From contig OZ038378.1 of NCBI GenBank assembly GCA_964036045.1, forward strand, positions 198,710,001 to 198,774,000: a DNA stretch of 64,000 bases, read 5' to 3'. The stretch is from Eutreptiella sp. 'Long Island Sound 2002' (lineage: Eukaryota > Protista > Euglenida). Shown here piece after piece: positions 1-64,000 of the stretch. Below the pieces are notes generated by a model. The model searched no databases. It was not told the DNA's origin and saw only the letters and a program-made list of their open reading frames with translations. Made by a program: the position numbers and the translations under genes. Position 1 is the first letter of the stretch. Each line of letters begins with the position of its first letter.

Positions 1-599
1 CGAGTTAAACCAACCGATGTTTCACACTGAAAGTGCCAGATTGCTGTCTGAATCTGCTGTGTTTGCCCGGTGTACATATGCTCCCCCGGTGGTGGGTGGT
101 TTCCAGGGTGGTTACGGGAACGCTTACCTCCTGTTGGGCGCTGTGCCTGCGCTGTGCAGAAGCGCCCACCACGTGGTTCTACGTTTCATTTCCAATGACG
201 ACAGCCCCTCGGGGCAGCCCTTTGGACCGGCGCTTGACCGCCAGCCGCGGGCGCTTAACCGCCAATCGCCAGCATATAATGGCCAATTTTGTGTTAATGA
301 TGTACCGCCTGCGGGTGAAGGGTGGTGTGCGTTGTCTTTGCCGGTGGCGAACTTCAGATGCGGACGTGTTGCTGGCTCACTTGAGATTGTGTGGCGTGTA
401 GTTCCCCATGGCCTTCCCCACGGTGGTGTGTGTGTTTGTTGGGTGCGGCATACATCGACGAGGGTTTTTCCTTCCGTGAGGCAAAGGGGTGCTACCATCT
501 GCTCTAGTGCCGCTCGCTTCTGTTTCCAAAGTGACTGCAGACAGACACGGCAAACAGGACCGGGGTCCACACCAAAGAATCCCAACGGGCAGCCTTTTT

Positions 600-900
600 G
601 TTGGAGTGGAAAGGACCCACCCCAGCCAGCAACACCGCAGCAGCTAGGCCAACCCATGTTCCTCAACACGGGCCGGCAGACCAGCTTGCTGGCCCTGGGG
701 CTCACCCGGTCCTCCCCATTGGGGAGGGCGACACAAAGTGGAGGGCAGCCAGAGGACGAGCACGGAAGAGACCTAGTCCCAACCGGCTCGTCCCTCTCGG
801 CCGCTGTACTCCATAGGTGGGGAGCCTGTAAGGGGGGAGGGGGCGCCCAAACTCCGATCGGCCCCCTCTCTCCGCTCCTCTACCTCTATACATAGGCCTA
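600..900 (+). mobile_element. LINE 3'-end fragment
   Basis: Shares agcacggaagagacctagtc with 1917-1937 and the ctccatagg...gatcggccc...tacataggcc end with 4637-4728; boundaries approximate. Confidence 0.5.
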
Positions 901-1379
901 CGAACGTTAAAAGGAGTTGTACCCAAAAGTATTGTTGTGTAGGTTGTTTAGTGGCATCACCATTTTTTTTAAAATTCAGCTTTTTCTGAAACCTTCTGTC
1001 GCCCCTAGGATGGGTTTGGGTGATCATTTGGTGACAATACGGGTACTTGAGGACCCATGGGGACCCATGTAGTGGCTACTAGGCCCATGTAGCCCTGGCC
1101 ATGGGCCCCGTGAAACCCCCGATATTGCTGTTTGTGGGCTGTTTAGTGGCACCCGATGTGCGCACTAACTGCCCCAGCAGTTTACCACCCTACAGCTAAA
1201 AAATTGGAAATTTTCAAAATTTCGTTTCATATTGTGACCATACGCAATGATCAAATATCCTATGTCAAGCATGTTTTAGACCCTCTGTATGTGTTTTTCA
1301 CTGTTCCTGGACCAGCCGCGACCGCGGCCCCGCAACCCCTTCCCCTGGGACAATTTTGTCGGCCCCCTCCCAGGGGACG

Positions 1380-2050
1380 CGGTCCGCAACCAGCCGCGCC
1401 TTCAGCCAGGGGCCCCGCCGAGCTAGCGGTGGCCTCAGGAGTTTGTCTAGGACTTGGTCCGGTGGGCACGGGCGCTGGCCTAGATGCCGGGGCCGGCGGA
1501 AGTGTTGTGGGTTGAGCTGGCCCTGGACTACGAGGCCTTTGTGGGGAGGGCACTCCTGGCCTCCCCATATTGCCACCTGCGGGGCACGCGCCTCCTGCTA
1601 GGAGAAAGGGCCCAGGTCTTGCGCAAAGCCGCGGGGCTAGTGGAGCGCCACCTGGTAGCGGGCACACTGCTGTGCGGAGCCCCCCTTGGGACGGTGTCGC
1701 TCCCTCCTACCCTTGGGGGCCGTGTGTGCGCTGGCCTATCGGCCCGCCCGTTCTTTGCAGCTCGCCATGAGGTGATGCTGCAACTTATGCGCGTGGCAAC
1801 TCACTGCCGAGACACTTGGGTCCGGCGCCTGCGGACGCCGGCCCGTGGCGAATGTGCCTTCAGCGCCTTCGTCTCCGCAGTCCACACAGCCGCAGCAGCG
1901 GCAGCACGGCAGGGCAAGCACGGAAGAGACCTAGTCTCCTCTGGCGCGTCCCTCCTGGCTGCCGTGCAGACTGAGGCGGGGACCCTGTAGAGGAGGACAC
2001 GGGCGCCTCAACTCAACTCGGCCCACCTCCCCGCCCCTTGACCTGTGTAC
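1380..2050 (+). mobile_element. LINE ORF2 C-terminal fragment with 3' end
   Basis: ORF 1484..1990 parallels the 3550-3900 part of the next copy (ARPFFAAR / ARPYFAAR). Confidence 0.6.
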
Positions 2051-2059
2051 ATATTCCAG

Positions 2060-2444
2060 TGGACGGTAAAAGACGAATGCCCTCTATATGTGTTTTTCAC
2101 CCTATTTGGGTGTTTGGAGGGGGGGGGGGGGGGGCTGGGACAACCTGCAGTTTTCCACTATAGCTCAAAAATAGAAATTTCCAAAACCGATTTTTTCGAT
2201 GGTCTGGCCGTTCACAACGATCAAATGTCCTATGTAAAGCATGTTTTAGACTGGTTTTATGTGTTTCCACCCTATTTGGATGTTTGGAGGGGGCAAGGGG
2301 CTAGGGCACAACCTGCTCATGTCGTTTTTGGCCCTTGGCGGCTCAAAAATGGAAATTTTCTCCAAACCAATTTTTTTTTGATATGTTGACCATTCACAAT
2401 GATCAAATATCTTATTCAAAGCATGTTTTAGACCGTGTTTATGT
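2060..2444. repeat. AT-rich ~170-190 bp repeat family (caatgatcaaatatcctatgtaaagcatgttttagacc...tgtgtttttcaccctattt)
   Basis: Copies at about 1196-1310, 2085-2444 (x2) and 4755-5160 (x2-3). Confidence 0.8.
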
Positions 2445-4754
2445 CTGATGCAGCTGCGAGGCCTGCCGTTGCTAGTGGCGGACTGTTTCCGTAAGCTGGG
2501 CGTGGGCGTGGCCGTGTGGGGAGCCCGAGGCACGGGGCCGGTATTGGAGTGGCACCTGAAGGTGGGCCGCAACTTGTTGCGGCGACTGCCGCACCTACCA
2601 AACTTGGAGCGCAGGGTGCGCGCGGTCAGCACCCGCGTCGCCCCCTTAGCCCTCCACAGGGTGGCGGCCGCGTCGGTGGCGGACCGGGACCTCCAGAGCC
2701 TCGAGACCATGGTCTTGCGGGCAGTTTGGGAGGCCACCCGGCTCTCTCGAGCCAAGGACACCGCATCTCCCCGGTGATGCACACCCGCTACGAGTGGGTG
2801 ATCTGGATGGCCAACGTGGCCCACACGCCAGGACCGGTGCAGGTGATGGGGCACGCGGTCTGGGAGGACAGCCGGCAGGTCCCGACGACCGGCGTGTTCG
2901 GGTGGGCCCTGCACGTGGCCCGCCAGCTGGGCTGGAGGCCCCTGGAAGGTGCAGGTGGTGGTCTGTACCAGAACAAACCGAGCCGCTGCACCTGGTGCAA
3001 GAGCCACGTCCGTGCACACGGGCCGCCGTCCACAGTGCCCCCGCGAGCAGGCCCCACAAGAGGGAGGCTTCCGGCTCCGTGGCCGCCACGCGGAGCGCCG
3101 CTTGGCAAGCCGCCCCCTCGAATCCGTCCCCCAGCCCCCCATAGGTGGCTAGGCAGCAGGCCTCTAGCGTGCACATGGCGTGGCACCTCAGGCTTTCCCA
3201 GAATTTGTTGCTGGGTCCGCCGCAGTACATGCACGAGACGTCAAGCTGTCCCGGTTGTGGCTGCTCCCAGGAGGATGAGACCCACGTCCTCTGGGACTGC
3301 CCGGCGTGGGAGCCGGCCCTCACACACTGGTGGGGGTGGGCCCTAGCCGCAGTGGAGCAGCTGCAGCTAGGCCCCCGGGAGCACTGGCCGGCTTGCCTTC
3401 GGCACGCAGGACCACTGCCTGCGTCGCTCTCCTCGGGGACGGCCCGCCCGGTGGTGGACGCGTTCTTGTACAGGCTGCACGGGATGTACTTGGCGGTGCT
3501 GGCCGCCCGGTACGCCCACACGCGGTCTGGGGGCCTTGGGGCAAGGGGAGGCCCTCTTTCCCCGTAAGCCGGCACCGGTAGGCAAGGGGTGGTACCCGTG
3601 GCAGGACCTGTGCGGCCCCCTGCCACTCCTGCCGGCGGCTCCGGCGATGCGGCTGTGCCCTGGGGTCCCCCCCGGGATGGCCGTGGGAGCCGCCCTTCGT
3701 GCAGGATCTGCTCCGCTGGGCAGCCGCGTTGCAGTGGCATGACGGCCCAGGGGACATCACGGGCCCTCATCCCGCTCGGCAGACGTCTGTACGTGGGGCT
3801 GCGGGCGCGGCCCTATTTCGCCGCCCGGGGCGACATGGCGTTGCCTGTAGGAGGCTTGGCTCAGCTGGCTGCGGACGCCGGTGCGCATTTGGCCGGGGGG
3901 AGCGTCCCGCTTCCTCATGGCCTATTTCCTGCCCCCTCTCGGAGGGAGGATTGGCTCTCCTACCCTACGCCCGGGGCCCGCGCGGCGCGCCGGCCCAGGA
4001 GGTGGCTGTGGCAGTGGCCCAGCGCCCGCAGCATCAGGGCGAGGGCAGGGGCTTTGTTGGCGCCCGATGTGCGCAGCACGGGGCGTCCTTTTGCCAGCGC
4101 TACCTGCAGCTCGGCTAGGGCATAAGTCGGTGCTGCCGCTCGGGACATGTGGGGCACCGGGCGCTGGGATAGGCACCCCCGCAGCAACGGCGAGGCCCGG
4201 GAATGCAGGTGCTGGCGCGAGAGGCCCGCTAGGCCGCGGCCTAGGCATTGTCTGCCTAGGTGGGATGGGCTCGGCCGTCCTCATCAACGATGCTGGTACC
4301 GGACAGACCGCCGAAGCGGTCCAGCAGGTCACGACCGGGGCGGCTGGGTGCCCAGCTAGCGCCCTCCCCGGACCGCAGCAAAGTGCCTGCAACACGGCGT
4401 GCACGCAGAGCGAGCCCGCCGCGCCCGGCGGTAGTAGACCCCCTCCCCCCCTTGCCGGATGGGGCAAGCGTGCCGGACGGGGCGCCAGGCCTGGACGAGA
4501 TTTTTGGCAGCATTTCTGCCGGCCTGAGCGCTGCCAGAGCACGCTGGGCCACCCTCCCCGCCGCTACGCGGGGACCACGGGCGCACTCGTCAGGACACAG
4601 AAATAGCGCGGGCGCGCCGGCCCCTTCAACGACGTTCTCCATAGGCGGGGGGCACCCGGGGGGGGGGGGGGGCACTGAACTCATGGATCGGCCCTCCCCC
4701 CAGCCCCTCGGCCTTTGTACATAGGCCCATGGACAGAAAAAGTGCAAAAACCTC
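2445..4754 (+). mobile_element. 5'-truncated, frameshifted LINE (post-RT region plus CCHC zf-RVT-like motif)
   Basis: CPGCGCSQEDETHVLWDCPAW at about 3245-3310; flanked by TTTATGT at 2438-2444 and 4755-4761 (putative TSD). Confidence 0.7.
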
Positions 4755-5399
4755 TTTATGTGTTTCTACCCTATTTGGATGTTTGGAGGTGGCAAGGGGC
4801 TAGGGCACAACCGTTTTTGGCCCTTGGCAGCTCAAAAATGGAAATTTTCTCCAAACCAATTTTTTTTTTATGTGTTGACCATTCACAATGATCAAATATC
4901 TTATTCAAAGCATGTTTTTGACCGTGTTTATGTGTTTTTCACCCTATTTTGAGTGCATGGAGGGGGGGCTGAGGCAGCCTTGAAAGGGCTGGGGCACAAC
5001 TTGCGTATGAATTTTCTGTGCTCTGCAGCTCGAAAACGAAACAGGTTCCGAAACAGGTTCTTTTGATATTCCGGCTATTCACAATGATCAAATATCCTAT
5101 GTAAAGCATGTTAGTCGCTTTACGTGTTTTTCACCCTCTTTGGTAGTTTGGATGGGGCTGGGGGGGATCTTGAATGGCTTCATGGCTAACTGACCGATTG
5201 ACTCATTCTGCTCCCTCGCTCTTTGAGGTGCAAGGCAATAGAATTTCATTTTTTGCCAGGGGAAAAGTTTTCAAAATTTTGGGTGGGTAGGTGTCCCAAA
5301 TCACCCCCCTCGCGGCTGCGTTGGGTAAGAAAACCCTGTCTCCCACACAAGAGGGGCATGGCAGTGCCTTGGGTGTGCAATCTGTGCCAAAATGTGGGG

Positions 5400-6400
5400 G
5401 GCTGTCCATTGCCTCACCCCTTTGGAGAAGGGGGGGGGGGGCAGGGACTTCCTTTAATTTTCATTCTGGCAGGGGGGGGACCCCTCCCCCCTGGACCCCC
5501 TCCCCCCCTCCCCTGAACCCCCTCCCCCTCTCCCCCCTCAGCTCAAGTGCACCCGAATACCTGGGTTTTGGGAACTTTTTTAGTCATGGGAAAAAAAATT
5601 TCGGCGCCTTCGGCGCATGCCATACACTGTGTACATATTGCTCCATGTGTGCTCCATATACCTTGTTTTTCAGACTACCATGCCCCAACGCTCATTGTTG
5701 GTGTATTTCAGCTCCCCAGTCCCACCGTTGCCACGCGCAAAATGCGAAGACGTAATTGACGCGCTGCTCTATTTTAGGTTTAAAGATAGGATCACCGGTC
5801 ATAAAAGACAAAAAGCCGAGGTACCCTCTGATCCGGAGTCAGTGGATGATGAGGCACTGTCTGATAATTTGTCTGATGTCTCCCATTCGGGCAGTGACTC
5901 AGGTTTGTCATCATCATCAGGTTCCAGTTCCAGTTCCACTAACGATGGAGGCTCCGGTTCAGGCGAGTCTAATGCTGATTGACAAGAAAGATCACTGTCA
6001 TTTGGCATGAGATGGTGAATGTCCCGCTGTGTTGTAGTTGTTGTGTATTGGTGAGATGTGGGAACCCTGAATTGACATTCAATGATGAATTTCCTTTGTT
6101 TACGGCCGACAACATGACATTTCCATGTGCTGAGTTGTTCATTCTCCAATAATTTTTCTGTTCCCTGTAGATTGGGTATGTTCCGGCAGGGGGGGGGGGG
6201 GGGGTCCCCCTTGGACCCCCTCCCCCCCTCCCCTGGACCCCCTCCCCCCCCCCCCTGTTCAAGCAAGTCCCTTGGGGGGGGGGTCCTCCTCCTCTTCCCC
6301 AGCCGAAAGCTGTTCCCCCTTCCTCCAGCCCAAAGCTGCCCCTCCTTCCCCCCCTTCCTCCAGCAAACAGGCCCCCCTCCCCCCCCGCCCTTCCGTGGCC
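5400..6400. mobile_element. Non-autonomous DNA transposon remnant with inverted GC-rich subterminal blocks
   Basis: cagggacttcctt (5442) is inverted relative to aagcaagtccctt (6261); internal ORF tail CEDVIDALLYFRF followed by a Ser/Asp-rich end. Confidence 0.45.
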
Positions 6401-6663
6401 ATTGCCCTCCTCCGTGTGGACCCGATACAGAGCGGTGAAACACGGACAGTCCGGGGGCTCCATTGGCACAACCTCCCAAGGGAACGGAAGCGGGTGTAGG
6501 GAGTTGAGGATAGGCCAACCAGCGAGCGGGACGGGTGAAAGGCCGATGGGCGCCGCCGCCTCCGGAGGGAGTGGGCTCAAGGAAAGGACAAGGGTAAGTG
6601 GGGAGAGGCTGATAGGCGCTGCCAGCCTGTTCATATGCATATATTGCTGTTCTTGGCTACAGG

Positions 6664-6696
6664 TTGATAAGGCCCCTCGTTGGGGCGAAACGCGTC
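6664..6696 (+). ncRNA. Minimal type I hammerhead-ribozyme-like motif (Penelope style), degenerate
   Basis: TTGATAA-G-GCCCC-TCGTT-GGGGC-GAAA-CGCGTC; U3-A8 in place of C3-G8, palindromic ACGCGT helix III; helix I only 2 bp. Confidence 0.45.
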
Positions 6697-6984
6697 TCAC
6701 GCAACATGTCAGCTTGACATCATTCACGCCAGACACAACAAGTCGCAGAACACGGAATTGACTTGCAGTTGATTTCAGTGACTACGTCTTCTCTGTGCCT
6801 GTACTGTGCCGGTCCTGGGAGGTTTGAGGAGTTTTTACACCACACCCCTGAGCGACCGAGTGACGAGTGACCCCACCCTATCAAAACATTTTCGATTGGG
6901 AGAGGCTGATAGGCGCTGCCAGCCTCAGACAGGGCGTCAGGCCGCCCGCCCCCCTCCACCCCCTCTCCATCCCGTGTGTTGCAG

Positions 6985-7291
6985 CGACCTTGAGAAGAAC
7001 GCCGAGCTGTTCCACGTGTGTGCCCTGGGGTACCGCCTGCTGCAGCAGATGGTGTGCCGCAACCCGGTGTTCGCCATGCGGCTGCTTGAGTCGGTGCCGT
7101 TCATGATCTCGCAGTTGGCGCACTGTTGGCACGCGGCCGACACGCTGTCGGAGATGTTCCACAACAACAGCAAGCTGCTGCGCCAGATGCCCGACCGCCT
7201 GGTCACGTGCTTCGTCCGGATGTGCATCGATAAGCGCTGCCACGGGGGCTACATCAAGTTCTTGCGTGAGCTCTGCGTGTGCGAGGGGCAG
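6985..7291 (+). CDS. ITPR: IP3R exon A (RIH/ARM1): DLEKNAELFHVCALGYRLL...LCVCEGQ
   Basis: gcag|C acceptor; CAG|GTCGCG donor, phase 0; lies in ORF 6806..7435. Confidence 0.9.
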
Positions 7292-7348
7292 GTCGCGCTC
7301 TCCTCCTGTTGCACAGCCCTGTCGCATGCGCACGGTACAGCCCCAGCC

Positions 7349-7563
7349 CAGGGATGCATCAGAAGGGAAGAGACCTTACAGGCGGCCCCAGAAGCGGTTA
7401 GACCGGCGGTTGGAGGAGGTTGCCAAAGCGGTTGAGGGCGGTTACTGTCGGTTACAAATGCCATTGAAGCTGGCACCTGCCTTCAGGGAGACAGCGGCTG
7501 GGCATAGGCTGTGCGTCCTGGAGGGAAGGGGGGGTATCCCCCCCTCCTTCCAGTTCATCGATG
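7349..7563 (+). mobile_element. MITE family A (CAGGGATGCAT termini)
   Basis: Highly similar to 8931-9150; right TIR degenerate. Confidence 0.8.
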
Positions 7564-8365
7564 GCCGTAGCCCAGGGCCGCGTCTTGGCAGCCCGACGCA
7601 CCCTTTCGAAGCCCCTGTGCCTGCGTGGCGACGCGGTTCTGTCCGCCTCCGAAATGAGGCGGGGGGTCACGAGGCCGCGAAGGGGGCAGAGGGTTCCAAG
7701 AGGGCGGAGGCTGCGACGAGGGCCGGGGGGGGGGCGATCCAAAAGGGCGTGCCCGAGCGTGGCCTGCGGGGCCTTTTTCGAGGGCGTCCTCTGTGACCAG
7801 AGGGGGGGGGTCCGGTCGTGCAATGCGATTCAGGCCCCCCCCCTGCGCCCCCGCCCCCCGCAATGCGATGATGACAGCGCGGAGGTGTGTGTTGTGGGGG
7901 TCCTGGGGGCCGTCGGTGGACGGGGTGCGGCGGGGGGGGTGTTTGAGGGCGCGTGAACTTGCCGGTCACTGTGGGTGCAGACGCCCCCCCCCCCCCCCCG
8001 GCGTGTCCAATGCGCACTTCCGTATGTTTTGGGGTCCTGATGCACGAGGCACCGGGTTTAGGTACCGAATTGACTGGGTCCCGAACGGCGTGTCCCACGG
8101 GCTCTTCTGTCAGGCCATTCCGGGGGCAGGCGGTCTGCATGGGGCCGACATGGGGACCGGAAACCAAGAAAAATGGAAAGGGCATTTTTGGAATCAGCTC
8201 GTCGAGGGGGGTCGAGGGGGGTCAAGGGGGGTCGAGGGGGGTCGATGAGGTCGCAGTGTTGGTGCGGCCGCAATGTGGGGAATGCCCCCCCACGTTCGAA
8301 AAGCTCAGACTTGAACAGGGCTTTTAAGAATACCCCCAAACCCGCACCGCCCCCCCCCCCCCCTC

Positions 8366-8571
8366 CAGGGATGAATTAGAATGGCTGACAACCATAGGAG
8401 GACCCCCCCCCCCCTGGACCCCCTTCAGACCCCCTCCCCCCTCCCCCCCCTCCTCCCCTTCCACTGTTTGAGGCAAAATTTTTTCCGGCGCCTTCGGTGT
8501 TGGGGTAGGGGGGACCATAGGAGGAGGTGGGGGTCCGCCCCCCCCCCCCCCTCTCTTTTGATACATCCCTG
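8366..8571. mobile_element. MITE with CAGGGATG / CATCCCTG termini
   Basis: Inverted termini at 8366-8373 and 8564-8571. Confidence 0.6.
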
Positions 8572-8930
8572 CCCCCCCCTCCCCAGCTGCTGTGGTGTGT
8601 CTGCTGATACAGTGTGTACCTGAGGGTTGACCAGGTTTGGCATGGAGACTAAAGATGCACTGATGCCTTACAGTGGAGTGCCTTACCTCTGATTTGCATT
8701 TTTTTTGCAGCACTGTCTGTCTGTTTTTCGACCAATTCAACTCAATCTCTTAATTAGCCCCCCCCCCCCCCGCGCGCTCCGGACCCCCCCCCCCCCGTGC
8801 CGCTGGTGTTGGGGATCAGACCCACACAGACCCCTACCCCCGCTGTACCACGTCAACCGCCAACCGCCGTACCTTCCCTTTCAACCGCTGCTGGCGGACT
8901 GTCCAGCGCTGGACACGCCCCCCCACGGCC

Positions 8931-9150
8931 CAGGGATGCATCAGAAGGGAAGGGGCCTTACAGGTGGCCCCAGCAGCGGTTATACAGGCGGTTGGAGGAG
9001 GTTGCCAAAGCGGTTGGCAGCGGTTACTGTTGGTTACAAATGCCATTGAAGCTGGCACCTGCCGTCAGGGAGACAGTGGCTGGGCATAGGCTGGGCACCC
9101 TGGAGGGGGAGGGGGGGCACCTTCCCCCCCCCCCTTCAAATGCATCCCTG
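8931..9150 (+). mobile_element. MITE family A, 220 bp, perfect 11-bp TIR
   Basis: CAGGGATGCAT ... ATGCATCCCTG; no 8-bp TSD visible. Confidence 0.85.
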
Positions 9151-9204
9151 GCCCCCAAGGCCCCTCCCCGCGCCGCACGGCCCGTCTGTGGCGCTCGTGG
9201 CCAG

Positions 9205-9539
9205 GGCATCCTCAAGAACCAGAGCCTCATCTGCAAACGGCTGCTGGAGGAGTCGCACCGCAACCTGCAGCTCCAGGTCAAGCTCCGCGGCGAAGTGGTG
9301 GTGGTCCACGTCCCCAGGGCCCAGTTCAAGGCACTGGAGGCGGACCCGCGGTACCGCACGTCGCCGGCGTTCCGGCGGCGGGCGATGGCGAAGGACGGGT
9401 GGGTCAGCCTGTCCGACCTGTGGGACGCGGGGGGGAACGACCCCTGGGAGCGCATGGCCCAGTACTTCGAGCAGTGCCTGGCGCTGTTCGCTGCGCTGTG
9501 CGTCGGGGGCAACACCCGGACGCTGGAGGTGGTGCGCAA
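9205..9539 (+). CDS. ITPR: IP3R exon B: GILKNQSLICKRLL...YFEQCLALFAALCVGGNTRTLEVVRK
   Basis: ccag|GGC acceptor; AA|GTATGT donor, phase 2. Confidence 0.9.
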
Positions 9540-9551
9540 GTATGTGGCGCG

Positions 9552-10600
9552 CGCGTCACTGAGTATTTTTTGTGCACAGCCAATTTGTCACAAGGAGAAG
9601 AGTACTGCAAAACGACATATTACATTTCCTCAGCACAAGAAAGTGAAGCATGATTACCCAAAACTGGTGAAAACACCTGGTCTTTCTGCACCTGTGGAGT
9701 CCAAATCTGAGGGGCCTGAGGTCAACAACAACCCTGCAACAAGCAAGCCAAATGAAACTTTGGCAGCCCCTCAAAAGCAAGTGGACTTGAAGTCTCTTTT
9801 GGATGGTATGAAGCACAAAGAAATGGTTTCGGATGATTTTGCTGCAGCCTTTTTGCAAGCAGGCATTCCCCTCAAAAAATTGGACCACCCATCAATTTGT
9901 GGGTTGTTTGGCAAATACACAACCGTTTCTGGTTGCATTGCCAAGGGGGACACGCTGTACCGTAGTGTTGATTGTTTCCATGAGTGTCACATTGGGGCCG
10001 TTTGCAAAATTTCCAAAGACAGTTCCAAAGTTTGGGTTGGGACTGATGAGTGGACAGACAACCAGGGTCACGCCATCATCAACATTCTCGAAAACAAGAG
10101 AACAATGCATTGCTGTGTGAAGCTTGGGGCCGGTATACACGTATGGAGAAGGTCACTGTGTCATGTGCTGCTGATATTGTTGCCTTTTTGGGAGTCCCAG
10201 GACCCTATTTTGGTAGATGCCATCATGCCCTACCTCTAGTTCCCCATCACAGCCGCATATATTGAACACACTTTCAGTTTGGCAGGTCTTATTGATGCCA
10301 AAAACCGGCAAAAAATGAGCAGTAGTCCGCGCAAGGCAGCCGTGGGAATGTGTTGTAATGGTGATGTGGAAAGCGGCTTCACTGAGCCTTGAGCTATCTT
10401 TGTGGACATAAATCTGTGGTTTTGTTCTGCCCATGTTCTCTTTTGTGAGGTGTTTTGTACCTAGTGCCTTCAATTTTATGGCCCTTTTTGTGAAAAAAAA
10501 AACAGCAACATCCAATCACGGAAAATCACAGAAACTCACGGAAAATCACGGAAAATCACGGATGGATTTTTTGAATCAAATCACGGATGGACGAGAATCC
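9552..10600 (+). pseudogene. Internally deleted hAT (CGGBP1/DUF659-like) transposase with subterminal repeats
   Basis: FAAAFLQAGIPLKKLDHP..KYT..VWVGTDEWTDNQGHAIINIL; PITAAYIEHTFSLAGLI in the same frame after the stop at 10239; tcacggaaaa repeats at 10517-10590. Confidence 0.75.
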
Positions 10601-11079
10601 TTGGCGTTACCCCCTCGTTGGGCGGGTGTAAACCATCAGAAGTCGGGGTTTCAACTCCGGGGGGGGGGGGGGGGAGGGTCAAAAGAGCCCCTCCAAACCG
10701 CCGGGTGGGGGTTCGGGAAAAGGGCTCAATTGACAGGACCATTAATCAGTTTTTGTGTTTATGAATTCTGGTGCCGAAAGTGCCGAAAACTTTTTTGAGC
10801 ATTGAAAATGGTCTTTTTTTTTTCACCAAATACATGACAAATTTTGACTTTTCTGAAACCCCTCAACGCACTGATTTCAAAAATCCTATTTTCACTTTTT
10901 AGGGTCCAAGTCACCTTTGGGGCCCATGGGCCTGTCTTGGAAGGATTTTGGGGGACCCATCAATTGAGGTTTTTTTGGGGGGGGAAGGTGCTCCCTGGAA
11001 TTGAACGCGCCCCCCAAAAATGCGACGCAAAAAAATGCGGATAAATACATTTGCCGCCCCCCCTCCACCCCCTCCAACC

Positions 11080-11330
11080 CCTAGGGCTAGGCACCTTGAT
11101 GTGGTGTGGAGGCATGGTGGGGTCTCCCCAGCACGAACGGACCGGAACAAAGGAGCAGCCTTGCTGCCGCAGCTCCGCTATGCTCAGCAGATCTTCAGCC
11201 AATTCCCGGTAGGCAACCCGCCACACCGTGATGTTGGGCGCTAGAGCGATCGGGTCGCGGGCACGGGGGCTCTCTCCACGTACCGGGGATTTGGCGGTGG
11301 ATAGCCCGTGTCCACCTCTGCTCAGCAAGC
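11080..11330 (-). mobile_element. LINE RNase H-like fragment
   Basis: ALAPNITVWRVAYRELAEDLL..QQGCSFVPVRS in ORF 10960..11328. Confidence 0.45.
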
Positions 11331-11354
11331 GGGAACACCATCACCTTTCCTAGG

Positions 11355-11680
11355 TATCTGCGCTTTGCACGCTTTGCTCTTGTCTGTCTACGAGCGGATG
11401 GTGGGGTGGGCATCCCGTGAACTCCTATCCGGTGGGGACCCGCTTTGGTACACCACCTGCGCTTTGCACGCTTTGCCCTCTATCTACAAGCGGGTCGTGG
11501 GGTGGGCATCCCGTGAACACCTATCTGGTGGGGACCCGCTTTGGTACACCACCTGCGCTTTGCACGCTTTGCTCTCTATCTACAAGCGGGTGGTGGGGCG
11601 GACATCCCGTGAACACCTATCCGGTGGGGACCCGCTTTGGTACACCACCTGCGCTTTGCACGCTTTGCCCTCTATCACTA
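11355..11680. repeat. 96-bp tandem repeat, about 3.4 copies
   Basis: tgcgctttgcacgc at 11359, 11458, 11554 and 11650. Confidence 0.9.
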
Positions 11681-12079
11681 AGGTCCACGAATACCTACCA
11701 TCGGCGTCCGACGATCAGACAAGTTGCCTAGAGACGCCATGCTAGGCGGGGGCCTCTATGCGTCCGCTCGACCAGGGTTTCAACCCCAAGTTGGGTCTGT
11801 CGCCGAGGTATCCCGGTTCAGCAGGGGCGTTGGTTTGGAGACTAGACCGGGCCCAATTCATCCCACGCCCGGGATGGACGTGGCTAGTCTAGTCTGTGCT
11901 CTTGCATCCCTATCCATGTGGTGGAGACACGGGGAGTGTGTACCCTTACCCGGCTAAGCGGTGGCACGGGACCTGCGCCGATCGCCGGAAGCTCCTCCTG
12001 CTCCTCCCCCCCCCCCCCCCTCCCCCCGCCCCCTCCTCTACCCCCTCACTACAGCAACACGCTCCCCCGCCACCCAATG

Positions 12080-12405
12080 CCCCCCAGGGCAGAAAGAATG
12101 GAGAGGGTGGTGAAGAAACTGGGCAGGGGGAAAGGGACGAACAAAGGGAGGTAACAGGACAGGGCAGACCGCACTCGCCGAAAACGGTGCAGAGTGCCGA
12201 AGGAGGAGAAGGAAAGGAAAAACAGGAAAGAATCATTGTGGTTGTTGGAAGCCCCTGTCAGGAAAATTATCCTGCAGATGCACACCCCAGCGCGCACAAG
12301 TCAGTGCTGGAGTCGGCAAACCCAGCATGGACTCGGAGTGTGCATCTGGATGCACCTTGTCAACGGCATGGGCAACAGCCCGTCTCCGGGACAGCCAAAA
12401 TGGTG
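12080..12405 (+). mobile_element. Dispersed repeat family D (gcatggactcggagtgtgcatctggatgcacc...cagcccgtctccgggacag)
   Basis: Further copies at about 30468-30690, 50710-50840 and 60958-61160 (+) and 62640-63120 (-). Confidence 0.8.
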
Positions 12406-14370
12406 CGTGTGACACAAATTTGTCCATGGATTGCCAGAATAAAAGGAAACTGAAGGCAAGACAGATGCAAAAAAAAATGCAAAAAAAACGCAAAAGATGC
12501 AAAAAAGACCCGCCTCCTTGAGATGCAAAAAAGTGCAAAAAAAACATTGCATCCCTCCTGCCCCTGGCTCGGGTGTGCCTCCGGGCAGTGTGTGTGGCTG
12601 TAGGGGTGTGGGGAGTGGGTATGCTACTGCATGGCCCTCCCCTTCGGAGACTCCCATATGGCCGGGGGTATGCAACCACTTGCGCCACTCCAATATGCAG
12701 GCCAAGAGAGCTGCGCAGGGTATGCAGGCCCTCGCTTCTGTCCGATCTGACGGAGCCGCGGCGGTTTGCGGGGGGAGTGGGGGGTCTAATGGAGACACAT
12801 CCCACCTCCTGTGCCGCCTGGCGCTGTGCAGGGGAGGCTGAGGCGGCGTTGCCTACACTGTTGGTTAGGGACTTGACTAGCGCTGCACTGCCACTCCGTA
12901 ATTGGGGGTTGACCGCGGGGGGCACTACCCTCTGGTGCTCAGGGGTAGCACAGTCGTACCCTCATGGGCCTGGGGTCTGTGCCAGTGGTCCCCCCTCGGG
13001 GCACGCCCCTCGGAATGCGTGCAGTCCTCCCCATTGTTGGACTAGCAGGCAGGGACCCCACTGTACTCGGCGGCAGAGCGGCCGTGCTGGTGCATCGGCG
13101 CGTATCGCTTGACGCAGGCCCATCACCCGGCGTCTGAGCTTGTGGAGGGGGAATGGGGGGTGCACCATCAAAGGGGAAGGGGGTGTTGCGGTTGGCGCTT
13201 TTGGTTGAAACCGCTCAGGCAGGGGTGGGGGACTGGCACCAAAGGCTGGTGACTGCCAGCGCCACACCCAGGACTCCGGGCCTCATGTGCAGTCCGCAGT
13301 ACTGCACTGCGCTGCTCCCGCCTGAGGGCGGTCTGGCGTGACCCACAAAGCAAAACCGCGCACCTGTACCGGGGCCATGACAGGACCCCCCGTGTGCCGT
13401 TGTGCCCTTGTGCCCTCCCCAGTGCAGTCCTTCGGGGCCCAGTGCGGTGGTGCGAATCGGTGTTTCCAGTTTGGCCAAGGAGCGTTCAACAAATGCGGCG
13501 CGCAGCCCACGTGTACAACTGGGCAAACGGATGCTCTCCACAACCCCAAATGAAGCGGTCCCCATCGTTGTACGTGGCTTGCCCTGTTGGGTGCTTTGGC
13601 TTTGGATATGATAGAATACCATGCTTTCTTCTGGGGCCAGAGTTCTTTCAAGATCCGCGTGAGGTGAGTCACGGTGACCGTTGGTGCTGCGTAATGCTGC
13701 ACCAAACAACGTTCATGAGCCCTCGTTCGATGCTTGAGAATGAAGGGAACGCAACATTTTTTAACGCCGAGCCCCCCTCCCCTGCCCCTTGAGAACAAAA
13801 AGAACCCTTCCAATGACCCCCCCAGTCCCTCCCAGTTGAGAACAAAGATACGTGCCCCGGGGGAGGCGAAGTGCCAGGGCGCCAGCCCCCAAAAGTCATG
13901 ATGGCAGCGGGTGGGGCAGTCCCAAATGGGAGATCTTCACGATGGCATCATGAGCGAGCTCCCCACTTCTCGCAAATTTTCAACTTGCCCCCTTCAGCCC
14001 CAACCCAATGGGTGGGCCACATACCCCCCATTCTAATGCAGGGGGTACCTGAGATACCCTGCAAGGGCAGCCAGGCCGTCCAGGCCACGGTGGGCGCTTC
14101 AGGACACCAACAAATCCCAATCCCAATCCCCAACGGGTCGAACAGCAGATACTCATGGGAAAAATGAATTACTTTACAGCCGAAGAACAATTGCAGTACA
14201 TGGGTCTCAGACCCGGCCCCTCACCCGAGTCCCTCTGTTCCAAAGGGCATTGGCGACGCCTCATCAATCCTCAACAGGCCTCAACATCCCTCCTGCACCC
14301 TCCACAATGGTCATGCCCCCCCCCCCCCTGGTCCACTTTGGCTGTACACTGCGCACTCGTGGTGTCGTAG

Positions 14371-14710
14371 GTATGTGTCCAAGGATGTGGTGCTGGCGGT
14401 GCTGGGGCTGAACGCCACCCACAAAGACATCCCGGACCGCGTCAAGTCGCTGTTCTGGTCCATCGCCTCGGAGCTGTACCTCTACCGCCCGCTGCACATC
14501 TCCACCGTCCTCGGGGGGCACAGCGCCGTCAAAGACTGCTCCCTGGACCCGGGGCTCGGCCCGACGCCCCGCCCGGCATCGGAGCCCGGAAGCTGCGAGG
14601 AAGCGGGATCGGAGTTCCTCTCGGCAATGAAGGTGGCGGCAATGGACTATCTGCAGAGTAACACGGAGCAGCACTTGGCCAACCCGGACCGCAATCACCT
14701 GACAAAACAG
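14371..14710 (+). CDS. ITPR: IP3R exon C: YVSKDVVLAVL...RNHLTKQ
   Basis: tag|G acceptor completes AAG codon; CAG|GTTTCG donor. Confidence 0.88.
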
Positions 14711-14944
14711 GTTTCGTGCCAAGCATATGGTGTCAGAATTATACCGTCCATCCCGTCTCTGACTCAGACCGCAAAGCGGCGAAATGTCTCAAATGTGGGG
14801 ATGAGGATTCCCAATTGGTTACGGAGAGATAATGGCTTCAGGATTACATGAATACCAGACATGCAGAGGCTGTAGCACTGACTTGGAGATGGCCATCAAA
14901 AACGTGATTCTGACCCGCTGGTCCTCTGGACCCGGAGGGGGGCA

Positions 14945-15120
14945 GAGGGAGTGGAGAGTTGTATGGGATTGTGGAGGGTTGTGGAAGATTCTGCTGCAGA
15001 GGGCTTTGGAGGGCTGTGGGGGGCTGTGGATGACTGTGGAGGGCTTCGGAGGGCTGTGGAGGGCTTCGGAGGGCTGTGGAGGGCTGTGGAGGGTTGTGGA
15101 GGGTTGTGCAGGGCTGTGGA
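14945..15120. repeat. Degenerate 10-bp minisatellite (ggagggctgt)
   Basis: Visible tandem array inside intron C-D. Confidence 0.8.
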
Positions 15121-15243
15121 CATGTGCCAGTGCAGGTGTGACGCATCACGTACCACCCTCTACGCCGTGGATATCGTCTCGTATTTATCTGTGCGGGCCT
15201 TCGCTGCCAATTCAATCGCGTGCTGCACTCGTCTGGCAAACAG

Positions 15244-15388
15244 GTCATCGAAGTGTGGCACCAGATCATTCGGTACTCCGAATGCAGCGTGCAGGAGCTG
15301 CAGGCCGTTGTGCTGGTGATGCTGGACCTGTTGGATGGAAATTCGGACATGATGTACTCCGCAGCCTCCTTCTGCTTGTCTGTGTCGG
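15244..15388 (+). CDS. ITPR: IP3R exon D: VIEVWHQIIRY...LDLLDGNSD
   Basis: cag|GTC acceptor; G|GTGTGA donor, phase 1 (3' end less certain). Confidence 0.75.
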
Positions 15389-15850
15389 GTGTGATGCCAT
15401 GCCCTGTGGCCCGTCGCAGCAGAGTGGCTGCGCGGCAGTGGGGATTGCGTAGGCGTGGATTCAAACCCAGGTTTCTACAATTTCGAACTTTAGGTCCGTG
15501 ACACTTTCGCAAAATTTTCAGTATGCAATGGACATATGATGCAGGCTGAACTAACCCCCCCCCCCCCCCCGACTGGGGGACCCCCCCCCTACTGGGGGAG
15601 TAGGGGGGGGGTCTGGGTGGGTGGGTGGGTGGGTCAGCTTGGGTGGGTGGGTGGCTTGGCCAGTCCTGAGGCAGCCCCAAAATGACCCCCCCCCCTCCCC
15701 CCCCAGTTGCTAAGCAAAGGTATGGGTGTGATGCCATGCCCTGTGGCCCGTCGCAGCAGAGTGGCAGCGCGGCGGTGGGGAAGGGCAGGGCGGAGCGCAG
15801 CAGTGCACAGGATCAATAAGGGTTGGCGAGAGTTGTGCAGCCCTGCACGG

Positions 15851-16154
15851 CACGGCTGTCCTTAAGAAGCCCTTTAAGGACCACCCTGAAGGACAGCCCG
15901 CGGAGACCACCAACCGCCAACCGCTGCCAACCAGCACCAACTGCCAACTGCCAACCGCCACCAACCACGAACTTGCAACCGCCAACCGCCGCCAACCGCC
16001 ACCAATCACCAACCGCCAACCGCCAGCTGCCGCCAACCGCCAACCTTTGAAGTAGAGAAGGTCCCATGACCGCGAAGCAGGTGGTGTCCCTCTGAACGTT
16101 CGTTCATGTTGGCGTTACGAAGGCTTTTTCGCTTTTCCCTCAAGGACAGCCCTG
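15851..16154. mobile_element. MITE family B (CAGGGCTGTCCTT-type TIR, ccaaccgc repeats)
   Basis: cacggctgtcctta ... caaggacagccctg; second copy at about 51517-51795. Confidence 0.75.
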
Positions 16155-16271
16155 CTCGTAAGCCCTCGGCCATTGTCTCTGGACTGAGGGACTAGTGCCA
16201 TGCACAGTCCAGTCCCGGTCTCGCGTGGTTGTGGCATGCGGCAGCCCATCGCCGGCCTCACACACGTTCAG

Positions 16272-16427
16272 GGACGCATGATGTGTTCGGGCGCCGGACG
16301 TCCAACAGCCAGCAAGTCAAAAAGTACACCGTCACAGAGGACAACCTGTACATCATCGAGTGCAAAATCGTCGTCTGCAGTCTGTTGTCCACCGTCTTGG
16401 ACATCGTGACCGAGGTATTGCAGTCGG
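16272..16427 (+). CDS. ITPR: IP3R exon E: THDVFG...NLYIIECKIVVCSLLSTVLDIVTEVLQS
   Basis: ttcag|GG acceptor, phase 1; G|GTAAGG donor, phase 1. Confidence 0.8.
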
Positions 16428-17613
16428 GTAAGGGCGTGTACCGGGGGGGGGGGGGGGTGTCGGGCGGGGGATAATTTCATGTCAGGATTTCGTCCTCAGG
16501 AAGGTGGCGAATTTTTCCCCTGCGAATTTTAGGGGTGTCGACAGGGCAGTGAAGATGCCAATGGCACTGCAGTCTGTGGGTCCATAGTCTTTTGGGGGCA
16601 ATGGTTTGGAGCAGCAGCTTCTTTCAGATGTTGTGAACTACTGCTGCCTTCATTGGTCATTTGATTTGTCTCACTCTGAACGGAGCATGGGCTTGTACGG
16701 TAGGGTGTGCGTGAGGCCCTCGGAACACTATGGCCCCGGAACACTATGCCCCCAGCAGTTGGGGCTTTCGGATTTCCAAGGGGGGCGAAATGTCCCCCCC
16801 CAAAATGTCCCCCGGCGAAATAATCCCTGTGCAACCCCCCCCCCCCCTCCCGTTTGCATCGGCGACCTCTTCCCTTGCCCAGTCCTCTGGTGGAGGGTTG
16901 TGGTGTGGACCACAGTGTCGCCATGACGCCGTGTCCAGTCACCAGAGTGTGACTGCCTCCATTCAGTGAAGTTGGGGACTGTTCCGACACGCGGCTCAGC
17001 TCTGGCAGTCTTTAAACCATGGGTCCTCCGCCTCCCCTGAGCTTAGGGATAGAACGTGGGCACGTCAGGCATCCCCACCGTGCCCCCGTCTTATTGCAGA
17101 CGTAGCCTCGCAACCGGTGCAATGCGGTTTCGTCCCTCTGACCGCCAGCGCGTTTTTCAGTGGACCGCTTCTTTGCGTCGGTTACCCTCCCGCTGCCGTT
17201 GGTTGCCCTTCAAGTGCCGCCCAATTGTGTGCTTGAATAGTGAGTTGGCTGCTGGACGGCCCGCACTTTTTTTTGTTTTGATTAAAAACGTCCTGCCGAC
17301 CACTTGTTGGTGTTGAAAAAATTCAGAAAAATGAAAAACAATGGGTGTTCAGCCGAGTGCCAGCGGACTGCTGCCGACTCCACGGCGTTCTACACCAAAA
17401 TCAGTGATCACTGGGGCGGGGGAAGGGCATGATGTGGGGGAGTGGGTGCTGTAATGCCGCCCGAACAGTTTGATCGTACCGAGGCCTTTGTAGGATGCTC
17501 CGTCTGATCTCTGCGATGATCCTGATCCCATTCTGCCGCCATGAAAGAGGGTTTGCGGACGTCAAATGATGCCGAAGGAACAGGGCATTGCAATCTCCTC
17601 AGCGCCTGTGCAG

Positions 17614-17669
17614 GGCAAATAAAAAGGTTCATGCAGAGCACCCCATCAATGGACGGTTTGGCCATCGCT
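17614..17669 (+). CDS. ITPR: IP3R micro-exon F: GQIKRFMQSTPSMDGLAIA
   Basis: tgcag|GG acceptor, phase 1; GCT|GTGGGT donor, phase 0; bridges the phases of E and G and aligns with the IP3R RLDYRISCLL segment. Confidence 0.6.
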
Positions 17670-17904
17670 GTGGGTATATGCTATCCTTTGATCATCTGCG
17701 AGAGTGTGATGACGAGTATTGTAACAGCAAATGAGGAACTTTGGGGGTCACAGAGGGTGCCAAAAGGAGTGGGCCGGCGGGTGTGGAAGTTAGGGGAGGG
17801 CTCATGAGGGCTGAAAGGGTTGCGAGGGTTGCTGGAGGTTGCAGAGGGTGTTTGCTGCGGCGAAGAAGATCTCGGTCTGTGGCCTGTACAGGATTACAGC
17901 TGCT

Positions 17905-18232
17905 TAACAGGTCTGGCCGGGTTAGGTTTATGGTGATGGTATGGTTAGAGGGAGGGCAAGGGGAGGTAAGCGGAGCCTGTGCCCCCCCGCCCCCCCACAA
18001 CACCCCAAATCGCCCCACCTGGACCCCCCCCCCCCAACCGACCCTCCCGGAGCCCCCCCCCCCAAGCCCCTCCTAGACCCCCCCCCCAAATCGCCCCCCC
18101 CCCCCCGAACCCCCCCCCCCAATCCCCCCCCCCCCCCCCCCCCCCCCCCAAGGGGCCTCCGGCCAACAGTTAGTTGGGGGGTAGTTGGCGTCCAGAACCG
18201 AGGGGTCGCCCCCCCCCCCCGTGGGGTCCGGC
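17905..18232. mobile_element. Partial MITE of family E
   Basis: Shares ggtgatggtatggttagagggagggcaagggg... with 48820-49000; ends cccccgtg. Confidence 0.65.
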
Positions 18233-18765
18233 AAGGCTCCCTCCGAACAGCCAACAGCAACAGCGAAAGTCGGAGGGTGTAGGCATGGGGAGAAGAGCAC
18301 GCACAGAGCTGCAGCAGCTACAGGGACCTGAGGCGGTGACCAGTACAAGCAGGAGAAGCAAGAGAAGGAGGGAGGAACGGAGGATTGGCAGCGATGGCCA
18401 TGCAACAGCCGCATGGCCGTGCAACCCGCATTAAGCTCCTACACCTCACCCTCATTGACCATGTCAGGGCCGCCATGTCGATCAGCCCCAGACATGCCAC
18501 TAGCGTCTGGCACGGAAACTGATTCTCAGTCGCAATCGGCCCCGCATCAAAGGCCACTCAGTAATACCCGCCTGGTGCACCACCAACACTCAGTAGGAAC
18601 GCACTGCGTCCAGTGTGCGGCTCAGTAGGACCCTGCTCCATCTGATCATGTCTGAGCTGGCAGACGCTAGGGCAAGTCTGATCAGCCCTTACCAGCGAGC
18701 CATGAACCCAATGGCTCGGAACAGCCATGCACATGAATGGAGTTGTCCCTTTGCCTCTACTGCAG

Positions 18766-19056
18766 GAGAAGGTGGACCAGATCGTGCGGCTTTTTGCAAA
18801 CGATACCCTGAGCCTTCCCGAGCCTTCCGCCATCATAACCTTCATCCGGGACTCCCCCATGACCCCAGTCTTTACGACCCTGGAAGCGAGGCTGGTGACT
18901 GTGCTCAGGGACTTCCTGATGTATCCGTACCCGCAGCTCGTCTCCAGCGCTTTGTCGCTCATCTTCCGGCTCGAGTCCATTAAATCGGAGGTCAGTGGCC
19001 TACTTCAAGAGTTGCAGCTTCTGCAGTCCCCCACCCGAATGGAATTCTATCATCAG
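18766..19056 (+). CDS. ITPR: IP3R exon G: EKVDQ...FLMYPYPQLVSSALSLIFR...EFYHQ
   Basis: tgcag|GAG acceptor; CAG|GTGCCG donor; resembles IP3R MHDYPPLVSGALQLLFR. Confidence 0.9.
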
Positions 19057-22000
19057 GTGCCGCTGGGTGTTGCATGGGGATGGGTTGCAGTGGGGTCTGT
19101 GGTGGTGTGGGGGCACTAATGGATGGCAATGGGTTCTGGGTTCTGCGGTTGCTCCCGTGAGACAACCATGGGACAACTTGGTCTGTTTACAAAAGGGGTG
19201 ATGGTATTGCAATCAGTCAAGGTAGTCAAGGCGGGGTTGGCGTGAGAGTAAATGAAGGTAGCGTGACCAGAATGGGATTGCGAGACGCCTTGCCCCAAGT
19301 TTTTCCGGAACTAAAGGCGGGTGTGGAGGTTGGGGTGACACAAACATCTGGTTTTGACACTGAAAAGATTGAATTGTCTGTATTGGGGGTTAAAGAGCAT
19401 CATCTTGAGAAACCCAAGAAATGGACCAAGAGAGACATGGTTACGAGTGAACTACATCAGTTGTTGGCCAAGACCAGAGCGCGGGACGTCTGAAGGTGCA
19501 GTGGGGCGCTGAAGGGGCGCTGCGGGCAATTGCGTGGTGCCCAAGAGGCGGCAGGAGCAGTCCTGAATGAGCTCCCGGAGCGGCTGTGGGGGCGGCGTAG
19601 GCGGTGCGCCCCCAGCTGCAGCCCCCGACACCCTCCCTCCCCCCCCCCACCCTGTGGGCCAGAAGCCCCGGACGTGATGCCGACCAGGGTCCCCAAGTAG
19701 CGTGGGTATGGAAACTTCACCCGCCGGTCTCGGACTGGGTCAGTGGTGGTTTGCGTGGCTCCGAGTCCAGCGCGCGGCAGCCTGTGGCACAAGCCGCTGA
19801 CACATAGGGTCGGCCTGGCGACGTGTCTGGCAGGTGTTGGACACACTCCCATCCCATCCCATCCCCCCACCCTCCAGGGGGCCAGGTTTGGCCTCGAGAA
19901 TAAAGATGCACTTCTGCCTTCCAAAGGCCCCCAAAGGCACTCGTGGTTGGGGCCTAACGTATGCCGTGCCAATATCGATGCCAACAATGCACTGCCCTCG
20001 CCTATCCCTGGAATTAGCACCCCCCCCCCCTCTCCCTTTGTGCAAGCAACCCCCCCCCCCCCCCGAGCCCCTGGTCAACCCCTTCCCCCCTCTTTTGAGG
20101 CCCTTATTGAAGCCCCCTCGACCTTTACCCCCCATACCTCTGGTTTGCATTTGTCTGTTTCTGTTTTCTATTTAGGTCCCCCCCTCCCCCCTCAGGGGGC
20201 CAAAATGTTTAGGGGGTGGCGGGGTCGAGGGCTGCACCTGCCCGCCCCCCATGGGTCGTCCGGTCCTGCAAAGTGAGTTATCTTCCCCGGCCTCCACCGG
20301 CCAATCGGCGGTGACCCGCCGCAAGGCGAGGGGCGTGGTCCAGTACGGTAAGCACTTCCAGCGAGTGCACAGAGCACAGATCTTCCGGGGGCCAAGGGAC
20401 TGCGAGGCGAGGCCCCGAGGCCAGTGCAGTACGGATTCATAGCGAGTGTGCATCTGTGGACCCTCCTCCATGTGCCCCCACCACCGCAAAAAAAACTCTC
20501 TACAATACAACATCTCACTCCCAAAACCCCTTAACAAGCTTCCTCTGGATAAGGGTGCATGTTCATCTGCCAACTGCAATAGTAACCTGAATTCTTTGTT
20601 CTTTGTGACAAGCACGAATAACATTTAGGTGGCATCACTGCCACCACACAAACGAGTACATACACATGCACGCGTGCGCGGCGACCAGCGGTGCTGGCAG
20701 AGGACTCATGCGCACGCCGGTCAAGGGGGGAAAGGGTTCAAGCTCCATGCTGCCCTTGGCAACAAGAGACTGAAGGAAACAAGCGGCAATGGTGCAGTGT
20801 GGGGCACGTTCCACTCTCGCCCACGCAGCTGCTCCACGGCAGCTTGCTCCCCTACACCTTTCTGGTTAGCCCACCTACCAGGCTATTGCTTCAGGAGAAC
20901 CCCCAACCCCCCAACCCCGGGGGGTGTGGGTGGGTGGGTCAGGGGCCAAAAAAAAGTTTGTGTACCTAAAATCAGCCTCAAAATTCCGGCCCCTTTGATA
21001 CGTTTCATTTTTTGCCGGAGGAAAATTCTTCTGATGTGGGTGGGTGGGACAGTGGGCCGGGGTTGGCCAGGGCCCCAAACGCCCCCCCCCCCCCCCCGGT
21101 CCACTCTGTCGGCCCAAATTTCAGCCACCACAAAGCGAGGGTGCAGGCCGTGGGCTGGTTCCTCTTGGGAACCAGGAAACAGGGGAGCAGACCTTTTGCT
21201 GCCCCCACCCCCCCCAACAGAAATGGGGCCGGACCGAAAGCAGGCCCAGCACCCCCCCCCCCCCCCCCGCATGCCCTCGCACCCTCACTGCAGGCCGTCA
21301 CATGGTGATCGAGGTCCCTCAGGGAGCGGACTCCGAGCGACAAGTATGTTGGGATCTGGGACCCGCATGGTAACCCAGCAGGTGGTCCTCCTCTCCCACA
21401 CAAGTGAACAGGTAGACCCATCCACCACCCTACCCCCCCCCCCCCCCCCAGCCTGCGCCCCCGACGGGAGGGGTGCACGGAGTCGGCGCCCTCAGGGCCT
21501 AAAAGTGGAGGCTGTGAAGGGCTCACAGCTTGACCGCTGTGGGTATCCCTTGAGCGGCCTGCCCAGGGAACCTCCAGGTGTGCACGTGCCCCTCCAACTT
21601 CATCACAGACGCCTAGGCCAGCACAGCCCCGTGCACTCCAGTGCAGTTGTGGGTGACCCCTGGAGGCCAGACAGCCACCAGCCGACCCCTGCCCCCCCCC
21701 CCCCCCTTCCTCAACGGAGAGGCCATTCGGGTGTGGTGCCCTCTGGGCCCCCTCGTCTACGCGGGCTGTAGCGCCGCAGCCAGTGCAGCCAGCACTGGTG
21801 GCACCCAGGGCAGGGAAGCACACTCTGTGCCCTGGTGCCCCTCCATCTGCCCAGGGTACGCCCTCGGCCGTGGGAGCCGGACCCAGCCCGCGAGGCAGCA
21901 CCACCTGTGCCTAAGGCAGTCAAGGAGTGCGGGTCTGACCCCAGTCGTGCCACGTACCACCGCCTTCCCGTGCCAATAGGCAGTCGTGGAGTGGTTGGGT

Positions 22001-22734
22001 AGCATGTCCTTGTGACGTGGAGGTTGCGAGCCCAGGCCCACATCTCCCCCGGCGGGCTCAGCGTCAGGCTCTCCAGCCTCCCTGCCGGGGCCTGGAGCAC
22101 CAGGCACACACTTCCCCGCGCCAACGCCGAACAACAATGGAGCAAGCAGGTGTGCCACAGCCCTCCCCCCCCCCCCTCAGACACACAAGGGCACATACAC
22201 ACAGGCACGGCGGCATCTCCCGCCCGCGAGCGCCACCGCGGGGTCTGGGGGCGGTCAACAGTCCGGTAGGCCTTGTGACCGGACACCCGGGTACGGCCGC
22301 CCAGTCGGGTCCCGCAGGGAAGGCGGCGCGGACCGTGGGTAGGCGACCAGGCGAGGCCTTGACCCAACCCAACCCAACCCCCCCCGGTCCTTAAGCAGTA
22401 GCAGACCAGGCCCTTGGGCAGAAAAGGAAGGAGCGTGGAGGCTATAGACACATCCATGGGAAGCCCACGACGATGGAGATCGAAAAGCATATTAAAGCTG
22501 GGCTCGTCGCGAGGCAGGTAGGCCATATGCGGACTGGCCATTTGCAGCAGCACCAGCATATTCATGCACAGACCACAAGAGGAATGGTAAAATTGCGGCT
22601 GGGCTGATGCCTCACGCCACGGGGGGGACGTCTCCTCGGTCCCGGTACGCGACCCCCCCCCCCCCTCCGGGCCCACTTAGCTACCAAGGGTCAATGGCTA
22701 CTGGCCATACATAGGGTGGCGCCGAAGGTGCCCG

Positions 22735-23375
22735 AAAATTTTGTCCCCTTTGTTGGGGACCCCCGAGAATGCAGGGTTGACGTAGCATTTCCGCCCTCTT
22801 TTGGGTCCCAACCTTCTGGTGCTATTGAGGAAACCGGGACAATCTTTGAATCCACGCTTTGTTGCGTGGAGCATCATGGTGACCCTTGGCGTAGGTTTAA
22901 CTTCTGATTTTGTCCCCTTTGTTGGGGACCCCTGAGAATGCAGGGGTGACGTAGCATTTCCGCCCTCTTTTGGGCCCCAACCTTCCGGTGCTATTGAGGA
23001 AACCGGAGCAATCTTTGAATCCACGCTTTGTTGCGTGGAGCATCATGGTGACCCTTAGCGTAGGTTTTGACTTCTGATTTTGTCCCCTTTGTTGGGGACC
23101 CCTGAGAATGCAGGGGTGACGTAGCATTTCCGCCCTCTTTTGGGCCCCAACCTTCCGGTGCTATTGAGGAAACCGGAACAATCTTTGAATCCACGCTTTG
23201 TTGCGTGGAGCATCATGGTGACCCTTAGCGTAGGTTTTGACTTCTGATTTTGTCCCCTTTGTTGGGGACCCCCGAGAATGCGGGTGATGTAGCATTTCCG
23301 CCCTCTTTTGGGCCCCAACCTTCCGGTGCTATTGAGGAAACCGGGACAATCTTTGAATCCGCGCTTTGTTGCGTG
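22735..23375. repeat. 170-bp hairpin-rich tandem repeat, about 3.7 copies
   Basis: ttgtcccctttgttgggga at 22741, 22910, 23080 and 23250. Confidence 0.9.
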
Positions 23376-23548
23376 GCCCCTCGAGTTGGGGTTAGGGACT
23401 CACAATCCACGCTTTGTTGCGTGGCCCCTCGAGTTGGGGTTAGGGACTCACAATCCACGCTTTTTTGCGTGGCCCCTCGAGTTGGGGTTAGGGATTCACA
23501 ATCCACGCTTTTTTGCGTGGCCCCTCGAGTTGGGGTTAGGGACTCACA
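23357..23548. repeat. 48-bp tandem repeat x4 (also about x5 at 62438-62650)
   Basis: atccacgctttgttgcgtggcccctcgagttggggttagggactcaca; period 48 (23405, 23453, 23501). Confidence 0.9.
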
Positions 23549-23557
23549 AACTGGCCG

Positions 23558-24064
23558 ATGCACTGCACCTTGTGTAAGGCCACCGTGTGGTTGTACGGCA
23601 TGAAGATGCACTTCGATGCAAAGCATCCCGATGTCGCTCCCCCCGCCACCCTTTGTGCCCCAACCTCAGAGCGGGACGTTGTCCTCGCTTGGACTGCGCA
23701 TGATGAGAAGAAAGAGAAGAAAAAAGCAGCAGATGATGCGCAGCAGAACGAGGAGGTGGATGTGGCAATGGGCCCGCCTTCGGCAAACCCCCCTACCAAT
23801 GTTGCGGACCCCTCTAACTCCTCCTCCTCCTCCTCCTCCTCCTCCTCCTCCTCCTCCTCCTCCTCCTCCTCCTCTTCCTCCTCCTCCTCCTCCTCCTCTT
23901 CCTCCTCCTCCACTGAGGCATCATCAGGTGCGGAACGCTCACGCCCTTTGGAGAGTGTAGGGCAGCGCAGGAAAATGGACTTATCATGGACAAGGCCCCG
24001 AAAGCGGCGGAATACAAATGTCTCCGATTCCGACTCGTCGTCGGAGGGAGAACTTTTTAAGTGA
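23558..24064 (+). pseudogene. Transposon-like ORF remnant: C2H2/BED-like Zn finger plus (TCC)n poly-Ser
   Basis: CTLCKATVWLYGMKMHFDAKH; (TCC)n at 23819-23910; followed by tacggcgaaggaaaaaaa repeats at 24105-24280. Confidence 0.5.
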
Positions 24065-26541
24065 GCCGTGGGGTAGTGGAAACAAAAGGGACGGAACGAG
24101 CTGTATTTGTGTATACGGCGAAGGAAAAAAAAACCATTACTATAGAGCGGTACTTGTGTGTACGGCGAAGGAAAAAAAAACCTATTCCCACAGAGTTGCA
24201 TTTGTGTATGCGGCGAAGGAAAAAAAAAGCTATTAATATAGAGCGGTACTTGTGTGTATGGCAAAGGAAAAAAAAAACTAATCGGGTGTCTCGTAGGCTG
24301 GGGCAACCTGCAAGGCACCCAGCTGCTCTCCGGTGTGATGGGCCGTGTCGGAGAGACCAGCACATATATACGGCCCTCCCCAGGCAGGGGGTGTGGGCGC
24401 CTACAACCACCATTGCAATGGTGAGGAGGTAGAGTGGAGGCCTCCGTTGTTGTAGAGTAACCCCTTAGGCCGCCGCGTCTCTGCCAGACTGGACTAGACC
24501 TCTGCTAAACCCTCTCCCCTAGCCCCCCCCCCCCTAGCAACTAGCAGCGACTAGCTAGTCCCCGAGAGAAGCCCTCCTCAGCGGCTAGCCCCCCCCCCCC
24601 CCCAGAAGCCCCCCCCTGGGGGGCCTTCGGCCCACTTCTACTGGGGGGGGGAGTCACGTACAGAAGCGAGGAGACGTCCCTCCCGTGCCTCACGCAGCAT
24701 GTGGTTCCGAGACGGCCACCAAGTACTATGAGAACACAACTCGGGATAAGGGTTGGGAGCCTTCAACTGCAGGCCGAGTGCTTGGGTGGTGTGAGAGGTG
24801 ATGCTCACAGAACTCAGAATCTGTTCATTCATCCTGATTCCACGGAGATACAGATGGTGCTGCACCTGAGTGTACCACTCAGCTAGCTTAGCGGAAGTGG
24901 GCGACTTCCAGACGAGCTCCTAGCGTCGCTCGAATATGGGAGCGGCACTCTCATTACAGAGCTGGGAACTAGCACACGATCAGCCACATACCAGTAACAG
25001 TGAACCCAAACATCACAATGAGGAGCCGTCCCTGCCAACCACCACCAGTAGATACCGAGCAACGACGACAACTGCTGACGCATCTCAACTGTAGTGGACC
25101 GATGACGATACCGCTTCATGTAGGCGCCCGACCTACCACCCAAACCAGCAAAGTCGCACAGGACTAGCTGATGAGTGGACACCCCTAGGTACATACCCTT
25201 GGCAGACAGAGAGAGACCAAACAACACGAGTATTCAAATTGGAACTGGGTCTCTCAACTTGTGATTGCTTCACTCATCAAAATCTCCACACTTTTCTGCA
25301 AAACCGCCTGCATCAAAATTACCACAGCTTGTAACACAATTCACTTCACAGCTTAATCATCCGAAGGGGCGCAGAGGCACAAGGTACGACGTCCCGCCTT
25401 GGCTGTATCCATGGTCTCGTGCCGTCCATGTCCTCAGGGAGTATAATCACCACCATGTAATCAACAAATCTCCGACGAAGTTGCATACACGGTCCGTTGT
25501 GAGGGCGGCGGCGGGTTCCTCTCTGGTTATTCAGAAACGTGAGAATGATGTAAGTATTCAAATTGGATCTGGGTCTCTCAACTTGTGATTGGTTCACTCA
25601 CCAAAATCTCCACACTTTTCTGCAAACCCGCCTGCATGAAAATTACCACAGCTTTTAGCTTTTAATCCATAAAGGCAGAATACTAGTGCATAGTCGATCT
25701 GTGTGGAGCAAGAACCGACACGCTGCGCAATACAGTTGGTCTGCTCTCCGGCATCATAAGGTGTGTGAAGACTGTTGAGGATATGACCCGGCTTAAGCAT
25801 CCCCGTAACTAGACTGTACTCGGATTGAGGAACGTTAAAATCACTTGCCACAACCACAAAATGAGGGCGGACCTTGCAAATAACGGACCCGAGCTCAGTA
25901 AGTACCCCCTCTTTACCCGTACTGTTGAGCTCAGGATCCAGATGAATGTCCCCATACAGCACGACCGAGTCCCCTTGTTCAGCCAACACAGCGTAGCACG
26001 ACTGTCCATCTCCAGGAGGACCATAACCGAAGGCCACACCCCGTCAGACCACAGTCTTCGATGGATAAGAACCGACATCCCTTTGCCTGCTCCCCAGATG
26101 ACACTGAAGCTACTGAAGTATGCATGAAGTGGAATCTGAATAGACACATCCGTGTCCCACAGCTCTTGCAGAAAAACAATGTCGGGATGATGGCTGAGTA
26201 TAGCCCCAACCACTGCATGAAGTTTGTCTGAGGCTCCACCTCAGTTCATTGCGCTCCCCCACTTCTAGCGCAGGCCTTCAGGGGGGAAGGGGGGCTCGTT
26301 TCCTTTTGCACCCTGTCTGCTCACCCTTCCCCCATCCAAGCCCTCCACGCCCAGGATAGCGTGGCCAGGTCAAGCTGAGTGTGGGCGCCAAAGGTGCAGG
26401 ACGCACAGTTTTGCATATTTAAATGATGTGTACTTCACATTTCAGCTATGCTGCTGCAGATGTTGAGGCAGCTGAGTTGGTCTATTCCGTTGTCTTTGCG
26501 CATAGGGTATCACAGGGCACAGCGTCCTCCTTGTTCGGTAG

Positions 26542-26991
26542 GCCTGCAGCCACGCGGTGCGGCTCCAGAACTTCTTCAACAACAAAGGCAACCTCAAAGA
26601 GCGGTGGACAGAGGTGATGCTCAAGGAGGTGCAATGGTTTATGTCGCATCTCGTGGGGACACCGGTGCAAACTCTATCCGGTTTGGTGAGCGACCCGCTG
26701 TGCATCAGCCTCGACTGCAGGACGCGGCATTTCGAGAAGCAATGCGATGCCTTGCTCAGCCACAACGACGAGGTGATGGATGTGCAGGACATCCTACGCG
26801 CCCTGAGACTGCACGAGGGCGTGATTAAGATCTTGGAGGTTGGGCTCAGTGAGTCGGGTCTTGCGGCAGACATGAACGCCACGCTGTACGCCTTCTTGGT
26901 GGCCTTCTGTGAGAACAACCCCAAGAACCAGGCGGCGCTGTACAGCGACAGCAGCATCCGCTTGTTTGCCCTGCAACTGCGGGAGAATGTG
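26542..26991 (+). CDS. ITPR: IP3R exon H (RIH/ARM2): ACSHAVRLQ...AFCENNPKNQAALY...ENV
   Basis: gtag|GCC acceptor; GTG|GTATGG donor. Confidence 0.88.
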
Positions 26992-29040
26992 GTATGGAGC
27001 TCTTTCTGGTGGCTGTAATCCTGAATTGGGGTTGAAATCGACCGAAAACAAAAACAGCTCACTGGATCCGCAGTGACAAAGCCTCCTGTTGTTCGCAATC
27101 ACCTTCTCTACGAATGCGCCCATGGCACCATGAAATGGCTCTATTTGTGTTTTGCCCGCGGCAGCCTGCACATGCAGGGGACAAATGGGAGAATGTGGGG
27201 ACTGATGAGGCAAAACGGGAGAAATGCGGGGAACACGGGGAACAAGGGGGCACGGGGTAATGGCAGGGTTGATGAGTGGTGAGCATGCACAAGCAGCTGT
27301 GCTGCCCCACAGCCTCCGCAAGAGAAGTTGTGATGATCAACACATTGATTGGAGGTTTGAGTTTAAAGAACATGTACAGGGTGTGTAACAATTTTCTCGG
27401 GGCGCAACTTTCACAGGGAAATTTCGCCAATTTTCCTCGTCAAAGTTTTGGGCCTTGTGCCCTCAAGGGGTCCCATGCATAAGGCTGTCACATCCTTTTC
27501 CGCTTTCACGTGGCATTCGCGGTGGGACTTTGGCAGCAACAATGTTCATGCAGTAACACTTGGATCCTCTTAAAAAAAAATGCACGAAGTCACCCTCCCC
27601 CCCCCGTAGCCCCCCCCCCCCCTCCCCGCTGTACCCGCCCTTAACCCTCCCCCCTACTCCCCCTTGTTACCCCCGTACCCCCCGTATCATGTGCCTTCCT
27701 TGCTCGCTTCCCTTGCTCGCGACCTGCACCTGTGCACCTTCTTCGCTCGCTTGAGACCTGTACCAATACACCTTCCTCGCTCGCTTCGCTCACTCGAGAG
27801 ACGTGCACATGTGCACGGGTAAACGCCGTTGGCGGACCGTTTTTGGGGAAGCAGGCCTTCGCCCCCCTTTCCAAATATTGGCGCTTCCTGTCTGCAATAA
27901 GCAGACGGCGCCTACATGTGGCAGACCGCATCTACAGAGTATTCGCCGGCTTCTCGTGTGCACAAGTAACCCTCCCCCCCCCACCCCCCGTAACCCCCCT
28001 TTGTACCCTCTCCCTGTATCCCCGCCCGTACACCCCCCGTACACCCCCCCCTGGTCACCAATGTCCCGCTGCCGGAAATTGCCCGGAACACTATTTGCCA
28101 CAATCGGCAAATTTGGTAAAAATGGGCTGAAATGGGGGCAAAGTGGACAATTTGTTGGTGTTTTGTGGAAAAATGAGGACAACTCAACCAGAGAAGCACA
28201 AAAACATTTTTTTTGGTGCATGTTTGGGGGAGGGGTGTACCAAGCGAGGTGCCGCTGGAAAAATGGGGGAAACCAGGGGAAAGTGGGTGAGTATGTTAGT
28301 GGATGGCTTCATTAGCATGTGGTATATCTCTCAGCCTCATTCATAGGGGGCGTCCTTGCACTGCGCAAACAGTGCATGCGCACTACGCGCTACTTTTCGA
28401 CCAAGTCCCCCCCGAAGAGCCCCCAAGCACACCCCTTCCAAACGCCCTTAAAACTAGGTGATCCAAACTACCCTAGCTCAAGACAGTTGCAAGCTACCTT
28501 CCCTTCACATAAGACATCATGACAATGGGACCATTTTGGCACCAGTTTTAGTGATGGAGGTTGAGATGGGGCAAGTTTGCATGTTATTTGATCCATGAAC
28601 ACCCTTTCCCTAATGTACACGGTACTCACACCTTAATAGTCCTTTTATCGAACAATGGGACTTGCTTCAATGCTTCCACTTCCCAATGGAACCTTTGGCC
28701 GCCCGATGCGTGCTCGTCCTCCCAGGTCGAAATGGTTACAGCGTAGGGCATAGAATCGAGTGTGTGCAAGTGAACCCCTGCCTTCCCAGGGTCCCCATGG
28801 TGGGGAGAACTTGGCCTGGAGTGGATCTAGTGGAAATGAGCAACAAAGTGTGACAAAAGGGGGAAATGGGTGAAACTGTATGAAAATCCAAAACTGCCAT
28901 ATCCCCAATTTGGAAGCAACAAAACCTATGTTATGTGGGGCAATGCCATACCTTTTCGAAATCTGCAAGAAAAGACCATTTCGAACAGGTATGGGTCACG
29001 GAAGGGGGGGGGGGGTAGGTGACCATATTTTTTTCGTCCC

Positions 29041-29120
29041 GGGCCCCTGAATTTGGTCGTTTCAGCATCTGGGCCCCTGAATTTGGTCGTTTCAGCATCT
29101 GGGCCCCTGAATTTGGTCGT
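29041..29120. repeat. 30-bp tandem repeat x2.7
   Basis: gggcccctgaatttggtcgtttcagcatct. Confidence 0.9.
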
Positions 29121-29730
29121 AAAGCTTGGTCCGCATTGTGTGCAAGGTTTTCATGGTGCTCGGCCCGGTGCTCCAACATATCATTCCGATGATGAAAAAG
29201 GGGGATGGAAATTTGTGCAGTTTGATGTGCTGAATCCAAAAATGCAAGAGTTCAGAGGCATCTCCACAATGAGTTGCAAAAATACAGCACAATGATCCTG
29301 GATTCTAGGTGTCCAGGTTGTTGCAGATCCTGGTTAATCCCCCATGTGCCATTTGACCTGCACGGAAGTTATTTGTTAAGGCCGCCTGGTACCTGGGCTG
29401 AATGCCCTTTGGTATTTCGCCCTGAGTGGTTCTGATCACGTCATTTTCCATCTATTTTGCTTCACCACTTTTTTTGAAAATGTTGCAAATTTTGTTTGAA
29501 TGATTTTGCACAAGCTTGCATTGGACACACATTTGGCAAAGGGAAGGATGTATTTGCAGCAACACCATTTTTCATTCACCACCTTCTCAATTTGTTTTTT
29601 CCCTTAAAACCTTGATCAAATTAAGGCTGCACCAGAAACTGGCATGTCAACTGTCTTGCGATAAGAATGCCAATGCCATGACGGGAGGAGGTCCTGCGTG
29701 TGGGTAGCAGTTGATGGCTCGTCTGTGCAG

Positions 29731-29970
29731 GGAGTTGAGCAGTTGCTCATGGAAATCTTCACGGGCAACTACGAATTATGTGCCCAAGACCACGAGACGC
29801 TCATTGAGGCCCTCGTGCAGGAGGTCTCCAAGATGTCCAGCCATGCGGCGGCCTGCATCGAGTGCCTTAAGTGTCTGGTGGTGGTCGATGAAATCCCCAT
29901 CCAGCACAGCCAGCACCAGCTGCTGACCCACCTCAACCGGGCGGGGGTACAAGTGCTGTCTGGCATGCAG
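29731..29970 (+). CDS. ITPR: IP3R exon I: GVEQLLMEIFTGNYELC...VLSGMQ
   Basis: tgcag|GGA acceptor; CAG|GTGTGT donor. Confidence 0.9.
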
Positions 29971-31722
29971 GTGTGTGTGCTTGCAAGGCGGCATGCTCCT
30001 CATGGGCCTGGCATGACCCTGGCACCCGGGGATATTGAGTTGAGGGAGGTCACCGTGCACACTTAAGCTGACCCTTGCCGGGCCCTTGCCAGCCCAAAAG
30101 CCGTCGTTGCTGCACGCCTGTTGTGCTACGCATTTGCAGGTTTGCTCCGCCCCACCCACCCCAATCGGCCCCCACGGCGCCTGGGGCCTGCGTGGCCTGC
30201 TACTGTGGAGACGCAGACTGGTACCAAGCCCCCGAGGCAGTACTGGTGCTAAGGCCACCCCCAAGGATGTGCTTGAGGGGCAGTGGGCCCAACGGAGGGT
30301 TCCACAAGTGGCTGCAAAGGCCGTAGGGTTGGAAAAGAGTTTGAGAGGCAACGTCCGGCGGGTTCGGATGTTGGATGGCCGTGCGGCGAGGACCGAAGCT
30401 GTTGGCACCGCTACCTGTCACCCCAAAGAGGGGGGGTGGGGATGCCCCCCCCACCCCCCCTCCGTGGACCAGCATGGACTCAGAGTGTGCATCTGGATGC
30501 ACCTGGTCAAAGGCACGGGCAACAGCCCGTCTCCGGGACAGCCGAGCCCCGGAGTAGTCAAACAGGACAAGTCATCCAGGGGCTCTGTTGACACAACCAA
30601 AACACTTTCGGACCCGCAGAGGGTCGGAATGTGCAGTGGCGAGAGGCCAATAGGCGCCGTCAAAGGCAAACAAACCAAAACCTCATGCCCAATCTCCCCC
30701 TCCGTGCACTCACCTTCGAGTGCGTCTGTTGTCATAGCGAAAGGCGCCTACGAATGTCACTGCAGAGCTTTGCGTTCTGACTGTGTTGCTTTGCTGCCTC
30801 GTGCCATGCAGCGTACAGGTCAGCATTCGGTATCTGCATCCCACAGCAGGGGGGCTGCCCCCCCTTCAAGCGCAAGCCCGGGCTAACCCCCCTGTTCCCC
30901 ATACCACTGTGTGGGGGGGTGACAGACCATTTGTCAGGGCGTGACAGACGGTTGTGTGGGAGTGACGCCCTGCCTCGTCGGACCCTGCCATAGCTGAGCC
31001 ACCCAGGCACAGGAACTCAAAACAGTCTCTGAATGTGGAGGCTATCTCTTGCCATTGGGAGCCATCTCTGGACTGCAAGAACATCCATGGGGCAACCGAG
31101 GCGCCCCCCGGTGAAGGGCACATGCAGCCAAGGGCCGCCAACAACATATGTCCATACGACCGATCGGCACATTACAATTGTGTTGGCCGATATGCCGCAA
31201 GTGGGGGCTTGTAAAGAAGGGGAATAGACCAGAACAAGGAGGATGTTCTGCGGTTGGGCTGGCGGTCATCAGGTGTGGGGCTGGTGCTGGGTCTAGAAGG
31301 GCGCTCTTGCCGCGGTGCGTGCGCGATGCAAAATTTGGGTGTGTCTGGGGACCCTCCCGCTAATAATTGCAACCATCAAGAGGCCTGCAGGAAAAAAGTA
31401 CCCAGAAGCCTCCGGGATGTACTGGCAACCATAACCCTACAAAGACAGGTCTTGTGCTGGCAACCAAGCTTTTCTATGGGCTGTTTGGGTGGGCGCATGT
31501 TGGGATGGCGCACCGGTGTTGCACCGCCAGTCGTTGCCGCGGTGCGGACTCGGTGCGCAGGCGGTGCAACAACACCCTCTCGGGGTGCCATTCTGTCCAG
31601 TGTCTCCTTTGGGCTGATGCTCCAGTGGGTGCCTCGCACACGGCTTGAAATGACGAGGCCGGAGCCATGGCCGGGGTGACGCTGTGCCCGTGGGCTCCAG
31701 GGCAGTGTACTTGTTCCCGCAG

Positions 31723-32028
31723 GACTTGGGCATGAAGAGCGGGCCCCGTATGCACATCTTTCTGGCCCTGGTGGACCTCATCTGCATGTGCTGTCGACGG
31801 GGACACCACCGCGACTCGCATGCGCTTGCGCAGGAGCTCTTGCCTTTGCCCATGCTGCTGAAAATCTTGGGCCAGCGCATTGGCCTCACAATGCTTGCGT
31901 TGCAAGACTCGCTGCTACAGAGCCTGAGGGTGATCTGGTGGGCCCGGCACTTGGTGACGCAGCAGGACACCGATGGGGAGAGCTCACTCAATTGCTGGCA
32001 TGACATGTACTGGGTGGCGTACTGCTCG
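31723..32028 (+). CDS. ITPR: IP3R exon J: DLGMK...HIFLALVDLICMCC...LLPLPMLL
   Basis: cgcag|GAC acceptor; TCG|GTATGC donor (TGG|GTGGCG at 32013 is an in-phase alternative). Confidence 0.85.
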
Positions 32029-32039
32029 GTATGCCCAAG

Positions 32040-32620
32040 TCAACGATAAGCGCAACGATGCACAAGGACTGTAACACACAATGGCTGTAGTACGAACACA
32101 CAATGCCCAAGACAAGGCAAGAACACACAATCACAATGATGTACAATGACAAGACCGCACAACGCCAATAATGGCAATATTTGCCACTGTGTGTTATCGT
32201 TGTGGTGTGCTTTAATCATTGGTGTGTTCTGGTCATTGCGCTCTTGTGGTTGTGTGCTCTTGTCGTTTTGTGTTCTTGGCTTCCGCATTTCTGGCATCTT
32301 AGCTTCTGTGTGTCTTTCTCAGCGTACGTTGTGTTGCCATTGCGTGTCATCCTGATTGTCTGGTTTTGTGGTTGTGTGTACTTGTCATCATTAGTGCCTG
32401 TTACCGTGTGTGATTGTCATTCTGTGTGATTGTGGTTGCGCCATGGTCATCAGTGAACTACTGATGATGTGTGTTCTTGTCGTTGTGTGTGTTCTTGTCG
32501 TTGGGTGATCCTGGCACGGTGTGTCAATGTCATTGTGTACTGTTGTGATTGTACGTTATTGTCATTGGGTGTTCTTGGGATTATGTGTACTTATTGTTGT
32601 GCGTTCTCGGCATTGTGTTT
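32040..32620. repeat. Low-complexity CA-rich arm followed by a TG-rich arm
   Basis: Composition flips at ggcaatatttgcc (about 32173-32185). Confidence 0.7.
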
Positions 32621-33629
32621 TATCGTGAAACGACTTTCAGCATGGGGCACCGCTTGTGTGCCCCCCTTCCCCCAAGCCCCTGCCCCGCATGGGTCCCCCG
32701 CCCTGCAGAGCTGCCAACCTCATAAGAAAGAGGGCACAAGCCTGTTGGGGTCCAGGACGCCAGTGCGTCAGGGAAGACTGGCGGCTCGGAGCTGGCTACC
32801 CCCCCCCCACCCCCCACCCACCCAGCCCTCGTATCGCCTTGCCTCCCCCGCTCATATTACGGAGGGAAAGCATGCGTCAATAGTGCGCAGTGAGCTCAGA
32901 TGTATGTGCATGCGCGCGCGCGTGTGCACATTTGTGGCATGTGCACGCGCGTGTGTGTTCGTGCGAGTGAATGTGTGCCTGCGAGCGTGTCTACGCGCCT
33001 GTGCGTGCGTGTGTGTGTGTGTGTGTGTGTGCTAGCAGACGTAAGCCGCGCGCGCGTGTGCCCGCGCGTGCCAAGGCAACCCAAGAGCCATGCAAAATGT
33101 GGCACACAAATCACAACCCTTTGGCACCTCCATTCCCATCAGATGAAGTGCGCGTGCGGGCCCGGGGGGCAGCGACGTTGGGGTACGATGGGGATCACTG
33201 GTGCATCGGCTCGATGGAGGAATCGTTTGGGACAATGGCGCGGAGCAGCTGCGCCGAGCAAACTTGTGCAGCAACTTTGTGGTGCCCCAGGGGGGGGGGC
33301 AGCAATGGCGTGGAGCCACGTGTGGAGCCACCATCCGGAGCAGTAGTGTGAGGCAATGCGGTGCTGCAGTGTGGGGCCACGGTGGGGGACAGTTGTGTAG
33401 AGCAGCCGCGCTGGGGTAACCCATGGACATCATGTGTATCGATGGTCATCCATCGTTCTCAATGGGATTCCACGGGGTCATGCGAGTCCATGAGAATCAA
33501 CGTTCACACAAAGGCGCGGGCCTGTGATGGCGCTGGGTGCTGGTTCGTGAAAGGCAGGGGGTGCCATAAGGACGCTCACCCCCCCCTTTTTTTTTTTTTT
33601 TACTATGGCATCCACTCTCTGATGTTTGG

Positions 33630-33735
33630 TGGCTACCCACCAACCGCCATTGGTTACCCACCAACCGCCATCGGTTACCCACCAACCGCCATCGGTTACC
33701 CACCAACCGCCATCGGTTACCCACCGGCTGCCATC
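33630..33735. repeat. 21-bp tandem repeat x5
   Basis: cggttacccaccaaccgccat. Confidence 0.9.
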
Positions 33736-34307
33736 GTAGGGCGTATTGGACACTCCGAGTTTTTTTTTTCTCTCATTATGGCACCCCCTGGTGAAAGGTC
33801 AGCCGTGAAGTTAGGGACTCGCCCCCTGACTCCACCGGAGGATCATGGCGCCCTCGCATTCCCCGAGGTGCACACAACACATGGGTGGGTGGGGGAGGGG
33901 GGTGGGGCACTGCTGCGCGCCACACCACACAAGCCGCACGCGCCGAGACACCCCGTCCCTCAGCGGCCCCGGCCCCAGCCCCAGGCCCTGCCCCATCACC
34001 CGTGGCCCCCCCGTGCCCCCGATGCCGTGCCCGTCCCCACGAGCCACCGCAGTCTCCGCGTCCGCCCCCACGCACGGCCCCGGGGCGCGGGTGGCACGGG
34101 GCCCGCGGCCCTCGTCCGGAAAAATGCAACAGTTACTTGTGTTTCGGTCATCGCTTTTTTTTTTTCCGCCGCCCGCATTTTTCCGCAATTTCCCCACATT
34201 TTGCCGCATCCCCCCCGCAATTTTCCCGCGTTTTCCCGCATTCTTTCCTCAGCTTCTCGCAATTTTTCATTTTCCATTTCACCGCCCCCCCCCCCCCTGC
34301 TCCACAG

Positions 34308-34772
34308 GCACGCCCGCTTTTTGTCACGCTGCCCCACAAACACACATGGCGCGCTCAGGATGTGTTGAAGCGGATGGAGGAGCAGGTCCAGCAGTTCCAA
34401 GGCCTTGCGGACGACGAGCGGCTGGACGAGCACCGCAGCCACTTTCTGGACTACACTGCCCCGTGCCTGACCGAGTTCTTTTTGTCGTGCGAGGACCCCA
34501 AGATCGGCTTCCACTTGGAGGACAGTGGCCTCCGGATGGCGCACAAAATCGCCTTGGGCCTGATCGACGTGGCCAACGGGAGCGATCAGCTGACCAATGC
34601 CCAGGCCGCCCGAATGGACAACTTCCGGGAGGTCATGGTCCGCATTGTGCACGAGGTGGGGGTGCTCGAGGCGGTGACCTGTGTCAAACGCATGTCCTGC
34701 CCGGAGCCGCGAGTGGTCCGAATCGAGGACGTGTTGCAGGAGCGGAGGCAGTCAGGGCTGCAGAGCAGAGAG
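34308..34772 (+). CDS. ITPR: IP3R exon K: ARPLFVTLPHKHTWRAQDVLKRMEEQV...GLQSRE
   Basis: cacag|GCA acceptor after a poly-C tract (in-frame alternative acceptor gives start 34359); GAG|GTATCG donor. Confidence 0.8.
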
Positions 34773-36539
34773 GTATCGATGCCTTGTGCCAAATCGCAAG
34801 AAGAGCGTGCGATTGACGGGCCCGGGCAGCACTGGGCAGCAAAAGATGGTGGCCTTCACAGCAGTTCAGCCAGTGTTCCCCATGGGAATGCTTCCTGCGC
34901 GCCGCAGGGGGAGGGTGATTAGCTGTGGGGTATTCAGCACCGCATCGATTTCCCTCAATTTGGGGGGAAGTAGGTCAAATGGGCACAATGGCGAGGCACA
35001 CTACTCAAAGCAGACAAAAATGTTGCGATCACCGCTCCCCATTCAAAAGTACCATTCACAACAGGAACCATTTCCCATGTTCCATGATGACTACCCAAAT
35101 TGCACGCTGCAGGGCGTGCAGCAGGATTAGCGTTCCCCATCGATCATGAACAGCAGAGATTGTCATACAGCCCTACGTACAGCCCTGTGCACGCCCTGTG
35201 CATAGCCGTCTGCACGGCTGCGTATGGCCCCGTGGTGCAGGTCCTTGGCCTACCCATGCGTACAGATCTCAGTGGCGGGCTTAGTGCGCCCCCCTTTCTC
35301 TGATGTGGTTGGACAGGGAGATCATTTTAAGAGTCCTTTTCAGGGCGCTCAGGGCAATCAAGGGGGCAGGATTGTAGTGAAGCGAAGGTGCATGGGGCAG
35401 GGTGGGGTTCCGCAGGCCCAATGAATGACACAGACCCCCCCCCCCCTCTGCCCCTCCCTGTCCCTCCGGCCACTGTCAGTTACCACAGGATATCAGGCTG
35501 GGCCAGGCTGGGGCTTGACATGACCATTGGCCTTGAAGGCACCGCAAATGGCAGGCTACCACAAGAATGTCCATGATGTATGCATGTCGACCATATGTTA
35601 CTAAGATGATGGGATGTATGGTGCTTATCACTGGCTCCTACCCCTAACTGACGCTAGGGTTGCTGTACCAGGGTTAGGGTGGGTGCCACCATGGGCGCCC
35701 AGTTGCAGCCCTTGATGTTGACGCCCCCCCTCCTCAAGATGGCCAAAATTTTGGGAAGGTCCCGTCCACATTTGGTGCCGAAGGCGCCAGAAATTCTTTT
35801 TTAGCATATGGTGGGGGGGGGTGATCAATGCCAACACCTTTCGGTGCCATATTGGCACCAAGGAGTGGCGCTGTGCACATGCTACGGCTAGGCCCACCAT
35901 GGGTCACCTATGAGTCAAAAAGTGGCTGAAAACAATTTTTCCAAAATTGTTCTAAGAGCACTTGGGGTGCTCAAGCAAGTGGTTTTGGGTCGTTAGCCCA
36001 TGGTGGCCTCTTTTGGTCCCCCCGAAAATTTGAAATTGGCTTAAGTTTGGCCCAAAAGGGGTCAAAAATGTGTTTTTCTAAATATGATCATACACCCATT
36101 GGGACACCCAAGCAAGTGTTTTTACCCTGTTTTGAGCCTACAGTTATTCGTTTTCGCCCCAAGAAAGTTGTGACAAGGCTTGAAAATGGGCCATGTTTGG
36201 ACCAAAAGAGGGTCAAAACACAATTGTCCGAAGGTGATCTTGGAGACTTTGCAATATTCAAACACTAGTTTGAAACCCGTTTAGAGCCCATGACTGCCTG
36301 TTGTGCGAAGACAGGTGTTTCTGCATCTTCCCTGTTTTCCACCGGCTTGCCCCATTTTGCCTTGCCTTTTGCCAAACACTTTCCTCAGATGTCCTCAATT
36401 GTGGAAATCATGGAGCCTTGGGAAGGGGTGGAAGGAACAAACGGGGCTTGCACTCATCTTTCCCCCTCCCATTTTGTCTGCAAGTCTCCCCATTCTCAAG
36501 CCTCAAAATGACCACAACTTAGTTCAATTTCAAGCCGTT

Positions 36540-37100
36540 GGACATGTGCAGCCAGCCTTGCTCTCTTCTAGCATTGTTAACTCCTCACAATTTGTTTGGC
36601 CTTGAACAACTCTTTTTTGAAGAAATCCTCCTCCACGATCCCTCCTCTAGGGGTCTTGAATGCCAGAATAACAAATGCCAAATTGTAGTACACCCCCATA
36701 TCAGCAGAGGAGTTGGCCAACCAAGAATTGCGGTCAGCAAGCGGCCAACCCTCCTTGCGTGGGGGAATCTTCCTCCGTATTTGATTGTGACACGGACCCC
36801 TCCCCCAACTAACCATGGTCTGAAGCCTTGTGGGGGTGGGGTGGGGAGGCTACCACACAGGGCAGGAAGGGGGAAGATATGCATTGTTGAAGCCTTTTGG
36901 ACTGTGTTTAGGCCCCAAAATAAGCCTTTGTGGGATACTTGGAAGGGCATGTGTGCTTTAAGTTGGTTGTCGGTGTATGGTTTATCACTTGTGACCATCA
37001 ACTATTCATCTCTCAATTCATATCAATTTTTCCACAACAGTCACTGAAGCTGCCCAACCACGATTTCCCCAAGTTTGCCCTAGTTTCCTGTATGCAGGAT
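36540..37100 (-). mobile_element. LINE C-terminal/3' fragment (degenerate)
   Basis: Frameshifted ORFs 36585..37001 and 36577..36816 (PTPPPQGFRPW; GVYYNLAFVIL). Confidence 0.4.
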
Positions 37101-37980
37101 TGTTATGGTGCCGTGTGTGCTATAAGGTCACCTGTAATGTAATAGCATCTTGAGGTAGCCGTAGTACATGGTAGTGTCACGGTGCTACCATTGTGCACTA
37201 AGGACTGTGTAGTCGGTTCAGTGGGAGTTGAAGTTTGTTTTGGAACACGCTGAGATGTTGATCAATAAGGCACAGTGGACCAGTAAGAGGTCCACCCACC
37301 TTCAATGAGATAGACTTTTCGCAATACATGGAATTTTGAACGTTTCATCCCATCCTTGCTTCTTTCCTGTGCCCACCTTCCAATGAACCATGGATGTCCT
37401 CACAATATGACTCTAGTTACAATTTACAGACAGAGTTTATTCCGTTTCTTGACTTAATTGTTACGGTGTTGTTGTGTCTTACCAACCGAGCATGCTACCT
37501 GTCACCATTCATGTGTTTTTTCTACTCTGTGGTACCATTGGTACCATTCATTGCTCACAGTTTTGTACGATGGTTCGTGACATGGTGCATCATCTATATT
37601 TTGTCATTTTTGAGTCCATCTTGAAGACCTACCCTAACAATGTCTATTGTATATGTATTTCTTATTCTTGCATGATTATTCTACCAAGGTACATTGCTCC
37701 CAAAATCACCTCGAAGAGAGGTTGTTAGATCAAGCGCAGGCGCGGGCGTCATATACCCCCCCTTTTTGGGGTCATTCGCGTAGCATACCCCAAGGCATGA
37801 TATTGGATGTCCAACCCCTTGTAAAATCATTATTTTGCCCAATAAGAGCATCCCCCAATGGATTTTTTGATTTTGAGGCCTCTACTCCCTAAAACTGGAT
37901 ATCACTTTTTTGAGGGGGGGTGGGGGGGGGGTGGGTGGGTGGGTGGGGGGGGGGGTCAAAAGTTTTTGCTTAATAGGCTA

Positions 37981-38186
37981 CAAGCAGTGAGGACGCACGG
38001 CGCCTGTAACACGGCCAGCGGTCCAATGGTAACGCAGCCGCTTCCGGATGTGCAGGCGTCGGTTCGAACCCCAGTCTACCGAATTTTAGCGCCGCCGCCG
38101 GCGGCGGCGCCAAAGTGGCCGGACTGGGGTTCGAACCGCCGACCACTTGGTAGCGGTCGGATGCATTACCACTCGGCCACTGCTTG
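37981..38186. mobile_element. Foldback element made of two convergent tRNA-like arms
   Basis: CAAGCAGTG/CACTGCTTG termini; GGTTCGAACC B-box on both strands; 22-bp perfect palindrome at 38089-38110. Confidence 0.7.
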
Positions 38187-38514
38187 AATTGCGGCAAAGG
38201 GCCTCCGTGCTGCTTGGGGCCGTATCTGCTACTGACAAAAAACCCAAACTGTGTGTATCTGTCTGACTGCCTGCTTGCTGGCTCAGGGACTGATTGGCTG
38301 ACTGTCAACCTCTCTTCGAGGTGCACTGCCGAAGGCAATAGAATTTGTTTCGATAGATCTCTTTTGCCGGATCCGGGCAAAACGGGATTGCTTGAAGTTT
38401 CAAATTATTTTCTTAGCTCATCAGAACCCTAGTAGTCGCATTTATTGAATATTGTGGCTTTTCAGATGAAGTCCTACATCTCGTTCAAAAACATTGTCCC
38501 GCAAAACATTTAGC

Positions 38515-38925
38515 CACAGAGGGGGGGGGGGGGGGGGCGACTCCGCGGGTCGTAGGACGCCCGCCCCCCCAAGGGGCCAACAGGTAGTTGTCAAAGGTAC
38601 CGGCCGAAGGAGTGCATGGGCGCCAAAGGCGCCCGATGGTCCACAAGCACTAGGACCACATGTGTTTTTTTACCCGGTGCTTGGAGCACCAGATGGTGCA
38701 AGACGAGGCGCTACACAAATGTTGTTTGTTGCTCTTTGAAGATTCCGCCCTCGAAGCTTAGTTCGGAGGTGCCCCCCGGGCAAAAGCCCCTCCCAGAGCC
38801 CCCCCCCCCCTCCATCGCCGACCCCAAAACCTCCCTTCCTAGAACCCCCCCCCCCCCTTCGGGCCAACAGTTAGTGGGGGCGGTTGTTAGTGTCCAAACC
38901 CGAGGAGTCCCCCCCCCCCCCCGTG
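38515..38925. mobile_element. hAT-type MITE with CAC termini
   Basis: Perfect 8-bp TSD CATTTAGC at 38507-38514 and 38926-38933. Confidence 0.85.
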
Positions 38926-40015
38926 CATTTAGCGAAACAAAAAATGGACCCACAAACACTGGTTTGGCGCCTTTGGAGCCCGGCTGTACACATGGACATC
39001 CCTAAGCTTGTGCCTCCGTGTTTTTGCATGTCTCCTTGTTTGCGGCTTTTTTTGTTTCTCTTTGTTTCCCCTGTCTTTGATGACCAAAATTTTGTGGCAA
39101 GCACACCGTTGAGCCTTGTCGCTCCATTGCTCTTTCCCCTCTTGTCCTCTCCTCATCCTCCTCTTCCCTGCCGAATGCCTGGTGTGCAAGGCGGAGATTT
39201 GGGCCCGGCGTGCATTGGGTGTGCAAAGGGCACCATTGGTGCTGTGTGAGGTGCACAGGGCTAGCACAAGGCACCACCGGCCCTGTGCAGTGTGCATAGC
39301 GCCTGCAATGGCCACAACCAACCCTGTGCGGTTTGCGCAGGGCCTACAAAGGGCACCAACCAGGGGCAAGGGTAGGGGCTAGAGTGGGGGTGAGGGCATG
39401 GGCAGGAGCAAGCGCAGGTATAGGGCCTGCAGTGAGCTCACCGCGCCCAATGCGGTGTGCGCAGGGTCCACAAGGGACACAACCGGCTGTGTGCGATGTG
39501 CATAGGTCCAGCAGTGGGTGCCACTGGCCCTGTGCGGCGTGCAAAGGGCCTCCAGTGGGCACAGCTGGCTTGTATGGAGTACACAACAGTGCGCCCCAGA
39601 TGTGGGGCCGGTGCTCACCGAGGGTAGGGCTGAAGGAAGTGCAGGGCAGGTCAAGATGGAGCCGTACAATGTTGAGTGCGGCAGAGTGAGGGGCAGGGAG
39701 ACCATGCACCACGGTGCTCTCCAGCAGCAGGGCAGGGGGCTGGGGGATGGAACGCCCAAGAGCAAGCCCCCTAGCCCAGCCAAGGCTCCGTCGAGGGCCC
39801 GGGAAGTGCATCTCATATGGCCGGCCGATATACTGAGTCGCCAGGGGCGCCATTCCACACGACCTGTGAGCCTTAAGGTCAGCCTCCAGATCCAAATCCA
39901 AACCCTCCTCTTCCCTGCCTCCCCTCCATGCCCTACTTCCTCACCTCTCCCTGTTTGTCTCCTCTGGGTCCCAGTGCCCATCCCTTTCTGCCAATTGCCT
40001 GTCTGCTGATGTCAG

Positions 40016-40204
40016 GTGCAAGTGCTGTTGACACTGCGGGATGTGAAAGAGAAGTCAGCTGCAGTGTGGCCGCATGGCACTATGGATGACATGGAGGTGT
40101 TTGGGGCACGTCTGCTGAGTCCTCTGCCTGCGGCTGCAGCCACAGCCGCAGCTGATTTGGACGGCTCTGATGAGGAATCGTTGCTGAAGACGCTGATGGC
40201 GCAG
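40016..40204 (+). CDS. ITPR: IP3R exon L: VQVLLTLRDV...EESLLKTLMAQ
   Basis: gtcag|GTG acceptor; CAG|GTACAG donor. Confidence 0.75.
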
Positions 40205-41008
40205 GTACAGCAATGCGATCGCACGTGGCAGGGTCGCACCCCCACTGCCCACCTCCGTTCCCCAAGTGGCCCTTCACAGGCCCGCTCCTCCTCAATCATG
40301 GGCCTGCGATGTCCGGATTGCTGGCCTGTATTGGTCTGGGAGCAATCGGCACAGAGCCCCTTTTGCAGAAACGAAGCACTAGTCTGCCTTGAAGCAGGAC
40401 ATGGCCACACCCGCCGAAATACTCCGTTGCAGGGTAGTGTGCAGGGTTTTGCTTTGTGCGCGGCCTACCCTACTGGGGGGGTGCCTGGGTGGAGTTTTTT
40501 GGAATTCTGCGTAGTGGGGAGGTCTGGCAACCCCCCCCCCCCTTGGGGGTAGGCCGCATGCAGGGGTCCTTCAATCCCCGTGCAATGCTTGTGTCTTGTG
40601 CGTTGCACCAGGGGTTGGGTGAGTGGGTGGTCGGGTTGGTGGGTCCGTCAGGTCAAACAGCCCCCGCCCTCCCTGGGGGTAGGATACCTCTGGGTCCTGG
40701 TTGTTCGAAAATGCTGTTTGCATGGGTTTTCCAGCACCCCTCTCCAGCCCGCCCTCCCGTGGCTCAGCAAAACGCTGGTAGTGTGTGGGGCAGCCCTGCA
40801 GAGCCGGAGTGCCAACCCTCTGGCACCCGCAGTTGTTTGTTGCTGCGAAGCAGCCTGACCTTTGTGGCAGGCCTGTGCTTGAATGGGATAGAGGCGCAGG
40901 GTGCGGCGTGATTTTAGAGGTTTCAGAGGTGTTGGGTAGCAAAATGGACCACATTTTCGTGGCTTTGGCAAAGCAAGTGCAGCCCCATGGCCCTGTGGTT
41001 TCCTGCAG

Positions 41009-41143
41009 GTCCATGAGGGCTCCTTTGACACGGCTGTGAAGGTGGGGCTCATGCGCTGCTTTATGGCCGCCATTGACAAGCACAACTCTGGCACGGCCTC
41101 GATTGCCGTGGGCGACTCTGCCACGGCCCTGAGCGACATGCAG
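41009..41143 (+). CDS. ITPR: IP3R exon M: VHEGSFDTAVKVGLMRCF...ALSDMQ
   Basis: ctgcag|GTC acceptor; CAG|GTGTTG donor. Confidence 0.8.
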
Positions 41144-41319
41144 GTGTTGCATGTGTTGCGACGCGTTGTTCTTACTGCTGATGGATTCTCACACGGAATG
41201 GTGTTCTTGTGTTTGCTCTCCAGGGTGCTGCTCTGTGTGTTGCGTATGGTGTATCTGTGTGTGCCTGCTGTGTTGTGTATCTGTGTCTGCGTGTGTGTTG
41301 TGAATGAGTGAATGGGTTT

Positions 41320-43050
41320 ATGTGTGTTCAAGTGTGTGCTGGTGCCCTTGGAACAGGACTACATCTGGTCTCTGGGCCGGCATGCCCTGCCCCACATCTT
41401 CCACAAAGAGTACATGGCGGCGGCCTGCAGGGCGACGCTGGTGGTGGGGTTGAAGCCTCTGCAGGTGCAGTGCCTGCCGAGCTGGTGGACGTAATTGACC
41501 ATAAAGGTGGTCATGATCTCAGGCTCCAGAGGCTGGAGGATGCCGGTGCCCCCCGCCTCCAACACCCCCAAAAGTTCATGGGATGGCTCCCACCAAAGCC
41601 CGCAGTGCCGAGGCCACCGGCACATCCACCGCTGTCCAAACCTGCATGGGCGGAGGCCGCACATCCGCCAGAAATTGGTCCATGCCAGCTTCACCATATG
41701 GGCGTCCATGCGCTGCGGGTCCCAAGATGCCCCAAGATGCCGAGTGTGCGGGTGGGTTTGGCAGATTGCGACTGCCACCCCACATACCATGACCGCTTCC
41801 TGTGATACGCACACCTGATGGACCTGCGTGTGTGGATGCTAGAGGAAGAGCCCTAAGTGGAGGTCCTAGTGCACCCTATCGGGAGAGCGCCCACGGTTGA
41901 GGAGGCCACAGATGCACACGTGGCCTTGGAGGCCGGGTGCAGCAATTTGGGAGCACACGAGGAGGGAGCTGGCCAGCCCAGTTTGGTGCACTGGGGACGC
42001 TGCCATCAAAGCCTGCAGCGTGGAGTGGGCATGAGCACGTAGCACTGGAACCCTAGAGATTCATTCGGAGGATGCTTCTTGATACCCTTGGCACACCGCG
42101 GGGGGTGCTTTGGAGGTTGCGGACCCAATGTTGTGGACCCAGTGTTGTGGATGTGGTGCGGATACTCGATGTCCATATGGACGGCTCCTTCCAGGTGGAA
42201 TTGTTCATCGCTTGAGTGGTGCGCAAGGCGCAAGGAGACCACGGGTGATTTGGGGACGCCGTGATGACCAGTGGTCTTTCACGGACAGCAAGGGCTACGT
42301 CAATGCGGTGCAGTCTCAAAACCCAAATTCCTCCTGTGGACGGATGACCTCCTCCAAGCGTGTTGCCAGTTGGTGGGTTTGGGCTTCCATCCACCGCAAC
42401 ACCTGTATTCCCACTGTGGCGGCACGTTTTTGGGTGCCAGGCCGGAGGAGGCTGATAGGGGAGCCAAGTATAGAGCGTTAGAGCCGAGCCCCAAGTGGTG
42501 TGGTGTAGGAGCCATGCGTGTGCTTCACCATGGGGGGGTGCCCACAACACTCCTTGGACCGCCACATCCACCAGGCGGCCTAGCAGCTTTGGTGCGCGCA
42601 CTTCGGTGTACCGGATCAAACCCCTTAGCATCCTTGAACACGTATTGGGCTGGGCTGTGGTGGAGCGTGGCCTATTGCAATGGGGCACCCACGTATGTAC
42701 AGTGGCCAGGCTGCTTGGCTTGGCCCTTGCCCCCAATGAGCGACTATGTCCGTTGTGCCAAGGGGCCGTGTGTCAGGGACATTTCATGCGCCTCTACCCT
42801 CGGTGGCATGCCTGTGGTGAGGATTGGAGACGGTTTGGTGAGGGTTGGGTGAGGATTAGGTGAGGGTTAATGAGGGTCCTCTGCAAGCCTGAGTGAGGCT
42901 CCCGGAGGACCCCCTCTGGCCTCCTCCGGAAACCTGGAGGACCCTGGAGTAGCTCCCCTGGCCTCTGGAAAACTAGGGGACCCCAAAGGACGTCCTCTGC
43001 ACTCATTCAGGAACCATGAGAACCCGGAGGACCTGACCTGCCTGTTGCCT
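41320..43050 (-). mobile_element. Degenerate LINE 3' part (RNase H-like and Cys/His C-terminal motifs)
   Basis: GVAVDGS (ORF 42053..42736); ICQTHPHTRHLGASW..WTNFW (ORF 41359..41814). Confidence 0.55.
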
Positions 43051-44589
43051 TGCTGTTTAGTCACCCTATGGCGAATATTTGACTGTTTGATGAGGCTTAG
43101 GCGATTGACTGCATGCCTGTTTTCACGTACCATGAGCGTTGTGTATGTGTGCATGTTTGTGTCTGTGCATTGTGGGTTGCTGTGTTGTGTATGTGTACAT
43201 TGTCTGTGTGTGCGTGCATGTGGGCACATGTGTTGTGCACATGTGCCCATTCTGCTAGTTCCAGCGACTTGCAACATGTCCTAGCAATCCCCTGCGCAAC
43301 CTCCATTGGCCTCCAGCTACCTCCTGCACCTCCAGTGCAACCACAAGCAGTTCTCTGCTGCCTCCTATCACCCTTGCATCCCAGGCTGTCCAGGGCAACC
43401 TTTTGCAACATCCCGTGCAACATCTAGCAACCTCCAAAGAACCTCTGCGACATTTTGCAACCACCACTGGAGCCTCTAAAGATCAATTGTTACAACCAAA
43501 TGAGTAAAATGCCACACACCTTGTGCGACAACATTACATAAGCCAAACAAATGCTGCAGGGTGTTCAGGTCAGGACGGTAGTGCCAGTAAATTCCATTGT
43601 ATGTGGTCAACAAAAACTTTTTTTCTTCCCGATTTTGTCAATCAACCAGGCAAACAACCCGTGACAGGACTCGTCAGATGTGGGTGACCCTGCTGTTGTT
43701 GAGGGATCAGTGGCAGCAGCAGGTGGTGCTGCTGCCACTGCTACTGATCCTGCTTCAAATGCTGCTGGTCGAAACTGTTGGGGGATGTCGGCATCGGAGT
43801 AGGTGTCTCCCTCAAGACATACACACACACACACACACACACACAGACACATCAGAGAACTGCCACAGGCACGAACAGAGCGTGGATTGAATCATTCCCC
43901 GACGCGGGGCAATTGGCACACACACAGACACACACACACACACACAGTCCTGTATGACAATGGTGGAGGTTGGGTCTACCACCAGCGCTCAGCAGGCGCA
44001 CACCATCAGTGCTCAAACAAAAAAGCCAACAATTAATGACACCCATGATCCCAGGCTGCCAAGTGAATAGCTCATTATGTCTGTCTACAGAAAGGCACCG
44101 AGTGGCTGCTGTGGCTGCTGACGAGAAAATAAGCCCAGACAACCGCTTTGTTGCTCTGTTCGAGGTTAAATGTGTATGTGCGCATGCGTGCGCACACAAA
44201 CACAGATTCGAGTACAGAGTGCACACACACACGTACACACACAAACACATTGTGCAGCAACTTCTGACACCCATACCACGCCTTGCTGGCACGTGTCATC
44301 TGCAGCAACTACAAACAATTGCGACAAAAGCTGCAGGGATGCACAAACCCTAAATAGCTAATCCAGACAGTGGTAGCAGACCTTGTGGGGGCACCCTCTG
44401 TGCGTCCAACTTCAACAGACCGAAAGACGTCTAGAGCTGCTCTCCAGCTCCTGAGGATTTTTAAGCAACTGCTTTTCTTGCTTTGTTCTTGTCTCGTGTG
44501 TGTGTGTGTGTGTGTGTTTGTGTGTGTGCGTGCGCGTGTGTGTTGTGGTGTCCGCCACATTTCCCACTCACCCACTCGTCTAATCTCAG

Positions 44590-44918
44590 GTACAGATGGC
44601 CAACGCAGGGGCAGCCAAGATGCTGCCGTTGGTGCTGCAAGACCAGGACCGGGAGGTGGTGTCCACCGCCGTGACGTTTGGCACCAGCCTCTTCTTCGGT
44701 GGCAATGCGGCGGTGCAGTCGGCGCTGTTGGCGCATCTCGAGGCCGAAGACAGCTCCCAGGCCTTTGTGCACACGCTCGCCGGCCGCGTGAGGCAGGCGG
44801 GCCAGAGCCTGCGGTACCTCACGTCCGAATTGGCGGTTCTCACTGCGGCCACGCAGCGGCGGTGCACCGACGTGCGGCAGCAAATCCTCCGCAATAAGAC
44901 GGACGTGATGGAGATCCG
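44590..44918 (+). CDS. ITPR: IP3R exon N: VQMANAGAAK...FFGGNAAVQ...VMEIR
   Basis: ctcag|GTA acceptor; CG|GTGTGC donor, phase 2. Confidence 0.9.
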
Positions 44919-45543
44919 GTGTGCCCGGGGGTTGCCTGCGGGGCTGGGGAGGTCAGACGTCGACGGCCCGGGCGGTTTCTGCACTTCAGTGTCCCGTGTT
45001 TGTTCCCAATCGGCACATTCCTTCCCAATGTCTTTTTCAGGGTCACTGTGGGCACTGCAACGCTCAGCTGTGTACTGGCATAGCCAGAAGGGGGGGGGGG
45101 GCGTTCCTGAGAAACCTCATATCATGGGGGGGGGGGGCTTTAAACTCCTCCGTGGAGGGCGGGGGCAGGGATTTGTATTTGGATTTGGGGGCCGATCTTT
45201 AGGCTTACAGGGCCCCTGGGGCGATGCACGTGGCGCTCCCGACGACACTGCATATCGGCCAGCCATGCCATACAATGCACACCCAGGTCCGCGATGGGCC
45301 TCTCCCTGGGCAGGGCCAATTTCATATGGCAGGGGGGGGGGCTTCCCACCCCACCCCGCTTAGAAGGGGGGGGGTGCTTTTACAGGGGGGGGGGGGGCTT
45401 TTGGGGTGGGGTGGGACCAAGTCAGGCCGGCCGACGACGCCGCCACCCACCCTGGGTACCTCCCGGGGTCAGCGGTGCAGCCTGTGAGGGGCAGACGCAC
45501 CACTGCCTCACCAAGTGTGCCTCGAGTGCGCGCGTCGACCGTC

Positions 45544-45874
45544 TAAGGTGAGACCCACCAATTCCCAGAGAGCCGGGGCCTGTCGGCGGGACTGGTGTCT
45601 CTGAGTGTCCGCTCGCATGCCCGTGGTGGGCCTAGCTTGGTCCGGGCGCCTCTCTCCTTCGCGCTATGCATGGTGCTCTCGGCCCCCCCTCACCTGGGGC
45701 CCATTCCGTTTAAGGTGAAACCCGCCAGTTCCCAGAAAGCCGGGGCCTGTCGGCGGGACTGGTGTTTCTGAGCGTCCGCTCGCATGCCCGCGGTGGGCCT
45801 AGCTTGGTCCGGGCAGCCCTCTCCTTCGCGCCATGCATGGTGCTCTCGGCCCCCCCTCACCTGGGGCCCATTCC
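45544..45874. repeat. 167-bp tandem duplication
   Basis: taaggtga at 45544 and 45711; copies highly similar. Confidence 0.85.
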
Positions 45875-47639
45875 ATCGGAGTGCGTGTGTGTGTGACGGC
45901 TAGACGTTCTGCCGATGGACGCCCACTGGGCGGACCAGCGGACGATGGCTCTAGCGCTCCATGACATGACATGACATGGGTGGGGTGGGATGGCATACCT
46001 TAGCACTGTGTATTTTGATCTGTGTCCTGTGCCATCCCATTCTTTTTGTAGCCCCATGACCCATGTCTGATGTTGTTGTAGTGATGATGAGAGTAGTAGC
46101 AGTAGCACAGTAGCACAAGTAGCCGCGGTAGCAGCTCCACCCATGTCAGCATCTCTAGTGGCTGATTTGGAGCCAAAATGTGTGCGTGACTGAAGCACTG
46201 CAGCCAGTTGCCCCTTTTTTGCATGCTCCCCAGGCCTGTGGCATTCAGCCAGGCTGATTTGCTCATTCAGCAAGGCTGATTTGCTCATTCAGCAAGGCTG
46301 ATTTGCTGCCCGTTGGTGCGTGGTGCAGTTTTGTTAACGGGTGTTGTAATTGTTATATTATCTAGATGCTGACTATTAGCTCATGTTTCACATGTTTGCC
46401 CATCAAATGCAATCTCCATTTAGACGTGTGGCAGTGAGGCACCGGTCGTTGAGATGTATGCAGTGCAGACAATGCGCATCATTGTTCTAGGCTTGTTGAA
46501 TTTTGTACTGCTTCATTTCCTGTGGAGTTGCTTCCACCTAGAAAGGAAGGAAGGGTGCATCGAAGGCAGATGTGCTTATGCTTTGTCGGTGGCAACAATC
46601 AACGTTTTTAATAGGTTTTGAATAGCAACCATCCAGATACCACCAAGAATAAACAATCACCTAGGCCACAAATGCTATCACCTTGAAGTTTCAATTTTGG
46701 CGGTCGAGGATTTGGCCCCATCCCACCCCACCCCGTTACAAGGAGGGGGGTGCCCTTAGAGGGGGGGACTTTTGGGGTGGGGTGGGATCCCCCCCCCCCC
46801 CTGCCAAATGAAATTGGAGCCGGCTTCACTGATCCCCTCGGGCCGCGCCAGCCCCCGGCAGCAATGAGCCATGCCTTGCTTGCCACGCAGGGTGCCCTCG
46901 GTGTTCGCCGTGGCCGCGCCCACAGTCCTCGATGGATTGGGTCCCCCGGTGCCCTCGCTTTGACCAAGGCATGCCTGGGTCCACAGCCATACCGTGCCTT
47001 GCCTGAACACCCCTCAAGGGTGGCAGTCTCCCTTCGTTGGGCGCTGGCCCAAAACATTTCCGAATATGCGTGCCAACCGGACCCTGCCCCTTCTCCTGCC
47101 ACATCCCCCTGCACCAACCCCGGCACAGCCCCTTGTGCCCCTACCACAGCCCCTACACGCACCCGCCATCACCCCTGCTACTATCCTTCACACACCCTCC
47201 CCTCCGGCCCTCGGCCTGTACCTCAGTCCGCGCCCCCGCCCCTACACCGCCTTTGACGCGGAGGGAGGGAGGGAGCGGGTGGGGGGGGATAGCACCCCTG
47301 ACGACCCTGTTGATGGGCCGGCTTTGCCATATGAAATGCTCACTGTGGCCCCTGACGGATCTTCCCCGTGTCTCCCTTGGGCGATGCCAGCCCTCAGCGG
47401 CGAAGGGTCACACCCCATTCGTCACACAGGATGCTGCTAATGTGCGCCGTGGCCTCGCCCACAGCCCTCGGCAGACTGCTGGCCCCCACTCCCAGGCGCC
47501 GCCGGCCCTTGGCGCCGTTGGGCTCGCTGGCACCAGGCAGACTGGGGGCTTCTGCCCCTTCGCACGAGCACAGGGCAGAGGGGGAGTGTTTCTGCCTTTG
47601 TGCACTTCGGTGTAGAGCAAAGGGGATGCCGTGCAACAG

Positions 47640-48500
47640 GCCCTCCATACAGGTTTACAAGTGCGATGCTTTGCAACTAGCTTTCGGTGTCGTTGTGCAG
47701 CCGGCACACTGTCACGATGTGCAGCTGGCAATTAGTGACGTTGTGCTGCTTGCACATTGTAGCGCTGTGCAGCCTGCACACTGCCATGCGGTGAGGCGCA
47801 TCGACACACTATGCGGCTGGCTCATTGTCGCGTGGTGCAGCATGCACACTGCCACATGGCTCAGCAGGCACACTGACACGATGTCACTGTCATGCAGTGC
47901 AGCAGGCACACTGTGACACTTCACACCTAGCACTTTGCCACACCGTGTTGTGGGCTCACCGTCACACAATGCTACTTGCATCTTATCATGCTGTGAGGCA
48001 GTTTCACTGTCACGCTGTGCAGCAGGCACTCTCAATGCTGCGCAGCCCGCACTCTGCCACGCTGTGCCACAGGCATGTGGTCATGCGGCACTACTCACTC
48101 ACCGTCACGCTGAGCTTCGGGCACACTGCCACGCGAGGCAGCAGGCACTCTGTGGCGCCATGTTGCTGACGCTCTGTGACTATGTGCAGCTGGCATTCTG
48201 TCACGCAGTGCAGCTAGCACAGTGTGACGCTGTGCTGTTGGCACCCTGTCACGCTTTGCAGTAGGCACTGTGTAAAGCAGTCCACCACCCTGTGCAAGAG
48301 GCACATTGTGACGCTGTGCGGCACACACTCTGTGACGTTGTGCAGCTGGCACACCGTCGCGCTGTGCTGCTAGCACACCATCACACTGTGCACACCGCCA
48401 TGTTGTGCAGCAGGCAATTCTGTGACGCCATGCATCTGGCACTCTGTCACGCTGTGCCGCAGGCACTCCACACACAGTGCAACAAGCACTCGGTCACCCT
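47640..48500. repeat. Degenerate ~24-bp minisatellite (gctgtgcagctggcacactgtcac)
   Basis: Periodic CHAVQ/CDAVQ peptides in ORF frames; ends just upstream of exon O. Confidence 0.8.
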
Positions 48501-48542
48501 ATGCCGGGACAGGGGTGCGTGGCCGTCGCTCTCTGTGTTCAG

Positions 48543-48694
48543 GGGTGTGCTGCGATTTGTGCAGCTGCTGTGCGAAGGGCACCACCTACAAATGCAGAAC
48601 TACCTGCGGGAGCAGCCCGGGAGCACCAGCCCCTGCAACGTCGTGATCGAGGTCATGGGCTTTCTAAAGGAGCCGCTTCGGTGCATTTGTTCAG
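48543..48694 (+). CDS. ITPR: IP3R exon O (RIH-associated): GVLRFVQLLCEGHHLQMQNYLREQ...CICS
   Basis: ttcag|G acceptor, phase 2; G|GTGTGC donor, phase 1. Confidence 0.92.
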
Positions 48695-48794
48695 GTGTGC
48701 GATCTGCAGTTTTAAGCCTACTCAACGTCACTGCCCGTTAGATATTGAAACCTGACTGGATGAACTTTATTAGATGCTGAATGAAGGCCACCGC

Positions 48795-49085
48795 CACGGG
48801 GGGATGTCTCCTTGGTTCTGGTGATGGTATGGTTAGAGGGAGGGCAAGGGGAGGTAAGGGGAGCCTGTGCCCCCCCCCCCCCCCCATGCCCCCCCCCCTC
48901 ACCACCCCAAATTGCCCCACCTGGACCCCCCCTCCCAACCGACCGTCCCAACCGCCCCCCCCCCCCATCGCCCCTCCTTGAACCCCCCCCCATGCCCCCC
49001 CCCCCCCCCCCCCCTGGAGGCCTTCGGCCCACTTCTATTGGGGGGGGGGGGTCGCGTATAAAAGCGAGGAGACGTCCCCCCCGTG
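48795..49085. mobile_element. MITE family E, 291 bp
   Basis: TIRs CACGGGGGGATGTCTCC / GGAGACGTCCCCCCCGTG; perfect TSD GCCACCGC at 48787-48794 and 49086-49093. Confidence 0.9.
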
Positions 49086-51907
49086 GCCACCGCTTGTAGA
49101 ACAGTGTCAAACTTCGTAGTGGAGAGAGAAACTACATTGGAAATCTTACGGTTTCAATTTCTTGGCCGGCTCCTGGATTCAGAAACAACAGCAGTGCCCC
49201 CCCTTTCAACATTGCTGTGCCGCGGGGGGGGGGGGGGGGTTTAGTTCATAGGAGTTAGATGCAGTGGACTCGCTTTGCATATTCTGCACCTGCTTACCTA
49301 CTGCAGCGAAAGGCGCCTATGACATGTCACTGAAGAGCTTTTCTCTTTGACTTTTGCTTTGCACTTCTGCTTTGTGCCTGACGGTACCGGTCGTGCACAC
49401 GCATCCGTATCCCACAGCGGGGGGGGGGGGGGGGGGTCCGGCTTAGTCCCCGGGGGAGGGGGCACCTGTTTTCCCTACGAATGTGAGCTCAGTAGTTAGT
49501 CGGCAAACATGTCCGGTGGGTACTGCGTGGCGCTGGTCAGCGACGTGCCGCTGCATGGCCACTGTAATTACATATGTCGGTCACCTGCCCACCAGCATCT
49601 CCGCTCTCACTCTTTGTGACAGAACGGTGCCTCTGGTCTTGAAGGCCACTGATGACGAGCCAATCGTCTTCCTGCGTTTTGTGCTGTTCGCCTCCTGTGC
49701 ACACGTGCTATGGCCCAGAGCGCCTTCGGCGGCCGGGGGGGGGGGGGGGGGGGGGGCTGCGGTGCGACGCAAGTGCGCAAGTGCAGTCCGTACGGCGCCC
49801 TCCTGGGGCCCGCGGGTGGTCCGGGATGGACAGGGAGCGGGGAACAGGTCCGGAGGTTCCGTCCTTTTTTGAACCCATGCGGGGGATGGGGCTGCCCCAC
49901 TCATGAGGGGACGTGAGCATATGGGATGGAGATGATAGTGATCGATTGATTTTGGTGCGAGCGGGGCTGGGGGGGCTCTGGGGGGCCCGGGATGACGAAA
50001 TGACGATTACGAAACTCCTCCGTCCCTCTTATGGTGAAGTGTAAATTTTGGCGCTGAAGCCGCCGATTTTTTTTTTGAGGGGCCAAAAGTCGTCAAAAAT
50101 CTCGAAAAACATTTTGTTTCAAACAATGTCATGAGGCCCATCAAATTGATCAGCGGAATCCGCTGAACGCGAAGATGTATGTGGGGGGGAGCGGGGGCGA
50201 AACTCGGTTTTTTTCACGGGCCAAAAGTGGTCAAAATTATTTCGTTACCATCATTTAATCATCAGAGGGGGGGGGGGGGGCTATATCCATCCCTGATAAG
50301 GGACATGTACCAGGCATTTCAGTGCGGGAGACTGCGCTCCACATGATGGTACAGAGTGCGATTGCGGTCCATTGCCGCAAAGTGCGGGCGTTGGTGCATG
50401 GGGCCTGTTGGGGTGGCGCGGACCCGTGGTGGGCTTTTGCCCGCAAACGACCCCAGCGACAAGGCTCTGCTGTGGGGACCAATGAGACCACGACCACCAA
50501 CCACACGCGGCACGTAACATAAACGCCCCGTGTTCGACGCGGCGTCGTCGTTGCGAGGCGTCGTCTCAGCTCCAACGCAGCATGTGACGGACCATTTGCC
50601 GAGAAGAGAGGCCCGCAAGCGGGCCCCAGAAGTTTGGGCCCGCGAGCAGAGGGCCACGCGACGCGCCCTCCCCGGCACACCATAGCCCCCCCCCCCCCCT
50701 CCCGGAACGGCCGACCCCGGAGTAGTCAAACAGGACAAGTCATCCAAACAACCAAAGCACGTTCGGACCCACAGAGGGTCGGAATGTGCAAGGGCGAGAG
50801 GCCACTAGGCGGCGCCCAAGGCAAGCAAACCAGCACCATGGCCTCGTGCCAACCCCCCTCCCCCGTCTGTAGATCAATGCAGAGCCCCGGCAGTACCCCC
50901 TGACACAGTCCCTCGGGTGCATGGCACTGTGACGCCGGACAGGCCCTGTCAGCCGGGCGGCAAGGGCCTCCCCCCCCCCCCCCCCGTGTCCAGGGCCCCG
51001 GAAGGCGACCCCCACAGCACCGACCCCGGCCCTGGACCACTAAATAGGGGGCCCCGCGCAGACACACAAACGGAGCAACGCGCACCGGCCCCACGGCCCA
51101 GCGACCCCCCGACGCCCTCTGTGAAGGGAAGACCGGGGACTGTCCAGGGCCCCGGAAGGCAACCACCGAAATGCTCCCTCGCCCCCCCCCCCCCTCCCCT
51201 GCGCTGACCGCAAGGCGCACGACGACTTCTCTGGGGCCCTATTGGGCGTAAGGCACTGTGTGCTCGGCCAGGCCAGTGCCGTGGTGCGGATTCCAGGAGT
51301 ACTTCTTGTGGGGTCTGGTCATTGAGCCGTGTTTTGGGGGGGCGGGGGGGCATCCCCACCCCCCCGGGCATGCTTGCTCAGCCTTTACGGCACATCCTCC
51401 CCCCCTCCCTCCTCCCCTGCTCCATTTAAACCTCGCCTCAGGCCCAACACAGGCATTCACCCCCCGTTCTGTCTGCAGTCCGCATGAATTTAGGGACAGG
51501 GGGGGGCTAATGCAGGGCTTTCCTTCGATCTTGTTTTTTGTTAAGGGCAGCCATTCAGGACAGCCCCCAGGGACCACCAACCGGCAACCGCCAACCGCCA
51601 ACCGCCGACCGCCGCCAATTGCCAACTGCCACCAACCGCCAACCGCCAACCGCTGCCAGCCACCACCAACCACCAACTGCCAAGCGTTGAAGTAGAGAAG
51701 GTCCCATCACCATGAAGCAGAGAATTTCGTTTCTGTTGGCGTTACAGGCCTTTTCTTTTTTTTTTTTTCCTTCCCCCTTAAGGACAGGACTGGGCTAATG
51801 ACAGGCCCAGTGCTCAGAAGTGGCCCACCTCCCCCCCTCTCCCAACGCAGTCCGCCCCCCCAAAAGTGCCTCCAACGCCATCCCTCAGCCCGCGGGCCCC
51901 ATTGCAG

Positions 51908-51996
51908 GCGCTTTGGAGGAGGAGATTTGGCGCATCGCCATCCAGACCTTCGCGACGCTGATCGAATTGTGCCAGGGCCCGTGCCCTGAGAACCAG
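51908..51996 (+). CDS. ITPR: IP3R exon P: ALEEEIWRIAIQTFATLIELCQGPCPENQ
   Basis: tgcag|GC acceptor, phase 1; CAG|GTGGCC donor, phase 0. Confidence 0.92.
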
Positions 51997-52001
51997 GTGG
52001 C

Positions 52002-52483
52002 CAGGGGTGCATGAGAAGGGAAGGGACCTCAGTGGTGACCCTAGAGGCCGTTAGACAGGCGGTTGGAGGAGGTTGCCAAAGCGGTTGGGTGCGGTTATCG
52101 TCGGTTGCAAATGCCACTGAAGCTCGCACTTGCCGTCCGGGGGACAGTGGCTGGGCATAGGCTGGGGGCCCTGGAGGGGGGGGAGGGCCCATCACCATTC
52201 CCAATCTTATGAACTCAGAAAATAGGTCGAATTTACAGGTCCGGTGGGTAAAGCATAGCGTCGGCCGCTGGCGTACCGCTGCACACCCACTGCTTCGCAT
52301 CTCTGTGGCCCACCCACAGGCATCTTCGTGTCTCTTGTCTTGCGACAGAAAGGTACGTATGGTCTTATAGGCCACTGACGAGCCCATTTTCTTTCTGCGC
52401 TTTGTGCTGTTTGCTGCCAGTGCACACGTGACATAGCCCAGAGTTCCTTCGGGGGTACCTTCCCCCTTCCAATGCATCTCCTG
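52002..52483 (+). mobile_element. MITE family A forming essentially all of intron P-Q (nested ~260-bp insert at about 52186-52450)
   Basis: CAGGGGTGCAT ... ATGCATCTCCTG; TSD CAGGTGGC at 51994-52001 and 52484-52491; insert is homologous to 49560-49720. Confidence 0.88.
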
Positions 52484-52486
52484 CAG

Positions 52487-52815
52487 GTGGCTCTCGTCTC
52501 GTGCAACGTGGCGCGCGACGTCAACGACGTCCTCCGCCACGACTTCCCGAGCGGCGACCCGCTGCTGGTGTTCGAGCTCCGGGCGGCCGGGACCCTGACG
52601 CTCCTGAGCCTTCTCGAGGGCTGCAACGACGCATCCCGCCCGAAGCAGATGGTCACGGCCATCGACTTCCCGTCCGTCCAGCGGATCCTGAACTCCGTGT
52701 GGGACTTGGTCCGGGCGTCGGTTGACTCCGGGTACAAGCTGCCCAACGAAGAGCAGGCGCTGCTGGACCTCGCGTTCAACTTGTTCATCCTCCTGCACCA
52801 CCTCTCGACCTTCAG
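52487..52815 (+). CDS. ITPR: IP3R exon Q: VALVSCNV...LLSLLEGCN...AFNLFILLHHLSTF
   Basis: ctgcag|GTG acceptor; AG|GTGCCT donor, phase 2. Confidence 0.92.
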
Positions 52816-52825
52816 GTGCCTGCCC

Positions 52826-53034
52826 CAGGCCTTTGCTTAGTGGGGGCGGGGGCTGGGGGTGACCCCATGCCCTGGTGAGGGGATCTCAGTCGGAACCACC
52901 CCCACATGCCGGTCAGCTCAGTAGGAAGGAGCCCCGCCCCATGGGCAACTGAGTAGGACCCAGCGCCATCCACAAGGCTCCTCACTAGGAACCCGCCCTG
53001 ACCCCCCCCCCCCCCCCCACTAAGCAAAGGCCTG
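52826..53034. mobile_element. MITE family H, 209 bp
   Basis: Perfect 21-bp TIR CAGGCCTTTGCTTAGTGGGGG; TSD GCCTGCCC at 52818-52825 and 53035-53042. Confidence 0.92.
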
Positions 53035-53129
53035 GCCTGCCCGCCCCGGCGCCTGCCAACCTCCAGCCCCAGACCGAGGGCTTCACTTGACGCCTCAGCA
53101 CCAGCGGGGGTATGAGGTTTTGTGGAGTG

Positions 53130-53630
53130 GAGTTGAATGCATCGTGGGATGCCGCGGAGTGAGTGCACTGGAATGCAGTATGATGTGTTGCGGAGCGCTG
53201 AAATGCAGAGGTGTTGCGTGGTGGATTGGAATGTAAGATGGGGTGATGCAGAGTGGAGTAGAATGCAATGTGGGGCGTTGAGTCGACCGGAATGCAGTAT
53301 GAGGTGTTGCAGAGTGGTTTGGACTGCGATATGGCGCGGAGTGATTGGGAGGCAATATGAGGTGTTTCGGAATGAAATGGAACGTAAGATGAGGGGTACT
53401 GCGGGTTGAATTGGAATGCAATATGAGGTGTTGTGGAGTGAAACGGAAGGCATTGTGGGGTGCCGCCCAGTGACTGGAATGCTGTAGGCGGTGTTGTTGA
53501 ATGAAATGGAATGCAATATGGGGTGTTGCGGAGTGGATACGAATGCATTATGAGACGTTGCAGAGTGAGCCGATTTGCGGCATGAGGTGTTGTGTGGTGG
53601 ATTAGAATGCAATATGGGGTGTTGCGGGAG
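53130..53630. repeat. Degenerate ~33-35 bp minisatellite (gaatgcaatatgaggtgttg...)
   Basis: Recurring gaatgca.tatg.ggtgttg motif. Confidence 0.75.
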
Positions 53631-54276
53631 GGACAACCCTCCCACTCTCACCCAGAAAAAAAAACCTTTCACCGGCTGCTGGGTTTTCGCTGAGCGGGCT
53701 ACACACCTCTCACATTGTTTTTGATCCCGCCCCTGTCACCACCACCCCAATGGGTGGACTGCAAACCTCCCCATCCACAAGTGGAGGATTCCCTCTCACA
53801 AGGCACACACATACGTACACCTGCAGGCACCCACCGGCATACTGACTCAGCTTTGATGGCAACCCCCCCCCCCTCCCAAATACAAAGGACGAATGACGAG
53901 TGGGATGAAATGAAATGTGCTGAAGAAGAAATGAAGTGAAGAGAAGTGTCTCTTTTCGGGTGTTTGGCGGCACATGGGGGCGTCCTTGCGCAGCGCGCGC
54001 ACAGCGCATATGACGGCGAGAAATTGCGGGATTTTGCTACAATTGGCAATATTCTTGCCTATGCAGACCATACCACACTGCAACTCCGGCGCACGGGCCT
54101 TTGAACTCCATGGGCAGACAACTGAGCCATTTGTTGTTCACCTTCTTGTAGTGCAAAAGCATCGTAGTGAACGGAAAACCCGGCCGTGCCAATCCCAGCG
54201 GCACAAGCGTTGTGCACGGCGTGCGCACAGCGCGCAAGACGCCCCCCATATGTCTGGGCCTCGGACCCCCCACCTC

Positions 54277-54482
54277 CAGGGGTTCTTTAGAATAATTAAA
54301 AACCAAGGAGGGGGGGACCCCTCCCCCAAACCCCCCTCCCCCCCTCCCCAGACCAAAGTGACCATAGTGGGAAAAAACGAAATTTACAAGAGGGAAAATC
54401 TGGTCAGGCCATTTTTGGTACACCAAGTTTTGGGTCCAAAACCCCCTCCCCCCCTCCCCCCCCCTGCTCAAAAGAAGCCCTG
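54277..54482. mobile_element. MITE family G, 206 bp
   Basis: CAGGGGTTCTTT ... AAGAAGCCCTG; TSD CCCACCTC at 54269-54276 and 54483-54490. Confidence 0.9.
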
Positions 54483-54514
54483 CCCACCTCCCCCGCCCCC
54501 TTCCTGACCTTCAG

Positions 54515-54887
54515 CGACGACACAGCGCTGCACACGGCCCTGCACGAGTGCACGGGGCACGACTATTTCCGCTCCCTCTTGGGGTCCGTCGAGATCGCGC
54601 GGGGGGACCGGCTGGAGACGGTGTTCTTCCACATCCCGAACATGGGCATGTACCTGACCGACGACTTGAAGCAGCAGTTTCTGTCTGAGATCGACCGCAG
54701 TTCGCCATCAGCGAAGCTGAGCTCGTTCCTCGCGCAGTCTGCGGAGCTCGTGTCCGTCATCGCGTACCATCACCAAATGACGCAATTCTTGGAGGAGCAC
54801 TTTCTGGACGTCCCGCAGCTGCTCGAGGCATGGCCCCGTGCCGCCCAATACCGCCTGTACTTCATCCACCAGCGGAAGTGGCTGCAG
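54515..54887 (+). CDS. ITPR: IP3R exon R: DDTAL...GSVEIARGDRLETVFFHIP...RKWLQ
   Basis: ttcag|C acceptor, phase 2; CAG|GTACAT donor. Confidence 0.92.
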
Positions 54888-55397
54888 GTACATGCGGTGC
54901 TCCTGCCCATTGCTGTCTCCCACTGCCCATCTCCGACTTGACATTCGCGTCCGGCGGACATTTTGGCCGCATCCGACGTCTCGCCAAGAGTTGAGTTGCG
55001 ACCGGCGCATCCGGCCGAGAGGTGCAGGCATGCGGTGGTCCTCGGCCTCATTGCCCATGCACCCGGACGCCGTGGTGCAGGCATTGGCGGGTGCCCAGGG
55101 GAACGTTGATGAAAATGTGAAGTGGCCCAATCTTTGATGAAAATGTGAAGTGGCCCAATCTTTGATTGTTTCGCTCTCACTTGAGTTAGGCAAAGCCGCA
55201 ACCGACCTCAAACCTCAAACTCCACGTGGGCACTGGGCAAGTCTTGGAATATGTCTATTGATCATCAGCAGCACAAGCTCGAAAAAAAATAGACACTCAG
55301 AAAGTGATGCGTCCGTCCTGCTTCTAGACCCAGTTGCCCGTGTGGGTGCGCTGTGATCCCGTGGCCCCGCCCCCTCGCCCCCCCGCACCGCGTTCAG

Positions 55398-55580
55398 GAG
55401 ACGGTGGAGAACGCCATCCTGGGCACGGCGGTGGTCATCAACGTCTTTGTGACCGTGTTCCAGGACAAGAAGGACCAGGGCGGCGAGTTCGAGCGCTGGG
55501 AGCGCGCCCTCATCACCGCCTCCAGCGCCGCGGTCTTTGGCTTCACGGTGGTCAATTTTGCGCTCTGCGCGTACCTGCAG
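55398..55580 (+). CDS. ITPR: IP3R exon S (TM1-TM2)
   Basis: ttcag|GAG acceptor; CAG|GTGTGC donor; two hydrophobic helices. Confidence 0.85.
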
Positions 55581-55839
55581 GTGTGCCCCGCCCCCCTCCC
55601 CTGCCCCCCTGTGAAGTCGCCAGCCCCTTTTGGAGGGGCCGCAAGGCTTTGTGCATTTGTTGACGATGAGGAGCGGGGGGGGGGTGGGCTTCAGAGGCCA
55701 GCCACAAGGTTGGGCACCCACATGCAGCCCCATGCCCTTTCGGAAAGTTCGGTCTTCCACACCACGGAAGAGCCTTTTTGTGTGGGTGGGTGCGGTGGCT
55801 GGGGTCGGGCAGGAGTCGGCCAACTCTAGGGTGGCCTAC

Positions 55840-56236
55840 CGGGGAGGGGGAAATTAGGAACAGGCGAAATTTGGAACGGCAAAATTGACCAGAACAAAAG
55901 TGTGCCAATTTATGCCACGGCATTCGAAGGTCCGAAGCCATTTATGTAGCTGACATTTTCAGCGCTCTTGGCATGCACATTCCCATTGTGCCCAACAGCC
56001 AATAGGAAATCAGAGCAACCATCGCAGCAACCAGTTAGAAGCTGTAAGAAATAACAACCAACGCAAGGCCGATAGGAAATAACAACCACCATTCGCGGTC
56101 TACGCTTGTTCTTGTGCCGCAGGCTGGGAGCTTTGTGCCAAATTTTGCAGTGGTATTCTCCAACTGGTGCCAAATTTTCTCCCTACCAGATTTTGCCATT
56201 CCAAATTTCGCACGTTTCTGATCCCCCCCTCCCCCG
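55840..56236. mobile_element. MITE with long imperfect TIRs
   Basis: ggggaggggg..gcgaaatttggaacggcaaaat is inverted relative to attttgccattccaaatttcgc..cccctcccc. Confidence 0.6.
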
Positions 56237-58074
56237 TCTGCACGGGATGCGGCATATGCACAGCCAAGTCCCATGTTGACGCTGTTGTCCCCTGGTGGAC
56301 TATGAGTCAATGCCTGATCAGATGTCTCAGGCAGAAAGAAGTGGAACTGCGTCACATTTGTCGACAAGACCTGTGCACAAATGTGAGTTGGGTAGCCAAA
56401 ATGTTGGCAATGTGCAGATGAGTTTGGTGTCTGCCAGATGAGTTTGTTTTGTGCCAGCCCCACACACTGCGCGCCTGGGCAGATGAGGCGGGTTGCGCGC
56501 CGAGGTGTGAAAGCTGAGTAGTGGGGTGGGGGCAGTGGGCCAGAAACATGGGTACGGCGGTCACCCATCCATGTCCAGCAACATTTTTGGCGTTCAGTAA
56601 TATTGGGCAAAGATTTGGGCTTGCGTGTAGCAGTGTCGCATGGGGGTGGGCTCGCATCTAGTTGCATCCAGTAGACAATCAATGCAGTGTATAGACAACA
56701 GTTTCCCTCCCCTTGTGCTCTCTGTTTGTGCACCTCGACCCCATTTCGGTCCCCTCACAGTAGTGAGCCCGTCTGCCACAATGGTGAGCCCGTGTGCTGT
56801 AGCTGTAGGATAGGGCTCCAAGCCAGGGTGCGATGGCTGTCATGATGGTGGACCATGGCCACAAGCAGCAATCCACGGTCAGGGGCACAGGCACAGCGGG
56901 TAGTCTTGCGCGCTGTGCACAAAGTTTGTACAGATGGTCCTAAGCTACTGACAGCTGACGGCTGCTGACAGGGGGCCGTACTGCACGCCGCGGGCTGTGC
57001 GCGCGCTATGCACAAAAATTGTACAAGACCATACCCAAGCTATATAGTAGTGCCTAGTACCAATAACAATGAGCCTTGTTCTCCATTTATATGAGTTGCT
57101 TGCATGTTTTGCCCTCATTTCCAGACATTGAAGCATCGAAAGGGAGAAACCAGCATTGAACTGCTGGTCTCCGCTTGCCTGTTGCGTTCACAGGTAGTCA
57201 TCTCCACAAAGCTCACAAGTCTCTCATTTTGCAATCCTGTATCGAATACTCCGTTCTTCCACATCACAAGGACCAAGGCATCCATTGCGGCAGGTTCCAT
57301 GCGGATCGGGCCACGACGCCCCAGGGGGTGGAGTGAAACATGAGGCTTTCCAACATTGTGGGGGTGTACTATGGTCTGTAAAGGCAAGAATATTGCCAAT
57401 TGTAGCAAAACCCCCAATTTCTCCCTGTCATATGTGCGTTGTGCAAGGACACCCCCACAGCACAGAAGTGCACCCAATACCGCGGCCACGGGGGTGCTGC
57501 GGCGTGAGGGTTGGGGCATTTGGGAAGCATTGCGAGCATGACACCTGAAGATACGGCTGCTTGTGGCATGAAACCAGGACATGTTGCTCCATTGAAGAAA
57601 GCTTTGATGAACCTGCGCCCTTGACCACCTGCACTCCATGTCATGGGCCTGGGCCACCCAAGAGGTCCTCAGTACCCTCAATCAGAGGTGCCCCAGTCAA
57701 TGGCACCCTGACCTCCATCTTGCCTGAGGGGTGATGCGAAGTCAGTGTACTGCTGTTCTAAGGGGCTTGACGTTTGACATGGCTCGCGGCCAGCAGCGCC
57801 AGATGGAATCGGGGGGTGGGGCGCTGGGATCACGTCCGGTGGTGCACGGCGAAAATGGCAGCCCAATTTGGCGGCGTCTGGCCTGCCTGCTCTCTGCACA
57901 TGTGCCCCCTCCCTGAGCATGGACTCCATCATTGTTGTCAGTTCAGCTGTGGCACCCCCGGTGGCTGCCGGCTCTGCAGCCCTGCTTCCCCACATCAGTC
58001 GGTTGGTGTTTGGGGACCTGGAAGCGGTGTTCAGAGGGTTGGCACCCCGTCCCCCACACCCACCCGCTCCTCAG

Positions 58075-58362
58075 ATCCAATGCGGCCGCTGCACCAGCCG
58101 CCTGCCACCGGCGCTGCGCAAGGTCGGCGGGCGGGAGGACACCTCCACGTTCGCACTGTGCATGCTCGTGCTGGCGCTCGCGGGGGTCGTGGTGTCGCCG
58201 CTGTGGTTCGCCGGGCACCTGCTGCTAATCGTCAAGAAGAGCGACCTCCTCCACAGTGTCATCCACTCCGTCCTCATTCACGGCCGCAGCCTTGCGCTCA
58301 CGGCGCTGCTGACGGTCATTGTCGTGTATCTGTTCGTCGTCGTTGGCTACGCGTTCTTCCAG
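58075..58362 (+). CDS. ITPR: IP3R exon T (TM3/4-TM5)
   Basis: ctcag|ATC acceptor; CAG|GTGCTT donor; VIHSVLIHGRSLALTALLTVIVVYLFVVVGYAFF resembles IP3R VIKSVTRNGRSIILTAVL. Confidence 0.9.
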
Positions 58363-58730
58363 GTGCTTCCTTGACCTCGGGCGTGGGCATATGGGTCCAT
58401 GGGCGCTATGGATGCCCCGTCTATTGCCGGCGGCGTGCGGTGTGTGTGTGTGTGTGTGTTCTTTGAGCCCCTGTCCCCCCAGAATCCCCCCCCTCCACAA
58501 GCGGGGCTCCCGTGGCGGGGTCCAAAGCGGGGCCCTGGAGGCGGGGTCGGGGGGAGCGGGGTCAGGGGAGGGGTCGGGCACCCCCCAAACATATTACTCA
58601 ACACGATCCCCCGTGATGCGCCCATCATTTTGAGGGGCGTGTCATCAGGAAAACGTTGTCTCAGAAACTCTCCGTCCGGAGCCGCCACTTCTGTGCCATC
58701 CCCAGGCCTCAGGCCACGCTCTTGCAAGTG

Positions 58731-60654
58731 CAGGGCTATGCGTTCGCCAAAACTTTGGCGAGCTTGGCGAGTGGACTTGCTTTGGCTTTGGCGAGTAAAT
58801 TTCCCATAATTCCTAAAGGGGTACTGTGGGAGTGGTTCTCGGCGAATGGCGCGTAGGGACCGTTGGGTGGAATTATGGGGAATTATGGGGAATTATGGGG
58901 AATTATGGGGAATTATGGGGAATTATGGGGAATTATGGTTCAACCATGGGCAATAATTGGGAATTATGGGACAGTTTTGGTTCATCCATGGGGAATTATG
59001 GGGAAATTTGGAGAATTATGGAGAATTATGGGGAATTATGGGGAATTATGGGGTTCCGGGGGGAATTATGGGGAATTTTGCTGCTGTTGCTGGTGTCTAT
59101 CTTATTCCTTTTGTGCTCCTTCCCCACAGACATGTCAGATTCAAATTTTCATGCTTTCAACAATGTCTTGTACGTTCGTTTATCGTACCTTTACAAACCC
59201 CCCAGGGAGTACCTGTCGCAGGGTCATCTGGCTAGGGTCATGAAGAAGCTGGGCATCAAGTGTGTCACCAATACCGAAATTGGCCTCGCTGGTGCTGGAG
59301 GCCGTCGTGGTGGAGCCTGGGTGTCTTGCACAGCTGCACTACAAGTGGTTCCACCTGGTCACCGTGACACATGTGCATCTGATTTTGCTGCTGCTGCTGC
59401 TGCTGCTGCTGGTGTTCAAGGTGTCGATACAGCTGCTACTTTTGCTGCACCATTGCCTGCTCCTACTCAGGAGGCTGTGCAACCGCAAGGTGGCAGCGCT
59501 GAGGGTGCTGCTGTTGCTGCGTCATCCGCTGTTGCTGTCCCAGATGCTGGATTATCCACCGATGCAGTCCCAGATGCTGGATTATCCACTGTCCCAGATG
59601 CTGGATCATCCACTGCTGCTGTCCCAGATGCTGGCACAGATTGAACATTCACAGGCAAGGACAGTGGGCACGCTACGGGATCGGAGGGTGCACAAACCAC
59701 ACATTCACAGAGCATGGGGGTTGTTGAGTGCATTGCGGGCCCGGCTCAATAGTTATACCACAGATTTTGGACCGGCCACGGAGTCTTTGCTGAAAAAAGA
59801 AACTGATGGGCGGAGGTGGTACACAGCTGGTGATCGCGAGAGCTTAAAAGCCGTGTTGAACGCCGCGGTACAAAAATCGGATAAGTACCTCGGATTACTA
59901 GCGTATGCCAAATCCGCCAGGGCTTTTGACCCCCGCCAGCGTGAACAATTGCCCAAAGAAATTGAAAATTATGTGACCGTGGATAAGGTCCAAAGGGTGG
60001 TACCAGGAAATATGGCTGCCACCCTGGCCACTGAGTGGGAGTTGTATTGGACTCTGCCCGCTGTTCCCGCTCAGCTTGACCTAATGGCATGGTGGAGAGG
60101 CATGAAAAGCCAACTCCCCCAAATGGCAACGCTTGCCATTCGCACGTTATCCATCCCGCACACTGCCGCCGACGTTGAGCGGTGCAATAGCTTTTACAAA
60201 CTGACCCGCACGGACAAGCAACACTCCTTGGGAGATGCGCATCATTTGGGACGCTTAAGTTTCGTTATGAACGGTATTGTTCCGCCGCCTATGGGCGTTT
60301 GACATGAGGCCATGTGAATCTCTTCTTCCGGACTTGTGTTGCACACGCATCATGAAACTTCCCCATACAACCCCACACAACCCCATACAACCCCATGATT
60401 CCCCATGATTCCCCATAGAGCCCCATAATTCCCCAAAATTTCCCCATAATTCCCCATAATTCCCCAAAATTTCCCTAGAATTCCCCATAATTCCCCATAG
60501 AACCCCATAATTCCCCATAATTCCCCATAATTCCCCATAATTCCCCATAATTCCCCATAATTCCCCATAATTCCCCATAATTCCCCATAATTCCCCATAA
60601 TTCCTATCCTTTGGCGAGCAGACGTCGTCTGGCGCTGGCGAGCGCATAGGCCTG
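58731..60654 (+). mobile_element. Internally deleted hAT element with transposase C-terminus
   Basis: TIRs CAGGGCTATGCGTTCGCCA / TGGCGAGCGCATAGGCCTG; (ggggaattat)n and (ataattcccc)n subterminal arrays; WWRGMKSQLPQMATLAIRTLSIPHTAADVERCNS hAT dimerisation-domain motif ending at 60302. Confidence 0.88.
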
Positions 60655-63600
60655 CAAGTGCTCCGTCATGAGCGCCCCTGTCCCAGAACCCCCCCCCCCC
60701 CGCCGCCGGCGCACCCCTGTGCACTGAGCCGTGATGGACAGGGACCGGGTGCCAAGGCCCCCTGGGGCGGCACTCCGTCGGGCAAGACTCCACCGCCACG
60801 CCTCCTGCCTACCGCCGCGTGCTGATGGGGATGGGGGACCGTCATCAGTCCCTCGGGACCGGACCACACTACTGGGCCCCGTCGTGTTGGTCCCGGACGA
60901 TGCGCTGCCCGCGAGCAGCCAGTGGCCGGAGCCCGCTGTGCCCCCCCCCCCCCCCGTGTGTGCATCTGGATGCGCATGGTCAACGGCACGCGCAACAGCC
61001 CGTCTCTGGGACAGCTGACCCCCGGAGTAGTCAAACTGGACAAGTCACCCAGGGGCTCTGTTGACACAACCAAAACACGTTCGGACCCACAGAGGGTCGG
61101 AATGTGCAGTGGCAAGAGGCCAATAGGCGCCGCCAAAGGCAAACAAACCAAAACCATAGCCTTGTGCCGAATCCCCCCTTCTCCGCGCAAAATCTCCTCC
61201 CCCGCCCCCCAACGCACTGCTTTTCGCACACAACAGAAGGCGGCACCACCGTACCCCATGACCTCTGTGTACATCTCGGGGCACAACGGAATGCACTGCA
61301 TCACACTGAGCCATGTCCGTGTGTGGGCAGCAGACGAGCACCATGAGTTGGAGGAGTGTGTGCACCAAGGGTTTGAGTGGTCGTTGAGGGAAGTCTGGGA
61401 CTGCGACTTGCGATTACCTCACACTGATGCTTACTGCCCACTGCCGATAATGGATGGCCCTCGATGCCCAGTTGACCGTTGACAGTCGTCTCAGGGCATT
61501 CTGTGATAGAGTGGCAGATTTTGTACGCCTGCTGCCAGGAAAACGACGGTCAGACGGGTCCGGTGCTCAAACCCGTGCTGGCGTGTGAATGCAGACTGGA
61601 TGTACATAACAGCCCTGCCAGCAATAGCAACATCAATCATGGCTGCAATTCACACCAAAACGAACAGCATTGGGTTGCAGTTGCAAGCAGTCGCAAGCGG
61701 GATGTTGGTTTGTATGAGGAGGAACTACCACAAGCATGATCTAGCCCCCTTTTCCCTGTACATTCGAGCCACAACCGCATCACGTTACATTTCTGACCAC
61801 AAGGACCACGGTCAGAAAAAACCACAAGGACCACGGTCAGAAAAAACTAGGAAAAGGAAAGTTAACCGGGTCCCGTGCTTGGACAAGCCGGTGCTTGCGC
61901 AGGGGGAAGGGGGGGTTGGCACAAGGCCTCGGTATCTGATTGTTTGCCTTTGGCGGCGCCTGTTGGGAACGCTTTCCCTGCGGCGCCTGCGGCGCGCCCT
62001 GCGGCGCACAGTTTGGGTAACTATACCAGAATACGGGCGGAATAGTGCCGCATACATAGACACATTTTTTACATACCATTTACCCCCCCCCCCCCCCACA
62101 CCACTTTTTTCTCCTATTTGATTGACATTCCCCTTTTTGGGCCTCTATCTTTCCCAAGTGGTGCATTTGATTCCGTACCCAGTGCGGTGTGGGCCCACAA
62201 GATGGTAGTGGTCGAGCAACCACCTCTGATTTTGTTCCCCGGCTTGACATGGGGGACCCCCAAGACGGCAAAGGTCATGTAGCCATTCCGCCCCCTTTTG
62301 GGCCCCTGAGAAGGGAGGGGTGAGGTAACCAATTTTGATTCTCTCCCCTTATTGGGGACCCCCGACAAGACAGGTGTTACTCGAGTCTTACAAGCTTTGT
62401 TAACCTTCCGGTGCTATTGAGGAAACCGGAGGGACTCTCAATCCACGCTTTATTGCGTGGCCCCTTGAGTTGAGGTTAGGGACTCGCAATCCACGCTTTG
62501 TTGCGTGACCCCTTGAGTTGGGGTTAGGGACTCGCAATCCACGCTTTGTTGTGTGGCCCCTCGAGTTGGGGTTAGGGACTCACAATCCACGGTTTTTTGC
62601 GTGGCCCCTTTAGTTGGGATTCGGGACTCGCAATCCACGCTTTGTTGCGTGCCCCGCGTTGTGTCAACGGAGCCCCTGGATGACTTGTCCGCTGTCCCGG
62701 ACACGGGCTGTTGCGCGTGCCGTTGAACAGGTGCATCCAGATGCACACTCCGAGTCCATGCTGGGTTTGCCGACTCTAGCACTGACTTGAGCGCGCTGGG
62801 GTGTGCATCTGCAGAATAATTTTCCTCACAGGGGCTTCTAACATCCACAATGATTCTTTCCCGTTTTTCCTTTCCTTGTTCTCCTTCTACGCTCCGCACC
62901 GTTTTCAGCGAGCGCGGTTTGCCCTGTCCTGTTACCCTCCTTGGTCCGTCCCTTTCCCCCTGCCCAGTTGCTTCCCCGCCCTCTCCATTCTTGGTGCCCT
63001 TGCATTGGATGGCGGGGGTGCGTGTTGCTGTAGGGAGGGGTTACAAGAGGGGGCGGGGGAGCGGGAGTGGGAGTGGGTTTGTCTCTCCCTTCCCTATCCT
63101 TCCCCTTGAGGAGGGAGATCCTGGCTCAATGGGGCTCCTTGTTGGTGTCGGTGTGCTTGGTGCGGGTGGTTTTGGCCACTTGCTTCTGTTGGCCCACATA
63201 TCCCAGTCTGTCCTGGGCGTAGTTGCATGCTGTTTGCTGGCATGATGGCCTTAGTGGGCGCGGCGGTGGTAGACCATGCACGTAGCCCGCCGTTAGTAGG
63301 GGGGGGAGGGGTACCGCTCCCTTCGAATGGGCCAAAGGCATTCAGCGTCCTTGCACAAGGGGGAGGGGTGTACCAATTGTGGAATGCAAAGTAACGGAAC
63401 ATGGTTTGTTTTTGTTTCTCATTGGATGGCGTGCCGTAGTGCCGATGGTGTAGCATCACTCCGGGGGGCGTTTGCACGTCCTCCTAGTGCCGCGCCGTTT
63501 GTCGCTCAAGTGTGTGTGTCGTGCTCAACTTAGTGTTTGAATTTCAGTCTCCATGGGCTCACCCCTGGTCTACTTTGCTTGCTCTACCACAATGCCCGCA

Positions 63601-64000
63601 AAATGTCCCGCCAGGCCTTTTGATAGCACCTTGGGATAGCAGCTGCGATGAGTATTTCCCGAGCCAAACCGAACGTCACCCCATCCCATGTCCACGCGTG
63701 CCATCCCCCCCCCCCCCTCCCGCCACGCCACTCGACGGCGCTTGAGTCCGGCCGCAAGTCCCTCTTGTGCGCTTGCTGGCGCGCACACTCAGTTGTGTGG
63801 TTGAGGGTGTTAATTGGACAGTCACATCTTGGGAGTGGGACTAGAGGGAGCCCAGCTCCACGGCCCATGTTGCCATTGAAATGGCATCCCATTTCACACT
63901 GCGTGGACAACAAACTGTGTCACTTGCCCTGCACACCACCTTTGACCTCCACCCTCTTGTTCCTCCTGTTGAAGCACATCGGCAAAACACACTGTCTGAA

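Follow-up and report, generated by a model that had tools for sequence, protein, structure and literature searches.

A putative hAT-like MITE and one copy of its 8-bp duplication make up a predicted intron in a Eutreptiella IP3R/RyR-like channel paralogue

Introduction

Nonconventional introns constitute more than half of the identified introns in Euglena gracilis and 72% of those in E. agilis, and both their origin and the machinery that removes them have been open questions since the 1990s. Typically they lack GT/GC-AG borders and leave the transcript later than the conventional introns, as full-length circular RNA. A MITE origin was proposed by Milanowski et al. (2014) and has been repeated in a 2024 review and in genome-scale papers of 2024-2025, the latter still calling the origin unclear. 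Eight-nucleotide direct repeats were also found at the new gapC intron 4 of E. agilis ACOI 323, where they were read as products of break repair (Milanowski et al., 2016; PMC4770533). In Euglena, the nonconventional code has been defined genetically as 5'-N3-CDG/CH'G-N5-6 followed by an exon-initial R, with D and H' complementary, a donor spacer of strictly 3 nt and an acceptor spacer of 5 nt, 6 nt being tolerated; the same work argues that the nonconventional machinery also handles hybrid introns, which account for 0.8% in E. agilis (Nomura et al., 2025; PMC12501133). The E. gracilis nonconventional consensus reads CCAGG at +3..+7 and CCTG at -9..-6, and the conventional introns of that species carry a GTGTG donor consensus, C-rich pyrimidine tracts and CAG acceptors (PMC11170887).

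Intron gain through transposons is known from Introner elements of Micromonas, dinoflagellates and other groups, non-autonomous DNA transposons with inverted ends whose duplication supplies splice-site letters and thereby turns an exonic insertion into an intron (PMC11282704). MITEs of the hAT superfamily (Ac/Ds type) generate an 8-bp duplication and have short inverted ends beginning CAGGG, and a citation of Giroux et al. (1994) in PMC3935182 refers to Ds insertions spliced from maize transcripts.

The locus described here shares features with each of these systems. Like the euglenid nonconventional introns (Milanowski 2014, 2016; PMC11170887; PMC12501133), it has CAG at +4..+6, CTG at -8..-6, spacers of 3 and 5 nt, a purine at the exon start, paired ends, borders that can slide along a direct repeat, and a hybrid GT-AG reading; unlike the published ones, its interior is an identifiable member of a high-copy transposon family with 8-bp duplications of its own, the empty site is preserved in paralogues, and excision is something that we infer from the gene. 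As in Introner elements, a non-autonomous element with inverted ends brings a duplication that supplies splice-site letters, but this duplication is 8 bp long (e.g., 3 bp in Micromonas), the remover may not be the spliceosome, and just one of 17 sampled family copies is a whole intron, in a small sample biased to one gene family. The duplication length and the terminal CAGGG are those of hAT MITEs, whereas the duplications seen show no nTnnnnAn target preference, many copies lying in runs of G or C. Like gapC intron 4 of E. agilis, it is a recent gain bordered by direct repeats of eight nucleotides; that intron has been linked to no repeat family, whereas here membership in a family marks the repeat as a transposon scar. 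A reading made from the letters of this DNA alone (the sequence-only reading) had known of no description of such intron gain for euglenid-type genomes; the proposal of 2014 and the 8-nt repeat of 2016 precede it. In our search of the literature on hAT elements, target-site duplications, transposases or introners in Euglena, no paper named a family or tied the 3 + 5 spacers to an 8-bp duplication.

Results

An element between identical 8-bp repeats interrupts a conserved motif of the channel gene

The window is the whole 64,000-nt stretch that was analysed, and unprefixed coordinates refer to it. Its host gene encodes an IP3R/RyR-like channel, with exon matches from 6983 to 58461 that are collinear with residues 705-2389 of the 3205-residue protein P0045. 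The nearest named homologues are E. gracilis EG_transcript_60 and a Eutreptiella gymnastica protein, at ~40%; four long E. gracilis IP3R-like transcripts reach at most ~51% identity to loci of the channel family, and a close E. gracilis transcript for the channel gene was looked for and not found. The focal region comprises the following features.

51907..51996, + strand: exon P, with a provisional 5' border, in the 3' part of the channel gene (GALEEEIWRIAIQTFATLIELCQGPCPENQ), identified by translation, by tblastn to P0045, P0014 and P0038, and by a RIH_assoc Pfam match on the ORF
51994..52001, + strand: 8-bp target-site duplication CAGGTGGC, left copy, in which the final exon codon CAG is followed by the GT of the GT-AG reading and by GGC, the N3 spacer of the nonconventional reading
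51997..52486, + strand: predicted intron in the GT-AG register, 490 nt, with GT at 51997-8 and AG at 52485-6
51999..52488, + strand: the same intron in the nonconventional register, GGC-CAG...CTG-CAGGT and then exon G
52002..52187, + strand: left arm and body of the putative hAT-like MITE of family A (G-rich end CAGGGGTGCAT...), 84-89% identical to other copies
52183..52460, + strand: repeat B, unrelated and nested in the central G-run of the MITE, with relatives at 49507-49732, L007 10252-10363 and L006 4553-4640
52456..52483, + strand: right arm of the family A MITE (C-rich: TACCTTCCCCCTTCCAATGCATCTCCTG), paired with the left arm in the predicted fold and serving at the same time as a C-rich pyrimidine tract
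52484..52491, + strand: 8-bp target-site duplication CAGGTGGC, right copy, which contributes the AG acceptor (in the other reading, the N5 spacer CAGGT) as well as the letters with which the exon begins
52487..52815, + strand: exon Q (VALVSCNVARDVNDVL...ILLHHLSTF)

The element spans 482 bp, from 52002 (CAGGGGTGCATGAGAAGGGAAGGGACC) to 52483 (GGTACCTTCCCCCTTCCAATGCATCTCCTG), with inverted ends, and CAGGTGGC adjoins both ends with 8/8 identity. The positions of the 8-mers and of the element, and the placement of GT and AG, thus agree with the sequence-only reading. The probability that an 8/8 repeat stands by chance exactly at both element ends is ~1.5e-5, or ~1/256 if the letters CAGG are credited to splice-site constraint. 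The unspliced frame runs into a TGA after ...ENQVARGA; once the element and one repeat copy (490 nt) are removed, it continues as the uninterrupted coding sequence ...CQGPCPENQ/VALVSCNV... (the slash marks the junction), as had been claimed. This junction is collinear and free of indels in all homologues that cover the motif, including the E. gracilis transcript product and the Eutreptiella protein, and the predicted spliced junction across 51996/52487 reads ...GAGAACCAG/GTGGCTCTC. Because an intron existing before the insertion would be only 8 nt long, no such intron hosted the element. At the other end of exon P, homology points to a start near 51895 (PIAGAL...), and neither a GT-AG nor a nonconventional solution fits there.

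Only part of the element belongs to family A, to which the sequence-only reading had assigned it as a whole. The assignment stands for the first 186 nt (52002-52187) and the last 28 nt (52456-52483); the stretch 52183-52460 is the nested repeat B. In contigs from other samples that carry a short-form MITE, the sequence jumps from 52182 directly to the right end, which confirms the short form of ~215 bp as canonical for family A. Repeat B lies beside or within long G-runs, twice within family A copies (the focal one and one in L007), and seems to target or to carry poly-G tracts.

Family A is a high-copy family with its own 8-bp duplications

Family A was sampled in 193 kb from the ENA assembly to which the window, L001 and L003-L009 belong, a sample centred on one gene family; sampling of MITE copies via pseudo-ORFs added just three loci. 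The 193 kb hold 17 copies, in line with the abundance that the sequence-only reading had proposed, with a conserved core, a canonical length of ~215-220 bp and inverted consensus ends CAGGGATGCAT / ATGCATCCCTG. Flanks are 8/8 identical in five copies (the focal one, L004-4830, L004-4586, L006-2977 and L006-9430); in the other two-ended copies the identity is 7/8 in two, and 6/8, 5/8 and 2/8 in one each. The family A part of the focal element diverges by 10.4% from a 15-copy consensus, within the 4.3-14.8% range among copies. Two sister copies within the window lie in one large intron, whose borders they do not set.

7349..7559, + strand: family A copy with a decayed right end
8931..9150, + strand: family A copy of the canonical short form with no recognisable duplication (2/8)

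The 27-nt left end of the focal element recurs in both, with 3 mismatches in either copy, whereas shuffles gave an expectation of 0. That these two show no clean 8-bp duplication, as noted earlier, holds true, and clean duplications do flank other family A members. Over the focal element, the summed word depth was ~77,000 (all contigs at >=90% likeness) versus ~17 over the unique exons in DNA run X7, and since the depth over the element is thousands of times that over unique exons, it suggests thousands of family A copies.

Family A is small, non-coding and present in many copies, with short terminal inverted repeats that start (C/T)A(G/A)NG. From the 8-bp duplication and the CAGGG ends we provisionally assign it to the hAT superfamily; duplication length and end sequence point to a hAT-like MITE. 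The end of maize Ac, CAGGGATGAAA, is nearly the same as the family A ends.

Only the focal copy, one of the 17 sampled, is a whole intron, and the others lie within introns or between genes. In this small and biased sample, the claim that the family is generating new GT-AG introns is not borne out. A second copy was found on a splice junction: at L006 2969-3194 the left duplication GTCTGCCC starts exactly on the GT of a 3-kb GT-AG intron, so that the donor is duplicated. At L001 7104-7320, a longer similar stretch, ATCCTC(C/T)ACGTCCCCCA, stands on both sides of the copy (7080-7360); this flanking sequence may be tandemly repeated. At >=90% identity, family A and further repeats of the window are also present in estuary metatranscriptomes and in a run of another organism label (X1-X6); these repeat families are common to, or transcribed in, other samples.

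The same 490 nt can be read in a nonconventional and in a GT-AG register

The 8-bp repeat allows nine registers, all of which yield the same mRNA. Among nonconventional solutions, only the register 51999-52488 has zero offset, and it fits every element of N3-CDG/CH'G-N5-6 followed by R, a Euglena code carried over to this host by assumption. The intron also matches CCAGG at +3..+7 and CCTG at -9..-6, a consensus of E. gracilis that may not be that of the host. In both the minimum-energy and the centroid fold, 52002-52028 is predicted to pair with 52454-52483; the total fold energy of the intron was no better than that of shuffles (z = 0.11). Given its GT-AG borders, the intron falls in the 'hybrid' or 'conventional/intermediate' class and not in the pure nonconventional one.

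The spacers of 3 and 5 nt add up to the 8 bp of a single duplication copy, so that the nonconventional route would automatically excise an element of this kind without a scar; the same boundaries are readable as GT-AG as well because the target happened to be CAG/GT. We consider it probable that a hAT-like MITE entered the coding sequence of an IP3R/RyR-like paralogue and is removed from the RNA together with one duplication copy, somewhat more likely by the nonconventional route than by the spliceosome; which machinery acts we infer from the registers. A non-autonomous family A MITE would have inserted into AAC-CAG-GTG-GCT of one paralogue, duplicating the target CAGGTGGC, and repeat B would have nested in its central G-run later. 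Gene function would have survived because precisely the element and one duplication copy, 490 nt in all, would be lost from the pre-mRNA, and the base-paired transposon ends CAG...CTG, with 3 + 5 letters of the duplication, would serve as the signal for the euglenid nonconventional pathway.

The best surviving alternative is an ordinary spliceosomal GT-AG intron of Introner style, processed by U1/U2 with the donor CAG/GTGGC from the left copy and the AG from the right copy. The sequence-only reading had called the intron spliceosomal, and the GT-AG register on which this rested is indeed present, with GT and AG in the right places, although the same 490 nt also fit the nonconventional code. 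The donor GTGGC agrees with the GTGTG consensus of E. gracilis at 3 of 5 letters, which counts against this alternative, but other donors of the channel gene are equally weak (GTGTGC, GTGCCT, GTCGCG and GTCCGC), and the right arm with the duplication supplies a C-rich tract (CCTTCCCCCTTCC) and a CAG acceptor as in conventional introns of E. gracilis. Nearly all other resolvable introns of the channel gene family have GT-AG solutions as well, and for these reasons the spliceosome is a live alternative. Against it stand the agreement with every element of the nonconventional code, the long terminal pairing and the published assignment of hybrids to the nonconventional route (PMC12501133), and a single intron among 17 copies shows no Introner-like behaviour of the family. 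Taken as a whole, we regard the spliceosomal account as rather unlikely; on the removal step as such, the product being identical, nonconventional processing is somewhat more likely than spliceosomal processing.

A wider proposal can be put forward tentatively, with confidence that falls a little short of even: the 3-nt and 5-nt spacers of the Euglena code may be the two halves of an 8-bp hAT duplication, and nonconventional splicing as a class may be scarless RNA-level excision of hAT-type MITEs by a pathway that arose around the recognition of hAT ends or derives from it, the focal intron being a young member that can still be recognised. If true, this reading would explain mechanistically why the 3 + 5 spacers are fixed in experiments. 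The locus adds a case that can be checked, in which a member of a named high-copy family, whose other copies bear independent 8-bp scars, interrupts a conserved motif while the gene remains intact and its paralogues keep the site empty, and the focal intron would be a concrete example of one long-suspected origin of Euglena's unusual introns.

Paralogues preserve the empty site, and one has a different intron at the same position

L001, L003-L009 and the window come from one ENA assembly (ERZ25074135), as do all near relatives in the protein collections, and the relatives are thus paralogues rather than orthologues. At the insertion site, L003-L006 read ...CQGPCxxNQ-xALV... without interruption, and P0045 likewise has no intron there. 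The claim that the intron equals a transposon plus one target-site duplication, inserted at a site that is uninterrupted in four paralogues, is supported. The nearest relative, L001, carries a 2285-nt intron at the identical phase-0 position (AAC CAG/GTCCGC...CTCCGCAG/GCC GCC), which is GT-AG, conventional in look and devoid of family A sequence. The sequence-only reading had named an orthologous intron at this exact position lacking the MITE as evidence against its account; the L001 intron has that form, but it belongs to a paralogue, and we judge it insufficient to overturn the insertion. Along the 13 codons of TE-LCQGPCPENQ-xA, introns occur at three AG/ sites (one in L003, one in L005, and one in L001 and the window) and are absent from L004, L006 and P0045. 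With few AG/G sites available and high intron turnover among the paralogues, the position shared with L001 is weak evidence.

The L001 intron raises the alternative that the MITE inserted across the 3' border of a pre-existing intron shared with L001, with the intron's CAG and the exon's GTGGC as target, and that the old body was then deleted between CAGGT microhomologies. The identical phase-0 position speaks for this, as does the placement of the window and L001 as nearest neighbours and sisters in the best tree, although the support for that node is just 50/10. A family A copy whose duplication begins on an intron GT (L006 2977) is a partial precedent for landing on junctions, and the only sequence coincidence needed is a GT at the old donor. 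On the other hand, the intron is missing from four paralogues and from the single open frame of P0045, two precise events are required, no remnant of the older intron is found, and introns at three AG/ sites within 13 codons make a chance coincidence at CAG/G roughly 1 in 3. We hold such a takeover to be unlikely, slightly more so than spliceosomal removal. Under either gain or takeover, the present intron is nothing but the MITE and one duplication copy.

As to age, four-fold sites of the paralogues are 56% identical at a GC3 of 95-100%, i.e., saturated, and the MITE part lies 10.4% from its consensus, from which we conclude that the insertion is far younger than the paralogue split. Dating the insertion after the L001 split by the valine codon in both duplication copies was tried and dropped, as P0045 has the valine too. 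Two more intron positions that seemed common to the window and other paralogues were also dropped, one being 2 nt off and the other not placeable without RNA.

The IP3R-like gene has at least seven paralogues in the genome, and their intron positions differ widely. Upstream of exon P, an intron of ~3.2 kb (48695-51907) is missing in L001, and P0045, a single open frame of 3205 aa, is perhaps a retrocopy.

The interrupted paralogue retains the marks of a functional gene

The 15 exon matches of the window paralogue (1322 codons) are all open, the single stop lying in a match that over-runs an exon end, whereas simulated neutral decay of 5-10% produced ~6-12 new stops and zero stop-free runs in 2000. 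Identity to L001 is 90% at second and 64% at third codon positions, and GC3 is 95%. This integrity of the gene argues that the 490-nt insertion is probably spliced from the RNA. The exons were found in DNA runs, where both element borders are crossed by contigs of two organism labels; for the second label, the match across an exon/element border has 1 mismatch in 419 nt. Exon Q stayed below the listing threshold in every 'RNA?' run and in every estuary metatranscriptome, and the contigs of run X2 covered repeats only, with zero depth over unique exons.

Alternatively, the insertion might never be removed, and the window paralogue would then be a dying gene copy with a transposon in a pseudogene. 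The exon-bearing runs being DNA only would agree with this, as would the longest terminal branch among the paralogues (0.68 versus 0.17-0.35 changes per site) and the number of paralogues, which would make a loss tolerable. However, the open exon matches, the excess of conservation at second over third positions and the retained GC3 contradict it, and an element that is ~10% diverged and carries a nested insertion has had time enough for its host to decay; we consider a pseudogene quite improbable. That the 8-nt repeat is no transposon scar, but a product of double-strand-break repair, as Milanowski et al. (2016; PMC4770533) read the 8-nt repeat at a new nonconventional intron of E. agilis gapC, or of chance, 4 of its 8 letters (CAGG) being expected from splice-site constraint, is highly improbable in view of an interior that belongs to a multi-copy family, of other copies with different 8-bp duplications of their own, and of other CAG...CTG families that likewise carry 8-bp duplications.

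Other CAG...CTG elements carry perfect 8-bp duplications

Six further CAG...CTG elements of other families with perfect 8-bp duplications were found in the window, against ~0.05 in shuffles; over the whole 193 kb, twelve CAG...CTG elements besides the family A copies have perfect 8-bp repeats. Those of the window are as follows.

18489-18680, 33555-33790, 40442-40777, 51513-51792 and 54277-54482: CAG...CTG elements of other families with perfect 8-bp duplications
52826-53034: CAG...CTG element of 209 bp with perfect 12/12 ends and the duplication GCCTGCCC, 10 nt inside the intron 52816-54514

The five elements from 18489 to 54482 appear to lie in introns of the same channel gene. An automatic ORF-span test for other introns that coincide exactly with a MITE was uninformative, as the GC-rich DNA gives long spurious frames. 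The intron 52816-54514, which is the next one after exon Q, is GT-AG and has a 9-bp direct repeat, GACCTTCAG, at both junctions. An element of a different family at 8367-8575, with ends CAGGGATGAAT / ATACATCCCTG and flanks CCCCCCTC / CCCCCCCC, has termini that are almost those of family A.
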